Source: Shigella phage ChubbyThor. From it: DNA of 64,000 nt. The notes beneath the pieces were generated by a model, which saw nothing but the letters and a program-made list of their open reading frames with translations, had not been told where the DNA came from and ran no database searches. The position numbers and the translations under genes are program-made. Positions 1 to 64,000 of this stretch are shown here, piece after piece (positions within the stretch are counted from its first letter, which is position 1; the number at the start of each line of letters is the position of its first letter). The stretch lies in sequence record OL615013. The stretch is one strand, 5' to 3'.

Positions 1-2133
1 TTACGTTACCGGTACGCCGTTAACCAAGAATTCTTCTGTGCCGTTACTCGTGCCGTTCGCGCCGTTGCTGAAACGGTTGGTAACAGAAGAATAGAAGTTC
101 GGCTGAACCTTAGCCACTGCCGTTCCAGTGCTGCGGGAAATGCGGTGCGCGTTTACCGTACCAAAGAATTCATTTCCTCCCCACGGGAATGTGGAGTCAG
201 TGTTCACGTAGGTTCCGTACCAAATTCCGTAACCAAAACCATAAATCTGGTTTCTTCTGACGTTCACCAGTTCGCCTTGACTTGTAATAAGGATTGATGC
301 GTTGGTGGTTACGTTGTTAGTCGTGCCGCGCATTTCAACATTTTTGATGTTTACCGGAGCAGTGATGCCGTTGGCAATCTGGATGGCATAACCATCGGTG
401 TTGCGTTCCAGTTTACCGCCTTCAATCGTGATCCTACCAAAGTTTGCAGCAGATGCCTGTGGCGTTATGAAAATGTTTGGCTTCGCCGGGTTGATGCTTC
501 GATGCCCTTTGATAAGTACGTCAACAACCTGACCAGTCATCTGGATGCCGTAGCCAAGCGAGTTTATGTCAACGTTATCAGATAGTGTGATTTTCCCTGT
601 GCCCTGCGAATCCTGGATTTTGTAAGCTGCGTTGTTTGTACCACCAAAACCAGAAACCAGGTTGCCAGAAACAATGTCACCGTCAACGATGTCGCCCAGC
701 AAGATGCCAGCGCCGATGTTGTCCTGGTTTATATTCAGACCAACATCATAAATCTGGTTGTTGGTTATCATGCACGGAAGATAGGCAACAGTTCCGTCTG
801 AACCACCTGAACGATAAATACCTGTCCAGCCAGTATCACGAAGGATATTGTTATCAACTTCGATGCCGCCACCGTAATCCTGGTGAGAAACGTAACCAAT
901 CGTGATCGCGTGTCGTTTTTTGATATCTGCCTTGGCCTTCGGCGTGAATTCAGTGTTTGAATACGTCATACAGTGGTTTCCACTGATGATCACGTTTCTG
1001 GAAGCCGAAAGAGAGTTAACAGATATACTCTGGCTTGCATCTGACAAACAGGTGTTGTTTGTAATGCGTCCAGATTTTGAGTTTCCCGGCGTGCCTGTCC
1101 ACTCGACTAAATCAGCACCTGATGAAAACGTGGTTGAACCATCCCAATCATTACGCCAACCAAAGAAATCATCAATTTCGTAACGGATGACATTCATCCA
1201 CATGGCACCGGAGTTCATCCATCCTTGCGCTTCACAGCTTTGAAGTTTCAGGAGTCGCAAGCCGGGGAAGTAGAAACCATTGGAGTTATGTGATAATGTG
1301 CTGATAACGCCATCCGCAGCATGGCTAATCATCTTCTTAATTTTAATGCTTTTCGACATAGACGCAGGACAAGTTACACCGTTTTTATTAGATGTGGTGA
1401 TGATAACTTTCATCCCGTTGCCATTTACGTTGATCGTAGAACCTGTGCCTGATAATGTAACCGTGTCGCTCGAATAATAATCAAGCGGTGAGCCAATACA
1501 GTAGTCCTGTGATGCCCAGCGGTTCAATGCCACACCGTTATCGAACGCTGGATCATTGGGTACACAACCACATTCTTCTGGGATTAGTCGTCCGCGCTTG
1601 ATATTGACCCAACGACCGGAACCCGAAACAGAATTTGGCTTGATAACAGAGAACGCATCATCTGGTGTTGTTGAAGATCCATGCCACTGGAAAACGCCCC
1701 CACCGATGTCGTAACCATCCAGGAAACTGCGCACAACCACACGATCTCCCGTGCTCAGAGACTGGATCCCACTGAAATCCTTTAAGGCAGCAACAGAAGG
1801 GAATGAACCGATCAACGCCATCCCATAATCGTCTGCGAGTTCACTGCGGAAGGTAATGGTTGGTCCTTCTAACATTTTGACCGTAACCGGACCTGTGTAA
1901 GTCAACTCAGAACCAGACACAGAAATGATTTTGGCACCGTTTGGGATGCCAGACGGCTTGCCCCAAATCTTTTGCGCCGTCTCATCATAAATAACGGTCT
2001 TGTTATCCAGATTTACAGTTGTTTCAGAACTGAAGATAACGGCGCTCTCGGCCACGTTCGCCGCGCGAGCAACAGCCTTGTGATTGATGTTCCAAGACGT
2101 CGAGCCTTTCGGCTGATTGAATTGCGGATTCAT
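1..2133 (-). CDS. tailspike protein (right-handed beta-helix / pectate-lyase-like receptor-binding protein)
   Basis: 710-aa ORF, stop codon TAA at positions 1-3; Gly/Asn/Ser/Thr-rich repetitive beta-helix-like composition; N-proximal segment (VNLDNKTVIYDETAQKIWGKPSGIP...) shared with the neighbouring 974-aa protein; RBS AGGAGA upstream of ATG at 2133. Confidence 0.55.
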   Translation of the reverse strand: MNPQFNQPKGSTSWNINHKAVARAANVAESAVIFSSETTVNLDNKTVIYDETAQKIWGKPSGIPNGAKIISVSGSELTYTGPVTVKMLEGPTITFRSELADDYGMALIGSFPSVAALKDFSGIQSLSTGDRVVVRSFLDGYDIGGGVFQWHGSSTTPDDAFSVIKPNSVSGSGRWVNIKRGRLIPEECGCVPNDPAFDNGVALNRWASQDYCIGSPLDYYSSDTVTLSGTGSTINVNGNGMKVIITTSNKNGVTCPASMSKSIKIKKMISHAADGVISTLSHNSNGFYFPGLRLLKLQSCEAQGWMNSGAMWMNVIRYEIDDFFGWRNDWDGSTTFSSGADLVEWTGTPGNSKSGRITNNTCLSDASQSISVNSLSASRNVIISGNHCMTYSNTEFTPKAKADIKKRHAITIGYVSHQDYGGGIEVDNNILRDTGWTGIYRSGGSDGTVAYLPCMITNNQIYDVGLNINQDNIGAGILLGDIVDGDIVSGNLVSGFGGTNNAAYKIQDSQGTGKITLSDNVDINSLGYGIQMTGQVVDVLIKGHRSINPAKPNIFITPQASAANFGRITIEGGKLERNTDGYAIQIANGITAPVNIKNVEMRGTTNNVTTNASILITSQGELVNVRRNQIYGFGYGIWYGTYVNTDSTFPWGGNEFFGTVNAHRISRSTGTAVAKVQPNFYSSVTNRFSNGANGTSNGTEEFLVNGVPVT

Positions 2134-2156
2134 GTGAATCTCCTGTTGTTATCACG

Positions 2157-2174
2157 AAGCCCCTGAAGGGGCTT
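2157..2174 (-). terminator. hairpin between the two tailspike genes (attenuator/terminator-like)
   Basis: AAGCCCC-TGAA-GGGGCTT; no strong T-tract. Confidence 0.3.
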
Positions 2175-2214
2175 TATCGATAGAAGTTGCTAGACATCTC
2201 TAGACAGAATCGGA

Positions 2215-5139
2215 TCAATTTGACATCTGTTTCCAGTCTGAGGAGGTTAAGCCATGTGATTTCCACCAGGAACTCGCACCTGCACTCCAGACTTCCTGTC
2301 CAATAAAACGGGGGGTTACTGTAGCCACAGGCGTAGGACCAGAGACGACAACATACCCATATTTTGCTGGGCCAGTAGCATTGTTCAGTATCGTGTCTTT
2401 GGTAATTCCAGTCGCACCATTAAACCATTCTAGGTCTGTTCCGCTCGCCCCACTAATAAACTCAGGTGAAAACTTAGTGAAACTACAGGCTGCATTTACA
2501 CGTGCGCCGTTGTATGCATTATATCCACTAGCCTGGGTATTAGTCCAACGGCCACCGATCACACTGCCGCCACTACAGCTCAGGAACCAAGCTGCGTATC
2601 TTGCGAACCCTTCCACGTTCACATTAATCAGTTCAAAACCGGAAGCACCATTACACTGAATACCATCGTTGTTTGGGACACCACTCGCGATTTGTGGGTT
2701 AGCAGCATATCCAGTTAAGTTAGCGCCATTAATGTAAATACCAGTACTTGTGTTAGTGCTGAAGAAGATACCGACACCAGAACAGTTCTGAACGCTGAGG
2801 TTGCTAATACGGATACCACGAGCATAATCGAAACTTAAAGCTCGCTCTGCCGCTGAAACAGACCGATAACCAAATCCAATATCACGCAGACGTATATTGC
2901 TCATAGTGATATTGGATGGGTTCATACCCGGTGTCACAACTTCAAAACCTTCAAAGGTGATTCCGTTACCACAGTTGGTGGCTACAACATTATCCACAAC
3001 AATGTCGGCAACGTAGCGTTTGAAACCCATAGCCCCTTGAGCGCAGTCGCGCAACACCAGGTTGGACATTGCGCAGTTACGAGTACCGCCTGCCACACTT
3101 GCAGATAAGTAGATCCCAAGGTCGCGCGTGTTTTCTACATAAAGACCATTCACCCAGCAGTTTTTGGTAGTCGCAAACATCAGACCTGAGTCGGGGGCAT
3201 TCACGAGCTTACAGTTGGTGATAGAGCATCGATTCCCACCGAACGTTAAGATGTCGGCTACAGCATACAATGTGTTGCTTGCTTGGTTTCCGTCTATATA
3301 CAAATCTATTAAATGGGTATCCTGTGCATCAAAGTTCTCGACAAGATAATATGCTTTGGTCGCATCATTACAAACATTATCTGCGAATTTCAACCAGCCG
3401 CCTGCACCCTTAACAATAGTTTTAGAACCAATATGCAGATGCGTGAACACCCAAGGGTCTCCATTTTTGTTTTTGGGTGTGATGCCAATTACGCAATGTC
3501 CGGAAACACTATCCGCATAATCCAATGCTGCCTGTAATGTTTCCTGATCTGTCATTGCGCCGAACATGAAAGCGCGAACATCAATATAGTCTTCAAATTG
3601 AATTTCAAGTTGATTACCGTCCAGGCGGTCAATTAATACCACACCGTCGGCAACTTTACCTGTGTTGGGAACAACTGAATATTTGTTGTAAATACCAGAA
3701 AGAGTTTTGCTGGCCACAATACGCCCGAGCACGGTCTGGTTCGAGTTTAGCGAGTTTCGGTCTCCTAATTCCACAGCAACGCCGCCAATAGACCCAACCC
3801 CCACATTAGACTCTAATAATTCTTGGAAAACGACCAAGCTTTCAGAAGTCGGCAAGAGCAAAGAAACAACAACATTCCCTGGTGCATATGTCAGAGTGCT
3901 CCCACTCACAGATACAACAGAAGAACCTGTCGGGATACCAGAAGGTAAGCTCCAAATCTTTTGCGCCACCACATCATAGATAACAGTCTTTCCGTCCAAT
4001 TTGGTGACAGTATCTGATGACAGAATAACCTGAGAATTTGGAACGTTCATAGAACGCGCCACTTCGTTTGGTGTACGGTCGATCTGGTTGTACAGGGTTG
4101 GGTCGCCATTAATGACGACAACAACTTCATCACCAGCTTCGAGTTCGTCGGCCAGCGTGATGATCTTCGTAACGGAGTCATAAGTGAAGCCCAGACCTTT
4201 TTGCTGGCGGGATCCATCGATAAAGATCTCAGAAACATCTTCGGCATCCACGTCCAACTCGATCTCGGTTTCACCACCCGCAGCTGATCCACTATTGTAG
4301 ATCCAAGTGATAACCGTGCCGCCGCCGGAACCACCGGAGCCATTGCCCAACTGGATCGGGACGTATTGGATGACCTGCAGCTCGGAACCTGATGGGATTG
4401 ATGGACTGAAGTCCACATTGTAACCGTTCAGGGAATACTTTGATTCCAGCAGGCGTTTGCCGTCAACATACACGTCAACGATAGAAGGTTGTGTAGTCAG
4501 CGTTACCTGAGCAGTGTCTGCCGAAACGGTTTCCGTGAAGATGGTACGACTGTAAACGCGCCCCTGACCAAGGCCGACACCAGCAGTAACAATCCAACCA
4601 CGCGCGTCTCCAGACCAGGTAAAGGTCGCAGATACGCTGTCGGTGGAGAGCGTCATAGGCTCTACAGAGCCGTACATTGGGCGACCATTTGGGTCAATGG
4701 TCAGGGGATACAGGGAGAACTTTCCATACAAGTCACAGACTGTAACAGAATCACCCACACGCGTAGGGGAAGGGAACACCACCGTAGAGACGCCTGTGGA
4801 GTTGTCTACCAGATAGCCTCGCCCTTCAGTGAGCGTTGCCGTAGAGGCATGCGGAAGGGCTTCCCAGCGGATACCACCGCCACCCAGCGGCAACCATCCA
4901 CCATTTTCGTAGAAGCCCTCAAATTCGTCGGAGTCGGCATTGTAGCGAACAGAAGACGGGAGACCTGCGTCAGCATTACCCTCAGGTAAAGTCAGGACAG
5001 CATCTGGTCCATGCTCAATCGTACCCGTGTTGAGGATACCAGCCAAAGTAGACTGCTCTTCAGCCACCAGACCGAGAGGGAAAACAGGCTGTGTTGGTTT
5101 ATTAGCCATTTCAAATACCCCTAAATGTGTTCGTTTCAT
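2215..5139 (-). CDS. tailspike / tail fibre protein with N-terminal anchor module, Gly-rich linker and beta-helix domain
   Basis: 974-aa ORF; GSGGSGGG linker; internal segment (TKLDGKTVIYDVVAQKIWSLPSGIP...) homologous to N-terminus of ORF 1..2133; likely true start is the second in-frame ATG at 5109 (SD AGGGG 8 nt upstream, late-promoter-like box at 5141-5153). Confidence 0.55.
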   Translation of the reverse strand: MKRTHLGVFEMANKPTQPVFPLGLVAEEQSTLAGILNTGTIEHGPDAVLTLPEGNADAGLPSSVRYNADSDEFEGFYENGGWLPLGGGGIRWEALPHASTATLTEGRGYLVDNSTGVSTVVFPSPTRVGDSVTVCDLYGKFSLYPLTIDPNGRPMYGSVEPMTLSTDSVSATFTWSGDARGWIVTAGVGLGQGRVYSRTIFTETVSADTAQVTLTTQPSIVDVYVDGKRLLESKYSLNGYNVDFSPSIPSGSELQVIQYVPIQLGNGSGGSGGGTVITWIYNSGSAAGGETEIELDVDAEDVSEIFIDGSRQQKGLGFTYDSVTKIITLADELEAGDEVVVVINGDPTLYNQIDRTPNEVARSMNVPNSQVILSSDTVTKLDGKTVIYDVVAQKIWSLPSGIPTGSSVVSVSGSTLTYAPGNVVVSLLLPTSESLVVFQELLESNVGVGSIGGVAVELGDRNSLNSNQTVLGRIVASKTLSGIYNKYSVVPNTGKVADGVVLIDRLDGNQLEIQFEDYIDVRAFMFGAMTDQETLQAALDYADSVSGHCVIGITPKNKNGDPWVFTHLHIGSKTIVKGAGGWLKFADNVCNDATKAYYLVENFDAQDTHLIDLYIDGNQASNTLYAVADILTFGGNRCSITNCKLVNAPDSGLMFATTKNCWVNGLYVENTRDLGIYLSASVAGGTRNCAMSNLVLRDCAQGAMGFKRYVADIVVDNVVATNCGNGITFEGFEVVTPGMNPSNITMSNIRLRDIGFGYRSVSAAERALSFDYARGIRISNLSVQNCSGVGIFFSTNTSTGIYINGANLTGYAANPQIASGVPNNDGIQCNGASGFELINVNVEGFARYAAWFLSCSGGSVIGGRWTNTQASGYNAYNGARVNAACSFTKFSPEFISGASGTDLEWFNGATGITKDTILNNATGPAKYGYVVVSGPTPVATVTPRFIGQEVWSAGASSWWKSHGLTSSDWKQMSN

Positions 5140-5153
5140 CTAGGGGTATTTAG
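5113..5153 (-). promoter_or_regulatory. late-promoter-like box CTAAATACCCC with SD-sequestering inverted repeat upstream of tailspike gene
   Basis: Minus-strand CTAAATACCCCTA = plus 5141-5153; 11-bp inverted repeat plus 5113-5123 / 5141-5151; 3' arm contains AGGGG SD for ATG 5109. Confidence 0.4.
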
Positions 5154-5161
5154 TTTTCACT

Positions 5162-6373
5162 TTAGAAAGAAGCGACTAGATTGTAGTCAACGGAGCAAGC
5201 AGTCGTCGTGTTCGCATTTGTTATCGTCAAACGAAGTTTTGAAGACACTACAGAACCCGAGAATGTCACCGTACCGGAAGTGGACTTCTGAATCAACAAC
5301 TCCGACTTGATAGTCCCGTCACGGGTGATCGTCACACGATACGTATCCACGACGTTGCCTGTACCCCATTGTGCACTGATCAACACCTGACAAAGGTTCA
5401 CCAAATCGAAGTCGGGCAACGCAGAGTTCCCCGAAGCAGAGACAGTGATGCCGCTTGGGTTGGTCTTCCCGATCTTCACACGGGCAGCAATGTCGGCGTC
5501 CAGGCTTGTCATTTTGGCGTTGTAGGTCGATGTGTTGACCTTTCCAGACAACGTGGTATTGATCGTGCCGATATCACTCTGAATGCCGCTGATGGAACTG
5601 TCCAACGCCGCCATCTTCGTGTTATACGTACTGACGTTCACTTTGTTGTTCGTCAGATCTAGTATACTGGTGTCCAGGCTAGACATCTTGGAGTTGTAAG
5701 TCGACGTGTTGACCTTCGCAGCCAGAGTGGTGTTGACAGTGTTGAACTGAGACTGGATATCCAACATGTCAGCATCGTAATCGACCACTTTCAGATACGC
5801 ATTGAAGCGCGTGTCATTGAAAATGGAAGTCACAAACGCAGATGTGTCGTACTTGACAGTGTCGGTTCCACTCACCAGTAACATGGTAGTTGGCACACCA
5901 GTACCAGAGTAAGTGACCAGATTTGTGCCGTCGAAAGTGAGTTTGTTGTAGCCGCCAGATAACAACTCGATTTTCAGACCAGAGTTAACCCCGGCAGTGT
6001 CTTCACTCACGCCGTGCTTGCGCAGCATAGACAGATTGACGCCATCAGTGGAATCAACTGGCTCATCTGCGATGGTAAGTTTCTTCCCCGTAGGGATACT
6101 GACACCAGCATTGGCTCGGATTTCTGCGGCAAAAGTCTTCCGCCCGTTGATAGTTTGTTCCCCACCGTCGGTGCGAATCACCTTATTATCCAACGTGTCG
6201 TAGATGTCATCCACAGAACGCTTCAGTTCATACGTCAGATGAGCTGAAGGAGGAAACAACGGATCATCAACAGCGAAATCGTTGATAACATCGTTCTTGC
6301 TTACTTTGTCGTCAACAGAACCAAGAATTGCGTCAATCTGCTGACCTGTATATTGACTCAGGAAATCGGCCAT
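5162..6373 (-). CDS. tail fibre protein with internal sequence repeats
   Basis: 403-aa ORF; three copies of motif VN(T/V)STYNxKMxxLD; Ser/Thr/Asn-rich; sits between baseplate genes and tailspikes. Confidence 0.5.
   Translation of the reverse strand: MADFLSQYTGQQIDAILGSVDDKVSKNDVINDFAVDDPLFPPSAHLTYELKRSVDDIYDTLDNKVIRTDGGEQTINGRKTFAAEIRANAGVSIPTGKKLTIADEPVDSTDGVNLSMLRKHGVSEDTAGVNSGLKIELLSGGYNKLTFDGTNLVTYSGTGVPTTMLLVSGTDTVKYDTSAFVTSIFNDTRFNAYLKVVDYDADMLDIQSQFNTVNTTLAAKVNTSTYNSKMSSLDTSILDLTNNKVNVSTYNTKMAALDSSISGIQSDIGTINTTLSGKVNTSTYNAKMTSLDADIAARVKIGKTNPSGITVSASGNSALPDFDLVNLCQVLISAQWGTGNVVDTYRVTITRDGTIKSELLIQKSTSGTVTFSGSVVSSKLRLTITNANTTTACSVDYNLVASF
5500..5760 (-). repeat. three imperfect direct repeats inside tail-fibre gene
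   Basis: Three related DNA segments starting near 5507, 5612 and 5685, encoding VN(T/V)STYNxKMxxLD. Confidence 0.5.
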
Positions 6374-6375
6374 TT

Positions 6376-7230
6376 TTAACTCCTTGAACTTTCCAGGAAT
6401 ACGGTAAACCCAGCAGGATGGAAATGCTGACGGAAGACGCGCTCAAACACACCTTCAAAATCAGATACGTCGCCAGGAACTCTTATCACATACGTGAATT
6501 CATCATAGTAGTAATCGTCACGCATTCCTGTCGCGCCGTCACATTCAAAGTTATCGTCCAAACCACCAATTTCTTCCTTGGGGTAATACACACTCACAGG
6601 GCAACCAAAATAAATCCAGAAGAACAATTCAATCGCTTTCTTCGTCCCGCGAATGCGATAAATGTGTTTAAGCAACTTCAACCAGCGGACATGGTCCAGC
6701 GTTCGGCGTTTGGTTCCCTCGACATACACAGAGAGCGTGTCTCCGTCTGAAGTCACCAAACTGTCCGAACCAACTGGCACAAACTTCCCGAACTCCAGGA
6801 AGGTCTTATCAACCGTTCTCTGGAATCCGAAATCAGCATACCAATCGTCGATGCGTTCGTTCTTGTCTTCCATTGAGATTAATGGCCGACCGTCTACATC
6901 CAGCAAATTTTCGAAGTCTAGCGCCATCATGTTCTCAAACGTGCGCGTCAGGAACTTGTCTTCTAAGAAGTCCTTGGCCTCGGTCCCTGGTGTCTTGCGC
7001 TTCTTGATGTCAATCAGCTGCTCAATAGGAGATTGATCCGTATTTCGGTTCACCCAACCATCAGTGTCTGCCAGATACGCCAAAATCTCCTCTTCGGTGA
7101 ATCCCTGCTGGCGATACAGCCAGTTGAAGAACGTGTCCATGAACTCGATGAACACTGGGAATTCATTCTGGTAGAACAATGGGGTTTCATATTTCACCCC
7201 ATTGTGTCCGTTATTGAGATCTTTGGACAT
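6376..7230 (-). CDS. baseplate protein (wedge component, gpI-like position)
   Basis: 284-aa ORF overlapping upstream baseplate gene by 20 nt and abutting tail fibre gene; assignment by gene order only. Confidence 0.35.
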   Translation of the reverse strand: MSKDLNNGHNGVKYETPLFYQNEFPVFIEFMDTFFNWLYRQQGFTEEEILAYLADTDGWVNRNTDQSPIEQLIDIKKRKTPGTEAKDFLEDKFLTRTFENMMALDFENLLDVDGRPLISMEDKNERIDDWYADFGFQRTVDKTFLEFGKFVPVGSDSLVTSDGDTLSVYVEGTKRRTLDHVRWLKLLKHIYRIRGTKKAIELFFWIYFGCPVSVYYPKEEIGGLDDNFECDGATGMRDDYYYDEFTYVIRVPGDVSDFEGVFERVFRQHFHPAGFTVFLESSRS

Positions 7231-8992
7231 AACGCACCTCCGGCTCCACAGTTACAGCACCGATGCGAAGCACCTGGTTTTGTGTGGCCTGAATGTTCTG
7301 GTCAAGACCGTCTGGAGACACGATGATAGTCACTCCCTCGGTGTTGTAGTTGGATACTATGATGCGCTGGAGTTCAACAACGCCATTCACATAATCAACC
7401 GTTCCAACAGCTTGTACCAGATATTCCTTGGTCGTGTCTGCTGTACTCACCTTGTACATATTCAGGACACCACTGACATCGCGCATGTAGTAAGTGAAGT
7501 CGACCTCGGCCGGAAGCGGCTTAAACCCACTGATACGCACAGAACCAGATGCAATCGAGCGCCCATAATCGAACGTGAAGCTGTCTAGTACCCCATAGTC
7601 TGGCTTGAAGTGGCGCTTGTACTTCACGGAAGCGATGTTTGACGCTATCGATCTGTCCATGTCGGTGATGGCCGACTGCAACTGCTCTTTATCGAACAGT
7701 TCGTCGAATCCTTCCAGGTTCCCCAAGCCCCAGTTGACAACACCGTTCTTTACGACTGTCTTCAACTGCTCTTCGGTGTAGGCCGTGGAAGTCGGATCCC
7801 AGAACACGCGGGTGGTGACATCAACATAAGTCAGTTCAGCGTCGACAATCTTGGGTGTGATCGTACCCACATTGTACTTGTCCAAAGTCGCCACGATATC
7901 TGCCTTCTCAGCGTCGGACAGCGTCTCACCAACAGAAGGTACTACAGCAATGTAAACGTATCCAGAGTCGGGCGGAGATAGCGTGTCTCCACCATATGCT
8001 TTGGCGCGGGAGACGTTGGAGAACAGGCGCTCGGTCAACACAGCATAATCGACTTCGGCTACCGCCGCACCCTCAGCCTGATAAGCCAGCGGAGCAAGGC
8101 GCTTGATGTCTTCAATGCTCTCTGGGTCTGTACCGCCAGAAGAACGTTCTGACACCAGTTCAACATCTACAAGGTTGAAGCCCCCGATGGAAGACGCAGA
8201 GGACAAGGCAGTGATGTCATTGCCGTCTGCACCAGAGGTCTCCAGATACTGAAGGTACACGACGTTCCCGTCTTCTACTCGCTTGCAGATATAACCGTCG
8301 CCGAATTCAAACGTGTACATCCCGTCCAACCCCAGCTCAACGAAGTAGAGTTGTGCATACTGGCTCAAATCGAACGGGCTGACATATCGTGAGAAGGTAG
8401 ACCGCACGTCGGAGGTCTCAGATTCCTGCACCTGCACCACCATGTGGTTGATGTCCACGGAAGAAGACGGGATCACATAGGTAGAGATCGCGCTGCCTTC
8501 CACGTCATAGGACTTGTACAGCCAGTTGCCCTGCACGAGTTTGATGTTCTCGAACTTGTAAGAGCCGTCTACAAGAGAGGCGCTCACAGGTTGGTCAACC
8601 GTGAAGTTGTAGGATTTGCCATCCTTCGCTCCAATGAACATCGCCCGGCGGTCCATTACAATCGTATCTGGAGCCGTGCTGGCGTCATATGGAGTGACTG
8701 TGACGTTTGCGTACAGGAACGCCGCCTGGTAGTTGTGAGGGGTGTAAGACAAGAACCCCGCCGCCAGACCAACATTAGAACGCTGTTGAGCAGAGTGAAG
8801 ATGGCTTTCGCCATTCAGCATGTTCTGCATGAACCCGATAGAGTTGGCATCCGAGGCCAAGATACGCACGATTGCACTGAGACCAGAACCTTCAAAGTCA
8901 TAATCCTTGAAAGTTGGATCAGCTTTCATGCGCTTCTTGATAAGATACTCGAAAGCCCTGACATCGAGTGAAGGAACTGTTTGTGTGGCCAT
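7211..8992 (-). CDS. baseplate wedge protein (Baseplate J / T4 gp6-like)
   Basis: ORF track 7211..9007 (598 aa); most plausible start is ATG at 8992 preceded by GGAGA SD; size and position upstream of tail fibre genes; late-promoter-like box upstream. Confidence 0.4.
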   Translation of the reverse strand: MATQTVPSLDVRAFEYLIKKRMKADPTFKDYDFEGSGLSAIVRILASDANSIGFMQNMLNGESHLHSAQQRSNVGLAAGFLSYTPHNYQAAFLYANVTVTPYDASTAPDTIVMDRRAMFIGAKDGKSYNFTVDQPVSASLVDGSYKFENIKLVQGNWLYKSYDVEGSAISTYVIPSSSVDINHMVVQVQESETSDVRSTFSRYVSPFDLSQYAQLYFVELGLDGMYTFEFGDGYICKRVEDGNVVYLQYLETSGADGNDITALSSASSIGGFNLVDVELVSERSSGGTDPESIEDIKRLAPLAYQAEGAAVAEVDYAVLTERLFSNVSRAKAYGGDTLSPPDSGYVYIAVVPSVGETLSDAEKADIVATLDKYNVGTITPKIVDAELTYVDVTTRVFWDPTSTAYTEEQLKTVVKNGVVNWGLGNLEGFDELFDKEQLQSAITDMDRSIASNIASVKYKRHFKPDYGVLDSFTFDYGRSIASGSVRISGFKPLPAEVDFTYYMRDVSGVLNMYKVSTADTTKEYLVQAVGTVDYVNGVVELQRIIVSNYNTEGVTIIVSPDGLDQNIQATQNQVLRIGAVTVEPEVRYVQRSQ

Positions 8993-8995
8993 GTT

Positions 8996-9039
8996 TATCT
9001 CCATCACCTGAACTTGAATATGGTGTTGGAGATATTTAG
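8996..9039 (-). promoter_or_regulatory. late-promoter-like box CTAAATAtCtcc with SD-sequestering inverted repeat upstream of baseplate gene
   Basis: Minus-strand CTAAATA = plus 9033-9039; 7-bp inverted repeat plus 8996-9002 / 9028-9034; 3' arm is the GGAGATA SD of ATG 8992. Confidence 0.4.
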
Positions 9040-9341
9040 TGGGATGGGATTGAAACTTCCTCGCGCGTTATTTTATTATACTATCACTCGCTTCACTGCG
9101 TTCCGCTCGGATAACACCGCCTTGACAGGCAGTCCCATTCCACAGCCATGGAGGCTGCTTTTCGTTGTTCGTTAACACTCACAACTCAAAGGGCACAGCG
9201 ATACGATACAGTCTCTGAGTGGTGTAGAAAAGTAGTTTTTGCCTATTAATAAACCGCGCTCCTATTCGTTGGCCTTTAATTCAATAACACCTTCACCAAT
9301 ATAATAGTGCGGTCAATTAACCATATATTAAGGAACCTCTC

Positions 9342-9914
9342 ATGCACATCAACACTGCTATCACGAAACACATCATTCCTTTGTTAGAGAAATATGAAGG
9401 GAAGAAATCAAAGGATATTTCGTTTGAAGATATATCCGCCGAAGTGAAGCGCTTGACACGTAAAGAAGTCAATTTCCGCCGTGTCCCCCCATCTGCAGTA
9501 GATCGGGCAAAGTCAGATTTGAACACGGCTTCCACTTTCTCCTTTAATATCGATGCCACGGCGACATTGGTATCCGAATTAACGCAGTCGTCACAAGCCC
9601 GTCGCGATCGCTTCCGCCATTTATGTGTGGCCAACGACTATCCTAGCACCCGTGTCGGCATCAAGCTTGAAGCAATCCGCTCCGAGGTGTGCTTCACAGT
9701 GAACTACATCCTGGAGCCTGAAACCAGCAACATTTATTTCGCAGCCATCATCGGCTTCTATGGTACATCCATTAATGGTTGGGCTGAGCGCGTTGAATTA
9801 AAAGAGACTCTGAACAAACACAGCATCCCGTCCACCCATTATATGTCGCTGGCCGCCGCTCGCGAATATGTGTATCTGCTCGAGCGTGATGTGAAGTTAA
9901 AAGTGGTAAAATAA
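9342..9914 (+). CDS. hypothetical protein
   Basis: 190-aa ORF starting with ATG, first plus-strand gene after divergent intergenic region 9008-9341. Confidence 0.5.
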   Translation: MHINTAITKHIIPLLEKYEGKKSKDISFEDISAEVKRLTRKEVNFRRVPPSAVDRAKSDLNTASTFSFNIDATATLVSELTQSSQARRDRFRHLCVANDYPSTRVGIKLEAIRSEVCFTVNYILEPETSNIYFAAIIGFYGTSINGWAERVELKETLNKHSIPSTHYMSLAAAREYVYLLERDVKLKVVK

Positions 9915-9971
9915 CGCTTTATTCAATAAAGAATTGCAGTAAAGTTAGTTGCATGGAAGGGAGGGAACACT

Positions 9972-10118
9972 ATGTTTTACATGATGTTACTCCTCATCCT
10001 CCTGATCGGGATTACCTTTACTCTCCTGGGTCTACCCGATCAGTCCGGTAAACAGTCGCCCACTTCGGCGCATCCGGTTTTGAGTGAAGGTTCGTCCGCA
10101 CTGCTGTGGGCAGTGTAG
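9972..10118 (+). CDS. small hydrophobic peptide (48 aa)
   Basis: ATG at 9972 preceded by GGAGGGAA SD at correct spacing; N-terminal hydrophobic helix MFYMMLLLILLIGITFTLLGL; below ORF-track length cut-off. Confidence 0.3.
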   Translation: MFYMMLLLILLIGITFTLLGLPDQSGKQSPTSAHPVLSEGSSALLWAV

Positions 10119-10119
10119 C

Positions 10120-12170
10120 TCAAAGAGGAGAGGACTTTTCAAATTAGCTGGTCTGCGGTAAAGTATTAAACACGAGGGAAACAGCGCATTGAGTTAGGCA
10201 TCTAAAGCCGACCTCACTAATCCCAGTCTCAGGGGCATGCGTGAATAGAGGCGTAATATCCACCTCGCTGGTGTCAGTGGACGCACTTGACCGTCGGAGA
10301 ACGAAACTCCCTGTTGTAGCGTGATTAGCTCAGAATCAGAGAGCACCCCGTTGGCAAGTCGACACCAACATATAAGGGGAGGTCGGGGGCGCTAATCTCC
10401 ATCACGCCGACAACATTATGAGTCTTCATAGAGGGTTCATAATGTTGCGTCAAAGGGCAACACAAAGGTTCCTGTTGGTTGAATTAACTTGATTCATAGT
10501 TCCTGCTGATCTTCCCGGATTCGAAGGAGCACCAACAGGCGAGGCCGGATGCGTAAGTTCCGGCAAATCGATGGCGAGGTGGTGCATTGGTGACACGGGG
10601 TAGCGCCCAGAAGTGTGGTTCGATTCCACACCCTCGCCAACAAATTAAAGGTTTTGTCAATAACGGGTTGCAGAGTATAGTTAACCCACTGAACGAAAAG
10701 CTGTTTGGGCACTAGACAAACACTTCGATGTGAACCCAGGACATGGCGTCTTGTGCTCAAACAGGTTTTCGTTCTCGTTGCTTGCGGCTTTGCGGGTTTT
10801 AAGAAACAGACCACAAAGATAAATGCAAATGATAACGCTTATCTGGCAGTAGCTTAACAGCTAAAACACCAGTGAGGTCTTCCGACTCCTCATAACAAAA
10901 TTCGGCGCACTAAAAATAGGCGGGAGGGTGTGATTAATAAGCTCCCGCCGACATCTGAGAGGGCACTTGATCGAGGTCGGTATCCGCTATACGGGATGCT
11001 GTAAAATGAATCCACGGAGTGTCCTCCCAGATGTGTCTCACAGCGCATCAGTTTGCAGTTATGCAAGCTTCAATAAGTTAAAACGCGCCTCAGGCGTTAT
11101 GGGATAAAGCCTTAAACAGTGGAATCCCCAGGGCTGGCAATCCCTGTTAAAGAAGTAGCCGTGTGGGGGTCAGCCCCCACAACGCAAAGTAGAGTCCTCT
11201 GGACGTTGAACTTTAACCCAAGGGTTGATTCACATGGTGAACGTTCCCGGCGGCGATAGTACAAGATGAGGGGTCATTGAAGTTCAGAGAACTCTACTTT
11301 GCGGCAGGTACTGCAAAACAGTGATCATCCTGACAAGCGTGATCACTCTTCGACAAAGCATCGCATCGTGGCTATCAACCACATCCTCGCTCTAGTGATG
11401 AGTGGTGTTATGTTCTGTCGGCCAGCCTCGTTTGGTCTGAACGTTAGAGGACAAGTGCTGAAGTGTGACGAAGACACTGAAGTGCGGGTTGTTTGGTGAA
11501 TCCTGCTAAGCGCAAGGGTTGAGTGGCAAAGAAACACCTGAGGGTAAGTCAACGCCATTATTCGCCATGATAATGGCATCGGGAGGCACCCGACGCTAAA
11601 CCGTTTGGCCTGGCGAAAGCAGGCAAGTATCTGGGGTCGATCACCTTGTCCTCTCCCAGGTGCGGGTTGTAGCATGGCTGCAACTCTGATGGCTCTGGGC
11701 ATCCGAATATCAGTTGTGGATGACTAGTGAAAAGAACGTTCAGAGCCATCAGAGTTGTGACCAACCCGATCTTGCAAGCCCGTATCCCGATCTGGTTAAG
11801 ACTTGCAAGTGGAAAGCCCTGGAAAAATAAACGCCTGTTGTGAGGCTACGGTGCAAGCCAATGACCAGCAGAAGCGCGTTGCCGTGAGGCGCACAAAGAG
11901 GCCTGCATGAACTGATCATGCACAAACGGGATAAAGGGTTGACAGTCCTTGGTTGGTTACACAACAGATTAAGGGGCGATAGTTTAAGGGATAGCTGTCC
12001 GGACAGCGAATCCTCATAGAGAACGGCTGGGAGGCCAAACCCAGCAGGTGAGGTGAAAATCCTCAAACCCCGCCAAACATTGTTGGACTGCCAGCAAGCT
12101 CCGGTCTACGGCAGGCGTGATGGGATCGCGGAATTCAAATACCGCCTTGGGAGCACCTAAATAAACCAGT
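10120..12170 (+). ncRNA. ORF-free, hairpin-dense region: candidate large structured non-coding RNA(s)
   Basis: No ORF with plausible composition or RBS on either strand over about 2 kb; many stable stems (e.g. GGCGGGAG/CTCCCGCC near 10920-10950, GTGGGGG/CCCCCAC near 11163-11183, 12-bp long-range pair GCAAAGTAGAGT/ACTCTACTTTGC); strand and boundaries undetermined. Confidence 0.3.
11680..11756. repeat. 17-bp perfect inverted repeat with 43-nt loop
   Basis: caactctgatggctctg (11680-11696) is the exact reverse complement of cagagccatcagagttg (11740-11756). Confidence 0.85.
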
Positions 12171-12193
12171 TGTTCAATAAACAATTGGTGAGT

Positions 12194-12394
12194 ATGATGA
12201 AAACGTTCGGTGATTTTATTGCTGAGTGGGATGGCCTCGCCACCGACAACAAAGAGATTGTCGAGTTTGTTGAAAAGCGAGGTGACAAGTGGGTTGTCCT
12301 TGACCACACCAAGACGAAGGTTCTTGGTACACATGACACCAAAGCTGACGCTGATGCCCAATTAAGGGCGATTGAAGCGAACAAGCACGGATAA
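12194..12394 (+). CDS. small hypothetical protein (66 aa)
   Basis: ORF track 12170..12394 begins at TTG; internal ATG at 12194 with GGTGAG SD is more plausible; stop lies 1-2 nt before tRNA-Asn. Confidence 0.35.
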   Translation: MMKTFGDFIAEWDGLATDNKEIVEFVEKRGDKWVVLDHTKTKVLGTHDTKADADAQLRAIEANKHG

Positions 12395-12395
12395 A

Positions 12396-12471
12396 GACGA
12401 TGTAGTTCAGTCGGTAGAACGGTGGACTGTTAATCCATATGTCACAGGTTCAAGTCCTGTCATCGTCGCCA
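12396..12471 (+). tRNA. tRNA-Asn (anticodon GTT)
   Basis: Hand-folded cloverleaf: acceptor GACGATG/CATCGTC, D-arm GTTC/GAAC, anticodon stem GTGGA/TCCAT with loop CTGTTAA, T-arm ACAGG-TTCAAGT-CCTGT, discriminator G, CCA encoded. Confidence 0.8.
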
Positions 12472-12727
12472 GACAATGGGTGTGAACGAAAGTGAATAGG
12501 CACGAAGTACGCGACCGACAAGCTCCAAGCCTCTGTCCAATAGCCGAACGGAATCTGAAGACGACGATAGTAACGCCCACCAAATTCAGAGTGTAGAGGC
12601 TACAGTAGTGCGCACCTCACGGGTTGCTACACCGGACACTCTGATACAAATCTGCCGCTGCGTGGATTAGCTGAGGAAGGATGGCCGATGTCCTCGAGTG
12701 TGGCCCAGCACGCAGCGGTAGACCAAA

Positions 12728-12811
12728 TGTGAGTGTGGCAGAGCGGTCGAATGCAGGAGACTGTAAATCTCCCCGTAACAGCGCGGTGGTTCGAATCCAT
12801 CCACTCACACC
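12728..12811 (+). tRNA. tRNA-Tyr (anticodon GTA), type II with long variable arm
   Basis: Acceptor GTGAGTG/CACTCAC, anticodon stem GGAGA/TCTCC loop CTGTAAA, T-arm GGTGG-TTCGAAT-CCATC, discriminator A, CCA encoded. Confidence 0.75.
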
Positions 12812-12952
12812 AAACACAGTAAGCGTTGCAGCCACGCTGTGTATCTGACCAGAAGGCACTGGTCGCCAGTTAACCAATCGGCGCTGAGAAGCGCGGGGAG
12901 TTGGGCTACGGCAGATCAAATGCTCAATCGGGTGTGAAGCCCGTTCAAATTT

Positions 12953-13036
12953 CGCGGGAGCCATAGGGGTTGGACAGTAGCCGACTGATCATCGGCGACG
13001 ATCACTGGACAGGTTCGAATCCTGATCTCCCGCTCC
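12953..13036 (+). tRNA. tRNA-like element, possibly tRNA-Ile (anticodon GAT) with irregular D/T arms
   Basis: Perfect 7-bp acceptor GCGGGAG/CTCCCGC + CCA; stem-loop GCCGA-CTGATCA-TCGGC fits an anticodon arm; TTCGAAT T-loop present but T-stem has a mismatch/extra nt; could not fold a canonical D-arm by hand. Confidence 0.4.
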
Positions 13037-13040
13037 AAAT

Positions 13041-13129
13041 TGGAAGGTTGCCCGAGAGGTTTAAGGGACTCGACTGCTAATCGAGTGGGGCTTTTAGCCC
13101 CCGAAGGTTCGAATCCTTCACCTTCCGCC
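13041..13129 (+). tRNA. tRNA-Ser (anticodon GCT), type II
   Basis: Acceptor GGAAGGT/ACCTTCC, 3-bp D-stem CCC/GGG, anticodon stem CTCGA/TCGAG loop CTGCTAA, variable-arm hairpin GGGGC/GCCCC, T-arm GAAGG-TTCGAAT-CCTTC, discriminator G, CCA encoded. Confidence 0.8.
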
Positions 13130-13540
13130 AAATTTGCGATCATCGCGGAAATCCCAGACGCGAGTGGAGGCCAGGGTGAAGACTGGCACATGGGCACTGA
13201 CGGCAAAGGTGTTCTACCTCCTGGAATTGGGTGGCCTGAATGGTAGGGAAAGCAGCCAAGCGTTGTGGGTTCAACTCCCACTCACCCAGCCCCAGATGGA
13301 ATGGGTCCATCATCGCAAATCATATTTTGGGCGTGACTTCCTGAAGAGTTAGAAGGTGTGCATGCCGACTCTCTCGTAATCGGGTGTTTAGGAAGTTAAG
13401 AAAATCGCGGCGAGGATAGTGAAATGCAAATAGCTTTCTCTACGCCGACGACTTCAGGTTCGATTCCTGACGCGCTCTCCCATAAGGCAGTACCAGTGCG
13501 AAGTGTGTAGTCTTTTCAACCCATCCCCATCGATGTGGTA

Positions 13541-13570
13541 TAGCCAGGTAAGGAAACCTGGCTTTCTTTT
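13541..13570 (+). terminator. intrinsic terminator closing the tRNA cluster
   Basis: Hairpin AGCCAGG-taaggaaa-CCTGGCT followed by TTTCTTTTG. Confidence 0.5.
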
Positions 13571-13694
13571 GCCCCCAGCTTAATGTCTTCTTATCACCCC
13601 AAATATGTAATCCTTCGTCGTAGTTTGTTCAATGATACAAAGGGGTTTAAAATTTAACCGTTAAAACCCCTATCATTGATTTGAGGATACACCA

Positions 13695-14348
13695 ATGCGT
13701 AATGTTTCTATCTGGGAAAATACTGAAGAATGGGAATTGCAGTCCACCCCAACTATAATCCGTATGTTCCAATACAAAGGCAACAAGCGTACTCTGAACG
13801 AGTTCTTGTCGCCGAATTATATCCATCGCGGCTCCCAGCTCGCTCCGCGTGATCTCAACCAGCCTGGCGAATGCACACCCTTTGATCTCGGCGTGAAGGG
13901 GCAGGTTGTCCTTATGGGTTACTCTAGTATTACCGCCGCCGAAGAGGGCAACGGTCAACCGTTCAAAGTATTCCATACACGCGAACAGGCAATCCATTGG
14001 CTGGTCAAAAACTTCTTCTATTTCTATGGCGATGAAAGCGCAACCCGCCGTTGTCGTAAAGCCGTTTCTATGGACTTCGACGCAGAGAATCGGAAGTACC
14101 AGGCCATGGCTCGCGAGTATGAAAAGAATCTCGTCAAGCCTGTCACTGTGGTTGACAACAAATACGTCGCTGAAGCCCCGCGTCATACAGTGAATATCGT
14201 TCCGGCCTGTGAAACGAAAGCGCCGACACCGCCTACTCCTCCGGTCAGTCGTGTTCTGAATGATCAGGGCGCTCCGGTAAAACAAAAGGCCAAGAAATCG
14301 TCATTTGTGGATAACATGATGAAGTTCCTGCGGTTGTTCGGGAAATAA
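13695..14348 (+). CDS. hypothetical protein
   Basis: 217-aa ORF, ATG start with GAGGAT SD upstream. Confidence 0.5.
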   Translation: MRNVSIWENTEEWELQSTPTIIRMFQYKGNKRTLNEFLSPNYIHRGSQLAPRDLNQPGECTPFDLGVKGQVVLMGYSSITAAEEGNGQPFKVFHTREQAIHWLVKNFFYFYGDESATRRCRKAVSMDFDAENRKYQAMAREYEKNLVKPVTVVDNKYVAEAPRHTVNIVPACETKAPTPPTPPVSRVLNDQGAPVKQKAKKSSFVDNMMKFLRLFGK

Positions 14349-14405
14349 TAGAAGGGGGGGTGTCTCTCTGCAGTAAATAATAGACACCCCTTATGGAGAA
14401 TTACC

Positions 14406-14915
14406 ATGAAAGCATTTTCTGATTTTGTTAACAACCGCCTCCAAGAAATAGACCACCCTCTCATGAAGGGTAAGACACCGCTCACCACACAGGAAATGGT
14501 GAAAACAATCAATGATTACTCTGGCATCCAGTTCAAACATGCGTCCAGCAAACAAGGCGGTTTACAACGACTAGACCACCAAATCGAATTAGGATACAGA
14601 ACAACAGTAGGTGGTAAAACTGTTTCTGTAAACACGTCATTCCGCCCTATCGATCAGGCGACTATAAGAAAGTTGGATCTAGACAAGAATATCACTAGTG
14701 GTATGGATAACACTCACTATGAAAATTCTGAGATCATATTCGAAGTAGGCGGTGATGGTTACTACAAGACAATGAAAGGCAAGAACGACGGAAATACCAA
14801 ATCCATTAATGAACTTAAGAACGAATTAAAAACGGCAGGCAGCGCCCTGAAATCTAGTAAAAACTCGGAAGACCTGGTCGAAAAATTGAAGTCTGCTGGA
14901 TACCAGTCCTTCTAG
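14406..14915 (+). CDS. hypothetical protein (Lys/Asn-rich, lower GC than neighbours)
   Basis: 169-aa ORF, GGAGAA SD 7 nt upstream of ATG; visibly AT-richer codon composition. Confidence 0.5.
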   Translation: MKAFSDFVNNRLQEIDHPLMKGKTPLTTQEMVKTINDYSGIQFKHASSKQGGLQRLDHQIELGYRTTVGGKTVSVNTSFRPIDQATIRKLDLDKNITSGMDNTHYENSEIIFEVGGDGYYKTMKGKNDGNTKSINELKNELKTAGSALKSSKNSEDLVEKLKSAGYQSF

Positions 14916-14950
14916 ATTCAGGAAATAATCTGAGATTCTCCTTTTCTATA

Positions 14951-14990
14951 CTCCTGTAGATACGCTATGATAAGCCAATGTCTACAGGAG
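14951..14990 (+). promoter_or_regulatory. SD-sequestering hairpin in 5' UTR of the PLP-enzyme gene
   Basis: 10-bp inverted repeat CTCCTGTAGA (14951-14960) / TCTACAGGAG (14981-14990); 3' arm contains the AGGAG SD, ATG at 14998. Confidence 0.45.
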
Positions 14991-14997
14991 AAATAGA

Positions 14998-16254
14998 ATG
15001 AACAAATTCGCTGCACAACCCCTCGCTCCATATATTCCGTTTCACACGTTAGGGAAAGGTCCATACAAAACGATTTTTGATGTCCTCTCTCTTCATCGTG
15101 AACATATTCACTGGGAAGACTACCTCTACAAACACACTCCGTGTGAACTCGTCCCCAACCCCGAAACTAACCAGCAGGTCTGGTTCAAGCGTGAAGATTA
15201 CTTCGCGCCGCTATCTTGTTATATGAATGGCAAGCAGGGCATCAACGGCAGCAAACTCCGTCAGGCCATCTGGCTCATGGTTGAGCACCTGAAGGCCGGA
15301 GGCTCCCCTGACATCATCCACGGCACTGTCGTTGGTAGTCCGCAGTCCCCTATGGCGACGGCAGTCTCTCGGCACTTCGGCGGCAAGACAACCACTGTAC
15401 TCGGCGCGACCAAACCCACCACTTGTATGAACCATGATATGGTGGAAATGAGTGCCTGGTTCGGTAGTGAGTTCAACTTCGTCGGCTCCGGCTACAACAG
15501 CACCATCCAACCTCGCTGTAAGAAGCTCATCGAGCAGGTGAATCCAAAGGCGTACTACCTGGAATATGGTATTACCCTGGACCACACAGTGCATTCCCCC
15601 GAGCGCATCGCAGGATTCCATATGCTGGGCGGCGAGCAGGTTGCTAACATCCCTGACCATATCACCGATCTGATCATCCCTGCTGGATCATGCAACTCAT
15701 GCACAAGCATCCTGACCGGGCTGGCGATGCACCCTAAGCCTAATCTGAAGCGTGTTTATCTGATTGGGATTGGACCAAACCGCCTGGACTTCATTGAGAG
15801 CCGCCTGCGCATCATCGGCAAACAGGCCAATCTGCCTCACATTGTCGACTTCACCCGTCGTTATCACGACAACCCAGACTATGTGCACGGCAAGAAGGAG
15901 CTTCAGCATGCCTCTAAGAGCGTTTCGCTGGCTGGCCTCCTAAGTGGTATCAGGCAGAAGGGAGAGCCAGAGGTCGTGCTTCCTCGCTTTGAGGTACACC
16001 ATTGGGATCTTCACACCACCAATTGGGTTCGTTACAATGACCTGATGGATTATCAGTGGGGTGATATCGAACTGCATCCTCGCTATGAAGGCAAGGTCAT
16101 GACCTGGATCCAGCAGAACAAGCCCGAGTTGCTCAATGAGAACACTCTGTTCTGGATCGTGGGAAGTAAACCATACATCGAGCCGATGAAGGCTGCATGC
16201 CCTGAGCTGGCTATCCCAGATGAAGTGAACGTCAACACCTTCACTCCTTCCTGA
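14998..16254 (+). CDS. PLP-dependent enzyme, fold type II (ACC deaminase / D-cysteine desulfhydrase / Trp-synthase-beta-like)
   Basis: 418-aa ORF; segment FKREDY...NGSKLRQAIWLM resembles the KREDx...GGNKxRKLE PLP-lysine region of the ACC-deaminase family. Confidence 0.5.
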   Translation: MNKFAAQPLAPYIPFHTLGKGPYKTIFDVLSLHREHIHWEDYLYKHTPCELVPNPETNQQVWFKREDYFAPLSCYMNGKQGINGSKLRQAIWLMVEHLKAGGSPDIIHGTVVGSPQSPMATAVSRHFGGKTTTVLGATKPTTCMNHDMVEMSAWFGSEFNFVGSGYNSTIQPRCKKLIEQVNPKAYYLEYGITLDHTVHSPERIAGFHMLGGEQVANIPDHITDLIIPAGSCNSCTSILTGLAMHPKPNLKRVYLIGIGPNRLDFIESRLRIIGKQANLPHIVDFTRRYHDNPDYVHGKKELQHASKSVSLAGLLSGIRQKGEPEVVLPRFEVHHWDLHTTNWVRYNDLMDYQWGDIELHPRYEGKVMTWIQQNKPELLNENTLFWIVGSKPYIEPMKAACPELAIPDEVNVNTFTPS

Positions 16255-16260
16255 TCCCTT

Positions 16261-16291
16261 CTAAATACCCCATACAACCCGTGTGGGGTAT
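16261..16291 (+). promoter_or_regulatory. late-promoter-like box CTAAATACCCC whose tail forms a hairpin with the SD of a 31-codon uORF
   Basis: CTAAATACCCC at 16261-16271; 8-bp stem ATACCCCA (16265-16272) / TGGGGTAT (16284-16291); small ORF ATG at 16294. Confidence 0.4.
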
Positions 16292-16360
16292 CTATGAAAC
16301 CTTTCTTGAATATTTCCGTGATATCGTCCTGTACAAACCCGGCCTGGCAGTGCGGGAAGC

Positions 16361-16371
16361 CTAAATACCCC
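16361..16371 (+). promoter_or_regulatory. late-promoter-like box CTAAATACCCC upstream of acidic-protein gene
   Basis: Exact second copy of CTAAATACCCCATA, 29 nt upstream of ATG 16400; GAGGA SD between. Confidence 0.45.
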
Positions 16372-16399
16372 ATATGGCTAACCCACTGAGGAACCCAAC

Positions 16400-16858
16400 A
16401 TGCCAACCTCCAAATTGTTTGAATCAGAATACACCAATGATATCCCCGTATGGACTGGTGTTCAAGACGGCATCACGATTGAGCTGTTTGATCGTGAAGA
16501 GACGGGCGCGGAAGAGATCTATGCAGGCGTTGAAGGCACTGATGTTGTTCGCGCCGCTGTAGCCCTTGCCACCTTCCTGGAAGATGCGCCGATTGATGGT
16601 GTGCCGTTCGAGGCGCACGTAGATCCCGAGGATCCAACGTCTATCATCATTACAGTGAATGGGGTGCCATACACTTCATACAGCATTGAGACGGACGAAG
16701 AGGGCAGCGGAGCGCTGTATATTGCTACTGACCTGCAGCTGGAAGACGATGAGATGGATTATCTGATTCAGAATGGGGTACTGCCGCCGTTCACAGATGA
16801 AGACCTGGACACGGAACTGGCCGCCGTCGGTGACGATGACGACTTCTGGGAAGAATAA
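16400..16858 (+). CDS. strongly acidic protein (about 40 Asp/Glu in 152 aa); candidate DNA-mimic / host-takeover protein
   Basis: ORF with GAGGA SD; composition by direct count; poly-Asp C-terminus GDDDDFWEE. Confidence 0.55.
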   Translation: MPTSKLFESEYTNDIPVWTGVQDGITIELFDREETGAEEIYAGVEGTDVVRAAVALATFLEDAPIDGVPFEAHVDPEDPTSIIITVNGVPYTSYSIETDEEGSGALYIATDLQLEDDEMDYLIQNGVLPPFTDEDLDTELAAVGDDDDFWEE

Positions 16859-16861
16859 GAA

Positions 16862-16890
16862 AAGGGGCGTTAAGCCCCTTTCTTTATTTC
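16862..16890 (+). terminator. bidirectional intrinsic terminator between convergent genes
   Basis: Hairpin AAGGGGC-GTTAA-GCCCCTT followed by TTTCTTTATTTC, A-rich on 5' side. Confidence 0.55.
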
Positions 16891-16896
16891 TTCACA

Positions 16897-17423
16897 TTAA
16901 AGGCGGGAATCCAGCCAGGCGTTCTTTTCGTTCTGCCATTCCCAAGCGGCCTGACCGCCTGCCATGATCACTTCCAGGGAAGGAGTATTGTCATCCTCGC
17001 CACCGTGAAGGTCAGGGTCGAAGCCGTCGTCTTCAGGATCGTCTTCACATTCATTCTGGTAAGCGGAATATTCGATATAATGGGCTTCGGCTTCGCAATC
17101 CATGTCACCCAGAGCTTCCTCGAGGGTCATTTTACCTTCGGCAATCAGTTCGGCAGTGGCATCGTCCAGACCTGCGTCTTTCGCTTCAACGAACAGTTCG
17201 TGACGTTTCTGGAAGAGGAAGAAGTTCATGGCATCAACGTAGGAGTCAAATTTCTGTTTCAACTCTTGGCGGACGCCTTTCATGATAAGATGATACACCA
17301 CCATGTAACGACCAGCAGAAAGTTTGTCGCCGTCTGCCGCGCCGAAGAAGTTACCGAAGACGTGACCTTCACCTGCGTCAGACAGAACTGTGTTTTTGTT
17401 TGCGGTTTCTGCTAAAATTTTCA
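16897..17423 (-). CDS. hypothetical acidic protein
   Basis: ORF track 16897..17604; internal ATG at 17423 has strong SD GAAGGA 7 nt upstream, giving 175 aa; acidic C-terminal half. Confidence 0.45.
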
Positions 17424-17519
17424 TGATGTATTTCCTTCTCTTCAGATTGTTGTTTGTTCGTACTACAATTAGAAGTATACGCCAGTTATTGAAGAAGTAA
17501 ACTTTATTCAATAAATATT

Positions 17520-17732
17520 TTAATAAATTTTGAACTCTGCTCCCTTGTACGTTGCCGACCCTCGTTCTATGAGACCGTCTGGGACAATCACCTTTGTCGG
17601 CCAACCACCATCTGGAGCCTTAACAGTCAGGCGTGTCTTGTGATCACCCAGCTGTGTCTGTTCATAGATCCTTCCGCGCACTATCGTCGCCCCGCCTTGG
17701 GTGACGAGCAATCTCTTGTTTACCACTTTCAT
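17520..17732 (-). CDS. hypothetical small protein
   Basis: 70-aa ORF between terminator hairpin and downstream minus-strand gene. Confidence 0.35.
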   Translation of the reverse strand: MKVVNKRLLVTQGGATIVRGRIYEQTQLGDHKTRLTVKAPDGGWPTKVIVPDGLIERGSATYKGAEFKIY

Positions 17733-17739
17733 TCCCTAA

Positions 17740-17770
17740 ACACCAAAAGAAAGGGGAGTTTCCTCCCCTT
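17740..17770 (-). terminator. intrinsic terminator (minus strand)
   Basis: Hairpin AAGGGGAG-TTTC-CTCCCCTT; on minus strand followed by TCTTTTGG. Confidence 0.45.
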
Positions 17771-17774
17771 GAAC

Positions 17775-18365
17775 TTATTTCTTCAGATCAGGCCACGCAC
17801 CAGAGGTCGCAGTAGACCCAGCTGGGGGAGCAGACTCAAGATCGGGAGCACCCGACTGAGTAACAACAGTGGGATCTTTTTGTACGACCCGGACCCCAAA
17901 TTGCTTGAGAGCATCCACAGCCTGGGCTTTTCGCCCGTTGCTTTTGTAGTGGTTGTAGCCTTTGATACCGAATGATGCACTAATTGCTGTCAATAATGAA
18001 TAGGTATACCATTCAGGTGCGGTATCGAGCGCCTGGAGGCCACCGATTACTGCTTTGATGAAATCCCCTTTATGATACTCACCAGGGAACAAAATCAGTT
18101 CCACAACCGGAGCAGTCATGACGAGGATAGCGGGTACGGCCAACACGATAGTCCAGAATTCGTCTTTCCAAGATCCGCCGACTTCGGTGATCTTAGACAG
18201 CTCCCAATCTGAGGAGGACTTGATAGCCTCCAGCTTGACGTCGTGTTTGGCCTGAACAACTTCCCGCTTATATTGAATCAAATCAGTCCCGAGGTTCCAG
18301 AGTTGCTTGAGCGCCCCTGGGATCATACCAACGAGGGGGATTGCCATAATAAACTCCTTGGTCAA
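17775..18365 (-). CDS. membrane protein
   Basis: 196-aa ORF with hydrophobic segments (IMAIPLVGMIPGAL, FWTIVLAVPAILVMTAPVV). Confidence 0.45.
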   Translation of the reverse strand: MTKEFIMAIPLVGMIPGALKQLWNLGTDLIQYKREVVQAKHDVKLEAIKSSSDWELSKITEVGGSWKDEFWTIVLAVPAILVMTAPVVELILFPGEYHKGDFIKAVIGGLQALDTAPEWYTYSLLTAISASFGIKGYNHYKSNGRKAQAVDALKQFGVRVVQKDPTVVTQSGAPDLESAPPAGSTATSGAWPDLKK

Positions 18366-18426
18366 TGAATGGCTCTATGGTTAAATATGCCCACGTGCTA
18401 ACGGCACGGATAACCTGGAGAATTAC

Positions 18427-21426
18427 ATGACCGTTTTCTATACGAACGTTGCCCGCCGGGGCAATGACCTGTTGATTCGAATCGCAGATGACATGGGTAA
18501 TCGCCGTCTGTTGAAAAAGAAATTCGAACCCACTCTCTATTTACCCACGGCTGATTATTCAAATGTTGAAAAGGTCGGCTTGCTCAACGAACCTTTGATC
18601 TCCAAGAAGTTCCCTGACATGCGCACTGCTGACAACTACCTTGAAGAGTACAAGGAAGTCCAGGGTGCAGCCATTTACGGGCAGACCGATTATGCATACC
18701 AGTTCATCGCCCACAGCTTTCCTGGGAAGATCGAGCCGGATTACTCCAATATCCATATCGCCAACCTCGATATCGAAGTGTTCACCGCCGGGTGGAAAGA
18801 TGGGGAGATGACCAAGGGTCCATTCCCTCATCCGACTATTGAGCAGCAGACGTTCAAAGGTAGCGAGGCACGCATCCGCCGCTTCCATCAGCAGGTACTG
18901 GCCAACCATGACTTCATCCGTGAGCACTTTCCCAGTTCCTTTATCAGCAATAATGTAACTGATCAGTTCCCTATCATTGATAGCAATGGCAAGATCACCC
19001 AGGACATGAATGCAGCGTTCCCTATCACGCTCATCCAGCTTCAGGACATGGCGACCAATAAGTTCATGGTGTGGGGTATGCCGTGCGCGAAGGATCGTGC
19101 GAAGTTCAGATACGATCCAGAAGACGCGGAGATCGGTGGACTTGAGGTGGAGTACAAGGAGTTTGTCACCGAGCAGGATCTGCTGCGATCTTTCCTTGAC
19201 TTCTGGTCACAGCGTCAGTTTGATGGCTGGACAGGCTGGAACATTGAAACGTTCGATAGCCCGTATCTTGTTGAGCGCATGAACCAGGTTCTGGGCGAAG
19301 CCGAAACATCGCGCCTCAGTCCTTGGGGTATCATCAAGAAGCGTATCATTCGCGATAAGAAGGGCGATATCACGACGTATCAGTTCGTGGGCTGTCCTAT
19401 GCTCGATTATATGCAGATCTACAAGAAGCACACGTACACCACCCGTGAGCGGTACTCTCTTGATTGGATTGCTTACTGTGAGTTGGGTGAGAAGAAGATG
19501 GACTACAGTGAGAGCAAGTCGCTCTTTGATCTGTACTTCAATGACTATGCCAAGCACACCCGATATGGTATCAAGGACGTCAAGCTGGTATGGCGTCTCG
19601 AACAGAAGCTGCGTCTGCTCCAGCTGATGTTCGTCCTTGCGTACCGCACCAAGTCGAACTATGAAGACGGCCTGGGTACAGTGGCTCCGTGGCTGGCCAT
19701 GTGCTACTATCGTCTGTATGAGAAGGGCATCGTGCCTAAGATCCAGCGTGTATACGATGGTCCGACCGATTTTGAGGGCGCATACGTCATGGAGGTGACA
19801 CCAGGAATCTACTTCTGGGTCTTCTCTGAGGACTTGAACTCCCTCTACCCTCACATCATCCAGCAATACAACCTCGGTCCTGAGACTATCGTTGGCGACA
19901 AACACCAGCGCCGTGAGATCATTGAGGCTATGTGTGAAGAGCTGGCTGCTCAGATGAATAACATGGCAACGCCGATGCACAAACGTCGGTTGATGAAAGC
20001 CCTTCACGACAAACTGTTGCGCGCGATTGACGAACGCCTGCAGGTTGTTGATGAACTGGTTGCTCTGGGTGAGTTCCACTTTGAAACCCTGCGCCGCTAC
20101 AACGTGTCCTTCACGCCGAACGTTCAGTTCTTCAGCAACGAGAAGATGTCGTTCCTGTCTGAAATCATGCGCGGTATCTACAGCGACCGTAAAGTAGAGA
20201 AGGCCAAGGGGCTGAAGTACGAGCAGTGGGCTGGTTGGTGTAAAGAGATGGCGAAGGGTGACTTCCATCTTGAGTCCGCCATGAAGTCCCGCTACTACGA
20301 TCCAGAGTGGTATGAAGAGCACAAGAACATCGATCTTGATGCACTGACCGAAGTGATGAAGAAGTGGGAAGATCTGGGCGTTGCCCAAGATACCCTACAG
20401 CAAGGTCTGAAGATCTTGATGAACGCAGGTTATGGCGCGATCTCAAACGTCTGGTTCAAAGAGTACTTCAACCTCAACATCGCCGAAGCCATCACAACGT
20501 CCGGTCAGCTGATCAACAAGTGGAACAAGCGCTACACCGATGACTATCTGAACAAGCTGTGCGGCACGACAGGCCAGGACTTCGTCATCGCGGGTGATAC
20601 CGACTCCAACTACATCTGCATTGAGCGTCTTGTCAAGCAGTTGTGGCCTGATGTTACTGACCATCATGCTATGGTTGATAATATCGACCAATGGATCAAA
20701 GACAACTACCAGCCGAAGACCAATGAGTGGGCACAGCTTCTGTGTAACACCATGAACGGATTTGAACAGCGCATGGTGTGGGAGCGTGAAGTAATTGCAT
20801 CAGCTGCCGTCTGGCGAGCCAAGAAGATGTATGCCATGGCTGTGTACGACAGTGAGGGTATCAAGTACGAGAAGCCGAAGATCAAGTTCAAAGGTCTGGA
20901 AGCCCGTAAGTCCACCACGCCGGAATGGTGTCGTGAGCGCCTTGTCAAGTGCTATGAGAAGATCCTACTCGGCACCGAAGAGGAAGTACAGACGCTCATC
21001 TCCCAGTACAAAGAGGAGTACATGAAACTCTCTGTAGACGATATCGCCAAGGCGTCAGGCGTGTCCGACATAGAGAAGTGTGTGGCCGCCGACGGCTCGT
21101 TCATCTCTGGTGCTCACTATGCTGCCAAGGCTTGTGTGGGTTACAACCGCATGGTAGAGAAGAACGAAGACCTCGGCCTGCCGATGATTGAGTCGGGTGA
21201 TAAGGTCAACATGGTACTGCTGAAGAATGGCAACCCGTTTGGCCAGAATTACTTCGCATATCCTGAGTTCTTCCCCGAGGAACTGGGTATGGGTAAATGG
21301 GTGGATTACCATACAGCCTTTGAGAAGTCCTTCATCGACCCGATTCAGTCCATCCTTGACGTGGTCGGCTGGTCACACAAGCGTCGTGTGAACCTTCTTG
21401 CCATGATGCAAAAGAAGAAAGGTTGA
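18427..21426 (+). CDS. DNA polymerase, family B (T4 gp43-like) with 3'-5' exonuclease domain
   Basis: 999-aa ORF; Exo I motif ANLDIEVF, polymerase motif A DLNSLYPHII, motif C IAGDTDSNYI. Confidence 0.95.
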   Translation: MTVFYTNVARRGNDLLIRIADDMGNRRLLKKKFEPTLYLPTADYSNVEKVGLLNEPLISKKFPDMRTADNYLEEYKEVQGAAIYGQTDYAYQFIAHSFPGKIEPDYSNIHIANLDIEVFTAGWKDGEMTKGPFPHPTIEQQTFKGSEARIRRFHQQVLANHDFIREHFPSSFISNNVTDQFPIIDSNGKITQDMNAAFPITLIQLQDMATNKFMVWGMPCAKDRAKFRYDPEDAEIGGLEVEYKEFVTEQDLLRSFLDFWSQRQFDGWTGWNIETFDSPYLVERMNQVLGEAETSRLSPWGIIKKRIIRDKKGDITTYQFVGCPMLDYMQIYKKHTYTTRERYSLDWIAYCELGEKKMDYSESKSLFDLYFNDYAKHTRYGIKDVKLVWRLEQKLRLLQLMFVLAYRTKSNYEDGLGTVAPWLAMCYYRLYEKGIVPKIQRVYDGPTDFEGAYVMEVTPGIYFWVFSEDLNSLYPHIIQQYNLGPETIVGDKHQRREIIEAMCEELAAQMNNMATPMHKRRLMKALHDKLLRAIDERLQVVDELVALGEFHFETLRRYNVSFTPNVQFFSNEKMSFLSEIMRGIYSDRKVEKAKGLKYEQWAGWCKEMAKGDFHLESAMKSRYYDPEWYEEHKNIDLDALTEVMKKWEDLGVAQDTLQQGLKILMNAGYGAISNVWFKEYFNLNIAEAITTSGQLINKWNKRYTDDYLNKLCGTTGQDFVIAGDTDSNYICIERLVKQLWPDVTDHHAMVDNIDQWIKDNYQPKTNEWAQLLCNTMNGFEQRMVWEREVIASAAVWRAKKMYAMAVYDSEGIKYEKPKIKFKGLEARKSTTPEWCRERLVKCYEKILLGTEEEVQTLISQYKEEYMKLSVDDIAKASGVSDIEKCVAADGSFISGAHYAAKACVGYNRMVEKNEDLGLPMIESGDKVNMVLLKNGNPFGQNYFAYPEFFPEELGMGKWVDYHTAFEKSFIDPIQSILDVVGWSHKRRVNLLAMMQKKKG

Positions 21427-21479
21427 TTCAATAAACCAAAGGGGGATATAATTCCCCCTGTTAACCCTTTGACAAACAG

Positions 21480-21830
21480 GTGATTGAAATGAAACTCAAT
21501 AAGATTCTTCTGGTGTGTGCTCTGGCTTTCTCTACCACCGCATGCTCTACCCTTCTGGACGTTGCGTCTACTGTAGACCTTGACGCGCCGACGTTCACCA
21601 ATGAACAAGCCGTGGCCAAGATGGAAGATACCATTAAGGCGCATGCGGCGTTGGATAACGCCACCCCAGGTCCGCTCCAAACTGTCTGCAACTATGACGA
21701 TTCCATCCAGGAAGACGAAACCTACCACTGCACCACCTACGTGAAGCAGGCTTCCGTCGTTCTGTATGCGGATTGTACCGAAGAACAGTGCGTTGCTACG
21801 GGCTACGACAAAGTGGAGAAAGATCAATGA
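21480..21830 (+). CDS. putative lipoprotein
   Basis: 116 aa; signal peptide followed by lipobox-like LAFSTTAC. Confidence 0.45.
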   Translation: MIEMKLNKILLVCALAFSTTACSTLLDVASTVDLDAPTFTNEQAVAKMEDTIKAHAALDNATPGPLQTVCNYDDSIQEDETYHCTTYVKQASVVLYADCTEEQCVATGYDKVEKDQ

Positions 21831-22606
21831 ACAACCTGGTCTGTCTCTATGATATGAAATCAAAGGTCGGTGGTCTGTATCGCGTCCTCGTGGATGTTGA
21901 CCTGACGCTGGTCGACAGCCTCTCCCCTTGGGTGCAGTGGTTCAATGAAGAGAACATCGCTGCCGCTGCTATCGCTACGGGGGAACATAAGTCATATCAG
22001 TTCCAGCCGATCACCAAAGAGTGCTATATGGCTCATGCTGGCGACCTGGCTATTCTGATGCGAGAACGTGCACATCCGGCGTGGTTGATACGCCGCGTGT
22101 ACCTCGCTGGGCAATGGATGTATGCTCCTACAGGGCGTGATCCTATGGATTGGTGGCGTCGCCCCGATCTGTATGCCAAGATGAACCCGCTCCCGGGTGC
22201 TTACGAGTTCCTGGTGAATCTGAAGAAGATTCTGCTCGAAGACTTTGACAATGTTGAATTCATCGCAGTGTCCAAGTGTGAGCCGGAACACGAGCGCAGC
22301 AAGCGCCAGTTTGTCTACGACAAGTTCCCTGGCATCTTCAACGGATTTGTCAGTACTGACGAAAAGCATCTGCTGGCAGGCGATGTCCTGATTGATGACA
22401 ATCCGAAGTATGTTGAGCCGTGCGGCCTGAACAACATCTTCGTCATCTTTGTTCCTCAGGGCAATTATGAAAAACTGGATCTTTCGAATTCGGAAGATAT
22501 GCTTTATATTAAACCAGTAGAAGGCCAGAACCACTTCGACTTCCTGAATCACAATATTGTTGAAGTGGTGAACCGCTTGATTGGTCATTATCAATACGTC
22601 CGATAG
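21827..22606 (+). CDS. HAD-superfamily phosphatase (putative 5'-deoxynucleotidase)
   Basis: ORF track 21773..22606; start ATG 21827 overlaps upstream stop (ATGA); N-terminal DVDLTLVD matches HAD motif I DxDxT. Confidence 0.5.
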   Translation: MNNLVCLYDMKSKVGGLYRVLVDVDLTLVDSLSPWVQWFNEENIAAAAIATGEHKSYQFQPITKECYMAHAGDLAILMRERAHPAWLIRRVYLAGQWMYAPTGRDPMDWWRRPDLYAKMNPLPGAYEFLVNLKKILLEDFDNVEFIAVSKCEPEHERSKRQFVYDKFPGIFNGFVSTDEKHLLAGDVLIDDNPKYVEPCGLNNIFVIFVPQGNYEKLDLSNSEDMLYIKPVEGQNHFDFLNHNIVEVVNRLIGHYQYVR

Positions 22607-22615
22607 GAGGACATC

Positions 22616-22921
22616 GTGCAAGAACAATCCAAGTTTGGGGAAACCCCAGACAAGCGTTCCGGTGATAGCGATATGGATGGCGTGATTATCCATGTCAACA
22701 ACTTTATTCGCCAGCAGGAGACTCCGACTCCTATCGGCGCAGCCAAGGCTCTTCATGACGTACTGGTAGAGATCGGTCAGCGCTCTGAAGCGGATGAAAT
22801 CTTCTATAACTTCGACGACCAGTATAAAGTGAAGTTTGAAGAGAATGGCCGTCCACAGGTTGCTGTATTCTGGGCACCATGGATGGGCGGCGTGAGCTGG
22901 CGTATTGAGGATGCTGTGTAA
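22616..22921 (+). CDS. hypothetical protein
   Basis: 101-aa ORF in co-directional array. Confidence 0.45.
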   Translation: MQEQSKFGETPDKRSGDSDMDGVIIHVNNFIRQQETPTPIGAAKALHDVLVEIGQRSEADEIFYNFDDQYKVKFEENGRPQVAVFWAPWMGGVSWRIEDAV

Positions 22922-23607
22922 TGCTGTCGCTCTACCTGATCACGAATCTCGTCAATCATAAATTCTATATCGGTGTCACTTCAGAACCGGATAGGCGGTT
23001 GGCTGAGCATAAGTGTGGTCAGGGGAGCATTGCATTACAACGAGCGTTCAAGAAATATGGTGAAGATCAGTTCAAGTTTGAAGTTCTGTTCCGAGGGAAA
23101 GATTCGGTTATCCTTCAGATAGAGTCTGAACTGGTCTGCCAGGAGATCCTCGATAGCGGGTGGTGTTACAACATGGTCGCCGGGGGTGGGAAGCCTCCAT
23201 TGGCCACGCCAGAGTCATCCGCAAAGAGCGCCGCAACCCGCAAACGTTTGATCGCTGAGGGTAAGATTAAACCTCCACCAAGACTCACCCCTGAAGCACA
23301 AGCCAGAAAGGGTAAGATCATAAGCAAATTGATGTCAGAAGGGAAGATCCCCAAACCACCAAGACCTTCCTCTGAATCTCAAACGCGTGGAGGGGAAACT
23401 AGGAAGAGGCTGCATGCTCTTGGCCTGATAGACATTGGTCCTGGCCGTGATGAAACGATTTACAAATGGCAGCACAAAGATGGTCGCATCGTTGAGTTAA
23501 GGAGGTGTGACATGGAACTTCAATATGGCCTCCCTTCCGGTAATATAACGAATCTCTTGAAAGGTAGGGCTAAAACATGTCTCGGTTGGAGAATATTAAA
23601 TGGCTAA
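22921..23607 (+). CDS. GIY-YIG homing endonuclease (free-standing)
   Basis: N-terminal LYLITNLVNHKFYIGVT...RRLAEHK matches GIY-YIG catalytic module; basic C-terminal DNA-binding region. Confidence 0.7.
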   Translation: MLSLYLITNLVNHKFYIGVTSEPDRRLAEHKCGQGSIALQRAFKKYGEDQFKFEVLFRGKDSVILQIESELVCQEILDSGWCYNMVAGGGKPPLATPESSAKSAATRKRLIAEGKIKPPPRLTPEAQARKGKIISKLMSEGKIPKPPRPSSESQTRGGETRKRLHALGLIDIGPGRDETIYKWQHKDGRIVELRRCDMELQYGLPSGNITNLLKGRAKTCLGWRILNG

Positions 23608-24517
23608 AATAATTGTAGTGAAAGGCACCTCGGCCACGGGCAAGGGTACGAGAGTGGTCCAGTTCATCGAATGGCTCCGTACGAAGCTGGAGCCTACCGA
23701 ACTCACCTACACCATTGGTGGCAAGACGCGCCCGTTTGGCCTGAAATTCGAAGAGCTGAAGTTGATCTTCGTCGGCCAGTACACTGTGTCCAACAAATCC
23801 GGCCTGGCTTCCTGGACTTCCATGGACGCCATTCATGCTGCCACAGGCTCGGGTGATATCGCTCGTGACCTGGTCAAAGGCTGGCTGGCTCAGGGTTACA
23901 CCCTGGTGTGTGAGGGCGAACCCCTCATGCTGTCGGACAAATGGCGTCCTGAGTGGATGTTCAAGAACTATCCGATTGAATCATTGGCGCTGCTGTACTT
24001 TGCGTACCCCGACCGCTATCAGTACGATGCCCGCATCCGTGGTCGCTCTGGTAAAGAAGCAGGGGACTCCGGCTGGTCTCGCAACGAATCTTACTCCAAG
24101 GAGTTTGAGAAGTCGAAGGCCGAAATGCTGGCGCTGGGCTTCACCCCTGTGGTTGACAACTACAGCGGGCAGGATATCCTGTATAAAGCGCCAGAGGCCA
24201 ACACCCAGGAGTTCACGACCAAACAGCAGTCCGAGTTGGCGGTGCTCCCATACGACGCCCCGCTGTGGGTTGTGGGTAATGCGATTTGTCATCAGATACG
24301 GTCCGAACTGCGTGAAGTGAACATGGACACCAAAGACTTCTATGGTTTCTGTGAGACCGACCCAATGACCCGTGAGGTCGGCGGTGATGATCCTTTGGCG
24401 CACAGAGTGCCTGAGAAGCCGCAGAAGGCATCCAAAACTAAAACCAAGGCGAGCGCCCAGCCAGAAGCACCGAAGGCAGCGTCGCGCTCCCTCCTTGACC
24501 TGATGAAGAAGGGGTGA
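23600..24517 (+). CDS. P-loop kinase / NTPase (candidate DNA 5-hydroxymethylpyrimidine kinase)
   Basis: 305 aa; Walker A-like VVKGTSATGKGT at N-terminus; functional assignment inferred. Confidence 0.5.
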   Translation: MAKIIVVKGTSATGKGTRVVQFIEWLRTKLEPTELTYTIGGKTRPFGLKFEELKLIFVGQYTVSNKSGLASWTSMDAIHAATGSGDIARDLVKGWLAQGYTLVCEGEPLMLSDKWRPEWMFKNYPIESLALLYFAYPDRYQYDARIRGRSGKEAGDSGWSRNESYSKEFEKSKAEMLALGFTPVVDNYSGQDILYKAPEANTQEFTTKQQSELAVLPYDAPLWVVGNAICHQIRSELREVNMDTKDFYGFCETDPMTREVGGDDPLAHRVPEKPQKASKTKTKASAQPEAPKAASRSLLDLMKKG

Positions 24518-24717
24518 TCATGAAACGGTTGTCTAATTATCTGTTATTCGTCGGTCTGGTTATGGCAGCCGTTTCAATGTGCGCTGCCCTAGCCTATCAT
24601 TTCACTCCTCTGGACTTAACAACCTCAGAGAAGTTGAACGTGACTGTGATGTACTGTATTGGCGCGGTGATGTCTATCGGCGCTGCTGGTTACAAAATAT
24701 TCAAGGAACCAAAATGA
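24514..24717 (+). CDS. small membrane protein
   Basis: 67 aa with two hydrophobic helices. Confidence 0.4.
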   Translation: MIMKRLSNYLLFVGLVMAAVSMCAALAYHFTPLDLTTSEKLNVTVMYCIGAVMSIGAAGYKIFKEPK

Positions 24718-25070
24718 AAATTCAAATCCCTCGCGATGCTGTGGCTGTCGCAATTGACTACACCGGAAACGCCAAGCACATTACTGCTGTGCGCCTGATT
24801 CCTGAAAAGAACTGCGTGATCCCTCAGTTCCAGCTGAATGCCAACCCGTCGTCTAAAGACTTCGGTCAGTGGCTGCAAGCGGCTCCGTTCCGCACCCAGA
24901 CGAATGCCCAGATGTTCATCTCGGGTAAGACTCACACTGCAGCCCGTCTGTGGTTCGTGACCGCTGACCGTCGCTTTGTCGATATGTGGGAGCGCCCGAT
25001 GGGGTTCGTGAAACCAGAAGACATTCAGCTGGCTCCTGAAGAGGAAGCGAAAGATGACGCATCTATCTAA
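24714..25070 (+). CDS. hypothetical protein
   Basis: ORF track 24579..25070; ATG at 24714 overlaps upstream stop. Confidence 0.45.
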   Translation: MKIQIPRDAVAVAIDYTGNAKHITAVRLIPEKNCVIPQFQLNANPSSKDFGQWLQAAPFRTQTNAQMFISGKTHTAARLWFVTADRRFVDMWERPMGFVKPEDIQLAPEEEAKDDASI

Positions 25071-26280
25071 AATGCCGACGGGATATACACCCCCGGCTGA
25101 ATGGAAGTATCCGATTGACCTGGCTGTTGATTATCGCAAGCCTGAGAATCGCATGTACCTGCTCAAGGCTTGGGTGGAGGCGCTGTCCTACACCGAAGAG
25201 CACAATCAGCAGATGCGTCTGATGGACTATGCTATCGAAGTCACTGAAGGTATCAGCCTCGAACAGAAAGTCGAGCGCAAGATCTGGATGGCATTCCTTT
25301 GGGGTTGTTGCTATAACGCCATCGGTCCATGGACGATCTACAGTGAGTTCCCTGTGCCACCACAGTCCAAAGAAGAGATGCAGCGCTTCTCTGATTGGTA
25401 TAACCTGAACTTTGATCGCATGCGCTTCGATACCGACTGTCGCTACCGCAAGTCGAAGATGATTCCATGTGTTCAGTCCTATATTGACTGGCTGGCTGGC
25501 CGTACTCAATATGACGCTTTCCGTGAGATGCTGGTGTGCATCGATAAAGCAGAACAATTCACTCAGCTGTGGGACACGGCGATGTCCTGGAAATACTTCG
25601 GTCGCCTCAGTGCCTGGAACTTCCTGGAAGCCCTGAACATGGTCTTCGGGGACGAATACACCATTGACGTCCCTGGCTTCATGCTGCGTGACCGTGATGG
25701 TAGCGAGTCCAACCGCAACGGCGCGGCGTTCTTGTCCAACCGTGACGACTGGGTGACCAAGCACGGGAAGAAAAAGATCAACGGTTGTCCTATCACGGAT
25801 GAAGAGTGTGACATCCTTGAGGCCGACCTTGAGCAGGCGTTCCAGGATTGCGTGGCTGAGTTCGGGCATCTGACGTTCATCAATCGCCTGAACTTTGAAA
25901 CCTCCGGCGCATGCTGGCTGAAGAAGTTCTTCCGTGAGAAGAATACCCGTTACATTGGGTGGGATGCCGAGCGTACCTGGGATGAGATCGACTACATGGA
26001 ACGCATCTGGCCGGAGTACTCCTGTGCAGCGCTCTGGGAAGCCCGTTCGCTCTGGCTACCAGATACCCTGTTATGCGAAAAGGCACCTCCAGGGCACGTT
26101 CCAGGCGTTCAGAAGTGGAAGATGCCTGTGTTCTTTGAGACTGGCGTTCCTCTGCACATCTGGCATCTGCAAAAGGGTACGCGCTGGGAGCCTGACCAGG
26201 TGTATCAAGAATTGGGTAAACCGAAGATTGATAAACCGAAGTCCAACAGCGTCAACCTCATGGCACTCTTGAAACGCTGA
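25054..26280 (+). CDS. hypothetical protein (408 aa), candidate base-modifying transferase partner of the kinase
   Basis: Large Trp/Cys-rich ORF immediately downstream of kinase; function inferred from context only. Confidence 0.45.
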   Translation: MTHLSKMPTGYTPPAEWKYPIDLAVDYRKPENRMYLLKAWVEALSYTEEHNQQMRLMDYAIEVTEGISLEQKVERKIWMAFLWGCCYNAIGPWTIYSEFPVPPQSKEEMQRFSDWYNLNFDRMRFDTDCRYRKSKMIPCVQSYIDWLAGRTQYDAFREMLVCIDKAEQFTQLWDTAMSWKYFGRLSAWNFLEALNMVFGDEYTIDVPGFMLRDRDGSESNRNGAAFLSNRDDWVTKHGKKKINGCPITDEECDILEADLEQAFQDCVAEFGHLTFINRLNFETSGACWLKKFFREKNTRYIGWDAERTWDEIDYMERIWPEYSCAALWEARSLWLPDTLLCEKAPPGHVPGVQKWKMPVFFETGVPLHIWHLQKGTRWEPDQVYQELGKPKIDKPKSNSVNLMALLKR

Positions 26281-26312
26281 TATAAATATCCTCGCCTATA
26301 AAGTGAGGATAT
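26281..26312 (+). promoter_or_regulatory. T4-type late-promoter box TATAAATA whose tail forms an SD-sequestering hairpin
   Basis: TATAAATA at 26281-26288; 8-bp stem ATATCCTC (26286-26293) / GAGGATAT (26305-26312); ATG of small ORF at 26317. Confidence 0.4.
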
Positions 26313-26316
26313 TATC

Positions 26317-26484
26317 ATGTTACAAGATCTGTTGGTCTACGCACTTCCGGGTGTGGTTGTTGGATTCATCGCAGGTGCTCTGGTCTTCCGCAAACACGCG
26401 CAAGACGGTGAAGTGATTGTTCAGAAGGGTAAAGACATCCTGGAACAAATCGAAGCCAAACTGGATGAGCTGAAGAAAAAGTAA
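26317..26484 (+). CDS. small protein (55 aa) with N-terminal hydrophobic helix
   Basis: ATG 26317 with GAGGA SD; below ORF-track cut-off. Confidence 0.3.
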   Translation: MLQDLLVYALPGVVVGFIAGALVFRKHAQDGEVIVQKGKDILEQIEAKLDELKKK

Positions 26485-26512
26485 TCTGATTGCGATTGCG
26501 TTCTTCAATAAA

Positions 26513-26550
26513 GGGGAATGGGTTAATATTAGCCCGTTCCCCTTTCTTTT
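26513..26550 (+). terminator. intrinsic terminator
   Basis: 10-bp stem GGGGAATGGG/CCCGTTCCCC followed by TTTCTTTT; preceded by TTCTTCAATAAA motif. Confidence 0.55.
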
Positions 26551-26565
26551 GCAAGGAAATACATC

Positions 26566-26778
26566 ATGGCAATGCAACGAATTGAAGATATGTCCCTACT
26601 GGATATGGAAGCGACTTTTGGTGATTACTTTGAGTCCACTCCGAAACAAAAAGACCCTCTGGTTGGCCGTCTGGTGGTTTCTGAAGCGTTCGCACAGAAA
26701 GTTCGCGAAGGTCTTCCGCCTGAATATGGGTGCTTCCGTAATGGCGCTTCCGTTATCGTCATGGGTGAATCTAAATGA
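26566..26778 (+). CDS. hypothetical protein
   Basis: 70-aa ORF. Confidence 0.4.
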   Translation: MAMQRIEDMSLLDMEATFGDYFESTPKQKDPLVGRLVVSEAFAQKVREGLPPEYGCFRNGASVIVMGESK

Positions 26779-27161
26779 CACAGTCCGAATACAAACAGTA
26801 CCTGTACGATCTGTTCATGAAAGAAACGGATGGTACACTCCATCCTAAGAAAGCCACTATCGTCGTGCTGCATTCACAAGGTGCCCTGTCATTCTCCTAT
26901 CTTTTCAAAGAATTGGATCTGATGGGCATTGAATATAAAAAGCACATTACGCCAGAACGCACTCTGAAGCGCGCAACCGCTCACTGCGTCCATTCAGTGG
27001 CAACTGTTATGTTCCGCCATCACATCACATTTGATGAAGCGCTGGACCCACAGTATCACGAAGAACGCTGGGGACTGTTGTTGCATAACGGTGCCAATCC
27101 TGAGCACAAAGATCAACTCCTTGGGATGACCAAGGCACAACTCGTGGATGGTGTGTTATGA
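26775..27161 (+). CDS. hypothetical protein
   Basis: 128-aa ORF, start overlaps upstream stop. Confidence 0.45.
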   Translation: MTQSEYKQYLYDLFMKETDGTLHPKKATIVVLHSQGALSFSYLFKELDLMGIEYKKHITPERTLKRATAHCVHSVATVMFRHHITFDEALDPQYHEERWGLLLHNGANPEHKDQLLGMTKAQLVDGVL

Positions 27162-28273
27162 TCTATCTCCTGTTTGGTGTGCCATTGATACTGGCCATCC
27201 TGTTTGTGGTCTACCACCGCAAGACCCATGAGCCGAAAGAGACTCTGATTGCGACGGCGATTGTGGTGGTGCTGTCCTGTCTGATTCAGGTCGGGGCTTA
27301 TGCTGCGTTCTCCCTCGGCAGTTCAGGGGACGTTGAGATCCTGAACGGATACGTCACTGGCAAAGAGCGCAATAAGGTGAGCTGCGAGCACTCGTATCAG
27401 TGCAACTGCTACTACACCACATCATGCTCCGGCTCCGGTAGCAGCAAGTCCTGTACCCGTACCCGTCATTGTAGTACCTGCTATGAGCATTCGTATGACG
27501 TGGACTGGGATGTGCTGACGACTGTCGGTAATCTGACAATTGACCGCATTGACCGCCGTGGTCTTGGCCAGCCGCCGCGCTGGGCGCAGGTTCAGATTGG
27601 TGAGCCAGCCGCCCGTGAGCACTCCTACATGAACTATGTGCTGGGCAACAAGGACTCTCTGTTCTCCCGCTCAGACCAGCAGTTTGCTGAGCGCTTCAAA
27701 GACAAGATTCCCAAGTACCCTGAGGTCTATGACTACTATCGTGTCACTCGTGTGCTGAACGTGTCCGGTCTGGCTTTGCCGACCACATACTGGAACGACT
27801 ACCTGAATGATGTTCTGAAGAAGCTGGGCGCGGCCAAGCAGGTGAACATCGTCTGGGTTGTGACATCCGGGCAGCCAGTTGAATATTTCCAGGGCTTGGT
27901 CTATGCATGGGATGGCGGTAAAAAGAACGACGTTATCGTCGTGACCGACATCAGCAAAGACCTGAAGATCAATTGGGGTAAGAGCACTTCGTTCGCTGAT
28001 GGTATGCACAACCGTGAACTTCACTCCCGCAACGGTATGGACCTGACTGGGCATGATATGGGTATCGGCGTCATGACAGACGTTGTCGCCAACATCACCA
28101 AAGGCTACAACCGCGTTGAGATGAAGGAAATGGAGTACCTGAAGTGGCGGGAACTCAAGACCTGGGAAGTTGTGGTTGTTGTTCTGCTGGGCTGCTTGCC
28201 GTTCACCGCAATTTTCATATTGCAGCGAATGGAGTACAATGGTGGCCGTCGTCGTTATCCGTTTAATTTTTAA
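27158..28273 (+). CDS. Cys-rich membrane protein
   Basis: 371 aa; N- and C-terminal hydrophobic helices; cluster CEHSYQCNCYYTTSCSGSGSSKSCTRTRHCSTC. Confidence 0.5.
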   Translation: MIYLLFGVPLILAILFVVYHRKTHEPKETLIATAIVVVLSCLIQVGAYAAFSLGSSGDVEILNGYVTGKERNKVSCEHSYQCNCYYTTSCSGSGSSKSCTRTRHCSTCYEHSYDVDWDVLTTVGNLTIDRIDRRGLGQPPRWAQVQIGEPAAREHSYMNYVLGNKDSLFSRSDQQFAERFKDKIPKYPEVYDYYRVTRVLNVSGLALPTTYWNDYLNDVLKKLGAAKQVNIVWVVTSGQPVEYFQGLVYAWDGGKKNDVIVVTDISKDLKINWGKSTSFADGMHNRELHSRNGMDLTGHDMGIGVMTDVVANITKGYNRVEMKEMEYLKWRELKTWEVVVVVLLGCLPFTAIFILQRMEYNGGRRRYPFNF

Positions 28274-28291
28274 TCAAAAGAGGAAGTAAGA

Positions 28292-28861
28292 ATGTCTCAA
28301 TCTAAGGGTATTGCAACAGGTTGGATCGTTGGTTTGGCTTTGCTGGGTATGGTGATTGTCGGCATCGGCACAGTCATCAGCTACTTCAACGACTTCAACC
28401 GCACCGAACAGCAGGTCAAGAAGTTCAACAAAGACTCAGAGAACTACCTGAGCAACTACACGCTCAAAGTTCAGGAGACGGCGCAGATTCCTGACATGTA
28501 CAAAGACGGCCTGAAGGAAGTGATCAAAGGCACGTTCGAAGGGCGTTATGGCGCTGATGGTTCCAAGGCTGTTATGCAGTGGATCCAGGAGCAGAACATT
28601 CAGTTCGATTCCAGCCTGTACAAAGAGATCCAGGTGGTGATCAGTTCTGGGCGTGATGAATTCCGCATCAGTCAGACCAAGAAGCTGGATATCTGCGCAA
28701 TGTACGAAACCAAGCTGGCTCAGTTCCCTGGTTCGTTGATTGCTGGCATGTTCGGCTACCCACGCATCGATCTTGACAAGACCTGTCAGGTGGTGAGCGA
28801 TACCCGTACCCAGGCTGCGTTTGACGCTGGGGTTCAGAAACCGATCAACTTCAAAGGCTGA
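28292..28861 (+). CDS. membrane-anchored protein
   Basis: 189 aa with N-terminal TM helix. Confidence 0.45.
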   Translation: MSQSKGIATGWIVGLALLGMVIVGIGTVISYFNDFNRTEQQVKKFNKDSENYLSNYTLKVQETAQIPDMYKDGLKEVIKGTFEGRYGADGSKAVMQWIQEQNIQFDSSLYKEIQVVISSGRDEFRISQTKKLDICAMYETKLAQFPGSLIAGMFGYPRIDLDKTCQVVSDTRTQAAFDAGVQKPINFKG

Positions 28862-28865
28862 TATC

Positions 28866-29291
28866 ATGAGCGTGAAACTCACTGAATCACTGACGCTGGA
28901 CCAGCAGCAGGCGCTGTTAGACGAAGTGGTGATCTCTGCTGTCAAACAGGGGATCATCCGTGACGACACACTGATCAACCGCCCGGAGATGATTCATCAT
29001 CTGGCGGTGTGCCTGGGTGAGGCCAGCAACCCTCGCAAGAAGATCCGTATGTTCAAGGGCGGCGTGATCTATCCAAACGGGCGTTTCGGTTTCATTGAAC
29101 CAGTGCTGAAGACCGACGGCACCCCAAACAATAATGGTGGTCATATCAAGACCTCTGTTCCAGTAACGCCGTATACTGAAGGGGTCGATCAGCTGTCTTG
29201 GTTCGAGACAATCAACACCATCTATATCATGGCACCTGACGGAGAGCCTGTTCAGGATTTGCGAGGCGTCAAAGTAGAATCTGAAGACTAA
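28866..29291 (+). CDS. hypothetical protein
   Basis: ORF track 28821..29291; ATG at 28866 follows upstream stop. Confidence 0.45.
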   Translation: MSVKLTESLTLDQQQALLDEVVISAVKQGIIRDDTLINRPEMIHHLAVCLGEASNPRKKIRMFKGGVIYPNGRFGFIEPVLKTDGTPNNNGGHIKTSVPVTPYTEGVDQLSWFETINTIYIMAPDGEPVQDLRGVKVESED

Positions 29292-29307
29292 TCGTTCTTC
29301 AATAAAA

Positions 29308-29341
29308 GGGGATAGGGTATTATTGCTCTATCCCCTTTTTC
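29308..29341 (+). terminator. intrinsic terminator
   Basis: Stem GGGGATAG/CTATCCCC followed by TTTTT; preceded by GTTCTTCAATAAA. Confidence 0.55.
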
Positions 29342-29353
29342 GTGGACAGGAAC

Positions 29354-29722
29354 ATGACAGACAAGCCAAGAAAGATCGCGATTATTGGAGCCGGACTGGG
29401 ATCTCGGTTGATCAAAGTTCTACTGGAAGAGAAGCTGCCAGGAGTTGAGGTTGTGCACATCACTCCCGATGATATCCCGAAGCGTCGAAGTGAATCGGGT
29501 GAACGCATGATCATCTGCGACGAGCTACAGCAGATGCCAGACACCAAGGAATTGATCGCCAAGCTGAAACGACTGGATGAAAGAGAATTACCAGCCGAGG
29601 CCAGCATGCGTGAATTTTACGCCGACCGCCGCTATCAAGAACCCACACGCCTGCGTGGAGCCGCTGCTCACAAACGTCAGGCCGCTAAAATGAAGAATAA
29701 ACGCCGGAGCAAACGCAAATGA
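29354..29722 (+). CDS. hypothetical protein with basic C-terminus
   Basis: ORF track 29342..29722 (GTG); ATG at 29354 likelier. Confidence 0.45.
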   Translation: MTDKPRKIAIIGAGLGSRLIKVLLEEKLPGVEVVHITPDDIPKRRSESGERMIICDELQQMPDTKELIAKLKRLDERELPAEASMREFYADRRYQEPTRLRGAAAHKRQAAKMKNKRRSKRK

Positions 29723-30171
29723 CTACCAAACCAACTTATGAAGAACTGGCGCAGACCGTTCTGACCTTCGACAGCACCCTGAAGAATCTGTACAAGGTGC
29801 TGGGGAATAACCCGACTTCGCAGTCAGGCAACACAGTCAATCTTCTGTTACTGCTGAACCCTCTGTGGGATATTGATGCCACTGTTGCTGCCCTGAAAGA
29901 TCCTGGGGCACAGGAACCGGAGCCGGAGCCAGCCCCTGTATCCACGGGGATTCAGAATTATCTGGAGAACTTTGATGAGTACTCCTTCACCGACCTGCTC
30001 CTGCGTGATATGATCAACGCAGAACGCCGTCGCCAGGAAAAGAACTGTCCTGAAGTTCAGTCTGATGAAGAAATCGAGCAGAGCGTTCGCGAAGGACTGG
30101 AGGCTTCTATAGGCCTGGCTGTGATGATTGTTCAGGCGCTGTCCTATGCTGCCAAGGGGGAAACGAAATGA
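29719..30171 (+). CDS. hypothetical protein
   Basis: 150-aa ORF, start overlaps upstream stop. Confidence 0.45.
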   Translation: MTTKPTYEELAQTVLTFDSTLKNLYKVLGNNPTSQSGNTVNLLLLLNPLWDIDATVAALKDPGAQEPEPEPAPVSTGIQNYLENFDEYSFTDLLLRDMINAERRRQEKNCPEVQSDEEIEQSVREGLEASIGLAVMIVQALSYAAKGETK

Positions 30172-30368
30172 AGAAATCATCTGCGGCTGTTGCTGCTATG
30201 CTAGCGCTGTCAGAAATGGAAATCGTCGCCGCGCATCGTGGTGATGACATGTGGGGGCGTCGTTACACTCAGGGTGGCACACCCGGCGAACCGGGACATG
30301 GTCGTCCATCTGTAACCCGCAAGAAGAAGGCGAAGACCAATGGAAAGAACAAGCGCAAACGTAAGTGA
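30168..30368 (+). CDS. hypothetical small basic protein
   Basis: 66-aa ORF. Confidence 0.35.
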   Translation: MKKSSAAVAAMLALSEMEIVAAHRGDDMWGRRYTQGGTPGEPGHGRPSVTRKKKAKTNGKNKRKRK

Positions 30369-30523
30369 GGAGCGCCTGAAGGATTTGTCCGTTGGCAATC
30401 CCAAGTTAGCCAGATCATGGGTGATGTTTGAAGAAGGTAAGATGATGGCCGACGAGATCATCTTCCTTCGAGCAGAGGTCGCTCGATTAAGTAAAACCGA
30501 ACCCAAAAAGTAGAGGATATGTT

Positions 30524-30871
30524 ATGAGTTCTATTGAACAGCTGATCACCCCACAGTATGTGTACTCCAACATTGTTGAGCATCTGCGCTCACAGTTGAA
30601 CGTGGGAACCCTGAGCAGCACTGACCTGAAAGATCTACAGATCACTGAAGTTGAAGTGGCCGCGTTCGGTAGCCGTTATCACTTCAATGTGGACTACACG
30701 CGTGTAGAAGAGCAGCAGTCCTCTATCATCACACTGGCCACTCCGGTCAACCCTCGCAAAGAGCCTGTGTCAGTCACCCGCACCGTCGTGGGCTATCTTG
30801 AGGAAACCCTTGAGCCTGGGGCAACCCGACCGACATTCAACTTCCAGGCACGATTTGCCACCGAAGATTGA
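30524..30871 (+). CDS. hypothetical protein
   Basis: 115-aa ORF followed by terminator. Confidence 0.45.
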   Translation: MSSIEQLITPQYVYSNIVEHLRSQLNVGTLSSTDLKDLQITEVEVAAFGSRYHFNVDYTRVEEQQSSIITLATPVNPRKEPVSVTRTVVGYLEETLEPGATRPTFNFQARFATED

Positions 30872-30877
30872 TCTGAA

Positions 30878-30903
30878 CAAAGCCCTCAGCCGAGGGCTTT
30901 TTC
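30878..30903 (+). terminator. intrinsic terminator
   Basis: AAAGCCCTC-AGCC-GAGGGCTTT then TTTC. Confidence 0.55.
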
Positions 30904-30977
30904 AATTGAAGCCCACCACAGTATCATACCCACTCAATCAATATGTTTCCCTTTGACATTGATAGGATTTCTATACT

Positions 30978-33734
30978 ATGAAAATGCGCAAGTCCGAGCA
31001 CTTCATCCGCTCGTCGTCTTCCATTCAGGGGCAGGCGTTTAACGTCAAAATGAACGACAAGATGTTTGAGACTCTGTTCTCATCATTGTATCGTTACAAA
31101 GAGGCCGCAGCCCTGCGTGAGACCGTCTGTAACGCCATTGACTCCCATGGCATGCGTGATCGTATGCACCGCATGGTCGCATCCCACTACGCGCCTCTCA
31201 CTCCCCCTCCTGCCCGCCACAGCAAATATCTCGCGCCGAAGGGCACACGAGTTGTTGTGCATTTGCCTGATGACTTTGAGCCATGGCTGGAAATCCGTGA
31301 TTACGGTATCGGTCTGCCGCTTGAGAAGATCATCGGTGAAGCCATCCCAGCGCAGGAAGATGAGGTGCTGCTGGAAGGCAACATGGTCGTGAAGGAAGAC
31401 GAGATCCCCGATTCGGCCGAAGTCATCGGTATTCCAGGGTTCTACAATGGGTCTTTGGTGTTCCGTCGTGAAGACGGCGAGATCATTCGTGCGCCTGGAT
31501 TGTACACCACCCTCTTCCACAGTACGAAGGAAGAAGATGATGATCAGATTGGGGCATTCGGTCTTGGCTCCAAATCACCATTTGCGGTATCGGATTCGTT
31601 CACTGTGGAAAGCCGCATGGATGGTAAACTCCATCGCTTCCTGATGTACCTGAACGCCAAGCGCATCCCGACTGTTGATCTGATCACCAAAGATCTTGAA
31701 ACCCGTGATCCTAAGCCGGAAGACACCGATGAGTTCAACGGCATGACGGTGAAGATCCCGGTGAAGAACGCTCGTTTCTCTGCATTCTCCGATGAACTGG
31801 TCCGTCTTGGTCGTGTTATGCGCCCTGAACAACGCCCGGTTGTTGAGAACGCTTCATACCGCTTCAGCTGGGAAGATATCAGTTATGATTTCAAGGTCAA
31901 CAATACGTACATCCAGCCGAAAGGCCAGGGGAACACCCATTATGCTGTGATGGGCGGCGTGTCATACCCGATTGACCTGGACCAGCTGGACCCGGACACT
32001 GCTTCCATCATGAGCAAGTTCCCGTCGTCCTATACGTTCTTCGAACTCGGCTCGCTGAACGTACCGCCGTCGCGTGAAGACCTGTCGTATGACGAATTCA
32101 CGCGTGAGACGCTCTCTGAGGAGTTTAAGGGCACCGCCAATGCAATCTTGACAGAAAAGATGCGCGACCTGGAGTTGGCGTGTAAGCGTGGTCCTCTTGC
32201 CCTGTATATGGAGAAGGCAAGACTGAGCGAAATGTTCGGCAGCGGGTTCCGTAAGATGGTTGAAAAGGAATACCCGGCGGACAAGCGCTTCCACGATTCA
32301 TATTATCGTTACCCGCTGCCTGTTGAGATTGATCGCGATTATGACCATACCGCTCCGTTCAATGAGCTGTCATCGCCGTTCTCTATGGAGATCTTCTATG
32401 ACTGGGGTGAGTCCAGTACTTTGACCATTTCAGAAATCCAGAAGTGGATTGATCGTGGACAGCATGTTACTGTGGTGATCGAAGATAGTGTTCGTGCACG
32501 TAATCTGAAGATCAAGCAGCTGAAAGATACAGGAACGATGGTCATCGTGGCCAAGCCGAACACATCCTATGTCACCAAGCGCAACCAATCTAAGGACAAC
32601 CCTGCGTTCAATAATTCTCAGGCTCTCTATGATTTCTTTGAAACTTGGATTGGTAAAGAAGAAACGACGGTTGATTATCTGTGCTTCGCTGACAAGTTCG
32701 TCGATTGGCTGAGTGCGGTGCTGGAGCCTGCTGAAGTCAAGTTCATGAACGAACTGACGTATGTCACGCCTCCGGTCACCAAAGACCCTGGCCTGTTTCC
32801 GTTCACGTCCAGCAACTTCGACATAAAACAGTATGAAGAACTGACGGGCGACCAGATCTCAGATATTATCAACAAGGGCGAGCGCATCGTCTACATTGAG
32901 GTGTCTGGCCATGAGTGTATCCATCAGGTGATGGACAGAACGTTGACGGCTGCGGCGGCTCGGGGTATTCGCAAATCTCTGTACGAGCACGCTGTCGGTG
33001 CAGACGATGAAGGCAAGCCAGTGTATATCAGCGACATGCTGAACGTTCACAAGAGGATCTTCTTAGCTCGCCGTAAATCCGTGCCAATGATGAAGAAGTT
33101 TCCAGAGGTCTTCATCCCGATCGATGAAATTCTGAAGATCATGTTGGAAAACGTGAAGCCTATGATGGAGCGCGATAGCGCCAGGCGCATACTGGAATCA
33201 CACCGCCGCATGCGCCTTGGGGCGGACCGATTAAAATACGGGAGCCGTCTGGTTCATCAGGCGTTTGGTGATGTTGAAGATGATCGTTATGGCAAATTGG
33301 TCAGTCGTTACAACAAGTTAATGAAAGTTGTGGACGATATCTTGGATGAGCAGACTATACGTCATTACCAAAGCCTGGCGAAAGCCCCAGTGTCGATCCA
33401 TGATAAACGTCGTTTTAGTCATTTCCAAGACACGATAAGTTCTCTTAACGTGAATTTGTACGCCAACGAGCGTGACGAAAAGATCTTCCGTTCAGAACAT
33501 CAGATGCTACAGATCTTTGGTTACGCTTCGGATGTGTTGCGGTCTCATGGATTTACGCCGTTTGATATATCGAGGACTCCGTCATTGAAAGCAAGGCGGG
33601 AAAACCGATTGACCATTGAGCGTCACCGTGTTATCCGGTTCTTGAAAGAGAATTACAAACCAAGCGCCCTGAACCCGATTGAAAATTCTTCGGATTACTT
33701 GGACGTTATTTCAAATTCCATCATCAGGGCATAA
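30978..33734 (+). CDS. rIIA: rIIA protein (GHKL-type ATPase fold)
   Basis: 918 aa; blocks matching T4 rIIA as recalled: ALRETVCNAIDSH, IRDYGIGLP, GAFGLGSKSPFAVSDSF, LGSLNVPPSREDLSYDEFTRE. Confidence 0.9.
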   Translation: MKMRKSEHFIRSSSSIQGQAFNVKMNDKMFETLFSSLYRYKEAAALRETVCNAIDSHGMRDRMHRMVASHYAPLTPPPARHSKYLAPKGTRVVVHLPDDFEPWLEIRDYGIGLPLEKIIGEAIPAQEDEVLLEGNMVVKEDEIPDSAEVIGIPGFYNGSLVFRREDGEIIRAPGLYTTLFHSTKEEDDDQIGAFGLGSKSPFAVSDSFTVESRMDGKLHRFLMYLNAKRIPTVDLITKDLETRDPKPEDTDEFNGMTVKIPVKNARFSAFSDELVRLGRVMRPEQRPVVENASYRFSWEDISYDFKVNNTYIQPKGQGNTHYAVMGGVSYPIDLDQLDPDTASIMSKFPSSYTFFELGSLNVPPSREDLSYDEFTRETLSEEFKGTANAILTEKMRDLELACKRGPLALYMEKARLSEMFGSGFRKMVEKEYPADKRFHDSYYRYPLPVEIDRDYDHTAPFNELSSPFSMEIFYDWGESSTLTISEIQKWIDRGQHVTVVIEDSVRARNLKIKQLKDTGTMVIVAKPNTSYVTKRNQSKDNPAFNNSQALYDFFETWIGKEETTVDYLCFADKFVDWLSAVLEPAEVKFMNELTYVTPPVTKDPGLFPFTSSNFDIKQYEELTGDQISDIINKGERIVYIEVSGHECIHQVMDRTLTAAAARGIRKSLYEHAVGADDEGKPVYISDMLNVHKRIFLARRKSVPMMKKFPEVFIPIDEILKIMLENVKPMMERDSARRILESHRRMRLGADRLKYGSRLVHQAFGDVEDDRYGKLVSRYNKLMKVVDDILDEQTIRHYQSLAKAPVSIHDKRRFSHFQDTISSLNVNLYANERDEKIFRSEHQMLQIFGYASDVLRSHGFTPFDISRTPSLKARRENRLTIERHRVIRFLKENYKPSALNPIENSSDYLDVISNSIIRA

Positions 33735-33765
33735 TAGTCCTGTTAACCAACGTGGGAACTACAAG

Positions 33766-35328
33766 ATGAACAAGATTGACGAAAAGATCCTCAAGCATTT
33801 GAAGGCAGGCATGAGCCAGAGCGCAATTGCTACTCTGTTGGGCATACCCCGCTCGACTGTACAACGTGTTGCAGACACGGAACTCGGTGTTAACCCGTTA
33901 TCGCTGAAATCTCTGACCACTGAAGAGATTCAGCAGATTCAGGTGAAGAGCAAGGCTGGTGAAAGCAACCGCGCCCTGGCTGAGTTCTTTGCTGTAAGCG
34001 CCAAGACCATTGCTCGCGCTCTGCTGGTCCGGATTACTGAGGAGGAAAACAAGGTAACTGTGATCTCTCCTATCAAGCAGGAAGAGCAGGAAGTGTTCGA
34101 GGTCCAACCGGGCGGCACGGCCAAAGACAAAGATGACTCAGAATGGTATGTTGGGGCATATCTACCGAACCACAACAAGTATCTGTGTCTCACCAAAGAC
34201 GGTAATTTCACAGGGGCTTTCTTTGAAAAGTCTGAATTGACTCCTGTTGAAGGAAACAGCCGCGCTTTCGGCGTTGAAGCTATCGGTAAGATGGCAGAAA
34301 TTTCTGTGGCGCTGTCAGAAGGTGCGGATAAAGTTCCGAGCAACGTTGAAATCAGCGTTGTGGTTGACGGGGAAACTTATCCTGTTCGTGGATCTCTGGA
34401 TGCCCGTCGCCGTGTTGGTTACTTCGATGCCATCCTCGGCCGCACTCTGCGCCTGGCTCTGTCTTCTGTGGAATTCGCTGTCGCTATCAAAGACGTTGAA
34501 GAAGTGGCTGAAGACAAGAAGACCAAGCAGGACTTCGGCGCGAAAGACCTGGACGTGTTCCTGAACGAACACCAGATCCTGATTCTGCCTGACAGCGTTG
34601 TTATCGCGATTGATGGCAAGCCGGAAACGATCACCACTTCACATCCAGCATATGACCGCATCGTACAGGCGATCAAAGACAAAGACGTGAAGCTGGCATA
34701 CTCGCTGATGCGCCCTCGTGATGCCATCGCGAAGTACGCTGAAGGTCTGGTAGACGTGTCTGACAACCGTGTCCGCTGGTCTGGTCATGACATCACAGGC
34801 ACATCCATCGCCAAGCGTGTACTGGCGCTGATGCTGAAGGGTGACTTCCACAACCTGGACCGCATGGCGAAGTTTATGGATAAAATGTTCCAGAACCCGT
34901 CGGCTGCTCTGGTTCAGTCCGGGCGCATCTACGAGTTCATGGCGTACTCCGACATCGAGATTGACGACGATGGTGACATCATCCTCTACAAATCGGTGCG
35001 CGGGAACTACATGGACAAGTACAGCAACACGATCAGCAACGCCCCAGGCACTATCGTGCGCATGGCTCGCTCATTCGTGAACGACAACAACTCTGACCTG
35101 TGTTCATACGGTCTGCATGTGTGCTCCCTGGCCTACCTGAAACAGTGTTTCGGTTCTGTTGGCCAGCGCGTTGTTCGCTGTAAGCTGAACCCGAAAGATA
35201 TCGTGTCTATCACCAACGATTATGGCTCCAGTAAAATCCGCTGCTGCGAATACCTGGTGTTGGATGACTACACTGCTGAGTACAACCGCCAGCACAAGTC
35301 TATTGACGTCACTGGCCTGTACAAGTAA
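33766..35328 (+). CDS. rIIB: rIIB protein
   Basis: ORF track 33679..35328; ATG at 33766; N-terminal HTH-like region and C-terminal block NAPGTIVRMARSFVNDNNSDLCSYGLHVCSLAYLKQCFGS...RVVRCKLNPKDIVSI matching T4 rIIB as recalled. Confidence 0.85.
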   Translation: MNKIDEKILKHLKAGMSQSAIATLLGIPRSTVQRVADTELGVNPLSLKSLTTEEIQQIQVKSKAGESNRALAEFFAVSAKTIARALLVRITEEENKVTVISPIKQEEQEVFEVQPGGTAKDKDDSEWYVGAYLPNHNKYLCLTKDGNFTGAFFEKSELTPVEGNSRAFGVEAIGKMAEISVALSEGADKVPSNVEISVVVDGETYPVRGSLDARRRVGYFDAILGRTLRLALSSVEFAVAIKDVEEVAEDKKTKQDFGAKDLDVFLNEHQILILPDSVVIAIDGKPETITTSHPAYDRIVQAIKDKDVKLAYSLMRPRDAIAKYAEGLVDVSDNRVRWSGHDITGTSIAKRVLALMLKGDFHNLDRMAKFMDKMFQNPSAALVQSGRIYEFMAYSDIEIDDDGDIILYKSVRGNYMDKYSNTISNAPGTIVRMARSFVNDNNSDLCSYGLHVCSLAYLKQCFGSVGQRVVRCKLNPKDIVSITNDYGSSKIRCCEYLVLDDYTAEYNRQHKSIDVTGLYK

Positions 35329-35345
35329 TCTTCAGTAAACCTACA

Positions 35346-35370
35346 AGGGGGCTTCGGCCTCCTTTTCTTT
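35346..35370 (+). terminator. intrinsic terminator
   Basis: AGGGGGC-TTCG-GCCTCCT then TTTCTTT. Confidence 0.5.
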
Positions 35371-35379
35371 GAGGTCGAT

Positions 35380-35685
35380 ATGTTAACCACTGATGTCTAC
35401 TTCAAATATGCCCAGCAAGCATATGGACCACACCGCCGGATAACGAAGTTCCTGATTGACTCTTTCCAATTCGAAGGAGAGACCAGGGAATACTCCCACA
35501 AACAATTCCCTCCCCGTGAAGTGCATGGCGACCAGTTCGTGAAGTTGTTCTGTCGCTGTGGTGGTTGTGACTTCACAGATGATGGGTATGCAATGCACGT
35601 ATACTGCTGCAATTGCTGTGGTAAATACATAACAGTCTATAGGAGAACCAATCATGGCGAAGAAACCCGAAACCAAGAAAGTTGA
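35380..35685 (+). CDS. small Cys-rich (zinc-binding?) protein
   Basis: 101 aa; CRCGGC...CCNCCGKY cysteine cluster. Confidence 0.4.
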   Translation: MLTTDVYFKYAQQAYGPHRRITKFLIDSFQFEGETREYSHKQFPPREVHGDQFVKLFCRCGGCDFTDDGYAMHVYCCNCCGKYITVYRRTNHGEETRNQES

Positions 35686-36079
35686 AACCGCAACTACAGC
35701 CCCCGTTGATGACATCCAGGCGAAGGAGGAAGGTGTGTTACCCACCTACCTGCAACGCGCTGTGGACAACATACCTACAGGCGGGGATGGAGGCGTCGTC
35801 TACGCTGGCGGGTACGGTTGGGTGTGCGAATACCAAGACGGCACCAAAGAACTCCTTCAGGAGCTTCCAGGACTGGCGTCCACGCTGAAGCGTTATGGTC
35901 GCGACAAGTATGGCAAGCCGTTTGAGAAGGGCGCTGTCGTCTCCACCAACATTACTGCAGATACTCTGAACCTTCTGGGCGTGGACGACCTGAAGCTGCT
36001 GGCTGAACCTTTGGGTATCACAGTAGAAGATCGCATTACGTTGATTGCTCAACTGATCGAAAAATTGCAGATTAAATAA
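35654..36079 (+). CDS. hypothetical protein
   Basis: 141-aa ORF. Confidence 0.45.
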   Translation: MAKKPETKKVETATTAPVDDIQAKEEGVLPTYLQRAVDNIPTGGDGGVVYAGGYGWVCEYQDGTKELLQELPGLASTLKRYGRDKYGKPFEKGAVVSTNITADTLNLLGVDDLKLLAEPLGITVEDRITLIAQLIEKLQIK

Positions 36080-36108
36080 AGCAGTGTACAACAGCTGAAT
36101 TAATCTAT

Positions 36109-36501
36109 ATGGTTATCGTTGACGAAAGCAATCTGATAGAGTATGCCCTGAGGCATTACATTGTTGATTCTATCTCACGGGATGAGTTGCTGACAGACAT
36201 ACAGCGAATTTCGCTAATTAACCAATCATTGAAGAGATTTGTGCCTGGCAAGAGTCCAAGGCTCATATTGAATCAGCTGATCACTCTCTTCAATACGTTC
36301 GAAGCAGAAGCAGTCTGTCGTATGCTTGTGTTGAAAACGGATAAGTCTCAGCTTCCGCGCCTCAAGGCTGCTTTGTTGACGTTAGGCGTATGGCGTGATG
36401 ATTTATGTTCCGGTTCATACGAACCAGATAACGAGCTATTAATGGCTCTGAACAACGATTTGGGCGAGTGGAGGAAACCATGCCAACAATCACTGTATTA
36501 G
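36109..36501 (+). CDS. hypothetical protein
   Basis: 130-aa ORF. Confidence 0.45.
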   Translation: MVIVDESNLIEYALRHYIVDSISRDELLTDIQRISLINQSLKRFVPGKSPRLILNQLITLFNTFEAEAVCRMLVLKTDKSQLPRLKAALLTLGVWRDDLCSGSYEPDNELLMALNNDLGEWRKPCQQSLY

Positions 36502-37289
36502 TAGCACCGGAAGTTGTTCGCAACAAACCGGAAACCGAGCGTCTGCACACCGTGACAGGCACTGCCAAGGGTTGGGAAAAGACCAGTCTTAACCAAGACC
36601 CTGACGAGATCCTGACCGAGTGTAAAGGCCTGGATGCACTTCTGACCAAGAGCAATCTTCAGGCTGATGGCGTGACCAAAGTTGATCCAACCAAGCCTAT
36701 CGGCTTCGAGATCTCTTACGAAATTCACGACCCAAGCGCCGTGCTGACCACTGGCCTGACCATCACCCCTGCTACTGCTGGTGGTGAAGTCGGTCAGGTT
36801 GTTGAACTGCTGGCGACCGTCGCTCCGGCGAACGCGACCTACCAGGGTGTCAACTGGTACTCTGGTGACATCACCAAAGCTGTACACATCGGCGGTGGTA
36901 AATTCAAGCTGCTGGCTCCTGGTTCTGTGACTGTGTACGGTGTTACCATCGAAGGTGGCCACACTGACTCCACGGTCATCACAGTGGCGGGTGCGCTGGC
37001 TCTGTCTACCGATCTGGCTGCTTCTCAGGATGTAACAGCAGGTGAAGACGCAACCTTCACCATCGCTGCTACAGGCGGCACCACCCCATACACATATGCT
37101 TGGTACTTCTCTGATGTCCCTGGCGGTGAAGGTGTGGTGATCGATGCTGGCGCTAACGCCACTGCTGCTACAGCAAGCCTGGTTATCACTGCAGTTGATG
37201 CCGCCGACGAGGGTGAGTACTGGTGTGTTGTTGAAGACGCCGACGGCCACTCTGTGACCTCCACCCGTTGTGAAATGGCTGTGGTCTAA
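36480..37289 (+). CDS. Ig-like (Big_2-type) domain protein, possible capsid/virion decoration protein
   Basis: ORF track 36468..37289; ATG 36480 after GGAGGAAA SD; beta-rich segments resembling bacterial Ig-like repeats. Confidence 0.5.
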   Translation: MPTITVLVAPEVVRNKPETERLHTVTGTAKGWEKTSLNQDPDEILTECKGLDALLTKSNLQADGVTKVDPTKPIGFEISYEIHDPSAVLTTGLTITPATAGGEVGQVVELLATVAPANATYQGVNWYSGDITKAVHIGGGKFKLLAPGSVTVYGVTIEGGHTDSTVITVAGALALSTDLAASQDVTAGEDATFTIAATGGTTPYTYAWYFSDVPGGEGVVIDAGANATAATASLVITAVDAADEGEYWCVVEDADGHSVTSTRCEMAVV

Positions 37290-37291
37290 TC

Positions 37292-37522
37292 ATGAAGGGC
37301 TTCCAGGACTTTCTTGAAGACTCGGCAGCCCCTGGCACCACTACCACCGATGTGGGGAAACCCGAAGGTGGTATGGTGAAAGAGCCTGTCAAGAAGCCCA
37401 AGGATCTCGAGGAAGAACAAGAGCAGACCGACTTCCAAAAGATCTTTGGAAACATCTTCAAAGACCTCGACCTGAAGAATGCACGAAAGTGGAACTTCAG
37501 GACAGGCAAATATGAAGACTAA
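37292..37522 (+). CDS. hypothetical small protein
   Basis: 76-aa ORF followed by terminator. Confidence 0.4.
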   Translation: MKGFQDFLEDSAAPGTTTTDVGKPEGGMVKEPVKKPKDLEEEQEQTDFQKIFGNIFKDLDLKNARKWNFRTGKYED

Positions 37523-37524
37523 AA

Positions 37525-37546
37525 GAGGCTCCGGCCTCTTTTTCAT
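37525..37546 (+). terminator. intrinsic terminator
   Basis: AGAGGC-TCCG-GCCTCT then TTTTTC. Confidence 0.55.
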
Positions 37547-37610
37547 TTCCAGCATTCGGTGTATAATGGACCCGTTCCCCATGAGCGGAACCTAACTGAG
37601 GATACACCAA

Positions 37611-38123
37611 ATGCAATCCATGATCAAACGTAAAGTAGAAATCTCCCTGAATGCCCATGTTGAAATGATCCAGCAGCTTGTGTCTGACGCATATGAGATA
37701 CAAAAGGATCGCCAATCGAAGGGAGGCGTGATGGACCCCACCTGTCCCGGAAACATACTACACTATCGCATGCTGCGCTGGACTGGGCATACGGCTGCTC
37801 TGAAGAAACTGCTTTCTAAAAGATTCCAGGCCGAAAACGACGCCTATGTGTTTGGCGTCTTCCATAATTCGCGTGAACGCGATGCGCTCTTCTATCCTTC
37901 CCGCAACCCAAAGACAGGCGAAGAACTGCCTATCCCTGATGTCGACAAGGAAGAGAGCACGGCCACCATCGCCCATTTCATGGGCACGAATATCGATAAA
38001 GCAAACATCATCGTGTTCTCTGATACACTTCATGATCCGAAACGCTTGGCTGCCGCCCATGAAATGTTGCGCAATAGCCGCAGTGCTTTCACAAATTTGA
38101 CTTTAGTAGTGTTTCTGGGCTAG
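37611..38123 (+). CDS. hypothetical protein
   Basis: 170-aa ORF. Confidence 0.45.
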   Translation: MQSMIKRKVEISLNAHVEMIQQLVSDAYEIQKDRQSKGGVMDPTCPGNILHYRMLRWTGHTAALKKLLSKRFQAENDAYVFGVFHNSRERDALFYPSRNPKTGEELPIPDVDKEESTATIAHFMGTNIDKANIIVFSDTLHDPKRLAAAHEMLRNSRSAFTNLTLVVFLG

Positions 38124-38172
38124 ATAGTTACAGGGGAGGAAACTCCCCTATTTCCCTAACAGGAGGCGCACA

Positions 38173-38403
38173 ATGTACAAGTTCAGAATTAACAGAGAAC
38201 GTAATTCGTTCAAGTTCAGAATTAACAGAGAACGTAATTCGTTCAAGTTCGGTGTAGTCGCTGGAGTTTGTTTGTTCCTGGCGCTCGAAAGCGTTGTCAG
38301 CCTGCTTACAACATCACAAATGCAGGTGACTCGTTACCTACTTGCCATTATATTTTCTGCTGTCGGTTTACTCTGCTCCTATTTGGGGTGTGTGAAGAAA
38401 TAA
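38173..38403 (+). CDS. small membrane protein containing an in-frame tandem duplication
   Basis: 76 aa; KFRINRERNSF encoded twice by exact 33-nt tandem repeat; C-terminal TM helix. Confidence 0.4.
   Translation: MYKFRINRERNSFKFRINRERNSFKFGVVAGVCLFLALESVVSLLTTSQMQVTRYLLAIIFSAVGLLCSYLGCVKK
38179..38250 (+). repeat. exact 33-bp tandem direct repeat (2.2 copies)
   Basis: aagttcagaattaacagagaacgtaattcgttc x2 followed by partial aagttc. Confidence 0.85.
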
Positions 38404-38430
38404 ACTGGCTGCACACAGCAATACTTTGAT

Positions 38431-38934
38431 TTGAGAAACTACATCATGATGCTGTTAATGAGCGTTCCACAGAACAAGATGACCCCTGAAACAGAGGGTA
38501 AGAATCACTTCAACATCTACAGCCAGAGCCAAACGGAACTCGGGCGCTTCCTCTCGCATTTTGCCCATCATCCAGTGACTACCTATGAGCACGGCGTGTT
38601 CAACTCCATGGAAGGCTACTGGTATTGGCTAAAGTACAGGGATGACAACCTGCGCTTGCTCGACGGCTACGAAGCCAAGCAATATGGGCAGGGGTTGGCG
38701 GCCACTCGCATCGCTGTCCTTGATCCATCATCCGAAGAATTCAAGCGGGACATTCTGTTTGCCACCAGCATGAAACTCCAGACAATGCCCGACCTGCTGA
38801 AGATCAGATTGGCGTACAGTCGACTCCCTCTGATCCATGCATACGTTCGGAACGGGAAATATAGTTTTCAAAACTCTATGGACTATATCATTGCACACAT
38901 TAATCGTCTCCGCATACAAGGAACTCTGAAATGA
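38431..38934 (+). CDS. NADAR (YbiA/DUF1768)-like domain protein, candidate ADP-ribose N-glycosidase
   Basis: 167 aa; FNIYSQS...ELGRFLSHFAHHP...MEGYWYWLKY resembles NADAR signature (NFYS...G.FSNFA..P...SEHYFQAQKF) as recalled. Confidence 0.4.
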   Translation: MRNYIMMLLMSVPQNKMTPETEGKNHFNIYSQSQTELGRFLSHFAHHPVTTYEHGVFNSMEGYWYWLKYRDDNLRLLDGYEAKQYGQGLAATRIAVLDPSSEEFKRDILFATSMKLQTMPDLLKIRLAYSRLPLIHAYVRNGKYSFQNSMDYIIAHINRLRIQGTLK

Positions 38935-39515
38935 AATTTATACACACCATCGTCGGCACTTCCTATGATTGCACCGCACACGAGCCAAACCGCTCGCCCG
39001 TGTTTGTTCTGAACAAACTGGGTGAAGAGATCTGTGAACTGTCTGATGTGTTTCATGGTATCGGCACAGCGTCCGAACCGTTGAATGGTGAAGTTGCTGA
39101 CGTCATTATCTCTGCCATTGACCTCCTGTATGTTATGGATTTCAATGACCAACAACTGCATGGTTGCATGACCAAAGAAGAGTTGGTCGACTCGGTTCAG
39201 ACACGTTTGGGGTTGTGTGGTGATTGTTCTCCCGAATATCTTGAAGCAGATTGGTTCCGCATTATCGATCGTGAACCCCAGAAGCATCTGAACCTCATTC
39301 ACCATTACCATGGCCGGATCATCCGATTATGCAATCAGCCTTATCGTAGCCAAGACATTCTAGAGAGGCTCGTTGCTAATTTGATCAAACATGTCGCACG
39401 GATGGCTTGCGGTGAAGGTGCCTTGCACAGCGTGAATATGTTGAGTACCCACATCAAAGTAGAGCACGCCATTGAACACAAAGTTGAAAAGTGGCGCATT
39501 AAATTTGGCCTATGA
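38931..39515 (+). CDS. MazG-like nucleoside triphosphate pyrophosphohydrolase
   Basis: 194 aa; LGEEICELSDV ... EVADVIISAIDLL matches all-alpha NTP-PPase EExxE/D motifs. Confidence 0.45.
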   Translation: MKFIHTIVGTSYDCTAHEPNRSPVFVLNKLGEEICELSDVFHGIGTASEPLNGEVADVIISAIDLLYVMDFNDQQLHGCMTKEELVDSVQTRLGLCGDCSPEYLEADWFRIIDREPQKHLNLIHHYHGRIIRLCNQPYRSQDILERLVANLIKHVARMACGEGALHSVNMLSTHIKVEHAIEHKVEKWRIKFGL

Positions 39516-40342
39516 AATACAAAATAATTTTGGATGCTCTTATACAGAGAGCAAAACTTCGAGGTAGAATGGAAGGCGTTTATCAAGAACGCCACCACAT
39601 AATCCCTGTGTGTTTGGGTGGAACCAACCATTTTTCCAACCTTGTGTGGCTCACGCCAGAAGAACATTATGTTGTTCATCACCTGCTTTGGAGGATAACC
39701 CCGCTTAACCCCGGAGTGAGGAAAGCTTGGACTGGGATGAACAACATGTCTAGGAGCAACAAAGAATTTGGGGAATTCAGGAGAAATAATTCCACCAGAA
39801 TGAAAGAAGTGATGTCATCTGATGAACAAAAGGAACGTTGTCGTAAGCAATCCAAGAAAAACTCATTGAACCCAGAAGTGCAGAAGAAACGTGCGGGTAG
39901 CTTGAGAGGTTACACTTGGGATGACGAATCAAGGCGCAGGTTGTCAAAATCCAGGAAAGGGATACCACACTCCGAAGCACACAAAGCCAACCTTACCAAA
40001 TCAGTCACCGAACGGATGAGGCGACCAGAAGAAAGGGAGAGGTATTCTGCTATGTGGCGCCAGAACAATCCCATGAATAACATACAACCTTGGGAACACC
40101 CGACTGTCGTAAAGACGGGTAAATCCCGACAATGGCTCCTGGCTGGTGAATTCTTTGAATGGTGGTGTGGTAACGGTGAAGACAAAGTGAAGAACCGTTA
40201 TTGTTTAATGTTGAAAGAAACCGGGTTAAGCTCTGTGTGTTCTAAGGCCACAGCTCAAACTTGTATATCTAAATTTCAGAAAGGTTGGATACCAAAAGAA
40301 GATCCCGCCTGGTTGAAATTTTACGGAGATAATAATGGTTGA
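39512..40342 (+). CDS. HNH homing endonuclease (free-standing)
   Basis: 276 aa; ERHHIIPVCLGGTNHFSNLVWLTPEEHYVVHH HNH motif; AT-rich; paralogous to ORF 56926..57621; overlaps topo II start by 8 nt. Confidence 0.7.
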   Translation: MKYKIILDALIQRAKLRGRMEGVYQERHHIIPVCLGGTNHFSNLVWLTPEEHYVVHHLLWRITPLNPGVRKAWTGMNNMSRSNKEFGEFRRNNSTRMKEVMSSDEQKERCRKQSKKNSLNPEVQKKRAGSLRGYTWDDESRRRLSKSRKGIPHSEAHKANLTKSVTERMRRPEERERYSAMWRQNNPMNNIQPWEHPTVVKTGKSRQWLLAGEFFEWWCGNGEDKVKNRYCLMLKETGLSSVCSKATAQTCISKFQKGWIPKEDPAWLKFYGDNNG

Positions 40343-42236
40343 TGTAAACAGAAAATACAAAAAGCTCTCACACATCGAGCATATACTCCTTCGCCCAGAG
40401 CGCCATCTGGGGAGTATCCGTTCTTCTGTCGGGTTGGCTTGGGTATATGATCTCAGCAAAGACAAAGTTGTATTTAAAGACAATTTTGAATATAACCCCG
40501 CTCTTATCAAACAGTTTGATGAAATCATCACCAACTGCGTTGACCACAGCAAGACGCCTGAGGGTAAATCCCTGACGGAAATCACTGTCACGGTTTCCCC
40601 GATGAACGGTCAAATCATCGTTGCTGACAACGGGGGCATCCCTGTGGTCAAGCATGAATCTGGTATGTGGTTGCCAGAAATGCTATTTTCGGAATTGTTT
40701 GCGGGATCAAACTTCAACGACGATGACGAAGAGTACAACAACCAGAAGTCTGGTGGCCAGAACGGTGAAGGGGCTTCGCTCGTCAACGTGTTCTCAAAGT
40801 GGTTCCGTGTTGCTACCAGTGACGGCAAGAAGTCTTATGCCCAGCTGTTTGAAGACAACATGAGCAAGAAGTCTAATCCGGTCATCAGCAATACGCCGAA
40901 AGAGTTCGGCACCACCATCGCCTGGATCCCTGACTATGCTCGCCTGGGCGTCAAAGGGCTTGACCAGAACAACCTGCTGATGATCTATCGCCGCGCGTTT
41001 GAAGTGGCTGCGTGTAACCCGCGCCTGAAGGTTGTGTTGAACGGGAAGCAAATCCGGATTGACCGCTTTGGTCACTTCGTTGATTACTTCCATGCTGGTT
41101 CCGCTGTTGATGAATCTGGTGAATGGTCGGTTGCTGTAGCCCCTTCATCCGGTACGTTCATGCACGCATCATACGTGAACTCTATTGCCACCCACATCGG
41201 TGGTCCTCACGTTGATTATGTCGCCGACCAGATCGTGGCTGCGATTCGTCCTCAGCTGGTGAAGAAGTTCAAGACCGAGCTGAAACCTGCCATGATCAAG
41301 AACCACATGTCCTTGTTCATTGCCGCCGACATCAACAACCCGCGCTTTGACAGCCAGACCAAGGAGCGCATGACCACTCCTGTAAGCCAGTTCGGTACGT
41401 CGTACAAGCCGAGTGACAAACTCATCCGCAAGGCGCTTGAGTTCGTTATGGCTGGTCTGAGCAAAGAACTGGCTTCCCTGCGCAATGAGCAGGATGATGC
41501 TGAGTTTGAAAAGGCCAAGAAGGATATCAGCAAGCGGGATTATCGTGAGATTGAGAAGTATTACCCGGCGACCGCCCGTGGTGACCGCAGTGGTTGCTCC
41601 CTGTTGCTGACAGAGGGTGATAGCGCCTCCAACCCTATCCTGAACGCCCGTGACACCAAGAAGATCGGATTGTTCCCGCTTCGTGGTAAGTTCATCAACT
41701 GCCTGAACGCCCCGCGCACAAAGGTGATGAACAATGAAGAGTTCAAGAACCTGTGTACGATTCACGGCGGCGCAGTGCCAGGCCAGCCCCTTGACATCAG
41801 CCGCTACCCACAGACTGTTGTGGCTACCGATGCGGACGATGACGGCATTCACATCCGTGGGTTGTTGATCACCCTGTATTGCACCTACTGGCCGGAGTAC
41901 GTCCGTCAGGGCAGGCTGAAGCTGCTGCGTACCCCTTACATGCGCGTGTGGTGTGGTAAGGTGATGCATGAGTTCATGAACAACGCCGAGTATGAGGAGT
42001 TCCTGAAGACACCTGATGCCAAGAAGATCACGAAGAAGAAATATCTGAAAGGTCTGGGCGGTAACAGCACTGAAGACTTCAAACGTATTCTAAACAACCT
42101 GGATGCGTATACTACGACGGTCACGCTGGACGATGGCTATCAACAGTCACTGAAGAATGGCTTCGGTGATGAGGCCGCCGATTACCGCAAAACCTGGTTT
42201 AGCGATGTTTGCCTGTTTGAAACTGAGGATGAATAA
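40335..42236 (+). CDS. DNA topoisomerase II large subunit (T4 gp39/gp60-like, GyrB-type ATPase + TOPRIM), unsplit
   Basis: 633 aa; RFDSQTKER, TOPRIM LTEGDSAS, DADDDG, YLKGLG blocks matching T4 gp39 as recalled. Confidence 0.9.
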   Translation: MVDVNRKYKKLSHIEHILLRPERHLGSIRSSVGLAWVYDLSKDKVVFKDNFEYNPALIKQFDEIITNCVDHSKTPEGKSLTEITVTVSPMNGQIIVADNGGIPVVKHESGMWLPEMLFSELFAGSNFNDDDEEYNNQKSGGQNGEGASLVNVFSKWFRVATSDGKKSYAQLFEDNMSKKSNPVISNTPKEFGTTIAWIPDYARLGVKGLDQNNLLMIYRRAFEVAACNPRLKVVLNGKQIRIDRFGHFVDYFHAGSAVDESGEWSVAVAPSSGTFMHASYVNSIATHIGGPHVDYVADQIVAAIRPQLVKKFKTELKPAMIKNHMSLFIAADINNPRFDSQTKERMTTPVSQFGTSYKPSDKLIRKALEFVMAGLSKELASLRNEQDDAEFEKAKKDISKRDYREIEKYYPATARGDRSGCSLLLTEGDSASNPILNARDTKKIGLFPLRGKFINCLNAPRTKVMNNEEFKNLCTIHGGAVPGQPLDISRYPQTVVATDADDDGIHIRGLLITLYCTYWPEYVRQGRLKLLRTPYMRVWCGKVMHEFMNNAEYEEFLKTPDAKKITKKKYLKGLGGNSTEDFKRILNNLDAYTTTVTLDDGYQQSLKNGFGDEAADYRKTWFSDVCLFETEDE

Positions 42237-42237
42237 G

Positions 42238-43569
42238 ATGGTTGCCAAGAGCATTACTGTAACGGACTTTGTCAACACTGACCATAAGCAGTTTTCTGTG
42301 GTCAACAGCATCCGTCAAATCCCTCAGCTGATTGACAGCCTCAAGCCGAGCCAGCGCAAGATCCTCTTTGCTGCTCTTGAGTACAACAAGGAGGAGATCG
42401 TTGACCGCCTTGGTATGTTCGCCGCCGCCCGGACCAACTACAAGTCTGGTGGTGAGAACATGAGCGGCACTATCGTGAACATGGCTCAGGGGTTCCCAGG
42501 CACGAACAACATCCCGTACTTTGACCGCGACGGCCAGTTTGGTTCTATCATGGGGCGTGATGCTTCATCTGCCCGATACATATCCGTCGCTGTATCTGAT
42601 GTTATCCGCAAGATCTTCCGCAAGGAGGATGAGGGTATTTTAGAATACAATTACCTTGGTGAAGAAAGACTGGAGCCGAAGTTCTTCCTGCCCATCCTCC
42701 CCATGTTCCTGGTGAATGGGATCAATGGTATCGGCACCGGATATTCCACCGACACCCCGTGTCATTGCGTTAAGTCCGTGCTCAGTGCCCTGAGAGCGCT
42801 TCTCCGTGGCGAAGACCCGAAAGACTTAAAACCGTACTGGAACGGCTACAAAGGGGAGACAGGCTATACTGAGGAAGGAAGAGCATACAGTCGCGGCATC
42901 TTCCGTCGCGTCAATGCCACCACCCTGCATATCACCGAAGTCCCAGTGGGTTGGTTCGCCAAGACCTATGAGACCAAGGTGTTGCTGCCTCTGTACAAGG
43001 CTGGTATCCTGACCGAGTACGCCAACGACACGACCGAAGATGGCTGGGATATCACGGTTGTATTCAAGCGGGGTGAACTGTCCAAGCTGGATGATAATCA
43101 GGTTGAGCAGATGTTCAAGTTGTACTCTGCTAACAAGCCTGTTTGGACAGCATGGGATGAAGACGGGGTAATCCATCGTTATGCGGGTTGGCAGGATATG
43201 TTGCTACCGTTCTTCAATTATCGCCTGTCACGGTATGAAGACCGTCGCCAGTATCTGTTGAAGGACATGGCAGACAGGATCCGCAAGCTGGGTGACCGGG
43301 CGGTGTTCATTGAATGGGCGACGCGTGTTGATCTCCGCCAAAAGATTGACGTACTGAAGTCTCTGTTCATGCAGGACTACCCGGACTTTGGCGGTGATCT
43401 TGACGAGTTGTTCAAGATGCCGCTGTCATCCATCACCCTAGACGCCCGTGAGCGCCTACTCAAGCAGATTGAGAACCTTGAAGCACAGCACAAGGAATTA
43501 AGTAAGAAAGAGGACATCGATCTTTACACTGAAGACCTTGATGACCTTGAAAAGGCTCTTGGCCTATAA
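42238..43569 (+). CDS. DNA topoisomerase II medium subunit (T4 gp52-like, GyrA-type)
   Basis: ORF track 42157..43569; ATG at 42238 after GAGGATGAATAAG; 444 aa similar to gp52 length; adjacent to large subunit. Confidence 0.8.
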   Translation: MVAKSITVTDFVNTDHKQFSVVNSIRQIPQLIDSLKPSQRKILFAALEYNKEEIVDRLGMFAAARTNYKSGGENMSGTIVNMAQGFPGTNNIPYFDRDGQFGSIMGRDASSARYISVAVSDVIRKIFRKEDEGILEYNYLGEERLEPKFFLPILPMFLVNGINGIGTGYSTDTPCHCVKSVLSALRALLRGEDPKDLKPYWNGYKGETGYTEEGRAYSRGIFRRVNATTLHITEVPVGWFAKTYETKVLLPLYKAGILTEYANDTTEDGWDITVVFKRGELSKLDDNQVEQMFKLYSANKPVWTAWDEDGVIHRYAGWQDMLLPFFNYRLSRYEDRRQYLLKDMADRIRKLGDRAVFIEWATRVDLRQKIDVLKSLFMQDYPDFGGDLDELFKMPLSSITLDARERLLKQIENLEAQHKELSKKEDIDLYTEDLDDLEKALGL

Positions 43570-43576
43570 CATCGGA

Positions 43577-43600
43577 GGGGTTAGCCCCTCCTCACCTGCG
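43577..43600 (+). terminator. hairpin (possible terminator)
   Basis: GGAGGGG-TTAG-CCCCTCC after topo gene stop; weak T-tract. Confidence 0.35.
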
Positions 43601-43611
43601 AGGGTTGTGCT

Positions 43612-43899
43612 ATGTTCTATCTCCGTTCTGCGGCACCTGTGGTATTCATCATTTTCCTATTTGATTTCCTGGTTCCTCGCTTTATCAAAGAAGAGGTGGC
43701 GTTTGGTCTCTATGGTGAGACGGAAGACCCAGAGGTCGATGAATATTACCCAATGTGCGCCCTGAAAGATATCGAGGAGGGGGAAGATGTTGCAATGGTC
43801 GGCACCATGCGTTCTTTCAACCTGTTTGGGCTTGCACTCTTTCCGAAACTGATCGGCGAACTTCGCCCCTACGATCCTGATGCTACTGTAGAGGGTTGA
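43612..43899 (+). CDS. small membrane protein
   Basis: 95 aa, N-terminal hydrophobic helix. Confidence 0.4.
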   Translation: MFYLRSAAPVVFIIFLFDFLVPRFIKEEVAFGLYGETEDPEVDEYYPMCALKDIEEGEDVAMVGTMRSFNLFGLALFPKLIGELRPYDPDATVEG

Positions 43900-44213
43900 C
43901 CATGTCACAGCTTCTGAGTCCTAAACTTCTGTCTATGGGTGATTCCCTGTATTTTCACTGCCCTGGATGTGGTATGCTTCACCCATATCGCGTAAAGGGT
44001 GATACCCAAGGTCCGATGTGGTCGTGGAACAACAATGTTGTTGAGCCTACGTTCACGCCGAGCCTGCTGGTGAATGCATCTGATCCAGCATCACGTTGCC
44101 ATCTGTTCCTGACCGACGGCAAAATACAATTCCTCGGCGACTGTTTCCATGATCTGAAGAACCAGACAGTGGATATGGTCGACATCCCTGAACCTGAAAT
44201 TTGGATTGAATAG
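43896..44213 (+). CDS. hypothetical protein (CxxC zinc-ribbon-like)
   Basis: 105 aa; FHCPGCGMLH. Confidence 0.4.
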   Translation: MTMSQLLSPKLLSMGDSLYFHCPGCGMLHPYRVKGDTQGPMWSWNNNVVEPTFTPSLLVNASDPASRCHLFLTDGKIQFLGDCFHDLKNQTVDMVDIPEPEIWIE

Positions 44214-44216
44214 ATT

Positions 44217-44627
44217 ATGAAATTACTCGGTTATTTTCGCGAACTCCCAACGGGTACTGAAGGCAAGTTGTTCTCACAGGTGAAAGGGAATGACATCGGT
44301 GATACGATGGTTCCATTGTACACCCGTGACCTTCCTGCCGAAGGTGCCTGGGAGCGCCGTGTGGTCGCTGCCGCCAACAAATATGGTGATGTGATCGTCG
44401 TTGCCGACCGTCATCACAGCCGATTCATGAACAGTCAGCTCAAGATCCTGAAAGAGGCTGGCGTCATTAAATCCACCCATACCCGCGAACAGGGATTCAT
44501 CGACAACCAGGGCAACTTCCTCACTCGTGAAGAGGCTTGCGTCGTAGCCCGTGAAGCCGGACAAATCAATCAGGTGCGCCTGAAGACAACCCCATTCCGC
44601 GAACTCTTTTCCGAAGACCTCTATTGA
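44217..44627 (+). CDS. hypothetical protein
   Basis: 136-aa ORF. Confidence 0.45.
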   Translation: MKLLGYFRELPTGTEGKLFSQVKGNDIGDTMVPLYTRDLPAEGAWERRVVAAANKYGDVIVVADRHHSRFMNSQLKILKEAGVIKSTHTREQGFIDNQGNFLTREEACVVAREAGQINQVRLKTTPFRELFSEDLY

Positions 44628-44676
44628 AGAAAAAGGCGGTATTATTACCGCCTGATCCCCATACGAGATAACAACT

Positions 44677-44901
44677 ATGGCTAATGAAATTGGTGATGTC
44701 GCTCAGTTCCGCGCTATCTCTCGACGCCTGAAAATGTCAGGATTTGAAAAGGAAGAGATCGACGAAGATGTGCTGGGAGTATTGGAAGGAATGTTCGGTA
44801 CTTCTGTTGGGACGGAATTGTTTGAACTCTTAAAGATGGCGGCAGACAATGAGTTTGTAGAATACGCAACCGAACGAGCCATACATGGTATAAACTCATG
44901 A
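44677..44901 (+). CDS. hypothetical small acidic protein
   Basis: 74-aa ORF. Confidence 0.4.
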   Translation: MANEIGDVAQFRAISRRLKMSGFEKEEIDEDVLGVLEGMFGTSVGTELFELLKMAADNEFVEYATERAIHGINS

Positions 44902-45140
44902 ACCAAGAATTTGAAAACCTGTTTGAGCGTTGCTTTGAGCCTGCGTCTGTTGCGGGTTACATGGACCGCCTCAGTAAAGAGATCATATCCCGTCTGGTGG
45001 CGAAGGGTATCCATGTTGGTACGCTCGTGCGCAACGGTGACAACTTCATCATACAGATGTCCGACTGTCGTCATCGTTCTGGCATCTTCTACGTTAAATG
45101 CATTGACAACAGCATTATTGAATGGAGACAGTACGCATGA
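44898..45140 (+). CDS. hypothetical small protein
   Basis: 80-aa ORF. Confidence 0.4.
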   Translation: MNQEFENLFERCFEPASVAGYMDRLSKEIISRLVAKGIHVGTLVRNGDNFIIQMSDCRHRSGIFYVKCIDNSIIEWRQYA

Positions 45141-45736
45141 CCACATATGTAATCCATGGTGGCGATCTACTGAAAGCCGCCTGCAGCTTTAATCTGATCG
45201 ACATCTTTGCCCATGGTGCCAACTGCTGGTCTACCATGGGCGCGGGTATTGCCCTGCACATCGGCAACAACTTCCCAGCCCTACGCGAAGTCGATGCGAA
45301 CGATCCTCGTGGTCCAGAGCAACGCCTGGGTGGCATGACCTATGCATTCGACCACAGCAAGGGCGTTTGGGGCGCGAACCTCTACACTCAGTTCTACCCA
45401 GGTCCGAATGCCCGCATGCCGTCTGTCATCAGTTCTGTTCAGACCCTGTTTGAGCAGGTTCACGAAATTGTGGAAGCAACGGATGAAGAAACCGTCTATG
45501 TCGGCCTGCCTGCTATCGGCTGTGGTATCGGCGGCCTGAATCTCTACAGCGTAGTACGCCATATTAACCGGATCGCTGAAAGCGTGTATGAAGAGACCCG
45601 CCGTCGTGTCGTCCCAGTCTTCTATATCAGGGAAGGAGACGGGTTCGATGATGATCTGATGGAACTTTCTCATCTGGACGCAGAAGGTATCATGATTGTC
45701 GAAGATGAGCAAGAAATCATCGACGAGGAGGCGTAA
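45137..45736 (+). CDS. macro-domain protein (ADP-ribose binding / hydrolase)
   Basis: ORF track 45122..45736; ATG 45137 overlaps upstream stop; GDLL...IDIFAHGANCWSTMGAGIALHI and VYVGLPAIGCGIGGLNL match the two conserved macro-domain glycine-rich loops. Confidence 0.65.
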   Translation: MTTYVIHGGDLLKAACSFNLIDIFAHGANCWSTMGAGIALHIGNNFPALREVDANDPRGPEQRLGGMTYAFDHSKGVWGANLYTQFYPGPNARMPSVISSVQTLFEQVHEIVEATDEETVYVGLPAIGCGIGGLNLYSVVRHINRIAESVYEETRRRVVPVFYIREGDGFDDDLMELSHLDAEGIMIVEDEQEIIDEEA

Positions 45737-46369
45737 ATGTACAAGTCTAACTTCTTGGCAGTGGCCGACAGCGAGACTCTGGGGCGCTGGGATGATGCAG
45801 TTGTGTTGTCCTGGGCGCATACCATTGCCGACCTGACCAAGCGTTATACTCTTCAGCAGCTGGTTGAGGAGCGCACGACGTTCATTAAGCTGAATGTCAA
45901 AGAGCAGATCGAACTCGGTCGCGTGAAGGACCAGGGGACGGTAGAATGGTGGTTGGGGACGGGTAAACGTAACCCGTGTGATGCGGCTCGCGCCGTCAGT
46001 CTGTACCCGACTGAGCAGGACGTCTCTATCTTCCAGCTGGCCGATGAAATCCGCAAGGGTTGTCATCGTCTTGGGGTAGACCCGCGCTCGGTTGACTGGT
46101 GTGACCGTAACTTGTTCGATCTGCGCAAGGCTCAACACATCATTGAGGTGACGTGCAAGCAGGACTCCAACGAGCCTTGGGACTACCACCACACCTTCGA
46201 CATCGTGAGCTGGCTGAAGGGTGTCGGGCAACAAGATCGCTACGCTGGCATCAAGGCGTGGGAACTGGAAGGCATGGTCTATCATGATCCTCGTTATGAC
46301 GCCGCGCTTGATTGGCTTCGCATTCAAAAGACTATGGAAGACCTGATGGGTCTGGAGGTGGTAGGATGA
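45737..46369 (+). CDS. hypothetical protein, possible DEDD-type 3'-5' exonuclease
   Basis: 210 aa; N-terminal AVADSETLG resembles DxE(T) Exo I motif and YHHTFDIVS a possible Exo III; weak. Confidence 0.3.
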   Translation: MYKSNFLAVADSETLGRWDDAVVLSWAHTIADLTKRYTLQQLVEERTTFIKLNVKEQIELGRVKDQGTVEWWLGTGKRNPCDAARAVSLYPTEQDVSIFQLADEIRKGCHRLGVDPRSVDWCDRNLFDLRKAQHIIEVTCKQDSNEPWDYHHTFDIVSWLKGVGQQDRYAGIKAWELEGMVYHDPRYDAALDWLRIQKTMEDLMGLEVVG

Positions 46370-46671
46370 GCGCATTCTTCGAATTCGTCGGCGTCATAAC
46401 AGTGACGGTATTCCTCGTCGTTGTACTTGGTGTGATCTATTCCCTGTTTGTCCACCCAGTGTTCCAGGCCGTCAGTATCATGCGTTGGATCACAGCTTGC
46501 TCCTTGTCGGTGGGTAACAAGCCGCCGACCCTGAAAGAGAGATGGAGTTTCTTCAAATGGGGATATGAAATCGGTGGTCCCAGAACAACCCGCTACTCTA
46601 ACAACACCGGAGAATGGTGTGGGATAGGCCGATGGCAAGTATTCAAATCTGAAGAAGATGAAGCCCCGTGA
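46366..46671 (+). CDS. small membrane protein
   Basis: ORF track 46312..46671; ATG 46366 overlaps upstream stop; strongly hydrophobic N-terminus. Confidence 0.4.
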   Translation: MSAFFEFVGVITVTVFLVVVLGVIYSLFVHPVFQAVSIMRWITACSLSVGNKPPTLKERWSFFKWGYEIGGPRTTRYSNNTGEWCGIGRWQVFKSEEDEAP

Positions 46672-46682
46672 GGGGCTTTTCT
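46661..46682 (+). terminator. intrinsic terminator
   Basis: AAGCCCC-GTGA-GGGGCTT then TTCTAT; overlaps stop codon. Confidence 0.5.
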
Positions 46683-46713
46683 ATATCCGGGATAGAGTAT
46701 CATTGTTTCACCA

Positions 46714-46947
46714 ATGAATCCTCGGGAAACTGCTATGACTACAGCAAGAAGTTACAGAAAGAACTTCAACATCGAAGGGATTGAGTTCTACCACCATTAC
46801 GCCCAGGACACCCATGGCACTGTATGCAACACATACATGCTTGACGGTCGCCCTGTAGGTTCCGATGAGTTCTATCGTGTTTTGCGCGAGTCTACAGAAG
46901 AATCCCTGTCTTACATTATCAATGCCAACGGATTGATTAAACCATGA
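46714..46947 (+). CDS. hypothetical small protein
   Basis: 77-aa ORF. Confidence 0.4.
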   Translation: MNPRETAMTTARSYRKNFNIEGIEFYHHYAQDTHGTVCNTYMLDGRPVGSDEFYRVLRESTEESLSYIINANGLIKP

Positions 46948-47630
46948 TCAACGTATCAATAAACGACCGAGATTTCGTCCACGCTGTTATGACAAACAAC
47001 AAAGACCCTCTTGCGTACAACGGGGAGAAGGTTACTCTGTTCTGGTCAGGCGGCGTGGACAGCACGTACATGCTATTCTGGCTGTTGGCTCACGGGTACG
47101 AAGTTCACACGATCTACTGCGAACTGGAGAACAACTCCTTCAAGGTGAAGCGTGAGAACTGGTCGCGCAAGAAGATCAGGGAATGGGTGACCACAAATTC
47201 GCCGAGGTTGAACACTCATTGGCATCACAGAGAAACCCCGATCAGCAAAATGAGCATCCAGTCTGGTGAGTTCCGGCCTTGTCTGGCTCAAGCCCCTGTG
47301 TGGTTGGTGAACACCCAATTCGCGGGTGGCCATTTTGATCGAGGACTGCCAAGAACTTATGTGATGGCATACGTCAACGGAGACGACGCTCTACACTGGA
47401 TCCCTGCCTTCAACAAGATCGTGGAGGGTTATAACATGTTGGCCAAAGACGGGCATGAGATCACCGTTCTCTTCCCTCTCGCCAGCATGAAGAAGACATG
47501 GTTCTACGAAGCCTTGTCGCCAATCTACGGGCTGATGACCTGGTGTGAATATCTCGTTCTGAAAAAGAACTGTGAATGCCCCGCTTGTGTCCGCCACCGT
47601 CATGAACTTTCCGTGTTTGAGGGGAAATAA
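46944..47630 (+). CDS. PP-loop ATP pyrophosphatase (QueC/ExsB-like)
   Basis: 228 aa; SGGVDS PP-loop motif near N-terminus; C-terminal Cys cluster WCEY...CECPAC like QueC zinc site. Confidence 0.55.
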   Translation: MINVSINDRDFVHAVMTNNKDPLAYNGEKVTLFWSGGVDSTYMLFWLLAHGYEVHTIYCELENNSFKVKRENWSRKKIREWVTTNSPRLNTHWHHRETPISKMSIQSGEFRPCLAQAPVWLVNTQFAGGHFDRGLPRTYVMAYVNGDDALHWIPAFNKIVEGYNMLAKDGHEITVLFPLASMKKTWFYEALSPIYGLMTWCEYLVLKKNCECPACVRHRHELSVFEGK

Positions 47631-47971
47631 TGAAACCGTCTGTTGTGGTGAACGACATCACCAGATTGATAAACCTTGTCAAAGATGTGTTCCCACAACA
47701 GGTGGATGTCGAGTATGTTGGGAAGAACGGGAAGTGCTATCAGGTTGCTCTGTTGTTGAAGCACGTGTACCCTCAAGCAGAGATCCATTACAGTCAGATT
47801 GAAGGCCACGTGTACACTCTGATTGATGGGAATTATTACGACATCGACGGCATCCACTTCAGTGTGCCACCGGACACGTGTTTGCTCGAACACAACAGAG
47901 GCCACAAACCACATCGCTGGCATAAAGGATTTGTGAACGTACCGATTTTAGAATGGTTGAGGAGACCATAA
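47630..47971 (+). CDS. hypothetical protein
   Basis: 113-aa ORF, start overlaps upstream stop. Confidence 0.4.
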
Positions 47972-48531
47972 TGGCAGGAATTGTGAAGTATCTGGGCGAC
48001 ACCCACCTTGGGCACAAGAAGATCTTCAAGCCCCGTGGGTTCGACACACAGGAAGCCCACGACGCTGCGGTCATTGACAGTATCTATCAGGGACTGAAGT
48101 CCCGAGACGTCCTTGAACTTGCAGGCGACATCTGCTTCATCGGGGCTGAGGGGTTCATTCGCCTGATGCGCGAGGGTGCCAAGCGGAACATTGATGAGTT
48201 CAAGCGCCGCCCAGTTCCCGATGACTGGCGTCCGAACTTTATCATCAGGGTGGCGCAAGGCAACCATGACAGCTTCAAGATGTTGATGCAGCTGTATCAA
48301 GAGGGATGGATTAGCTCCTTCGGTGCGATGTATGAGCGTGACACTCCGGTTGGTCGTGTGCTGACCACTCACGTTCCTTATCAATTAGACCGCTGGGCGT
48401 ATAATATCCATGGTCATCTTCACGGCGAAATGCGTGAAGAACGCGAATACCTGAACTGCAGCTGGGAACAATTCAAGCGCCCTGTGACATTGGCCGAGCT
48501 GCTCTATACCAATCTGGGGATTGAAATATGA
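47971..48531 (+). CDS. calcineurin-like metallophosphoesterase
   Basis: ORF track 47953..48531; motifs GDTHLGH, GDICF, GNHD, HGHLH. Confidence 0.55.
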
Positions 48532-48845
48532 AAATTTATTTTCCTGGTCAGAAAGTGCCTTCTGAAGTGGAGAAGGTGGAGTTCACGGGTTATCGGGGAG
48601 GAGATCCCAACTTGCGTTTCTCCTCTCCTTGTATCGTGAAAAGAACAGAAACGGGCTATTACGTCAGACCAATCGTATTGATGGGCAGCGTGATGACATT
48701 AAGAGCAACCGCCGACCATGTTTCTATACAAGGCAGCCCAGAGATTACATGTGGGATAACCCACATGAACTGCAAGCCGATTATCCCGACATGGTTGATT
48801 ATTGGTGTGCTTTCTGTTTTGGCTCTGAAAGGGGTATTGTTATGA
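48528..48845 (+). CDS. hypothetical protein with C-terminal TM helix
   Basis: 105-aa ORF. Confidence 0.4.
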
Positions 48846-49180
48846 AAAAGCCGCGCATCACAGGACACCAACTCTCGGTTCTCTACGGGATAGAGAACTT
48901 TGAGAAAGGTCATCGCCGTTATGGTGAACGGTACTTGCATCCCAAATCCTGGGCCAATGACAAGGGCAACACCGTCTGGACGTTCCAGGTATGCCCGAAC
49001 GCTGGTGGTTTCACCTCCGTCAAAGGCGATCCATGGGACACCCGCACAGGGGCTTCCCTGCTCGCCAAGGGGTTGATCGAACCAGCTGGCTCAATGGTTC
49101 ATGACGGTTCGTACGTGAACTGGCCGAACACTGAGGTGACGTTCTACCGCCTGACTGAACTCGGTAAGTCTTATCTCTGA
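48842..49180 (+). CDS. hypothetical protein
   Basis: ATG 48842 inside ORF-track entry 48629..49180. Confidence 0.4.
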   Translation: MKKPRITGHQLSVLYGIENFEKGHRRYGERYLHPKSWANDKGNTVWTFQVCPNAGGFTSVKGDPWDTRTGASLLAKGLIEPAGSMVHDGSYVNWPNTEVTFYRLTELGKSYL

Positions 49181-49202
49181 ATAAAGATTCAGCGGTTATT
49201 GA

Positions 49203-49232
49203 AGAAGGGGGAGTATATACTTCCCCTTAGTT
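49203..49232 (+). terminator. long GC-clamped hairpin (terminator-like)
   Basis: AAGGGGGAGTATA/TATACTTCCCCCTT; flanked by TTATTGAAGAAG motif. Confidence 0.4.
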
Positions 49233-49250
49233 TATTAAGAGGAACCGGAA

Positions 49251-49592
49251 ATGACCCCATTAAAAGAAATGTATGAGCGCCTGGCTGAACTGCAGGCGAA
49301 GGAAAAGCGCTTCTCGGAAGAAGAGACAGAGCTGTCCGAGCTGAACACTTTGATCGCCACTCGCGAGAAGTACCTCCAGCGCTACATCAACCATCCTCCC
49401 CACATGGTGGAGCGTGTGTCTGAAGCGATCATGCCGTTTGCTGGGCGTGAGTTTAATGAGCAAACTCGTGAAGAGATACTCAAAGTCATCGTAGCAGAAG
49501 TCCATTCCATGGTCTCCCTCGGCCAGATCTTTGGCCGCGCAGACCAGGAGGACATGATCTTCCTTCTGAACAAGAATGTGGTGGTGAAATAA
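49251..49592 (+). CDS. hypothetical protein
   Basis: 113-aa ORF. Confidence 0.4.
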   Translation: MTPLKEMYERLAELQAKEKRFSEEETELSELNTLIATREKYLQRYINHPPHMVERVSEAIMPFAGREFNEQTREEILKVIVAEVHSMVSLGQIFGRADQEDMIFLLNKNVVVK

Positions 49593-50095
49593 TGTCCATC
49601 AAGCCCCGTATGATGTTTGCGCACATGCGCTCGGCTCATGCATATGCACTGTCCAGCTATGCTCGGCGCCTGAAGGTCGGCTGTGTTATCGTTGACCCAA
49701 ATATTGACCAACCTGTTGCCATCGGCTGGAACGGGACTGCTCCTGGTGCTCCTAACGTCTGTGAGCAAGAAGTGGACGGTCAGTTGGTAAGCCTCGAAAG
49801 TGTTGTCCATGCTGAAGAGAATGCCCTGGACAATATACGAAAGGCTCACACCGGGCTTGTAATGTTCGTAACACACAGCCCCTGTCCGAGATGCACGAAG
49901 AAGATAATCGAAAGCGGTAATATCGACCAGATCTTTTACAATGTGCCATATCGAATCACAGACGGCATCGTTGAGATGATGAACGCTGGCATTGAAGTCT
50001 ATCGCATGGTCGACCAGTACGCCGTCGTCAAACATTGCTTTGATACCGAAGGCAAATTAACATCCACCCCTGTTTTAGTGAACCCTGACAAGTAA
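49592..50095 (+). CDS. cd: dCMP deaminase (cytidine/deoxycytidylate deaminase family)
   Basis: 167 aa; zinc-binding HAEENAL and PCPRC motifs. Confidence 0.75.
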   Translation: MSIKPRMMFAHMRSAHAYALSSYARRLKVGCVIVDPNIDQPVAIGWNGTAPGAPNVCEQEVDGQLVSLESVVHAEENALDNIRKAHTGLVMFVTHSPCPRCTKKIIESGNIDQIFYNVPYRITDGIVEMMNAGIEVYRMVDQYAVVKHCFDTEGKLTSTPVLVNPDK

Positions 50096-50105
50096 GGAAT
50101 TTATC

Positions 50106-50513
50106 ATGCGTTATGTAGATCGTATGCTCGGCAAAGACGAGCACGTTATTGCCTTCACTCGCCCGACCTGGTGGAGCGGCTTCTGGATGTATGTGTTGGT
50201 TGTGCTTCTGTTTGTGCCAACCTTCGGCGTCAGTCTGTTGTTCCTGATCCCGACTGTACTGAACGTCCTGACCACTGAATTCGCTGTGACCAACAAGCGT
50301 GTCATCGTCAAACGTGGTTTCATCCGTCGTGATGCTGATGAGTTGCGCATCGGCAAGGTGGAAACAGTGAAGGTCGACCAGTCTATCACAGGCCGCATCC
50401 TGGGCTTCTCTACCATCAGTGTCATCGGTACGGGCGGCACTCGCCTGCTGGCCACGGGTTGTGCTGGCGGCAATGCGTTCCGTCAGAAGATCTACGACCA
50501 GCTGGACGATTGA
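50106..50513 (+). CDS. membrane protein with bacterial PH-like domain
   Basis: 135 aa; two N-terminal TM helices then NKRVIVKRGFIRRD...VETVKV pattern. Confidence 0.45.
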   Translation: MRYVDRMLGKDEHVIAFTRPTWWSGFWMYVLVVLLFVPTFGVSLLFLIPTVLNVLTTEFAVTNKRVIVKRGFIRRDADELRIGKVETVKVDQSITGRILGFSTISVIGTGGTRLLATGCAGGNAFRQKIYDQLDD

Positions 50514-50515
50514 TT

Positions 50516-50728
50516 GTGATCACTTCAGGCTACACCATCGACCTGTATTGTGAATGCTCCGACTGCAAATCATGTAGTTGGGCTTGGGAAGAACACCACC
50601 CCAAATGCGGATTCAAGCAATACTCTGGTGAGACTTGGGGTGAGTGTGTCAAACAGGCGCGAGCAGACGGCTGGCAAATCGGGCGTGACAGATATACCTG
50701 CTACGCCCCTGGCCACAAAAGAAGTTAA
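50516..50728 (+). CDS. small Cys-rich protein
   Basis: Within ORF-track entry 50459..50728; only non-overlapping start is GTG 50516; weak. Confidence 0.3.
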   Translation: MITSGYTIDLYCECSDCKSCSWAWEEHHPKCGFKQYSGETWGECVKQARADGWQIGRDRYTCYAPGHKRS

Positions 50729-51339
50729 GGCAATAGAAGTCCATCATCCCGCTCCGTTGGGGCGGGTTTAATCTCCTTCCGCATCTGTTCCTTCAGCACC
50801 CTGACGCGTTCGGCATGTCGGCGGTCTTGCATCTCCATATCCCGTTTCTTCTTCGACTTCAGCTCAAACTGTTTGCGGACATCCGGATCTTCACCTGGAA
50901 CAAGATGCTCTTCAGTCCAGATAATGAACTTCCAGTTCTTCTTGGCACACAGTTCACGGGTAGCCTCCCACTTGGCAGAGTTGACCAACCAGGTTCGCAT
51001 CGCATTGTTGAATGTCGACTCCTTCATGTTCGGAGTCTTCTTCGGCTGCTTGATCTGGTCTTTGGGCTTGATCTCAATGAGGGTGACCTGCAGTTCCTCT
51101 TGCCCTTCACGGCGCGTCCAGACCTTGAGGTCCATGAAGTAACGATGGGTGCGCCCGTCGACTGGGGAAATGTAAGGGATTACAGTCTCCTCGCTCGACC
51201 ACTTCACTATCGCGGAGTTCATATCACAGAACTTGAAAGCCACCAACTCCAGCGAAGAGCGGAAGATGATGTTGTTCACATTCCCCTGATACTTCTTGGG
51301 ATTAACCGGGGTGTATTTCCCCTGAAGATAGTTGCTCAT
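50725..51339 (-). CDS. PD-(D/E)xK-fold protein, possibly head-completion (gp4-like) protein
   Basis: 204 aa; FMDLKVW ... LIEIKP D...ExK arrangement; divergent from structural operon. Confidence 0.35.
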   Translation of the reverse strand: MSNYLQGKYTPVNPKKYQGNVNNIIFRSSLELVAFKFCDMNSAIVKWSSEETVIPYISPVDGRTHRYFMDLKVWTRREGQEELQVTLIEIKPKDQIKQPKKTPNMKESTFNNAMRTWLVNSAKWEATRELCAKKNWKFIIWTEEHLVPGEDPDVRKQFELKSKKKRDMEMQDRRHAERVRVLKEQMRKEIKPAPTERDDGLLLP

Positions 51340-51348
51340 AATTTAGTC

Positions 51349-51380
51349 CTAAATAGCCATAACACTCTATCTATTTAAGG
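51349..51380 (+). promoter_or_regulatory. late-promoter-like box CTAAATAG with downstream inverted copy overlapping the SD
   Basis: CTAAATAG 51349-51356; inverted copy CTATTTAAGG 51371-51380; ATG 51390. Confidence 0.35.
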
Positions 51381-51389
51381 GCTGAGACC

Positions 51390-52358
51390 ATGTCCGACTT
51401 CAAAAAGACAATCGATAAGATCAAAGTTCTGAACACGAAGGGATTGTCCCAGGCTCAGAAGCAATTGACTTATCCCCTGGACGTCACTGGGGGTAAGACC
51501 CTGGGCCACTATGTCCTATTCAACATCAACCGCATCTCCGGTTCATCTTACGGTGACACGGCTACCCAGACTGTCGAGAACCCAATACAGAACCCTCTGG
51601 GGAATACTCCTGTGGTCTATGGGTCCAAGTCTGGTTCCATCACCAAATATGCATGGGCGCGTCACGTTCGCTCGAACGAATCCATCGTCCTGTGTATGCC
51701 AGAGTCCATTACAACCAACTATGGCGTTGGCTGGAATGGCAGTGAGCTGGGGCTGGCTGGAATGGGGGCACAGTTCCTTTCCCGCGCCGCCCAAGACATG
51801 ACTCAGTTTAAACTGGGTGATGCATTGAACGTCGGGAAGGAGATGGGGCGATTCGCTGCCACCAAGGCCATTCAGTCGGCCTCTGAGTCTATTCCGTTCC
51901 TACCGACCATTAACGCCCATGACACCCTTGAGTTGTTCACAGGCACCATGACCAACCCGTATGTGGAGATGATCTTCCAGGGCGTCCGCAACCGTGAGAT
52001 TCCATTTACATTCAAATTCACGCCGCGATCTCAGAAGGAAGCCAAGATGGTCCGTGAGATCATCCGTCTGTTCAAGATGCACATGTACCCTGAGTACAAG
52101 TACAACAAGAACTCCAGTGCCTTCTATCTGCATCCATCGACCTTTGATATCACGTTCATGGTCAATGGTGAGCGTAACCAATGGCTCCACCGCATCTCCA
52201 CCTGCGTGCTGTCCAACATGTTCGTCAACGAGACGCCGGACAGTTCATACGCGGTTCACAAAGATGATGGTATCGTGTCCACGCAGGTTGACATGACCTT
52301 CATCGAACTGGAGCCTCTGCATAAAGGGCGCTTTGAAACCGAAGGCGATAGCTTCTAA
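51390..52358 (+). CDS. tail tube / baseplate-tube junction protein (gp48/gp54-like)
   Basis: 322 aa; first gene of plus-strand late operon; assignment by size/order/composition. Confidence 0.35.
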   Translation: MSDFKKTIDKIKVLNTKGLSQAQKQLTYPLDVTGGKTLGHYVLFNINRISGSSYGDTATQTVENPIQNPLGNTPVVYGSKSGSITKYAWARHVRSNESIVLCMPESITTNYGVGWNGSELGLAGMGAQFLSRAAQDMTQFKLGDALNVGKEMGRFAATKAIQSASESIPFLPTINAHDTLELFTGTMTNPYVEMIFQGVRNREIPFTFKFTPRSQKEAKMVREIIRLFKMHMYPEYKYNKNSSAFYLHPSTFDITFMVNGERNQWLHRISTCVLSNMFVNETPDSSYAVHKDDGIVSTQVDMTFIELEPLHKGRFETEGDSF

Positions 52359-52369
52359 GAGAGGATGCC

Positions 52370-52924
52370 ATGAAATATTTTGAGAAGTTTCCCCTTGTTT
52401 GGCATCAATTGCAAGATGTCCAAGAGAATGACCAGGTGCTGTTACAGAACTTAACGCGCCGGGTAATGATCTTACAGAAAATTAAGGACATCGAAGGGCT
52501 TCTCCTGCCGTATACGATCCAAGAGGGGGAAACCCCAAGGTCTTTCGCAGAACGCGTTTACGGATCCTTCGAGTTGTTTTGGATACCTTGTCTGATAAAC
52601 GGCATCATGGACATCAATAAGGACTGGCCGAAACCGGAACGTCGTATTGTTGAAGAACTGACTGCAGACTATGGCATCGATGGTATGTGGGATACAGCCT
52701 ATTATGTCGACCAGTTCAACAATGTGACCGACGCCCGTGCGATCAAATTTGCGTATAACCTGGACCTGGATGAGCCGTCCATAATTGCTAACTATGGTCT
52801 GACGGCAGTTTCATATCATGATGATGCAATCAGTAAGAACGAAGCCAAACGGAACATCCAAGTACTCGACCCAGATTATGTGTCTTCGTTTGTCAATCAG
52901 CTGGAGCAGGAGTTGGCGAAATGA
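52370..52924 (+). CDS. baseplate structural protein
   Basis: 184-aa ORF in structural operon. Confidence 0.35.
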   Translation: MKYFEKFPLVWHQLQDVQENDQVLLQNLTRRVMILQKIKDIEGLLLPYTIQEGETPRSFAERVYGSFELFWIPCLINGIMDINKDWPKPERRIVEELTADYGIDGMWDTAYYVDQFNNVTDARAIKFAYNLDLDEPSIIANYGLTAVSYHDDAISKNEAKRNIQVLDPDYVSSFVNQLEQELAK

Positions 52925-54309
52925 TCGAAAACAGAGAGACCCAAGACGGTATTGTAACACCGTCAACAACATTTGACCTGAAGTATATGGCGATCCTCCC
53001 TCATACACCCCAGGGCGGAACACCAACGCCATACGACCTGACGGCGTTGTTTGAGGAGTTCAACGTCTTCCAGGATCTGGGTCTTGAAGGGAAGTCATCT
53101 CCATCGCTTACAGCCAATGTCTTGATAAAAGAGGGGTGGGACATTCTGGACACAATGCCTATCTTGGGTGGTGAAGAAGTTGTGGTGTCATTCAAGAGTC
53201 CGGCGGCCTCGGATTACACCACTCTCTCCCTGCGCGTGGCGCGGGTAGGGCGCGTGGCTGATGAGTCCAACAGCTCGTCCAAGAAAGCATTCTGGTTGCA
53301 CATGGTGACTACCGATGCCTACAAGGACAGCATGATCCGCTGCTCCCTCGGTCTTGACGGTTCGTACTCTGACATGGCAAAGGTAATCTTCAACCAGCTG
53401 GAGTCGCGCACCAAGTTCGAAGACATCGACCCGTCATATGGCATTCAAGAGCGATTCGCCACCCCGCTCTGGCCTGTGCTGCGATCTATTGATTATATGG
53501 CGAGCCGTTCTTATGACGAATTGTTCATGCCATTCGTCTTCTATGAAGACTTCAATGGCTATCACTTCAAGAGCCTGACGACGTTGTTCAACCAGGGCAG
53601 CCAGTCATTGACGGCAGAAGAGAAGCAGGAACTGGCTCAGCAGAACAAGTTATTCCGTGATCCTCAGGACGCGCCGCTCATGCAGGATAACAACTTCAAC
53701 TCTGAGCGTTTCATGCGCACTATCATTAAGGCAGAGAAGAAGCTGGCGCGTGACCAGTTCATGGCAAACTACCGTGATGTCCTGGCGGTGAATGAGCGTG
53801 TATACGACTTTGAGACCAAGACAGTCACCCCTACACAGCGCATCTACACTGAGTGGTTTGCAGAGACGGCTCACCTTGACCCATTCCCGATGTTCTCAGA
53901 TGAATTCGATCGTCAGAACGTCCGTTATATTGAAGCCCAACCGGATGGAGCGGAGCAGATTGATTATGCTCGTCGTGTTATCAACTTCAGTCTTGCCAGT
54001 ACTGTGATGCGCGTGTTGCTCGTTGGTGATAACCGCCTGAACGTCGGCCAGGTGTTCTACATCGAAGACCAGTCCAACCGTCCTAAGAAGAACGAAAACC
54101 TGGCAGAGTTAAGTAAGCTATCGACAGGCCACTATATCGTGACCAAAGTACGTCACAAGATTTCCCGCCTGACCAAAGATTATCAGTGCATCGCTGAGAT
54201 TGCCAAGGACAGTTTGCTGGAGCAGGTGCTTCCACCTCAGACCAATCAGACAACTGCTTCCACCACTACTCCTCAGGCGATTGAGAAAGGCCAAGCACAG
54301 AAGGTTTAA
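52921..54309 (+). CDS. baseplate hub-like structural protein
   Basis: 462-aa ORF in structural operon. Confidence 0.35.
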   Translation: MIENRETQDGIVTPSTTFDLKYMAILPHTPQGGTPTPYDLTALFEEFNVFQDLGLEGKSSPSLTANVLIKEGWDILDTMPILGGEEVVVSFKSPAASDYTTLSLRVARVGRVADESNSSSKKAFWLHMVTTDAYKDSMIRCSLGLDGSYSDMAKVIFNQLESRTKFEDIDPSYGIQERFATPLWPVLRSIDYMASRSYDELFMPFVFYEDFNGYHFKSLTTLFNQGSQSLTAEEKQELAQQNKLFRDPQDAPLMQDNNFNSERFMRTIIKAEKKLARDQFMANYRDVLAVNERVYDFETKTVTPTQRIYTEWFAETAHLDPFPMFSDEFDRQNVRYIEAQPDGAEQIDYARRVINFSLASTVMRVLLVGDNRLNVGQVFYIEDQSNRPKKNENLAELSKLSTGHYIVTKVRHKISRLTKDYQCIAEIAKDSLLEQVLPPQTNQTTASTTTPQAIEKGQAQKV

Positions 54310-54320
54310 CGAGGTGACCC

Positions 54321-56267
54321 ATGGCACAGGAAGCAACGAACAATGATGTTGTCAAAGTTCTAGACAAGATCAAGGCGGAGATGATGCAGCGCAAACAACT
54401 CCGCGCTCAGAATGAAACCAACAAACAGCTTGACCGGATGAACAAGAATCTGGCCAAGCTGGAATCTGCTGCTAAACAGGACACCAAGGCCGAGTCCAAG
54501 CCATTTGAAATCCGCATCCCGACGGTCAATGAGATCGTCATGGGATTCGCTCGCATGTCTCCGATCTTCACCCGCGATTTCGGCGTATGGATGAAGGATA
54601 CCGTCGATGTGGGCAACGAAGGCAATCGGGAACTGGAGAACATCGCAGGCAAAATTGACCGCCTCGGCGAGATCACCCGCATGCCAACAGATGACACGTC
54701 CCTGGAGTATCTGAACCTCATCTCAGATCAGTTGAAGTCGGCCAATGATGACAGCCTCAAGCGCATGGACGAGCAGAGTGTGTCTCTGGTTCGTGTAGGA
54801 TCATTCCTGAACATGATCGACGGAGTGATGATCGAGGTTCGTGATGATGTTGCTGAACTGAAAAAGAACTCCGATGACAGCCTTACTCGCTTGTCTAGCA
54901 TTGAAGACAAGATTGGGCGCACGGGTGGTCATATCGTTGGAGCGCTGACACGCATCTTTGATGAAGACCAGAAGTGGCGTGAGAAGGACGAGATGCGCCG
55001 TGGGGAAACCGACAAAGAAACGGGTGGTCATCCTCAGGCGAGTTCTGTTATACCCAAAGACGATGACCAGAAAGACGATTCCTCCGGTATCGGGGCGGCG
55101 GTGGCGGCCATGCTTGGCCTGAATGCACTGAAGGGATTCCTGCTCAAGCCATTCAAGATCATCGGTGGCGTTGTCGGGGCTTTCCTCGGTATGTTCTCCA
55201 AGCTGGGAGAAGGTATCACCAAACTTCTGGGTCCATTTGGGAAGGTGTTCAAGTTCCTGAAAGTCGGTCCACTGGCTCTTCTGTCTATGATCTGGGACTT
55301 CGGTAAAGGCTTCATTGATGCGAAGGAGATCCTGGGTAAAGGTGCTGTCACGATAGTTGACCGAGTACGGGCGGGCATATCCGAGTTGGTCGGCGGCTTT
55401 GGTGATCTATTTGACTGGGTGTCCAAGATCTTTGGCTTCGATACAGAGGCGGGAGAAACCCTGCGCAAATATACCCTCATGCTCACTGAGGCTCCCGCTC
55501 GCTGGCTGAATGGTATTGTAGACTGGATTAGTAACGACTTGTTTGCAGGGATCGGGAGAGGGACGTCTCTTACGGATATCCCTGGCAAGCTGGCAGACAA
55601 CCTTCAGTCGGAATTGATGAAGCTGGTCGACTGGATCACAGGTGGCATCAGTGGTGTTATCGACGAGGGCATGGGTGTCGCCAACAAGGTCATTGACGAT
55701 ATCAAGAAGGGTTTTGCCGAAAACGTGAAGAAGCCTTTCTTCAACATGCTGAACGCTATCACCAACGCGATGTTCGATATCGTTGACAAATTCGTCAGCA
55801 TCATCCCAGACGCTCTGGGTGGACAGGCTGCGAAGCAGAAGATGGATGAGGCTCGCCAGTCTATGCTGATTGGCACTGATGAGAATCCGTCTCCTAATAC
55901 GACAGCGGCCTCGCAGCCACAGACGCCACCACAACCGAACATTGATCCACAAACGCTGACTCCGATACCTTCTGGTGTGTCTTCAGATTACAAGAATGTG
56001 ACTGATGACCGCACCTCTCAGCTGAAAGATGCGTATGGTTCTATTGGGGGTGGTACTCTGGGTGGGGCTATGCCATCACAAGGGAGGGCGCTGTCTAATA
56101 TTGAACAAGTGCAAGGCGGCTATTCACCGCCTCCAGCCAGCGTCGTAATGCCAGTGCAGCAGAATGTGGATGCTTCTAAGAAGATCAACACGACCAATAA
56201 CTTCAACAGCTCATCCCTTGAGCCTGAGAACAAAACAGATAATTCCCGCATCCTGTGGGAATGGTAA
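54321..56267 (+). CDS. tape-measure / baseplate hub protein (gp29-like)
   Basis: 648 aa; N-terminal coiled-coil-like region, central Gly-rich hydrophobic stretch GIGAAVAAMLGLNALKGFLL...GGVVGAFLGMF. Confidence 0.4.
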   Translation: MAQEATNNDVVKVLDKIKAEMMQRKQLRAQNETNKQLDRMNKNLAKLESAAKQDTKAESKPFEIRIPTVNEIVMGFARMSPIFTRDFGVWMKDTVDVGNEGNRELENIAGKIDRLGEITRMPTDDTSLEYLNLISDQLKSANDDSLKRMDEQSVSLVRVGSFLNMIDGVMIEVRDDVAELKKNSDDSLTRLSSIEDKIGRTGGHIVGALTRIFDEDQKWREKDEMRRGETDKETGGHPQASSVIPKDDDQKDDSSGIGAAVAAMLGLNALKGFLLKPFKIIGGVVGAFLGMFSKLGEGITKLLGPFGKVFKFLKVGPLALLSMIWDFGKGFIDAKEILGKGAVTIVDRVRAGISELVGGFGDLFDWVSKIFGFDTEAGETLRKYTLMLTEAPARWLNGIVDWISNDLFAGIGRGTSLTDIPGKLADNLQSELMKLVDWITGGISGVIDEGMGVANKVIDDIKKGFAENVKKPFFNMLNAITNAMFDIVDKFVSIIPDALGGQAAKQKMDEARQSMLIGTDENPSPNTTAASQPQTPPQPNIDPQTLTPIPSGVSSDYKNVTDDRTSQLKDAYGSIGGGTLGGAMPSQGRALSNIEQVQGGYSPPPASVVMPVQQNVDASKKINTTNNFNSSSLEPENKTDNSRILWEW

Positions 56268-56933
56268 TCAGATTCCGTGGGCTTGTATTAGCTCACGGAG
56301 TCTCTGTTTTGAATATGTTGTATCCTCATCCGGCACCACAGCATTCGTCTTCCTGAGCAGGAAAGCCTCAGAGTTCCAGTAGATGTCCTCCCGCAGCTGG
56401 GTGTCATACAGGTGGATGAACCCCACTATCTTGTTCAGACCAACCAGGAACCACATCGGGAACCGCTTGGTGATGATGTCTGTCAGCAGCGCCGGGTGCC
56501 CCTGGCCTGTACCCTTCACATAATCAATGAACGATAGGTTGCGCTCTTTGATGGCCGGGATCATCTCCCTCTCGAACTCCTCAAGGAAGTTGTATGTGAA
56601 GTTGTCGTACAGCTTGCGATATTCATCATAATTCGATTGCGCCTGGCGGGTAAGCAATGTTGTCACCCAGGTCTTCGGTGATTTGATGAAGTTGGCGATG
56701 ATGTAGTTCTCTACCACTTCACCCTGGGATGTTTCGAACCGACGAGCCAGGCGAGCAAACTGTTTGCACACGGCTTCCTTCGCCAAGAAGGTTTCGAACT
56801 TGTAGTTCATCGGTCCATACAAACTGTAGTCGAAGTCCTTGGTGGTGAAGTGCAACTTAATCGCCATGAAGACACAATACACGTTGAACGCCCGTTCAAA
56901 CTGCATTTTTTCCCAATCGGTATACTCACGCAT
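56268..56933 (-). CDS. hypothetical protein (possibly helicase-loader gp59-like)
   Basis: 221 aa; size and loose similarity to T4 gp59; low confidence on function. Confidence 0.4.
   Translation of the reverse strand: MREYTDWEKMQFERAFNVYCVFMAIKLHFTTKDFDYSLYGPMNYKFETFLAKEAVCKQFARLARRFETSQGEVVENYIIANFIKSPKTWVTTLLTRQAQSNYDEYRKLYDNFTYNFLEEFEREMIPAIKERNLSFIDYVKGTGQGHPALLTDIITKRFPMWFLVGLNKIVGFIHLYDTQLREDIYWNSEAFLLRKTNAVVPDEDTTYSKQRLRELIQAHGI
56275..56298 (+). terminator. hairpin between convergent genes
   Basis: CCGTGGGC-ttgtatta-GCTCACGG; lies in 3' end of minus-strand ORF. Confidence 0.3.
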
Positions 56934-57621
56934 TTTTCATTTCCTCGAAAAACTTAACCCAATTCTCATCATTGTACGGCACCCATCCTTTTTGAAATCT
57001 TTGTATGCAACTTTTGGCGGTCATTTCGGCGCGATCTACCCCCAATTCCTTGGCCATCGTTACATTTCGACATATGCCCAACCTGGCACCATCGGCTACC
57101 CACCAATCATAGAATACTCCTGCCAAAGCCCAATATTTGCGGGTATGCTTCGCATTTGGACTCTCCCAAGGCTTTGAATGGATTTGTTTTAATTTGGAAC
57201 GTTGTGAATCTGATTTGGGTCTGTCCATCAGCGAATCGGAAATTTTCGATCTGTGTTCGCGGGATAACGCCACCCCCTTGAATCTTTCACTGCATTTTCG
57301 TTTAAACTCTGGAGTGCTGTTGGCTGCCTTCATCCTTTCCCATTTTCTGAGAGCAAACTCTTCATATTGGCGTGAAGTTTGTGATTTTGATCTATTTCTC
57401 ATCAAAGAAAAGATTTTCACGTATGCAGGGGACATACTGAATATCTTGGCCAAAAGTTTGTGAACTATGAAATGCTCCCGAGCAGTTAGAACAGCAATAT
57501 TCTCCGCAGTATCACTCCCTCCCAAGCTCCTGGGTTCTCTATGGTGTCTTTCTGAATACCCAATCAGATTGCGAGAATAAGACCTTTCAAGGATAGAAAA
57601 CAACGCTCGGGTGTAGTTCAT
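56926..57621 (-). CDS. HNH homing endonuclease (paralog of 39512..40342)
   Basis: 231 aa; SERHHREPRSLGGSDTAENIAVLTAREHFIVHKLL; C-terminal CIQRFQKGWVPYNDENWVKF matches CISKFQKGWIPKEDPAWLKF in the other HNH. Confidence 0.7.
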   Translation of the reverse strand: MNYTRALFSILERSYSRNLIGYSERHHREPRSLGGSDTAENIAVLTAREHFIVHKLLAKIFSMSPAYVKIFSLMRNRSKSQTSRQYEEFALRKWERMKAANSTPEFKRKCSERFKGVALSREHRSKISDSLMDRPKSDSQRSKLKQIHSKPWESPNAKHTRKYWALAGVFYDWWVADGARLGICRNVTMAKELGVDRAEMTAKSCIQRFQKGWVPYNDENWVKFFEEMKNA

Positions 57622-57956
57622 TTGCGCTTCCTCTTATTTCGCCCAGCTTCTACATCATTTAGTTTCAGCCAGTTGGTCTCCTTGACGTCAGAAGACCCCC
57701 AGCCCTGGGATTCATGGTGTTTGATGTATTTCATCAACTCTGGCATGAGGTCCAGTTCGTGAATAAACCGCAACACCAGCATGAACCGCTTGAAGGAAAC
57801 AGGAATCTGTCGATACCCCATAGTCCAATGGTTCACCACGTTAGAGCAAGACAGCACCCTTGTCAATGCGCTCTGGTTCATCCCCATCATCTTCAAGAAT
57901 TTCAATAGGAACAGAGAGTCATTATTTTCCTTGACTTCTCGAAGTTTTGAAATCAT
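57618..57956 (-). CDS. hypothetical protein
   Basis: 112-aa ORF. Confidence 0.4.
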   Translation of the reverse strand: MISKLREVKENNDSLFLLKFLKMMGMNQSALTRVLSCSNVVNHWTMGYRQIPVSFKRFMLVLRFIHELDLMPELMKYIKHHESQGWGSSDVKETNWLKLNDVEAGRNKRKRK

Positions 57957-58179
57957 GATATTTGTCCGCTAATGTCTTGTAATGTTTGTCAGGATTATAC
58001 TCCTGTTTGGAATAGTGAAGAGTAAGGGAAGCGCTCAGACCGAGGATCATCACGGCGATGAGAACCCTGTGGTTCTTGATGTCGGGAATAGCTATCCACA
58101 CCAGCACCATTACAAGCGAGCTGACAACCAGGGACAGCAAGAACGTTAATGTAAACACCAATGCGAATAGCTCGTCCAT
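57922..58179 (-). CDS. small membrane protein
   Basis: 85 aa, two hydrophobic helices. Confidence 0.35.
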   Translation of the reverse strand: MDELFALVFTLTFLLSLVVSSLVMVLVWIAIPDIKNHRVLIAVMILGLSASLTLHYSKQEYNPDKHYKTLADKYHDFKTSRSQGK

Positions 58180-58180
58180 A

Positions 58181-58414
58181 TTACACCTCTTTGTGATTCT
58201 TCATCTTGCGAACAGTGCCCACAAATCCAAGATCCTTCCCACAGTGGGTGCAGATAGCATGGCAAGCACGGTTCTCGCGGTAGGTGCTGTGCTTACAGCG
58301 CCATTGCCTGAAAGCCGAACGGATAACCGGAATCATGCCGATACAGAAGAGGACCAGGAACACAATACCGGATATCTGAAGTTCAACCAAGAACTTCGCC
58401 CACCAGAAACTCAT
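58181..58414 (-). CDS. small membrane / Cys4 zinc-finger protein
   Basis: ORF track 58181..58531 overlaps ligase by 113 nt; internal ATG 58414 with GGGTGAG SD gives 77 aa. Confidence 0.35.
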   Translation of the reverse strand: MSFWWAKFLVELQISGIVFLVLFCIGMIPVIRSAFRQWRCKHSTYRENRACHAICTHCGKDLGFVGTVRKMKNHKEV

Positions 58415-58418
58415 ATAC

Positions 58419-59849
58419 TCACCCATTATCCGACTCCAACAGGAACACGATGTTTTCGATGTATGCTTTTTGAATCGCATAGACTTCATCCAGCGTGTTG
58501 GCCACTTTCTTGTCAATACGGATTTCCGCAAGGCGTGGCAGGAACAATGACTTCAGCGCATCATCTGTCTTATCCTGTACGCCATTGGAGAGCACTGCGG
58601 CAATCTTGCCAATGTAGTCGCCCTGGTTCTCCCACATCCGGAGCCTCAGCTCATCTGAGATCCCTGAGACGCCAACAACAAGCAAGCCATCGGAAGTCTT
58701 ACACAGCAGGGAGCCAAAGGTCTTGGCGTGTTTGCCCTTCTTGTCGGCTTCGTTGAAACCAACAATTTCAAGGTCACACTCCACTTCCATCTTCAGCTTC
58801 AGACCTTCGGAAGAAGTCCCATCTTCCCACGGCATGTCGGCGGCCTTACAGATCGTGCCTTCTTCTTTACGAGCCAGCGCGTCTTTGAAGTGGTCGACAG
58901 CTTCGGCAAATGAGTGAACAACACGGGTTTCCTGAACCTGAACCAGCCCATCTTCTCCGTGGAACATTTGCATGATCATGTCGAAGCGGGTTTCATACGG
59001 TAGGTCTATGCGCTCGGCGTTGAACCATTTCTCATAAGGCACGACATCCCACACCCGATAGATCACCTGATAACGATCTTCCAGGGGTTCGCCAGTCTGA
59101 ATCACACTGTTGAGTTTGCCGTTACCGACAGCGCGAGGTAGGATAGAATTCGACTTGAGGTCAACAACGAGTAGTTCGCCATGGAACACGCTCTCACCAA
59201 TCCCCGTATCATAGATAATGTCCTTGAACACCAGTGACAGATTGTCAACCGAACCGCCTGCGATAAGGGAACCGGAGCGAGAGCGTATCTCAGGCTCTTT
59301 GTTGTAACGACAGATGATGTTGGCGAACATACCGTCTGACTTCAGCTGGCTGTAGACGCCGCGCTTGAAGTCCATCTTCTTCAGCAGGTCAATCGTCATG
59401 TTGTCATAACGATGATATGGAAGGATGTTGATCAGGCGGCCTGTACCCCCAGCTGCGTTGAATGCAGCGTTGATGCCCTTTTCAGCAATACCCGCCTTGA
59501 TATCACGGTCCAGGATCATCTGGATGAGTTCGTGGTATTGGGGATCCATCTTCAGGGCAACAGAGGCCAACAGGGCATCAGCCTTTTGACCACCGACAAG
59601 GCGCTGCGCCATCTGGTCGAGGACGTCATAGACTTCGCTGATGTCATCAGTCTTCTCACGGACGAGCATGCGAGGATACGCGCTGAGCTTCAACTCAGTC
59701 CGATAGAACGACGTCATTGGGTCATAGACATACTGCAGGAAGTCTACCAAGTCTGGGTTGTTCTTGAATGCTTCGGTCAGCACAGCTTTCTTCGCATTGC
59801 TGCCTTTGGTTTCGCGAAGTCGGTGAACTGTTTCGAGGATAGGGATCAT
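58419..59849 (-). CDS. ATP-dependent DNA ligase (T4 gp30-like)
   Basis: 476 aa; adenylation motif I LKSDGMFANI (KxDG). Confidence 0.85.
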   Translation of the reverse strand: MIPILETVHRLRETKGSNAKKAVLTEAFKNNPDLVDFLQYVYDPMTSFYRTELKLSAYPRMLVREKTDDISEVYDVLDQMAQRLVGGQKADALLASVALKMDPQYHELIQMILDRDIKAGIAEKGINAAFNAAGGTGRLINILPYHRYDNMTIDLLKKMDFKRGVYSQLKSDGMFANIICRYNKEPEIRSRSGSLIAGGSVDNLSLVFKDIIYDTGIGESVFHGELLVVDLKSNSILPRAVGNGKLNSVIQTGEPLEDRYQVIYRVWDVVPYEKWFNAERIDLPYETRFDMIMQMFHGEDGLVQVQETRVVHSFAEAVDHFKDALARKEEGTICKAADMPWEDGTSSEGLKLKMEVECDLEIVGFNEADKKGKHAKTFGSLLCKTSDGLLVVGVSGISDELRLRMWENQGDYIGKIAAVLSNGVQDKTDDALKSLFLPRLAEIRIDKKVANTLDEVYAIQKAYIENIVFLLESDNG

Positions 59850-59962
59850 GTGGTGTCTCCAGGGTTATATGTGCTGCTATTATAACCCTGGCGACTTCAA
59901 TAGATTATTGGCGGGTGCGGGATCTTGCCTGGCTGACGATGAGGTCAGTATGTAGTCCTCAG

Positions 59963-60304
59963 TTATTTCTTCGGGGGTTTAATGGAGGTGAAAGAATCCT
60001 TCCAACTCTTGAATTGTTCAACCAGAGCATCTTTACCCAGCTCGCCATTTGACACGCTGTGAACGTAGGCGAATGCTCCATAGCCGGATCCTGGCATAGC
60101 CTTGCAGATGCGCAGACTGACCAAAGACTCGCCCACAGAAACAAGGTAATGGTCGCGGCGATTGTTCATGGCATAGTGGTTGTCGTGAAACTTGTCGATA
60201 ACAACACAGTTCTGAGGTTCGACGTCAATCGGTAGCCCGTTGGCTTCGGATCCACCGCGCCCAAGCACGCAGCCTGGGAATAATGTTTCTACGAGTGTGG
60301 TCAT
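59963..60304 (-). CDS. hypothetical protein
   Basis: 113-aa ORF. Confidence 0.4.
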   Translation of the reverse strand: MTTLVETLFPGCVLGRGGSEANGLPIDVEPQNCVVIDKFHDNHYAMNNRRDHYLVSVGESLVSLRICKAMPGSGYGAFAYVHSVSNGELGKDALVEQFKSWKDSFTSIKPPKK

Positions 60305-60358
60305 GGTCTGTTCCTTCTGTAAGTTCCCATGTATTATATGGGTGAATCGTTTAATGAA

Positions 60359-60709
60359 TTATTTGTTATGAAATCCCAGAGCCTTGCGGACTTCTTCACG
60401 GTGTTTCTGCTCTTTCTGAGCCTCTGTGCGATTAATCCGGCGCTTGTGGTGTCGGACAAGGGCTCTGTGCACAGCCTTGGCTTCATGGTGAGGCAGGCAA
60501 TCTGTGTTATAACCAATATCGACCGTGTAGCCCGAACAGCTGTTGACCGTGTAAGCATACACTTTGACGCCGTTATAGATCACAGCATCGATCCCAACCA
60601 GTCGCTCTCCGTTCCATTCAACGTCATCGGCGTCAATGGCATCGATTAGACAACGGATTTCGGCGCTTAGTGGTGGTATACAGAACAACCAGTTGATAAA
60701 CTTGATCAT
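60359..60709 (-). CDS. hypothetical protein
   Basis: 116-aa ORF. Confidence 0.4.
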   Translation of the reverse strand: MIKFINWLFCIPPLSAEIRCLIDAIDADDVEWNGERLVGIDAVIYNGVKVYAYTVNSCSGYTVDIGYNTDCLPHHEAKAVHRALVRHHKRRINRTEAQKEQKHREEVRKALGFHNK

Positions 60710-60710
60710 G

Positions 60711-60926
60711 TCACTTCCTCATCAGTGAGAGCAGGTTGACCACAGCCGGACGCGCATCAGGGGCGTAGAAGACGTCCTGAGAGTGCCTCTTACAGCACGG
60801 GCAATCCTTCGTGGCGATTACACAGGGAGCCTTGTCCACGGCAAATCCGGCGGCTTCGGCTTCCTTCACGGTGGTGAATGGCAGGTAAGCACTTGTGCCC
60901 TGCCCTCCGCATGAACATTCCATCAA
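60711..60926 (-). CDS. small Cys-rich protein
   Basis: 71 aa; CSCGG...CPCCKRH. Confidence 0.35.
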   Translation of the reverse strand: MMECSCGGQGTSAYLPFTTVKEAEAAGFAVDKAPCVIATKDCPCCKRHSQDVFYAPDARPAVVNLLSLMRK

Positions 60927-61039
60927 CGTTTCCTCTTAAAGGGGATGATCAGAGCTATGATGACAAGCATAGCTGTAATCACCCCGCATGCTATCAGACC
61001 AAAGGCGAACGACTTCAGAACAAACTCAATCAAATTCAT
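60925..61039 (-). CDS. small membrane peptide (38 aa)
   Basis: ATG with GAGGAAG SD; stop overlaps next start (TGATG); hydrophobic; below ORF-track cut-off. Confidence 0.3.
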
Positions 61040-62241
61040 AACTTCCTCAATTTGGCTCTGGTGACCTGAGTTTGTTTAACGCCATTATACTCGGTCAGTT
61101 CTTTGACACGACCGCGGATGATCATATCGCCCTGCAGGAACTCGGTATCCATGTACGAGGTCTTCCAGGTAATTGTATTACCTTCTGCTGTTTTGAAAGT
61201 GAACAGGTAGCTGTCGCCGTATTCATTAGAGAAGAGGAAGGTACGCTTGTCAAACGTGACGCGGACTTCCAGCATTTCACCGACTTCTGCTACCCACTTG
61301 TTCTCCGTCTTGCGGTCGGTGCGAGGACGATGGATGTAATCGTAATATTTCTTGGCACCCCAACGGACTGTGTTATTGTCCTTGATGAGGTGGTAGCCCG
61401 GTTCGCACATGCGTTTCAGACGAACGTTGAACTCGTTGGATTCAGACAGCGCGCTGATGAAGAGCATCATGTGGTACATTTCTGACTCGGCATCTTCGCG
61501 ATATTCACGAGCCTTAATCAGAAACATCTCGGCATCAGAACCCGCCTTTGGCTTCTGCCCAGCACGCAGGTAGCCCAGCACCTGGTCAAACAGTTCTGAT
61601 TTGATGTCCACTCCGGCCAGCAGCACCTGGAAGCATGCACGCAAATAACCGTGGGTGTCCACGAAGCGTTCATTCCGGACGCGATAGATCCCCTCTGGGT
61701 CGTCTTCATCCGGCATGAAGAATTCGGTGATACCCAGATAGTAGGACATAATCGCATCAAGCGATTTCTGATGCGGTACGTAGTGATGCATGCAGGTGCT
61801 ACCAATCAGCATCTGGGTGTGGGTCTGCTCATTCTCAATCACATATGTGTTCTTGCGATTGATGAGCAGATTGCAGTGCTGGCACCAAGAAACGTTCTCC
61901 CCCTCGAAGCGGCGGATGAAGTCGGCATTGATGTTGTCAGACAGTTTGTTCAGGATGACCTTTGGGTATTCGTGATTGAACTGACCGATAATCTTCCATC
62001 CGCCGTAAGAAACCGGGCGGTCAATGCCTTCTCCTTCGAGGGTGACGGGTTTCCACCAGTGAGTGAGAATCTCACCAGTGATGTCACGGGTGTGGGTCTT
62101 GAAGGGTTCACCATAAGTCACAGTCGGGAACGGGACACCCAGCCTTTCGGCAGTGCGCTCGAGCTTCTTCAGCCGCTCAACGACCAGTTCTTCATTGTCG
62201 ATCGGAATGTTGAATGTTTTGGCGTTCATTTCCAGCCTCAT
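61036..62241 (-). CDS. hypothetical protein (401 aa)
   Basis: Large ORF in replication module; Cys/His cluster WCQHCN...CMHHY; no Walker A or TOPRIM recognised. Confidence 0.45.
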   Translation of the reverse strand: MRLEMNAKTFNIPIDNEELVVERLKKLERTAERLGVPFPTVTYGEPFKTHTRDITGEILTHWWKPVTLEGEGIDRPVSYGGWKIIGQFNHEYPKVILNKLSDNINADFIRRFEGENVSWCQHCNLLINRKNTYVIENEQTHTQMLIGSTCMHHYVPHQKSLDAIMSYYLGITEFFMPDEDDPEGIYRVRNERFVDTHGYLRACFQVLLAGVDIKSELFDQVLGYLRAGQKPKAGSDAEMFLIKAREYREDAESEMYHMMLFISALSESNEFNVRLKRMCEPGYHLIKDNNTVRWGAKKYYDYIHRPRTDRKTENKWVAEVGEMLEVRVTFDKRTFLFSNEYGDSYLFTFKTAEGNTITWKTSYMDTEFLQGDMIIRGRVKELTEYNGVKQTQVTRAKLRKL

Positions 62242-62312
62242 GATTTAGTAACAACTCTTCAATAGAGATTAAATATTAGGCGCTTTATTCTTGAAAGTAA
62301 AGTTATTGAAAT

Positions 62313-62340
62313 TAAAAAGCCCAGTACTTGACTGGGCTTC
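62313..62340 (-). terminator. intrinsic terminator (minus strand)
   Basis: AGCCCAGT-ACTTG-ACTGGGCT; on minus strand followed by TTTTTAATTTC. Confidence 0.5.
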
Positions 62341-62356
62341 TTGGTATTCGGTCCGT

Positions 62357-62677
62357 TTATTCTTCAGCAGAATCAACGTTCGGGTCGCGATCCGGTTTAG
62401 CGTTCGGGAACAAGGATTCATAAAGATCCTGATACTTCTCGCTCGTTTCGATCGTTTTCTGGTAGGTGCCGTTCGCGCGGTCAGACACAACCTTACGCAG
62501 GTCGCTGGCCTTAATGCCCGTGTCTTTCGCCAGCTCGGCCAGAGTCTCAGTAATGAAAGTCTGTTCCGATTTGATGCGGACCTGGGCGGCGCGGCAGTTT
62601 TCAATCGCGCCCATCAGCTTGCGGCGAGACTCAGGATCAGACGGTAGTGCATAAAAGCCGATTTGTTCTACAGACAT
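62357..62677 (-). CDS. hypothetical protein
   Basis: 106-aa ORF. Confidence 0.4.
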   Translation of the reverse strand: MSVEQIGFYALPSDPESRRKLMGAIENCRAAQVRIKSEQTFITETLAELAKDTGIKASDLRKVVSDRANGTYQKTIETSEKYQDLYESLFPNAKPDRDPNVDSAEE

Positions 62678-62692
62678 TTGTTGTTCCTCTTG

Positions 62693-63049
62693 TTAAGATC
62701 TCATGCCTTGTGGGATCAGATTAGCCCCACGGCGGCGTAAAAAGAAGTTTACGATGGAGTGATATTGGAACTTCGGGATGATCTCTACACCGTCTTCCGT
62801 CGTATACCATTCCACTGTGTTGGTGCGCACTGGAAGGGGGAATGACGGCAGATCCAGCTGTACGAGTTCACCCTCTTGGCAGATCATGCCGATGCCATAT
62901 TCCTCCCAGATTTTACGATTGTCAAAGAACTCCAGAGTCTGCTCCGGACTCAGTTCAATCGCTTGTTTGGTGTGGCACACCTGTTTGGCGGCCTGCACCA
63001 GGCCAGCCATAAAATCATTGTGTAACATGATGTGCTCCTGGTTTAACAT
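62693..63049 (-). CDS. hypothetical protein
   Basis: 118-aa ORF. Confidence 0.4.
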   Translation of the reverse strand: MLNQEHIMLHNDFMAGLVQAAKQVCHTKQAIELSPEQTLEFFDNRKIWEEYGIGMICQEGELVQLDLPSFPLPVRTNTVEWYTTEDGVEIIPKFQYHSIVNFFLRRRGANLIPQGMRS

Positions 63050-63090
63050 TCAGATCATAGAATTATACCCTATGACCCACGGTATTGAAT

Positions 63091-64000
63091 TTAGCCGAAA
63101 TTCCAATTATTGACTGTTTGGGCTTTCTGCTCATCGCTCGCCGCCGAACCTGACTTGTTGAGGTCATGTTTGATGTGTACATTCTCAACATATTTGGCCT
63201 CAGCCTCAGTCAGGTCCTTCTTAACTTCATTCCAGTCCAGGTCAAACAGGATCTGTTTGTCTTGGTCCATACCAAACAGGAATGACTTGAGCTTCTGCTT
63301 GTTGGCATAACGGTTCTTGAGTATTGAGGCTCGGGCTTTCTTGACCGCCGCCAGTTCGTCAGGAGCATAGAATGCCATGATGAAGTCGGCCACCTTCGGG
63401 ATACCGATAGCATCTGCCAGATCACTGATTCCACCATCCGTGCTATTCTGATTCTCACGGTTGAACTGCATACCAGTCCATACAGGGACATCAAACTCAA
63501 ATCCCAGCGCACGAAACTCACGAGCCACAGACGTGTAATAGACGTTCGTGTTCTGCATCAGGTGGGCGGGCAGGCGCGAGGAAGCGGCTTCACCAAGATA
63601 GTCAATAACGATAACATCAGGAGCGCGACCTGTCGCCTGGATATACTCAAGGATGTCGCGGCGGAATAAACCTGTGTGTCCAGCGCCGGACGGATATTCC
63701 TTGATGACGATATCACCCTTGGGCGCACCATCTTGGCGACTGCGGAGCTTCTCTATCGTGGCGATGTACTCGTGCCTTGTGAGTTTCTCTAAAGACTCAA
63801 AGTCGCGACGCATGATACGGGCATCAAGACGGTGTCGCCAGACGTTCTCGGCCACTTCGAGGGTGAAGACAAAGACGTTCAGCCCCTGCTCCGAGTACCC
63901 TGCGGTCAGGTCAATCAGCGTTGTGGTCTTACCTGCGTTGATCGCGCCTGTTACGATGTTCAGTGTCTTCTTACCAACGCCGCCGCGCGTCGCCTTGTTG
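63091..64000 (-). CDS. DnaB-like replicative helicase (T4 gp41-like), partial: N-terminus beyond window
   Basis: Reading frame stays open to position 64000; Walker A VTGAINAGKTTTLIDL and DnaB motif H2-like IVIDYLGEA. Confidence 0.6.
   Translation of the reverse strand, partial: NKATRGGVGKKTLNIVTGAINAGKTTTLIDLTAGYSEQGLNVFVFTLEVAENVWRHRLDARIMRRDFESLEKLTRHEYIATIEKLRSRQDGAPKGDIVIKEYPSGAGHTGLFRRDILEYIQATGRAPDVIVIDYLGEAASSRLPAHLMQNTNVYYTSVAREFRALGFEFDVPVWTGMQFNRENQNSTDGGISDLADAIGIPKVADFIMAFYAPDELAAVKKARASILKNRYANKQKLKSFLFGMDQDKQILFDLDWNEVKKDLTEAEAKYVENVHIKHDLNKSGSAASDEQKAQTVNNWNFG

Follow-up and report, generated by a model that had tools for sequence, protein, structure and literature searches.

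We analyzed a window of 64,000 nucleotides from Shigella phage ChubbyThor (sequence record OL615013), a member of the Ackermannviridae whose near relatives are Shigella phage Ag3 and Gloob. Two co-directional genes of the window, referred to here as the target and its partner, are described in Table 1. The open reading frame of the target, singled out in an earlier note as encoding a cysteine-cluster membrane protein, is real. Its ATG shares bases with the stop codon of the gene upstream (TTATGA), the alignment with its homologs begins at residue 1, and in a PHROGs search the protein matched phrog_2087 at E 9e-164. The surrounding genes are non-structural and include DNA polymerase and nucleotide-metabolism genes. 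A promoter and terminator scan of positions 24400-31000 gave a signal no better than that of shuffled sequences.

Table 1. The target gene, the predicted domains of its product, and the partner gene (positions in the window)
Feature	Position	Strand	Description
Target gene	27158..28273	+	371-aa three-TM membrane protein; Gloob gp201, LIMEstone1 ORF194, phrog_2087
N-terminal TM hairpin	27161..27316	+	TM1 aa ~2-20, basic loop HRKTHEPKE, TM2 aa ~29-53
Beta-rich domain, predicted periplasmic	27320..27727	+	aa 55-190; no confident known fold
Cys cluster	27383..27490	+	aa 76-111; putative disulfide ladder and C76/H78/H111 triad
TPM-fold alpha/beta domain (predicted model)	27728..28147	+	aa ~191-330; D192-Y193 and W251-x-G-G-K-K-N-D258 motifs near-invariant
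C-terminal TM helix and short basic tail (RRR), predicted cytoplasmic	28166..28273	+	helix aa ~337-357
Partner gene	28292..28861	+	189-aa LemA-like single-pass membrane protein; Gloob gp202, LIMEstone1 ORF195, phrog_1383

Membrane layout of the target

Hydropathy identified three hydrophobic helices in the target (aa 1-19, 29-53, and 337-357). The AF2 model, with a pLDDT of 92.1 and a pTM of 0.82, places helices at 2-20, 26-54, and 335-361. The terminal TM helices reported earlier are therefore two at the N terminus and one at the C terminus. Family-wide, across 262 sequences, the net charge is +0.44 for the TM1-TM2 loop and +1.07 for the C-terminal tail. This positive-inside bias would place the large central part of the protein in the periplasm, in agreement with the earlier suggestion of an envelope protein.

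A paired cysteine cluster and a Cys-His-His triad

The earlier note described nine cysteines in about 35 residues. The cluster is dense but smaller than that: nine is the count for the whole protein (41, 76, 82, 84, 90, 99, 105, 108, and 346), and seven of these lie in the 33 residues from 76 to 108. C41 and C346 are buried in TM helices and are not conserved among homologs. The cluster does follow the N-terminal TM region, beginning 22 residues past TM2. A Gly/Ser-rich character, which had been ascribed to the whole segment, is confined to an eight-residue hairpin loop, SGSGSSKS, that separates C90 from C99. At the cysteine frequency of the ChubbyThor window, the probability of seven cysteines in 33 residues is ~7e-7 per window of that kind, and ~0.018 such windows would be expected among the ORFs of 100 aa or longer, so the density of the cluster exceeds chance.

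How are these cysteines used? All seven, together with H78 and H111, are kept in 177 of 262 homologs, and where they are lost they are lost in pairs. C82 and C108 are both present in 255 homologs and both absent in 4, with one occurring singly in 3 and the other in none. For C84/C105 the corresponding numbers are 240 with both, 15 with neither, and 2 or 5 with one, and for C90/C99 they are 188, 60, and 5 or 9. The strand register fits a ladder of cross-strand pairs, with 84+105 and 90+99 both equal to 189 and 82+108 equal to 190. We infer that C82-C108, C84-C105, and C90-C99 form a disulfide ladder on a single hairpin, beta2/beta3, and the description of the protein as disulfide-rich gains three co-varying pairs in its favor.

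C76 is predicted to be a conserved free cysteine. The two histidines behave as a further pair (both present in 254 of the 262 homologs, neither in 7, and singly in 1 or 0), and C76, H78, and H111 appear and disappear jointly. The covariation of C76 with both histidines suggests that the triad is a candidate metal or catalytic site. We also considered a zinc ribbon or zinc finger, in which two CxxC-type knuckles would supply four ligands that are conserved together. This was rejected because the cysteines vanish in the cross-strand pairs 82/108, 84/105, and 90/99, as expected of disulfides and not of a four-ligand site. The predicted periplasmic location of the domain also speaks against a ribbon. 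The metal binding proposed earlier may have a separate place at C76/H78/H111; the paired cysteines fit disulfides instead.

A predicted TPM fold in the target

The predicted model assigns the C-terminal half of the target's soluble region to a TPM-fold domain, an alpha-beta-alpha sandwich with a four-stranded sheet of the type found in TLP18.3, Psb32, and BA41. Among the full-length structure matches in BFVD is one named 'TPM domain-containing protein'. Like members of the TPM family (PF04536: TLP18.3, Psb32, MOLO-1, BA41/BA42, and AscF), the domain would sit close to the membrane on its extracytoplasmic side, and the phage W-x-GGKK-ND-V motif aligns to the canonical wGIGxK..NNGVLL stretch. 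The near-invariant polar residues of this part are D192, Q228, N230, K255, K256, N257, and D258. Together with the C76/H78/H111 triad, they could mark an enzyme or ligand site instead of a scaffold.

The target has no significant sequence match to the TPM family. A Pfam scan at E<=1 matched PF04536 neither to the target nor to two very divergent homologs from SR1 and Peribacteria MAG contigs, and a profile search with the target family found no TPM protein among PDB sequences. When the family was compared by hhalign with a shallow alignment of three TPM proteins encoded in lemA operons of bacteria, the result (probability 7.7%, E 0.0045) was not significant. The phage protein further differs in that a TM hairpin and a new beta-domain are fused to the TPM domain, and its family is overwhelmingly viral. 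For the beta-domain, the nearest candidates were small TM-anchored beta-barrels, DUF2500/YhhM (3q6c) and PROPEN_03304 (3rd4). Their match scores fell under any reliable threshold, and both apparently lack the cysteine ladder of the target.

Other searches with the target were also negative. Pfam, NCBIfam, and PADLOC gave no match, and phmmer and profile searches of PDB sequences returned only chance matches to cysteine-rich proteins (NKG2, TNFR, and Jagged). Homology to a known lysis or structural family was looked for in Pfam, PHROGs, and NCBIfam, and no holin, spanin, or structural family was matched, in keeping with the earlier opinion that the protein is not typical of holins or spanins.

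The partner is a divergent LemA-like protein

Neither the TPM-fold domain nor the inseparable LemA-like gene directly downstream had been picked up by the earlier note. The partner has the layout of LemA proteins, one N-terminal TM helix followed by a helical domain of ~150 aa. Comparison of its family with bona fide LemA by hhalign gave a probability of 96.6% (E 5e-10, 138 columns), and the best match in a partner-profile search of the PDB was the LemA protein 2etd (E 0.0037, spanning 33-162). Its Pfam score of 13.8 bits does not reach the LemA gathering score of 26.2 bits, and 8 of 44 partner-family members had any LemA match, the best at E 0.0016. By these profile comparisons, the partner is a divergent LemA. 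It shares with that family (PF04011; 2ETD) the conserved C-terminal F-P-x-x-x-x-x-x-x-G-[FY] motif but is set apart by its own GRYGxDGSKA motif and, probably, by an optional disulfide: C135 and C165 are both present in 25 members, both absent in 19, and never found singly. Its charge bias points to an N-in, type-II single-pass protein with a periplasmic helical domain. PADLOC gave a weak LeoBC match (E 2.7e-4) limited to the TM and first helix.

The two genes travel together

Relatives of the target are widespread. We collected 455 homologs, and 2158 representatives at the 50%-cluster level. Among 50,697 cultured phage genomes, 486 carry the family, compared with 30 loci in 185,579 species genomes. 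Homologs from Ackermannviridae, T4-like, T5-like, and jumbo phages, which have different hosts and entry machineries, retain 35-47% identity and share many invariant residues.

A LemA-like gene lies directly downstream of the target homolog at 79 of 80 viral loci. The pairing was also seen in ICP1, where the pair sits in a gene stretch without legacy gp numbers, and at 22 of 30 GTDB loci. Outside the Ackermannviridae, the only conserved families at 59 loci were the target (59/59) and the LemA-like protein (58/59). A module of three or more genes was rejected since all other neighbors are limited to Ackermannviridae. The pair behaves as a mobile accessory cassette of many large phages. The CiPGr study (PMC9825161) reports that the Ackermannviridae phage selz tolerates the loss of 'genes 189-195', which might include the pair (ORF194/195 in LIMEstone1).

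Comparison with the bacterial lemA-TPM operon

LemA and TPM genes also occur side by side in bacteria. In the two genomes that we compared, Thermotoga (the source of the 2ETD LemA) and Neobacillus mesonae, the gene after lemA (PF04011) is a TPM gene (PF04536) whose start overlaps the lemA stop. As in these operons, the phage locus has adjacent, co-directional genes for a LemA-type protein, predicted to be single-pass, and a membrane-anchored protein with a predicted TPM fold, in which the TPM domain precedes a TM helix and basic tail. However, the phage genes run in the opposite order to those of the two bacterial operons, with the TPM-like gene first and the LemA-like gene second. The build of the TPM protein also differs. 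The bacterial protein consists of a signal peptide, TPM domain, TM helix, and Gly-rich tail, whereas in the phage protein a TM hairpin takes the place of the signal peptide, a beta-domain of ~135 aa, apparently stapled by cysteines, is inserted ahead of the TPM domain, and the long Gly-rich tail is missing. Moreover, both phage proteins fall below the Pfam threshold, and both have co-varying cysteine pairs.

Discussion

We propose that the phage genes represent the bacterial LemA-TPM pair in a form adapted to phages and encode a periplasm-facing inner-membrane module. The target would be the larger subunit, held in the inner membrane by its N-terminal TM hairpin and C-terminal TM helix. It would present two domains to the periplasm, a disulfide-stapled beta-rich domain with C76/H78/H111 and a TPM-fold domain, and the helical domain of the partner, with its one disulfide, would likewise lie in the periplasm. 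Both proteins would form one complex in the inner membrane of the infected cell. Our confidence in this proposal as a whole is middling, because it blends two parts that differ in strength: we consider the identity and architecture of the module very probable, and hold its functional part, set out next, only tentatively and at rather less than even confidence.

What would such a complex do? It may attach to a conserved membrane complex of the host, or directly to the membrane, and stabilize or modulate it during infection, neither lysing the cell nor joining the virion. This role is suggested by analogy, as characterized TPM proteins are auxiliary, adapter, assembly, or chaperone-like factors of membrane complexes, including PSII, AChR, CIII-CIV, and PspA operons (PMC13456599, PMC11237479). 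The bacterial LemA-TPM pair itself probably predicts little about function. Literature searches on phage LemA or TPM proteins found no functional study, and none of the LemA-TPM pairing was found in the literature searched.

Other roles have to be weighed against this one. The earlier note raised superinfection exclusion, by which the inner-membrane pair would stop genome injection by later phages from the periplasmic side. The predicted placement in the inner membrane with periplasmic domains is compatible with an entry block, as are the non-structural surroundings of the target gene, the mobile and accessory nature of the cassette in otherwise unrelated contexts, and the company of the ICP1 copy. 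However, known Sie proteins such as T4 Imm, T4 Sp, and T5 Llp are small, fast-evolving, and lineage- or phage-specific. The strong conservation of the target family across unrelated phage families that differ in hosts and entry machineries is not expected of Sie proteins. Neither is homology to a bacterial operon of housekeeping type, and no likeness to known Sie proteins was seen in PHROGs or Pfam. The suggestion found no specific support, and we consider it unlikely.

Could the module instead be a periplasmic enzyme? The TPM domain might have phosphatase or nucleotidase activity of the kind reported for TLP18.3, Rv2345, and BA41. Alternatively, the Cys-His-His triad might catalyze a reaction whose substrate is in the envelope or periplasm, LemA serving as membrane anchor or regulator. 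The near-invariant polar residues of the TPM part and the joint gain and loss of the triad fit such a role, and some TPM proteins have reported phosphatase or ATPase activity (PMC13456599). However, neither these activities nor metal binding is universal among TPM proteins: the activities on record are weak and disputed, AscF has none, and TPM structures lack conserved metal sites (PMC13456599). No enzyme-family match to the target was found either, and we regard catalysis as improbable.

Under a third alternative, the pair would be a Psp-like analog that keeps the inner membrane energized against depolarizing abortive-infection effectors or phage-induced envelope stress. The TPM protein YdjH is described as a conserved PspA partner in Firmicutes operons (PMC11237479), envelope stress co-induces bacterial lemA and a TPM gene (PMC13236525), copper stress induces lemA, and the accessory, mobile cassette would suit counter-defense. 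Yet this support is entirely circumstantial, and with no PADLOC or anti-defense match to the target we think such buffering distinctly unlikely.

Labels in GenBank and RefSeq call the partner a 'virion structural protein' or 'putative major capsid protein', and phrog_1383 carries the former label. We give a virion role very little credence: both proteins are predicted to be integral to the membrane with periplasmic disulfides, their genes belong to a non-structural cluster, the partner is homologous to LemA and has no capsid fold, and in LIMEstone1 (virion MS, 39 proteins, one phage) ORF173 and ORF174 are flagged 'confirmed structural protein' and ORF194 and ORF195 are not. A holin, antiholin, or spanin-like lysis protein, which TM helices at both ends of a membrane protein might bring to mind, is scarcely credible for a product of 371 aa with two predicted folded periplasmic domains, unlike holins and spanins, that has no lysis-family match in Pfam, PHROGs, or NCBIfam, no adjoining endolysin gene, and a LemA-like gene as its sole conserved neighbor outside the Ackermannviridae.

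The proposal of a phage-adapted LemA-TPM module has several consequences. phrog_2087 gains an annotation, and the misleading database labels of the partner are corrected. A putatively disulfide-stapled, predicted periplasmic domain carrying a conserved Cys-His-His site is newly defined. Additionally, the pair occurs in tractable phages (Ag3, LIMEstone, ICP1, and PBECO4-like jumbo phages), which offers a genetic handle on LemA and TPM proteins. Bacteria very commonly encode LemA and TPM proteins, with translational coupling of the two genes in both genomes compared.

More speculatively, and with a small chance of being right, the TPM-like/LemA-like cassette may be a widespread phage device for envelope homeostasis. 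As a periplasm-facing complex, it would use its Cys-His-His site to sense redox or metal state and keep the inner membrane of the host, or a complex for respiration or transport, working, for example, against membrane-depolarizing abortive-infection effectors. If true, this would assign a function to the LemA-TPM pairing for the first time in any organism.

Results

The gene for the Cys-rich membrane protein (phrog_2087) and the LemA-like gene beside it (phrog_1383) are a strict two-gene cassette, mobile between unrelated genomic contexts. The LemA-like gene lies directly 3' on the same strand in 79 of 80 viral-contig loci, and the sole exception is a truncated contig. When all ORFs of the 59 non-Ackermannviridae loci were clustered, the only common families were the membrane protein (59/59) and the LemA-like protein (58/59); the next clusters were antisense shadow ORFs within these genes. 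The remaining neighbours in this window are found in Ackermannviridae only, the family (Aglimvirinae) of the source phage. The pair is intact in ICP1, occurs in 22 of 30 GTDB loci, and adjoins recA in one isolate genome, that of Achromobacter anxifer.

The family is essentially viral, because 486 of 50,697 cultured phage genomes encode it and only 30 bacterial or archaeal loci were found. That scan of 185,579 species, one genome each, counted a locus only if it matched one of two peptide patterns exactly, so its count is a lower bound (at least 30 loci, mostly MAG contigs). A word-indexed protein search gave 455 homologues, and a full HMM scan of 1.84 billion cluster representatives gave 2158 at E<=1e-3 and 786 at E<=1e-30. 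The cultured carriers include Ackermannviridae, T4-like Aeromonas phages (phiAS5, PX29), the 110-115 kb Vibrio phages KIT04 and JSF10, which we take to be T5-like, Vibrio phage ICP1, the jumbo phages PBECO4, RaK2, RAY, XbC2 and Munch, Acinetobacter phages, Sinorhizobium phiM12 and, weakly, Bacillus phage G. All copies in the cultured-phage set are labelled 'hypothetical'.

Several loci deserve separate mention. In ICP1 (MW794146; locus L120, 2989-4582), the pair sits between gp30 and gp41 in a gene block without legacy 'gp' numbers, which suggests a region variable among ICP1 isolates. In Achromobacter anxifer LMG 26857 (NZ_CAHLAR010000005.1; locus L091, 2650-7636), it lies directly downstream of recA, with an MscS-like channel gene nearby; here the copy is chromosomal, a rare situation, and not obviously a prophage. 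Many GTDB MAG matches (loci L096, L097, L100-L104, L106, L117, L118) are on contigs binned to CPR lineages, the CPR and other bins being Saccharibacteria, Paceibacterota, Kaiserbacteria, SR1, Peribacteria and also Vampirovibrionales; these may be phages of such groups or viral contigs that were binned wrongly. In SR1 and Peribacteria the N-terminal region is longer and the Cys are arranged differently, but W-x-GGKKNDV and the LemA-like neighbour are retained.

Positions 26700-29300 of the window share 97.5% identity with Shigella phage Gloob and 96.6% with Shigella phage Ag3. The cassette sits within a long same-direction series of non-structural genes, with DNA polymerase, deoxyribonucleotidase and thioredoxin genes on the 5' side and, just upstream, what looks like a thymidine hypermodification cluster (the kinase-like and transferase genes). 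Two small predicted membrane proteins belong to the same gene run, one of 67 aa with two hydrophobic segments, the other of 55 aa with a TM helix and a charged helix. At matching places in the same gene order, LIMEstone1 ORF187 and ORF191 are annotated as TM proteins, and the region looks rich in envelope-targeted products. The antisense ORF, whose equivalent was found in 16 distant homologous loci, is most simply explained as a shadow cast by the conserved reading frame, rather than as a gene.

Coordinates of the cassette and of other features in the window
Feature	Position	Strand	Remarks
P-loop kinase-like gene	23600-24517		homologue named 'P-loop nucleotide kinase 2' in RPN242, 'homing endonuclease' in Gloob
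Small predicted membrane protein	24514-24717	+	
Amino-acid:DNA transferase	25054-26280		Pfam ADDT, E 1e-60
Small predicted membrane protein	26317-26484	+	
Cys-rich membrane protein	27158-28273	+	371 aa; phrog_2087 (function unknown), E 9e-164; Gloob gp201 'putative membrane protein'; LIMEstone1 ORF194
Antisense ORF	27671-28054	-	within the membrane-protein gene
LemA-like gene	28292-28861	+	starts 18 nt 3' of the membrane-protein gene; 189 aa, one N-terminal TM helix
101-aa ORF	35380-35685	+	in the gap between two + strand genes

The Cys cluster that drew the earlier note to this protein is real and non-random, since it lies far above chance and its pattern is conserved in homologues, but its count has to be corrected. 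Nine Cys were claimed for the run; nine is the number in the whole protein, and seven (76, 82, 84, 90, 99, 105 and 108) fall within 33 residues. The other two, C41 and C346, lie within TM helices and are not constant across homologues. The chance probability of seven Cys in 33 residues is about 7e-7 per position in this window, with 0.018 such stretches expected over all ORFs >=100 aa. All seven, with H78 and H111, are kept in 177 of 262 homologues. The same density, 7 Cys in 33 residues (..CRCGGCDF..YCCNCCGKY..), is seen in the product of the 101-aa ORF, possibly a small protein that binds zinc.

Across the 262 aligned homologues, the cluster Cys disappear pairwise: C82/C108 (both 255, only the first 3, only the second 0, neither 4), C84/C105 (240, 2, 5 and 15) and C90/C99 (188, 5, 9 and 60). 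In the model register the two members of each pair sit at facing positions of the beta2/beta3 hairpin (84+105 = 90+99 = 189; 82+108 = 190), whose turn is the Gly/Ser loop SGSGSSKS. We read these pairs as a probable three-rung disulfide ladder. The seventh Cys, C76, co-occurs with H78 and H111 (C76/H111: both 254, single 4 and 0, neither 4; H78/H111: both 254, single 1 and 0, neither 7). The beta1-beta2 turn holds C76 and H78 and the beta3-beta4 turn holds H111; both turns are at one end of the sheet, and therefore a Cys-His-His metal or catalytic site is plausible.

An AlphaFold2 model built from an 83-sequence alignment (pLDDT 92.1, pTM 0.82) has a TM hairpin (helices 2-20 and 26-54), long beta strands (57-74, 80-91, 98-108, 114-121, 150-158), an alpha/beta unit (199-316) and a last TM helix (335-361). 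The terminal TM helices proposed earlier are borne out by hydropathy (hydrophobic helices at 1-19, 29-53 and 337-357). Family-wide, the TM1-TM2 loop (+0.44) and C-terminal tail (+1.07) carry net positive charge and the segments flanking the central part carry net negative charge (-1.42 and -0.70); the positive-inside rule therefore predicts that the 280 central residues face the periplasm, a placement that fits the inferred disulfides.

Foldseek gave full-length matches among viral models, one a protein of Agrobacterium jumbo phage Atu_ph07 (TM 0.78) and a second named 'TPM domain-containing protein'. At the sequence level, the TPM assignment does not hold: a Pfam search gave no match to PF04536 (TPM), a profile search of PDB sequences returned no TPM, and hhalign of the family against three TPM proteins reached only 7.7% probability. 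The sole stretch that hhalign aligned is the expected one (KQVNIvvV..EY..aL..W.GGKK.NDV in the phage family, TTAQvvVV..EEyAn.lF..wGIGqK.NNGVLL in TPM).

For the partner, a profile built from 44 homologues had as its top PDB match 2etd, the only LemA structure (E 0.0037, nearly full length). Its family aligns with 24 bona fide PF04011 (LemA) proteins by hhalign (96.6%, E 5e-10, 138 columns); the protein itself scores under the Pfam LemA threshold (13.8 vs 26.2 bits). Its two Cys, C135 and C165, occur together in 25 sequences, are jointly missing from 19 and are never found singly, and the N-terminus is net positive; the helical domain is therefore predicted to be periplasmic and disulfide-bonded as well. 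Where the Cys are absent, K/R and Y/F take their places in 17 of 19 sequences (KY 10, RY 3, KF 2, RF 2), which looks like a cation-pi pair replacing the disulfide. PADLOC gave a weak match to 'LeoBC' (E 2.7e-4; residues 9-112 vs profile 480-567 of 601), covering the TM helix and first helix only. Record labels for the partner include 'virion structural protein', 'putative major capsid protein' and 'LemA', and elsewhere 'major capsid protein' and 'lipoprotein'; misleading ones occur in OL615011 gp202, Pectobacterium phage DU_PP_V and Vibrio phage phi 3. Because the partner is a LemA homologue with a TM helix, the capsid, virion and lipoprotein labels look like propagated errors.

Discussion

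Bona fide LemA proteins were found using the 2ETD sequence and their loci inspected. In Thermotoga and Neobacillus mesonae, a PF04536 TPM gene comes straight after lemA, its start overlapping the lemA stop, and the phage cassette is probably a relative of this operon. The bacterial TPM product consists of a signal peptide, TPM domain, TM helix and Gly-rich tail. The phage cassette differs in four ways: its genes run in the opposite order, and its membrane protein has a TM hairpin in place of the signal peptide, carries an additional, new Cys-stapled beta-domain and lacks the Gly-rich tail. The phage-specific variant is new; the LemA-TPM membrane module itself is known. The earlier note's picture of a disulfide-rich envelope protein, neither lytic nor structural, was partly right and missed the TPM-like fold and the obligate LemA partner.

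What might the cassette do? Literature searches turned up no study on either the phage genes or the LemA-TPM pairing in bacteria. The TPM proteins characterised so far serve membrane complexes as auxiliary or assembly factors, and the enzyme activities reported for them are weak or absent (PMC13456599); a comparative-genomics study proposed a chaperone-like role for TPM beside PspA (PMC11237479). In bacteria, disturbed membrane homeostasis induces lemA together with a TPM gene (PMC13236525), and copper stress also induces lemA (PMC3203883). We tentatively suggest that the pair could form a periplasm-facing complex in the inner membrane, which would stabilise or modulate a conserved host membrane component during infection. 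It is rather unlikely that the protein is a periplasmic enzyme using a TPM pocket or the candidate Cys-His-His site. Superinfection exclusion, the role floated earlier, is similarly doubtful and has no specific support. Counter-defence or stress buffering seems improbable. A virion role is very improbable, as the confirmed structural proteins of LIMEstone1, a phage with a determined virion proteome, do not include ORF194 or ORF195, and we give a lysis role just as little credence.

With this work, phrog_2087 and phrog_1383 gain a defensible annotation, and the phage cassette offers a tractable route into LemA-TPM biology.

Follow-up and report, generated by a model that had tools for sequence, protein, structure and literature searches.

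The window analysed here, a 64,000-nt stretch of the Shigella phage ChubbyThor record OL615013, carries an open reading frame of 167 codons on the plus strand, running from a TTG at 38431 to 38934. The peptide blocks on which the initial annotation had based its call of a YbiA-like NADAR protein (FNIYSQS, GRFLSHFAHHP and MEGYWYWLKY) are all present as quoted in the translation of this ORF. In the relatives LIMEstone1 (ORF010), CAU_YEP3 and vB_CECAV_050, the corresponding CDS is annotated with a length of 489 nt, and homologous proteins begin with MLLL or MFLL; ATG 38446 is therefore the most likely start, giving a protein of 162 aa encoded by 38446–38934 (+) with a TGA stop at 38932–38934. The relatives' annotations and the N-terminal alignment likewise led us to drop the in-frame TTG at 38431 as the start; a further in-frame ATG lies at 38449. 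The phage is an Agtrevirus (Ag3-like) member of the Ackermannviridae. Its protein is 99% identical to that of Shigella phage Ag3, and the flanking DNA shares 85–90% identity with genomes of LIMEstone-like phages and of Agtrevirus.

At the 3′ end of the candidate gene, its TGA and the ATG of the following gene share the ATGA at 38931–38934. That downstream gene (38931–39515, +) encodes a MazG-like pyrophosphatase (phrog_1247, MazG-like, 1.9e-35) and is likely a co-translated neighbour; the order of the two genes is the same in LIMEstone1, vB_CECAV_050 and CAU_YEP3. The local order is rIIA, rIIB, small ORFs, an Ig-domain structural protein, a histone-like protein, a small membrane protein and the candidate NADAR gene, followed by the MazG-like pyrophosphatase, an HNH homing endonuclease and topoisomerase II. 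The candidate gene encodes a stand-alone domain within this DNA-replication gene block.

Two further features of the region were recorded. The HNH homing-endonuclease gene (39512–40342, +) sits between the MazG-like gene and the gene for the topoisomerase II large subunit and overlaps both neighbours. In LIMEstone1 a second HNH gene separates the two topoisomerase II genes; it is apparently absent from the window, where ORFs 40335–42236 and 42157–43569 are contiguous, and homing-endonuclease content differs among relatives. Upstream, a 33-nt tandem duplication (38175–38240, +; two copies, 97% identical) is located at the 5′ end of the ORF for the small membrane protein (38173–38403), which encodes 76 aa in the window versus 65 aa annotated for the orthologue in relatives. 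The duplication yields two copies of the perfect 15-nt palindrome GAACGTAATTCGTTC (38197–38211 and 38230–38244; chance expectation 0.13). The repeat may have an operator-like role or act as an RNA element, or it may be no more than a duplication of coding sequence.

Standard domain models did not recognise the protein. The initial annotation had named a Pfam NADAR search as its check, with the absence of a match counting against the assignment, and this search came back negative: neither the window protein, nor 30 family members, nor a homologue from Escherichia phage Turkey5 matched PF08719 (NADAR; gathering score 35.1) at E ≤ 10, with E. coli YbiA reaching 1.5e-38 as a positive control. PF08010 (Phage_30_3; gathering score 36) gave no match to the window protein and sub-threshold matches to 2 of the 30 relatives, the best with E = 0.07. 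Across all of Pfam and NCBIfam, hmmscan returned zero matches for the window protein at E ≤ 10, and none of 48 homologues retrieved from a search of 5.8 billion proteins had a precomputed Pfam domain. BLASTP of the window protein against E. coli YbiA found no match, and searches of PDB sequences by phmmer and profile hmmsearch returned only noise (an antibody chain and Rrp17). Placement in PHROGs gave phrog_652 and phrog_11222 only, both of unknown function.

More sensitive evidence reverses the verdict that the missing HMM match, taken alone, would give. With hhalign, the family profile matched the single AdfN sequence (P = 3.9e-5) and the single YbiA sequence (P = 5.5e-5) with motifs in register, and it matched a 41-sequence AdfN-family alignment with a probability of 96.1% (E = 3.5e-9) over 139 columns, essentially full length; an unrelated macrodomain profile, used as a control, scored 0.1%. 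When an HMM of the AdfN family was run against all 548 ORFs of the window, the candidate NADAR ORF was the sole significant match (E = 2e-4, obtained with filters off; next best 0.9). With a permissive cutoff (E ≤ 10 in a small database), the same HMM recovered 196 of the 197 family proteins, the best value being near 2e-10.

The predicted structure points the same way. An AlphaFold2 model built from a 30-sequence alignment (pLDDT 93.7, pTM 0.86) predicts five core helices between two small beta-hairpins, followed by a C-terminal helix. Foldseek searches with this model recovered the three structures once used to recognise T4 gp30.3 and otherwise nothing of note; in a viral structure library, beyond members of its own family, about twenty matches were named NADAR proteins from giant viruses and phages. 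Johannesman et al. identified T4 gp30.3 (AdfN) as a NADAR with the same three structures and at the same Z level (>9) (PMC11257639). A sequence link is provided by an ORF of 221 aa in a Ca. Scalindua rubra MAG (L035, 3941–4606), which was matched in BLASTP by both the window protein (1e-6) and YbiA (1.7e-4), and which has sub-threshold Pfam matches to Phage_30_3 (PF08010, 1.1e-6) and NADAR (PF08719, 8.7e-4). By these similarities it is a natural intermediate between the Ag3-type clade and canonical NADARs, and a useful bridge sequence toward a better family model. Because this intermediate reaches both Pfam families, the PF08719 miss is a sensitivity limit of the model, not evidence of non-homology.

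We then located the predicted active site. The catalytic Glu of NADARs, located in an S-x-E-[HG]-[YF] helix, is E88 in the E. coli C7 protein, E43 in PnNADAR and E36 in AdfN (PMC11543638, PMC11125620; see also PMC11257639 for its role), and a pyrophosphate-binding Lys, largely conserved in the superfamily, follows at Glu+7 on the same helix (C7 K95, Pn K50, AdfN K43; PMC11543638, PMC11125620). The third catalytic residue, on the last strand, is Glu in YbiA-type, Asp in DarT1-linked and His in phage gp30.3-type NADARs (PMC11543638, PMC11125620). The hhalign register gives Glu56, Lys63 and His131 as the corresponding set in the window protein. Glu56 (codon GAA, 38611–38613, +), the predicted catalytic (distal-ribose) residue in an S-x-E-G-Y motif, is present in 196 of 196 family domains and is equivalent to AdfN E36, YbiA E48, C7 E88 and Pn E43. 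Lys63 (AAG, 38632–38634, +) aligns with the phosphate-binding AdfN K43, C7 K95 and Pn K50; it occurs in 33 of 196 family domains, including the window protein and its close Ackermannviridae relatives, and is replaced elsewhere by Gly, Ser or Leu. His131 (CAT, 38836–38838, +) belongs to an L-P-L-x-H-Y-Y motif, is found in 195 of 196 domains, and aligns with the invariant His of the AdfN-family motif LKHSI; the model places it at the start of the C-terminal beta-hairpin. An N-terminal motif, H21-x-N23-x-Y25-S26 ... G33-x-F-L-S37-[NH]38-F39 (38506–38565, +), is invariant or nearly so across the 196 domains, and its hhalign counterparts are INFYS...GDFSNF in YbiA (residues 15–32) and ALSNF in AdfN. 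Besides Glu56 and His131, about a dozen to twenty positions are essentially invariant among some 200 diverse sequences. The label ‘YbiA-like’ thus holds as far as the NADAR superfamily is concerned and fails in its narrower sense, as the third catalytic residue is the His of the gp30.3 phage clade and not the Glu of the YbiA clade.

The surroundings of this triad are less conventional. We infer from motif pattern that K78-x-x-G81-Q82 (38677–38691, +) corresponds to K75-x-x-G78-R79 of PnNADAR, with Gln in place of the Arg. K78 and G81 are each present in 191 of 196 family domains, and Pn K75 is equivalent to C7 K115, which is required for DarT1 rescue (PMC11543638). Position 82 is Arg or Lys in 145 of 199 sequences and Gln in 22, including the window protein. 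Basic residues at positions 63 and 82 are anti-correlated (Lys63 only, 27; basic 82 only, 136; both, 9; neither, 27), and the loop Trp that is W89 in YbiA and Pn occurs in 0 of 36 sequences with a basic residue at 63 versus 69 of 163 others; these counts are descriptive, as the sequences are phylogenetically related, and carry no statistical test. Most clade members therefore have a basic residue at the K-x-x-G-R position and no Glu+7 Lys, whereas the Ackermannviridae subclade shows the reverse and also lacks the Trp. At the codons for positions 63 and 82 (38632–38634 and 38689–38691), the pyrophosphate-binding residues may have been swapped across the clade. The Ackermannviridae subclade apparently lacks the PnNADAR pyrophosphate contacts R79 and W89 (Q82 and a Trp-free loop at 83–97), and the D130/W133 loop typical of YbiA-type NADARs is missing from the window protein. 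The window protein thus appears to combine an AdfN-type Glu/Lys/His triad with a pyrophosphate-binding periphery unlike that of solved NADARs, and this altered pocket could shift the substrate.

The family is large and poorly labelled. An exhaustive profile search returned 1,912 cluster representatives at E ≤ 1e-3, of which 503 remained at a cutoff of E ≤ 1e-30. In tblastn the gene turned up in 575 phage records; going by organism name, 197 of these belong to phages of Salmonella, 62 to phages of Klebsiella, 67 to phages of Escherichia and 19 to phages of Dickeya. The records listed contain many genomes of Ackermannviridae size (about 150–160 kb), Vibrio phages of about 157 kb, jumbo phages of Erwinia, Xanthomonas and E. 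coli, as well as SPN3US and phiPMW. The product is called ‘hypothetical protein’ in nearly all of the 45 listed records and ‘virion structural protein’ in a few. Only Turkey5 (PQ471516; L014, 2477–2959) among these 45 says ‘NADAR domain-containing protein’. The Turkey5 protein clearly belongs to the family (HH 99.9%) and, like the others, has no Pfam match, so its label presumably stems from a pipeline that uses structure or HH comparison. The case illustrates how inconsistently the clade is annotated.

Stand-alone phage genes of the clade usually lie among replication and nucleotide-metabolism genes, as in the window; in other phages, genes for dCMP deaminase, ribonucleotide reductase or DNA polymerase lie directly beside them. 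Fusions to Macro, SLOG/YpsA, DUF4326, DUF488-N3a, metallophosphoesterase or DUF1848 domains and, in one case, to a canonical Pfam NADAR domain occur in long family members. Macro, SLOG and DUF4326 were described by Iyer et al. as partners of viral NADAR domains, who took the association as a sign that soluble ADPr derivatives, and not DNA adducts, are involved (PMC9503650).

Other neighbours recur around clade members. DUF488-N3a (PF22751, ‘active DUF488-N3 subclade’) was seen as an operon neighbour at two loci (L019, L025) and as a fusion partner in three further cases (L023, P0189, P0174). P-loop genes of AAA_28, a Pfam family that presumably includes the NadR kinase domain, flank clade members in L020 and L028; Thg1 genes occur nearby in L025 and L011, and RNA ligase is also among the neighbours. 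The recurrence of DUF488-N3a, AAA_28 and Thg1 suggests a conserved functional module. At one locus, apparently a bacterial chromosome (metagenome contigs L007, 4509–6618, and L008), a 205-aa family member (P0036) lies about 180 nt downstream of a WGR-PARP_reg-PARP gene on the same strand, and the two may form a pair of PARP writer and NADAR-like eraser; the pattern did not recur in 21 other bacterial or MAG loci. With the exception of this one PARP, no adjacent ART gene was found in seven neighbourhoods or among 20 flanking or host ORFs (Pfam, 21 bacterial loci).

The initial annotation had also pointed to a companion macrodomain protein near 45137, and this gene is real. It lies at 45122–45736 (+), unlinked to the candidate NADAR gene, and encodes a DarG/TARG1-class macrodomain protein of 204 aa. 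Pfam Macro matched the ORF itself below threshold (E = 0.007), homologues carry PF01661, and the family profile matched best 5m3i (1.4e-16) and 5m31 (5e-16), which we take to be DarG macrodomain structures, and then TARG1/OARD1. The AlphaFold2 model of the protein has a pLDDT of 95.6. In the alignment, a Thr-Lys of DarG stands opposite Thr89-Gln90, which is invariant in the phage family; the Lys is presumably the catalytic Lys of DarG and TARG1. Thymidine-ADPr hydrolase activity is not a given, because Gln occupies the position of this Lys, and the protein could counter DarT2-type toxins through an altered mechanism or could act on another substrate. The phage thus carries a NADAR as well as a DarG-class macrodomain, and it is plausible that it has two ADP-ribose-removing activities, as had been proposed.

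Taken together, the predicted fold, the profile–profile match to AdfN, the catalytic Glu/Lys/His, the intermediate sequence and the fusions to ADPr-network domains bear out the NADAR-domain claim at superfamily level, and we regard the window protein as almost certainly a highly diverged member of the NADAR superfamily. We consider it probable that it is a base-ADPr glycohydrolase. Made alongside the products of replication and nucleotide-metabolism genes, it would bind ADP-ribose and hydrolyse the N-glycosidic bond between the ribose C1″ and the exocyclic N2 of guanine in single-stranded nucleic acid (ssDNA, possibly RNA). In this way it would strip the ADP-ribose placed on replicating phage DNA by a host DarT1-type toxin of a DarTG1 system, restoring replication and acting as an orphan antitoxin that serves counter-defence; we lean, somewhat cautiously, towards this full anti-DarT1 model. 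The enzyme might be tuned to the DNA of Ackermannviridae, which carries hypermodified thymidines, since AdfN works best on the modified DNA of its own phage.

The choice of G-ADPr as substrate, and of DarT1 as the toxin countered, follows from what is known of the superfamily: G-ADPr hydrolysis has been found for all NADARs assayed to date (PMC11125620, PMC11257639, PMC11833690), and none acts on the thymidine-ADPr made by DarT2 (PMC11125620, PMC11833690). Some NADARs also remove cytidine-ADPr. AdfN, NADAR-Bas32 and NADAR-Bas60 reverse DarT1-type modification of phage DNA (PMC11257639). YbiA and T4 AdfN fail to rescue uninfected cells from DarT1 toxicity (PMC11125620, PMC11257639), and G-ADPr activity in vitro is no guarantee of anti-DarT1 function in vivo.

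The variation of the active site argues against a simple copy of the AdfN site, as most of the clade is without the Glu+7 Lys that is essential in AdfN and the C7 NADAR. The Ag3-type clade might then have rebuilt its ADP-ribose pocket and form a NADAR branch distinct in function, possibly with a substrate other than G-ADPr DNA; we think this unlikely. Such a substrate could be ADPr linked to cytidine or adenine, ADPr carried solely by hypermodified phage DNA, a PARP-type DNA adduct (one member being paired with a bacterial PARP), or a soluble ADPr immune signal, and a branch of this kind would represent a new counter-defence specificity. A related reading, to which we also attach a low probability, sees the protein as a NADAR-fold hydrolase of a soluble NAD+ or ADP-ribose derivative, such as a cyclic or linear ADPr immune signal or an RNA-repair by-product, which would blunt NAD-based immunity or clean up after tRNA repair. 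The family fusions to SLOG/YpsA, DUF4326, Macro and metallophosphoesterase, the neighbouring DUF488-N3a, AAA_28 P-loop, Thg1 and RNA ligase genes, and the argument of Iyer et al. from such associations (PMC9503650) speak for it. However, a soluble signalling molecule is not known to be a substrate of any NADAR; the assayed NADARs, three unrelated phage ones among them, all cleave base-linked ADPr on nucleic acids, and for two the counteraction of DarTG1 has been demonstrated in vivo (PMC11257639). The window protein is moreover stand-alone and encoded in a DNA-replication gene block.

This genomic setting could also be taken to mean that the protein is a YbiA-like N-glycosidase acting on free nucleotides or biosynthetic intermediates, in pool sanitation or in DNA hypermodification with the coupled MazG-like pyrophosphatase. 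The overlapping stop and start codons shared with the MazG-like gene are a conserved feature of Ackermannviridae, the gene adjoins those for dCMP deaminase, ribonucleotide reductase or DNA polymerase in other phages, E. coli YbiA is annotated as an N-glycosidase, and NADARs have been cited as acting on riboflavin-pathway intermediates (PMC9503650). We nevertheless judge this improbable: the third catalytic residue is the His of the AdfN clade and not the Glu that defines the YbiA clade, the nearest homologous family is AdfN, a DNA ADP-ribosylglycohydrolase, and the ADPr-network fusions are left unexplained, while adjacency in tightly packed phage early regions is weak as evidence. Still more improbable, in our estimate, is a catalytically inactive NADAR fold that binds ADP-ribose or DNA, forms part of the virion, or inhibits a host ART stoichiometrically. 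Some orthologue records do carry the label ‘virion structural protein’, the equivalents of the pyrophosphate-contacting Arg and Trp are missing in the subclade, and Iyer et al. suggested that some phage NADARs are packaged (PMC9503650). Yet the near-complete conservation of Glu56, His131 and a dozen to twenty other positions in about 200 sequences is a pattern typical of an enzyme active site, and we found no proteomic support for virion association; in LIMEstone1, ORF006 and not ORF010 is marked as confirmed structural.

That orphan phage NADARs can act as anti-DarTG1 factors is already known (2024; T4-like phages and two other groups). What is new is such a gene in Ackermannviridae, for which we found no report, the extent of a clade of about 1,900 sequence clusters that has no Pfam model, and the variation in its active site. 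A literature search for NADAR or DarTG together with Ackermannviridae found no on-topic paper; text matches to ‘Nadar’ in the Ackermannviridae literature numbered one or two per paper and were set aside as probable author surnames. If the preferred reading, reversal of DarT1-type modification, is right, it would extend the anti-DarT1 strategy to Ackermannviridae and to many jumbo and Vibrio phages; the former include biocontrol phages of the ViI/CBA120/LIMEstone type, directed at Salmonella, E. coli O157, Klebsiella and Dickeya. It also gives a testable function to a gene called ‘hypothetical’ in nearly all annotated records listed, from 575 matching phage genomes. A large NADAR clade missed by current domain databases would correct estimates of the frequency of ADP-ribose erasers among phages, and the unusual variation in its active site could help to account for NADAR substrate specificity.

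Among known systems, the closest parallel is the anti-DarT1 factor T4 AdfN (gp30.3; PF08010). Both are small stand-alone phage proteins of about 150–160 aa with a NADAR fold, a Glu, a Lys at +7, a His at the start of the C-terminal hairpin and a C-terminal helix (profile match 96%, E = 3.5e-9), and both genes lie among those for DNA metabolism in a large myovirus whose DNA is modified. Identity between the two is only about 20% over aligned columns, and the window protein fails the PF08010 gathering threshold. It differs further in its EGYWYWL helix (EGFLQxxK in AdfN), its HxNxYS N-terminal strand, and LPLxHYY where AdfN has LKHSI; most members of its clade also lack the +7 Lys. E. coli YbiA (PDB 2b3w; PF08719) is more distant, with 15–16% identity and no similarity at the level of BLASTP or Pfam. 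It has a Glu as third catalytic residue and a D130/W133 loop (ENDAYWGDG), neither of which is found in the window protein, and its gene is chromosomal, between rhlE and dinG. The DarT1-associated DarG1 antitoxins (BC4488 clade; E. coli C7, G. lovleyi 8bat) have an Asp third residue, an N-terminal extension and an adjacent DarT1, in contrast to the window protein with its His131, its 162 aa without extension, and its neighbours, a membrane protein and a MazG-like gene with no adjacent toxin. The NADARs of Bas32 (Markadamsvirinae) and Bas60 (Vequintavirinae) are likewise phage-borne, independent orphans that counter DarTG1 (PMC11257639). Compared by description only, these are detectable as conserved domains by DELTA-BLAST and cluster with archaeal and bacterial NADARs, whereas the Ag3-type clade is invisible to domain models and nearest to AdfN. 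From these comparisons, the Ag3-type clade appears as a sister to the AdfN/gp30.3 clade within the NADAR superfamily, outside both PF08010 and PF08719 as defined.

Follow-up and report, generated by a model that had tools for sequence, protein, structure and literature searches.

A QueC/Cap9-like PP-loop protein of an Agtrevirus probably belongs to a large, near-exclusively viral family and does not form a conserved module with the adjacent metallophosphoesterase

The residues essential for function in Escherichia coli QueC include Y35, R99, Y131 and Y189, and the enzyme is characterised by the motifs YxQxHxxE and VPxRN (PMC13329287). Members of the QueC family have recently been found to have roles beyond preQ0 synthesis: in anti-phage defence, Cap9 puts a deazaguanine on a protein N-terminus and QatC has been proposed to do likewise. 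Singleton phage proteins resembling QueC, those of ECML-4 (YP_009101458) and Muddy (YP_008408902), had already been flagged by Hutinet et al. in 2019 and were set aside as non-isofunctional QueC (PMC6884629). The ECML-4 protein is 60.5% identical to the protein described here and belongs to the same family (phrog_1550), and the Muddy protein is a structural relative. Not covered by that study were the size of the family, its near-confinement to viruses, the genomic surroundings of its members, the retained Asp and the variable presence of the gene in Ackermannviridae. The gene is not mentioned in a 2024 review of Ackermannviridae, and a 2026 survey of PF06508 did not treat the viral singleton clusters.

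The window, i.e. the whole stretch of 64,000 nucleotides that was analysed (Shigella phage ChubbyThor, sequence record OL615013), comes from an Agtrevirus (Ackermannviridae) that is about 97% identical to Shigella phage Gloob. Six close-packed genes in the window are bracketed by two terminator-like hairpins and form the following unit:

46661-46678, + strand: terminator-like hairpin, AAGCCCC-GTGA-GGGGCTT then TTTCTATAT; start of the transcription unit
46714-46947, + strand: 77-aa ORF, phrog_16682; its stop overlaps the start of the QueC-like gene (ATGA)
46944-47630, + strand: QueC-like PP-loop ATP pyrophosphatase, 228 aa, phrog_1550; virus-specific subfamily
47630-47971, + strand: Phage_YunG-like protein, 113 aa, PF24591, phrog_4814
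47971-48531, + strand: minimal calcineurin-like metallophosphoesterase, 186 aa, phrog_547
48528-48845, + strand: DUF7618 protein, PF24594, phrog_6872; its start overlaps the phosphoesterase stop, within the six-gene unit
48842-49180, + strand: 112-aa ORF, phrog_4677; final gene of the unit
49205-49228, + strand: terminator-like hairpin; end of the six-gene unit

All ORFs noted in a first-pass annotation of this DNA were present as described, and the block does lie downstream of macro and exonuclease-like genes, which were identified as a macro-like Tk.4/DarG-like gene (45122-45736) and a DexA-like exonuclease gene (45737-46369). The same annotation had called the genes co-operonic. The start and stop codons within the unit overlap by 4 nt or 1 nt, which together with the bracketing hairpins makes co-transcription plausible, and in the window phage a shared transcript and translational coupling are probable. 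The first hairpin overlaps the stop codon of a 119-aa membrane ORF upstream, and in phage Ag3 this hairpin is conserved together with the next 50 nt. The 77-aa ORF was considered as a QatB-like substrate, for which no support was found: an unrelated 98-aa ORF takes its place in Kuttervirus and neither of the two has a Gly-rich N-terminus.

The 228-aa protein was recognised by the phrog_1550 'QueC-like' profile (E=3.6e-73) and by Pfam QueC (PF06508; 28.1 bits, cutoff 22), the latter match covering residues 32-80 (the PP-loop segment) only. As first proposed, it carries an SGGVDS loop (residues 35-40, nucleotides 47046-47063) and a QueC-like C-terminal Cys cluster, in which the zinc-type cysteines are spaced C201-x8-C210-x-C212-xx-C215 (47544-47588). 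Single-sequence searches of the PDB with this protein and with the phosphoesterase returned PP-loop or chance matches only, and profiles were required for both proteins. A family profile of 57 sequences aligned near full length, zinc ribbon included, with Cap9 (E=4e-8) and with QueC (E=5e-8), and hhalign against E. coli QueC gave a probability of 93% over 186 columns. The AlphaFold2 model had a pLDDT of 84.6 and a pTM of 0.87. Cap9 and QueC are the nearest relatives of the protein by fold and profile, and the sequence profiles, a comparison suggested at first pass, place it with these two and not with tRNA enzymes. Invariant across the 57 members are G37, D39, S40, Y143, D147, K184, C201, C212 and C215; the invariant Y143...D147-D148 lies at 47370-47387, and the zinc consensus WCE-x(n)-C-G-x-C-x-x-C aligns with the zinc cysteines of QueC and Cap9. 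The analysis shows a QueC fold, an ATP-pyrophosphate loop that is intact and a four-Cys zinc site at the C-terminus.

With a profile built from 20 close homologs, 1148 cluster representatives were retrieved at E≤1e-3, of which 474 also passed E≤1e-10, and the best 150 of the 1148 were near-full-length matches, mostly of about 200 aa. A total of 58 QueC-like loci, many of them on contigs of 100-360 kb, were obtained from IMG/VR; locus scans by pattern demand exact peptide words, so that distant relatives are under-sampled. Among 185,579 bacterial and archaeal species genomes there were one full-length match, in an uninformative setting with IS3 transposases and a WD40 protein on its flanks, and one partial match; the family is thus essentially viral, unlike canonical QueC. 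A search for extra domains in the long members of the family found no recognisable fusion. The best explanation, which we regard as reasonably probable when its two parts are taken jointly, is that the 228-aa protein comes from a large family of PP-loop ATP pyrophosphatases that resemble QueC and Cap9 and occur near-exclusively in viral contigs, and that the phosphoesterase next to it is a separate, widespread small phage enzyme.

Judging by the fold and the PP-loop alone, the QueC-like protein would use ATP to adenylate the carboxylate (or carbonyl) of a small heterocyclic substrate, as QueC and Cap9 do, with ammonia or an amine then accepting the activated group. Given an apparently remodelled pocket, the substrate is probably handled otherwise than in canonical preQ0 synthesis. 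Where canonical QueC has YxQxHxxE, the family has Y-x-x-I/L-x-N-N-x-x-K-x-x-R-E, from which the Gln and His are gone and in which the distal Glu is the sole residue of the motif that may correspond. The segment aligned with VPxRN reads L-x-Q-x-P-x-W and has no conserved Arg among the 57 sequences; R111, which is invariant in the Ackermannviridae clade and stands one column off Cap9 R86, may be a local equivalent of the VPxRN Arg. The Asp of the QueC motif YPDC is kept (D147), whereas the position of the Tyr falls in a 4-residue deletion, with the invariant Y143 four residues upstream, and the first zinc cysteine is found in 'CE' instead of the 'CY' of canonical QueC. In the alignments with E. 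coli QueC, R99 is replaced and Y189 is changed to Glu as in Cap9; the Y35 column holds Ile/Leu or Tyr depending on the alignment, and Y131 lies in the deleted loop segment. Given that D147 is the one residue kept of the base-recognition pair of Cap9 and QueC, a guanine-like base, possibly host-made CDG, is a possible substrate. Moreover, since D147 aligns with Cap9 D117, with Y143 nearby and R111 next to the R86 column, the pocket may be less remodelled than the motifs suggest.

Cap9 of type IV CBASS (PDB 9nto) resembles the phage protein in several respects. Both are minimal (about 190-230 aa) and the minimal fold of Cap9 is present in the phage protein; both have an SGGxDS loop, a zinc site of the 'CE...CxxCxxC' type and a PL..K motif, and Cap9 D117, equivalent to D147, is hydrogen-bonded to N1/N2 of the deazaguanine. 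However, the two are only 16% identical, the QueC-like protein is 4 residues short in the loop that in Cap9 carries the stacking Tyr (Y115), F-x-Q of Cap9 is changed to I/L-x-N-N and the RN motif of Cap9 is not conserved across the family. Cap9 is also encoded in a defence operon, whereas the QueC-like protein is encoded by a phage with no CD-NTase, Cap10 or Cap11 gene nearby. QatC (QatABCD) is, like the phage protein, a QueC-family member with a remodelled base-recognition site, but it is about 400 aa long with N- and C-terminal extensions and always occurs with qatA, qatB and qatD, whereas the 228-aa phage protein is found amid early genes; QatC also has T278/T280 where Y/D stand, which is not so in the phage protein. 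The sole PADLOC match of the QueC-like protein was to a generic QueC model (residues 28-85, E=5.8e-6).

These likenesses allow for a Cap9/QatC-type enzyme that works for the phage, in which host CDG or a related guanine-like carboxylate would be used with ATP to tag the N-terminus of a phage or host protein, or in which CDG would be drained so as to keep type IV CBASS and QatABCD unarmed. The shared 'CE' start of the zinc motif and the kept Asp for the Watson-Crick edge of the deazaguanine (PMC13279940; bioRxiv 10.1101/2025.04.06.647259) are compatible with this, as is the location of the gene in the variable early region beside the macro/DarG-like gene, and the absence of queD/queE is no argument against it since Cap9 too depends on host CDG. 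We nevertheless consider such an enzyme unlikely. The 4-residue deletion takes in the position of the stacking Tyr, and across the family the R86 column varies; no partner ORF conserved beside the QueC-like gene was detected and no neighbour with a Gly-rich N-terminus was found; CD-NTase and Cap10 (TGT-like) neighbours were not found at the locus, nor was any Tgt/DpdA-like gene found genome-wide (window and Gloob). Furthermore, the family lies mostly amid replication genes and not amid known anti-defence genes.

The 113-aa ORF, listed as an unknown at first pass, is a genuine ORF and can now be matched to PF24591 Phage_YunG-like (E=1.3e-43); its product is conserved to 92-99% in Agtrevirus and Kuttervirus, whereas the gene is missing at IME250/Menlow-type loci. 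The longest ORF of the phosphoesterase begins at 47953, which had been taken as its start, but the true start is almost certainly 47971, given that it overlaps the YunG stop as TAATG, that a GAGGAG ribosome binding site lies 7 nt upstream and that all homologs begin with MAG. The metallophosphoesterase motifs themselves were seen as proposed: the five metal-binding motifs DxH, GD, GNH[DE], H and GHxH are all present (D16/H18, D59, N104/H105, H140 and H155/H157) and invariant in 11 homologs, and the protein has the metallophosphoesterase fold. Pfam PF00149 Metallophos gave no match at E≤0.1; the protein was recognised by phrog_547 and is related to the T5 'Ser/Thr phosphatase' (phrog_547) and to aq_1665, whereas its likeness to the nuclease PdeM/MPE is weak (NCBIfam TIGR04123 PdeM, E=0.0011). 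It was found in 561 phage records, T5-like phages included. Our search of the literature retrieved no paper that links 'alpha hydrolase' with Ackermannviridae.

The suggestion made at first pass that the PP-loop protein, the 113-aa protein and the phosphoesterase make up a functional combination found no support. Within Ackermannviridae, all four states of presence and absence of the QueC-like gene and the phosphoesterase were found. Only the QueC-like gene is present in EspM4VN (where the phosphoesterase is frameshifted) and phiEa2809 (no phosphoesterase adjacent); only the phosphoesterase is present in Ag3, P46FS4, L079, L080 and others; and neither gene is present in the Dickeya Limestonevirus phages. 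In Ag3-type phages a clean 900-bp deletion (window 46730-47629) removes the 77-aa ORF, the first 14 nt of which are spared in Ag3, together with the QueC-like gene and keeps YunG and the phosphoesterase. The order of the two genes is inverted in Serratia phage 3M, in which the QueC-like copy has lost its PP-loop. The QueC-like gene is thus a dispensable accessory gene of the early region. Outside Ackermannviridae neither gene tends to accompany the other: a phosphoesterase was found within 6 kb of the QueC-like gene in one of about 35 non-redundant lineages, and a QueC-like gene within 5 kb of the phosphoesterase in none of 21 non-Ackermannviridae loci. In one jumbo contig that has both genes they are about 87 kb apart, and three QueC-like tblastn queries retrieved only 195-221 records, none with hosts typical of the non-Ackermannviridae phosphoesterase carriers. 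Finally, the evolutionary rates differ sharply, given that Agtrevirus and Kuttervirus share 62% identity in the QueC-like protein and 91-96% in YunG and the phosphoesterase.

These results show that the QueC-like gene and the phosphoesterase do not constitute a conserved module. Their adjacency in the window phage is best explained by inherited gene order, since Ackermannviridae genomes are collinear in the variable early region. Within the family the spacing of the two genes is constantly short (about 0.4-1.5 kb across genera with 33-60% QueC-like identity, including the inverted Serratia 3M), which is weak evidence for some linkage. A module in which the QueC-like ATPase, the YunG-like protein and the phosphoesterase act on one substrate, for example by adenylating or amidating a nucleotide or signal and then cleaving a phosphoester, in counter-defence or an RNA-repair-like role, would fit the adjacent genes with overlapping stop and start codons between two hairpins, the shared location of both genes in the DexA-to-dCMP-deaminase early region of Kuttervirus, Agtrevirus, IME250/Menlow-type phages and Miltonvirus, and the lack of both in the Dickeya Limestonevirus phages. 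It is nonetheless quite improbable in view of the four states, the loci without YunG, the lack of co-localisation elsewhere and the unequal rates. Of the three roles proposed at first pass, 'nucleotide-adenylating/amidating' agrees with the fold of just the PP-loop protein, and nothing specific was found in favour of the 'signal-degrading counter-defence set' or the 'RNA-repair-like system'. Adjacency to the phosphoesterase should not be taken as a pathway.

Outside Ackermannviridae the QueC-like family is usually located amid replication and nucleotide-metabolism genes, with neighbours such as DnaB, FEN, SNF2, RecA, PolB, RFC-like AAA, NUDIX, dCMP deaminase, ThyA and TAGT. All-against-all BLAST clustering of 706 neighbour ORFs revealed no recurrent partner gene, only lineage-specific neighbours, and a Pfam census covering 149 of these ORFs, from 30 other viral loci, showed no queD, queE, folE or dpdA among the top 25 of 71 families listed; the clustering and the census together gave no conserved partner in the distant loci. 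This setting, in which DNA-modification genes are also found, and the tRNA-Asn(GTT), tRNA-Tyr(GTA) and tRNA-Ser genes carried by the window phage at 12396-13130 could point to a PP-loop enzyme of the TilS/ThiI/MnmA/TtcA type that modifies bases in tRNA or, in a modification so far unrecognised, in DNA/dNMPs. There is little chance that this is correct: a protein of about 200 aa leaves no space for RNA-binding domains like THUMP or the TilS C-terminal domains and the long members have no recognisable extra domain, the profile grouping described above is with QueC and Cap9, and the four cysteines match the structural zinc site of QueC and not the three-Cys Fe-S site of TtuA/NcsA. A role in the thymidine hypermodification of Ackermannviridae (5-NeOmdU) was also considered and rejected, since synthesis of 5-NeOmdU of phage ViI was reconstituted from gp67/gp243, gp247 and gp226 alone, without a QueC-like protein (PMC8989533), and the gene is missing in Ag3 and the Dickeya Limestonevirus phages.

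The first-pass annotation had also placed the PP-loop protein outside the ordinary 7-deazaguanine pathway, a view that a complete preQ0/queuosine gene set at another genomic location would contradict. Canonical QueC is linked to queD/queE, whereas the phage gene has no such linkage. In the window, tblastn searches whose queries were QueD, QueE, FolE, Tgt and QueA of E. coli and DpdA, FolE, QueD, QueE and Gat-QueC of phage 9g found no match with an E-value under 0.26, and the same was true of the complete 158.7-kb Gloob genome, used as a 97%-identical proxy; the weakest match (E=0.26) was to the PP-loop of the QueC-like gene itself. The annotation of the Gloob genome likewise lists no deazaguanine genes. 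These searches and the annotation ruled out a deazaguanine pathway elsewhere in the genome, so that the absence of other deazaguanine genes, first noted for the neighbourhood, holds genome-wide by way of the Gloob proxy, and the QueC-like protein stands outside any 7-deazaguanine pathway. A standard preQ0 synthase that acts alongside host QueC on CDG supplied by the host and raises queuosine in the phage GUN-anticodon tRNAs (the Asn and Tyr tRNAs being queuosine substrates) is highly improbable even though the Pfam QueC score is above the gathering threshold, because the score with the NCBIfam QueC equivalog TIGR00364 is 18.8 bits where the cutoff is 150.3, the essential E. coli QueC residues R99 and Y189 are replaced and Y131 is in the deleted loop (PMC13329287), the family is near-absent from cellular genomes and Hutinet et al. 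kept the protein out of the cluster that QueC forms by sequence similarity (PMC6884629). When phage genes of this kind are labelled automatically as 'QueC-like queuosine biosynthesis' or '7-cyano-7-deazaguanine synthase', this should not be taken to show 7-deazaguanine DNA or queuosine synthesis.

A large, near-exclusively viral branch of the QueC family with an ATP loop, a zinc site, a base-reading Asp and a rebuilt pocket is a concrete biochemical target. One speculative role, to which we assign a low probability, is that the viral QueC/Cap9-like family comprises phage-side ATP-dependent ligases that would use the host CDG pool or another guanine-like carboxylate, either conjugating the base to a protein or nucleic acid of phage or host or consuming CDG. 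If true, protein deazaguanylation would gain its first viral counterpart, and CDG consumption would disarm type IV CBASS (Cap9), and also QatABCD (QatC) should QatABCD use CDG. The viral QueC-like family could bring to light a new ligation of a nucleobase or carboxylate in infected cells, or a means of countering CDG-dependent immunity.

Over 12 kb around the QueC-like gene the window matches Shigella phage vB_SboS_Gloob (Ackermannviridae, Agtrevirus) at 97% identity, and the window as a whole is collinear with the Gloob genome, with a shifted origin. The gene order is listed below.

Features around the QueC-like gene (window coordinates, strand, feature)
before 45122, +, topoisomerase II subunits and several small ORFs
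45122-45736, +, macro-like Tk.4/DarG-like gene
45737-46369, +, DexA-like exonuclease
between the DexA-like gene and the 46661-46678 hairpin, +, 119-aa membrane ORF
46661-46678, +, upstream hairpin
46714-46947, +, 77-aa ORF
46944-47630, +, QueC-like gene
47630-47971, +, YunG-like gene
47971-48531, +, metallophosphoesterase
48528-48845, +, DUF7618
48842-49180, +, phrog_4677 ORF
49205-49228, +, downstream hairpin
after 49228, +, 113-aa ORF, dCMP deaminase and membrane-flanked-domain (bPH-like) protein

Stops and starts in the block share either 4 nt (ATGA) or 1 nt (TAATG), which suggests that the six genes bracketed by the hairpins form a single early transcript with coupled translation. The phosphoesterase start was placed at 47971, which is preceded by a GAGGAG ribosome-binding site (the first ATG of the ORF is at 47953), and MAG is the N-terminus in all homologs. 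The Gloob phosphoesterase ORF (L001, a Gloob locus, 8953-9627) is annotated and translated as 224 aa versus 192 aa for window 47953-48531, and since it runs beyond the window's stop no DUF7618 gene is called separately in the Gloob record. The Tk.4-like protein (45122-45736) gave weak, consistent matches to NCBIfam DarG (E=1.8e-8), PADLOC DarG (E=1.7e-7) and Pfam Macro (E=0.007) and may be an ADP-ribose-removing early protein. Outside the window, at 32780-35295 of a second Gloob locus (L070), the Nampt-like gp119 adjoins the PRPS-like gp120; judged by annotation alone, they look similar to the NAD+ reconstitution pair of NARP1 (Namat, Adps).

The SGGVDS motif and four C-terminal cysteines that the first-pass annotation had described in the PP-loop protein are present. 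Single-sequence searches pick up the PP-loop only. With a profile of 20 close homologs, 1148 of 1.84 billion cluster representatives matched at E<=1e-3, 474 of them at E<=1e-10; the best 150 matches were mostly ~200 aa and aligned from the PP-loop through the Cys cluster. In a 57-member alignment G37, D39, S40, Y143, D147, K184, C201, C212 and C215 are invariant, and the signature blocks are WSGGxDST, NNxxKxxRE, LxQxPxW, GYVMNDDA, FPLxKxxK and TWCE...CGxCxxC. The comparison with QueC and Cap9 (the QueC-like ligase of type IV CBASS) that the same annotation had proposed gave profile matches at E ~5e-8 over essentially their full length, zinc ribbon included, and hhalign gave 93% probability against E. 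coli QueC. AlphaFold2 modelled the protein with confidence (pLDDT 84.6, pTM 0.87). The protein is thus a genuine member of the QueC family, more than a generic PP-loop ATPase. Long members of the family have no recognisable extra domains.

The canonical QueC catalytic signature was defined by Libby et al. (PMC13329287), with Y35, R99, Y131 and Y189 essential. The family does not fit canonical QueC: YxQxHxxE has become Y-x-x-I/L-x-N-N and VPxRN has become LxQxPxW, the YPDC loop has lost 4-6 residues, the Y189 position is Glu, as in Cap9, and the window's protein reaches 18.8 bits with the NCBIfam QueC equivalog model, whose cutoff is 150.3. Cap9 binds the conjugated deazaguanine through D117, which hydrogen-bonds N1/N2, through Y115, which stacks on it, and through R86 and the L83 backbone (bioRxiv 10.1101/2025.04.06.647259; PMC13279940). 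The invariant D147 aligns on D117 (HMMER), whereas the Y115 position lies inside the deleted segment, with the invariant Y143 four residues upstream, and the R86 column is variable, the Ackermannviridae members having an invariant R111 one column off. The aligned residues thus suggest a remodelled pocket that could still accept a guanine-like ligand.

The first-pass annotation had seen no deazaguanine genes nearby, and this was borne out genome-wide in the 97%-identical Gloob: tblastn of E. coli QueD, QueE, FolE, Tgt and QueA and of phage 9g DpdA, FolE, QueD, QueE and Gat-QueC against the window and the whole Gloob genome found nothing better than E=0.26, a match to the PP-loop of the QueC-like gene itself, although divergent DpdA subfamilies could escape such a search. 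No deazaguanine gene set was thus found elsewhere in Gloob, and the QueC-like gene is correctly called an orphan. All phages in which 7-deazaguanine DNA is known encode a DpdA (PMC10516641), and since none was found by tblastn, this modification is unlikely in the window's phage. The window has three tRNA genes at 12396-13130, Asn(GTT), Tyr(GTA) and Ser(GCT), the first two belonging to the queuosine-family (GUN) tRNAs; the Gloob tRNA-Met(CAT) annotated at 138318 was not detected in the window, in which Gloob 138066-138676 has no aligned counterpart.

The QueC-like protein occurs in 195 of 50,697 phage records, essentially all Ackermannviridae-type, with identities to the window's protein of ~62% (Kuttervirus), 58-60% (Klebsiella/Serratia IME250-type), 36% (Erwinia phiEa2809) and 33% (Serratia KNP4 and 3M). 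Divergent members used as queries add Vibrio phages YC, 1.244.A and 1.255.O, Pseudomonas phages PS119XW and BRkr and the Ralstonia jumbo phages RSL2 and FLC4-5C, and BFVD structural relatives occur in Pseudomonas phage Noxifer, Ralstonia phage RSF1 and Mycobacterium phage Muddy. A scan of IMG/VR gave 58 loci, many on contigs of 100-360 kb; a comparable scan of 185,579 bacterial and archaeal species, one genome each, gave one fragment and one full-length match, the latter flanked by IS3 elements. Neighbours outside Ackermannviridae include DnaB, FEN, SNF2, RecA, PolB, RFC-like AAA (with inteins), NUDIX, dCMP deaminase, ThyA, DHFR, TAGT and methylase genes, and no partner gene recurring across lineages was found in these loci. 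Beside two distant homologs lie an AAA/RFC-like ATPase with a Hint + Hom_end insert (L020:6442-8475) and a DnaB-like helicase with an intein splicing domain (L018:2672-4003). Two records labelled 'Enterococcus phage Efm 3-10' / 'Pseudomonas phage Pa-sanjiao' match queries from the Ackermannviridae block (OR844942 a QueC-like family member, MN871475 the YunG-like protein); probably the host labels are wrong or samples were mixed.

Within Ackermannviridae the QueC-like and phosphoesterase genes both lie in the variable early region from DexA to dCMP deaminase, and they assort independently.

States of the QueC-like, YunG-like and phosphoesterase genes in Ackermannviridae
Kuttervirus and some Agtrevirus phages: all three present
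Serratia phage IME250, Klebsiella phage Menlow: phosphoesterase directly after the QueC-like gene
L013 (IME250/Menlow-type locus): one 153-aa ORF between the two
Serratia 3M: inverted order, PP-loop lost from the QueC-like copy
phiEa2809: QueC-like gene, no adjacent phosphoesterase
EspM4VN: QueC-like gene intact, phosphoesterase frameshifted
Ag3, P46FS4, two IMG/VR relatives: YunG and phosphoesterase only
Dickeya Limestonevirus phages: neither gene, only a 24-codon phosphoesterase remnant

In Ag3 a clean deletion of 900 bp (window 46730-47629; Ag3 locus L002 4700-4740) has removed the 77-aa ORF and the QueC-like gene and joined the remnant of the former to the YunG start via 6 unrelated bases. 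Ag3 still has the upstream hairpin, the spacer and, of the 77-aa ORF, the first 14 nt; the QueC-like gene was therefore lost in Ag3 and not gained in the window's phage. The 3M copy, annotated 'alpha hydrolase' (L078 4118-4681, minus), keeps YCNGDDA, FPLVGMKK and the Cys cluster, lacks the SGGxDS PP-loop and has its N-terminal third exchanged for unrelated sequence; it has either decayed or become a non-catalytic derivative. The EspM4VN phosphoesterase (L003 6695-7272) is split by a frameshift into ORFs of 47 and 121 aa, for which pseudogene formation or an error in the sequencing could account.

It was suggested earlier that the QueC-like protein and the phosphoesterase form a functional combination, and this was not supported. 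Proximity of the two genes does persist across Ackermannviridae genera, even inverted in 3M, and for that reason a functional module of the QueC-like, YunG-like and phosphoesterase proteins keeps a small probability; we consider it improbable. Outside the family, however, co-localisation fails both ways: a phosphoesterase lay within 6 kb in 1 of ~35 non-redundant QueC-like lineages, and none of the 57 QueC-like family members lay within 5 kb of a phosphoesterase at 21 loci outside Ackermannviridae. Also against a module, Agtrevirus and Kuttervirus share 62% identity in the QueC-like protein versus 92-96% in YunG, 91-94% in the phosphoesterase and 94% in DexA, which points to fast divergence or allele exchange confined to the QueC-like gene. 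On one 206-kb jumbo contig (IMGVR_UViG_3300009508_000011; loci L053 and L093) relatives of both proteins are encoded ~87 kb apart. We attribute the adjacency to shared ancestry and collinearity and not to a conserved functional unit.

The phosphoesterase family is far broader than the QueC-like one (561 phage records, T5-like phages among them). The motifs reported previously are among the five found (GDTHLGH, GD, GNHD, H and GHLHG), all invariant in homologs, the AlphaFold2 model is moderate (pLDDT 75), and profile matches to aq_1665 and PdeM are weak. It is a minimal calcineurin-like enzyme, and the customary 'Ser/Thr protein phosphatase' label is a transferred annotation.

For the QueC-like protein the QueC fold, intact PP-loop, zinc-type cysteines, conserved Asp, Tyr and Lys, and dispensability are established. 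By analogy with QueC and Cap9, it would use ATP to adenylate a carboxylate or carbonyl of a small substrate, which may be guanine-like, and ammonia or an amine would then attack the adenylated group. 7-Carboxy-7-deazaguanine (CDG) is a possible substrate even in a phage without queD/queE, because the enterobacterial host makes CDG and Cap9 likewise draws on CDG from its host. The known ViI thymidine hypermodification proceeds without the QueC-like protein (PMC8989533). The recently discovered deazaguanylation chemistry may have its viral counterpart in this protein, but this is rather unlikely.

PHROGs already lists the family as phrog_1550, and the protein is an already known variant within a known enzyme family. 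Hutinet et al. (2019; PMC6884629) had noted singleton phage proteins of this kind and left them outside their QueC similarity cluster. The 2026 PF06508 survey (PMC13329287) analysed only the ten largest clusters and discussed seven; viral singleton proteins do not figure in its text. What is new here is the size of the QueC-like family and its near-restriction to viruses, its replication-module context, which Cap9/QueC residues it retains or loses, and the evidence for the QueC-like gene as an accessory gene that does not depend on the phosphoesterase.
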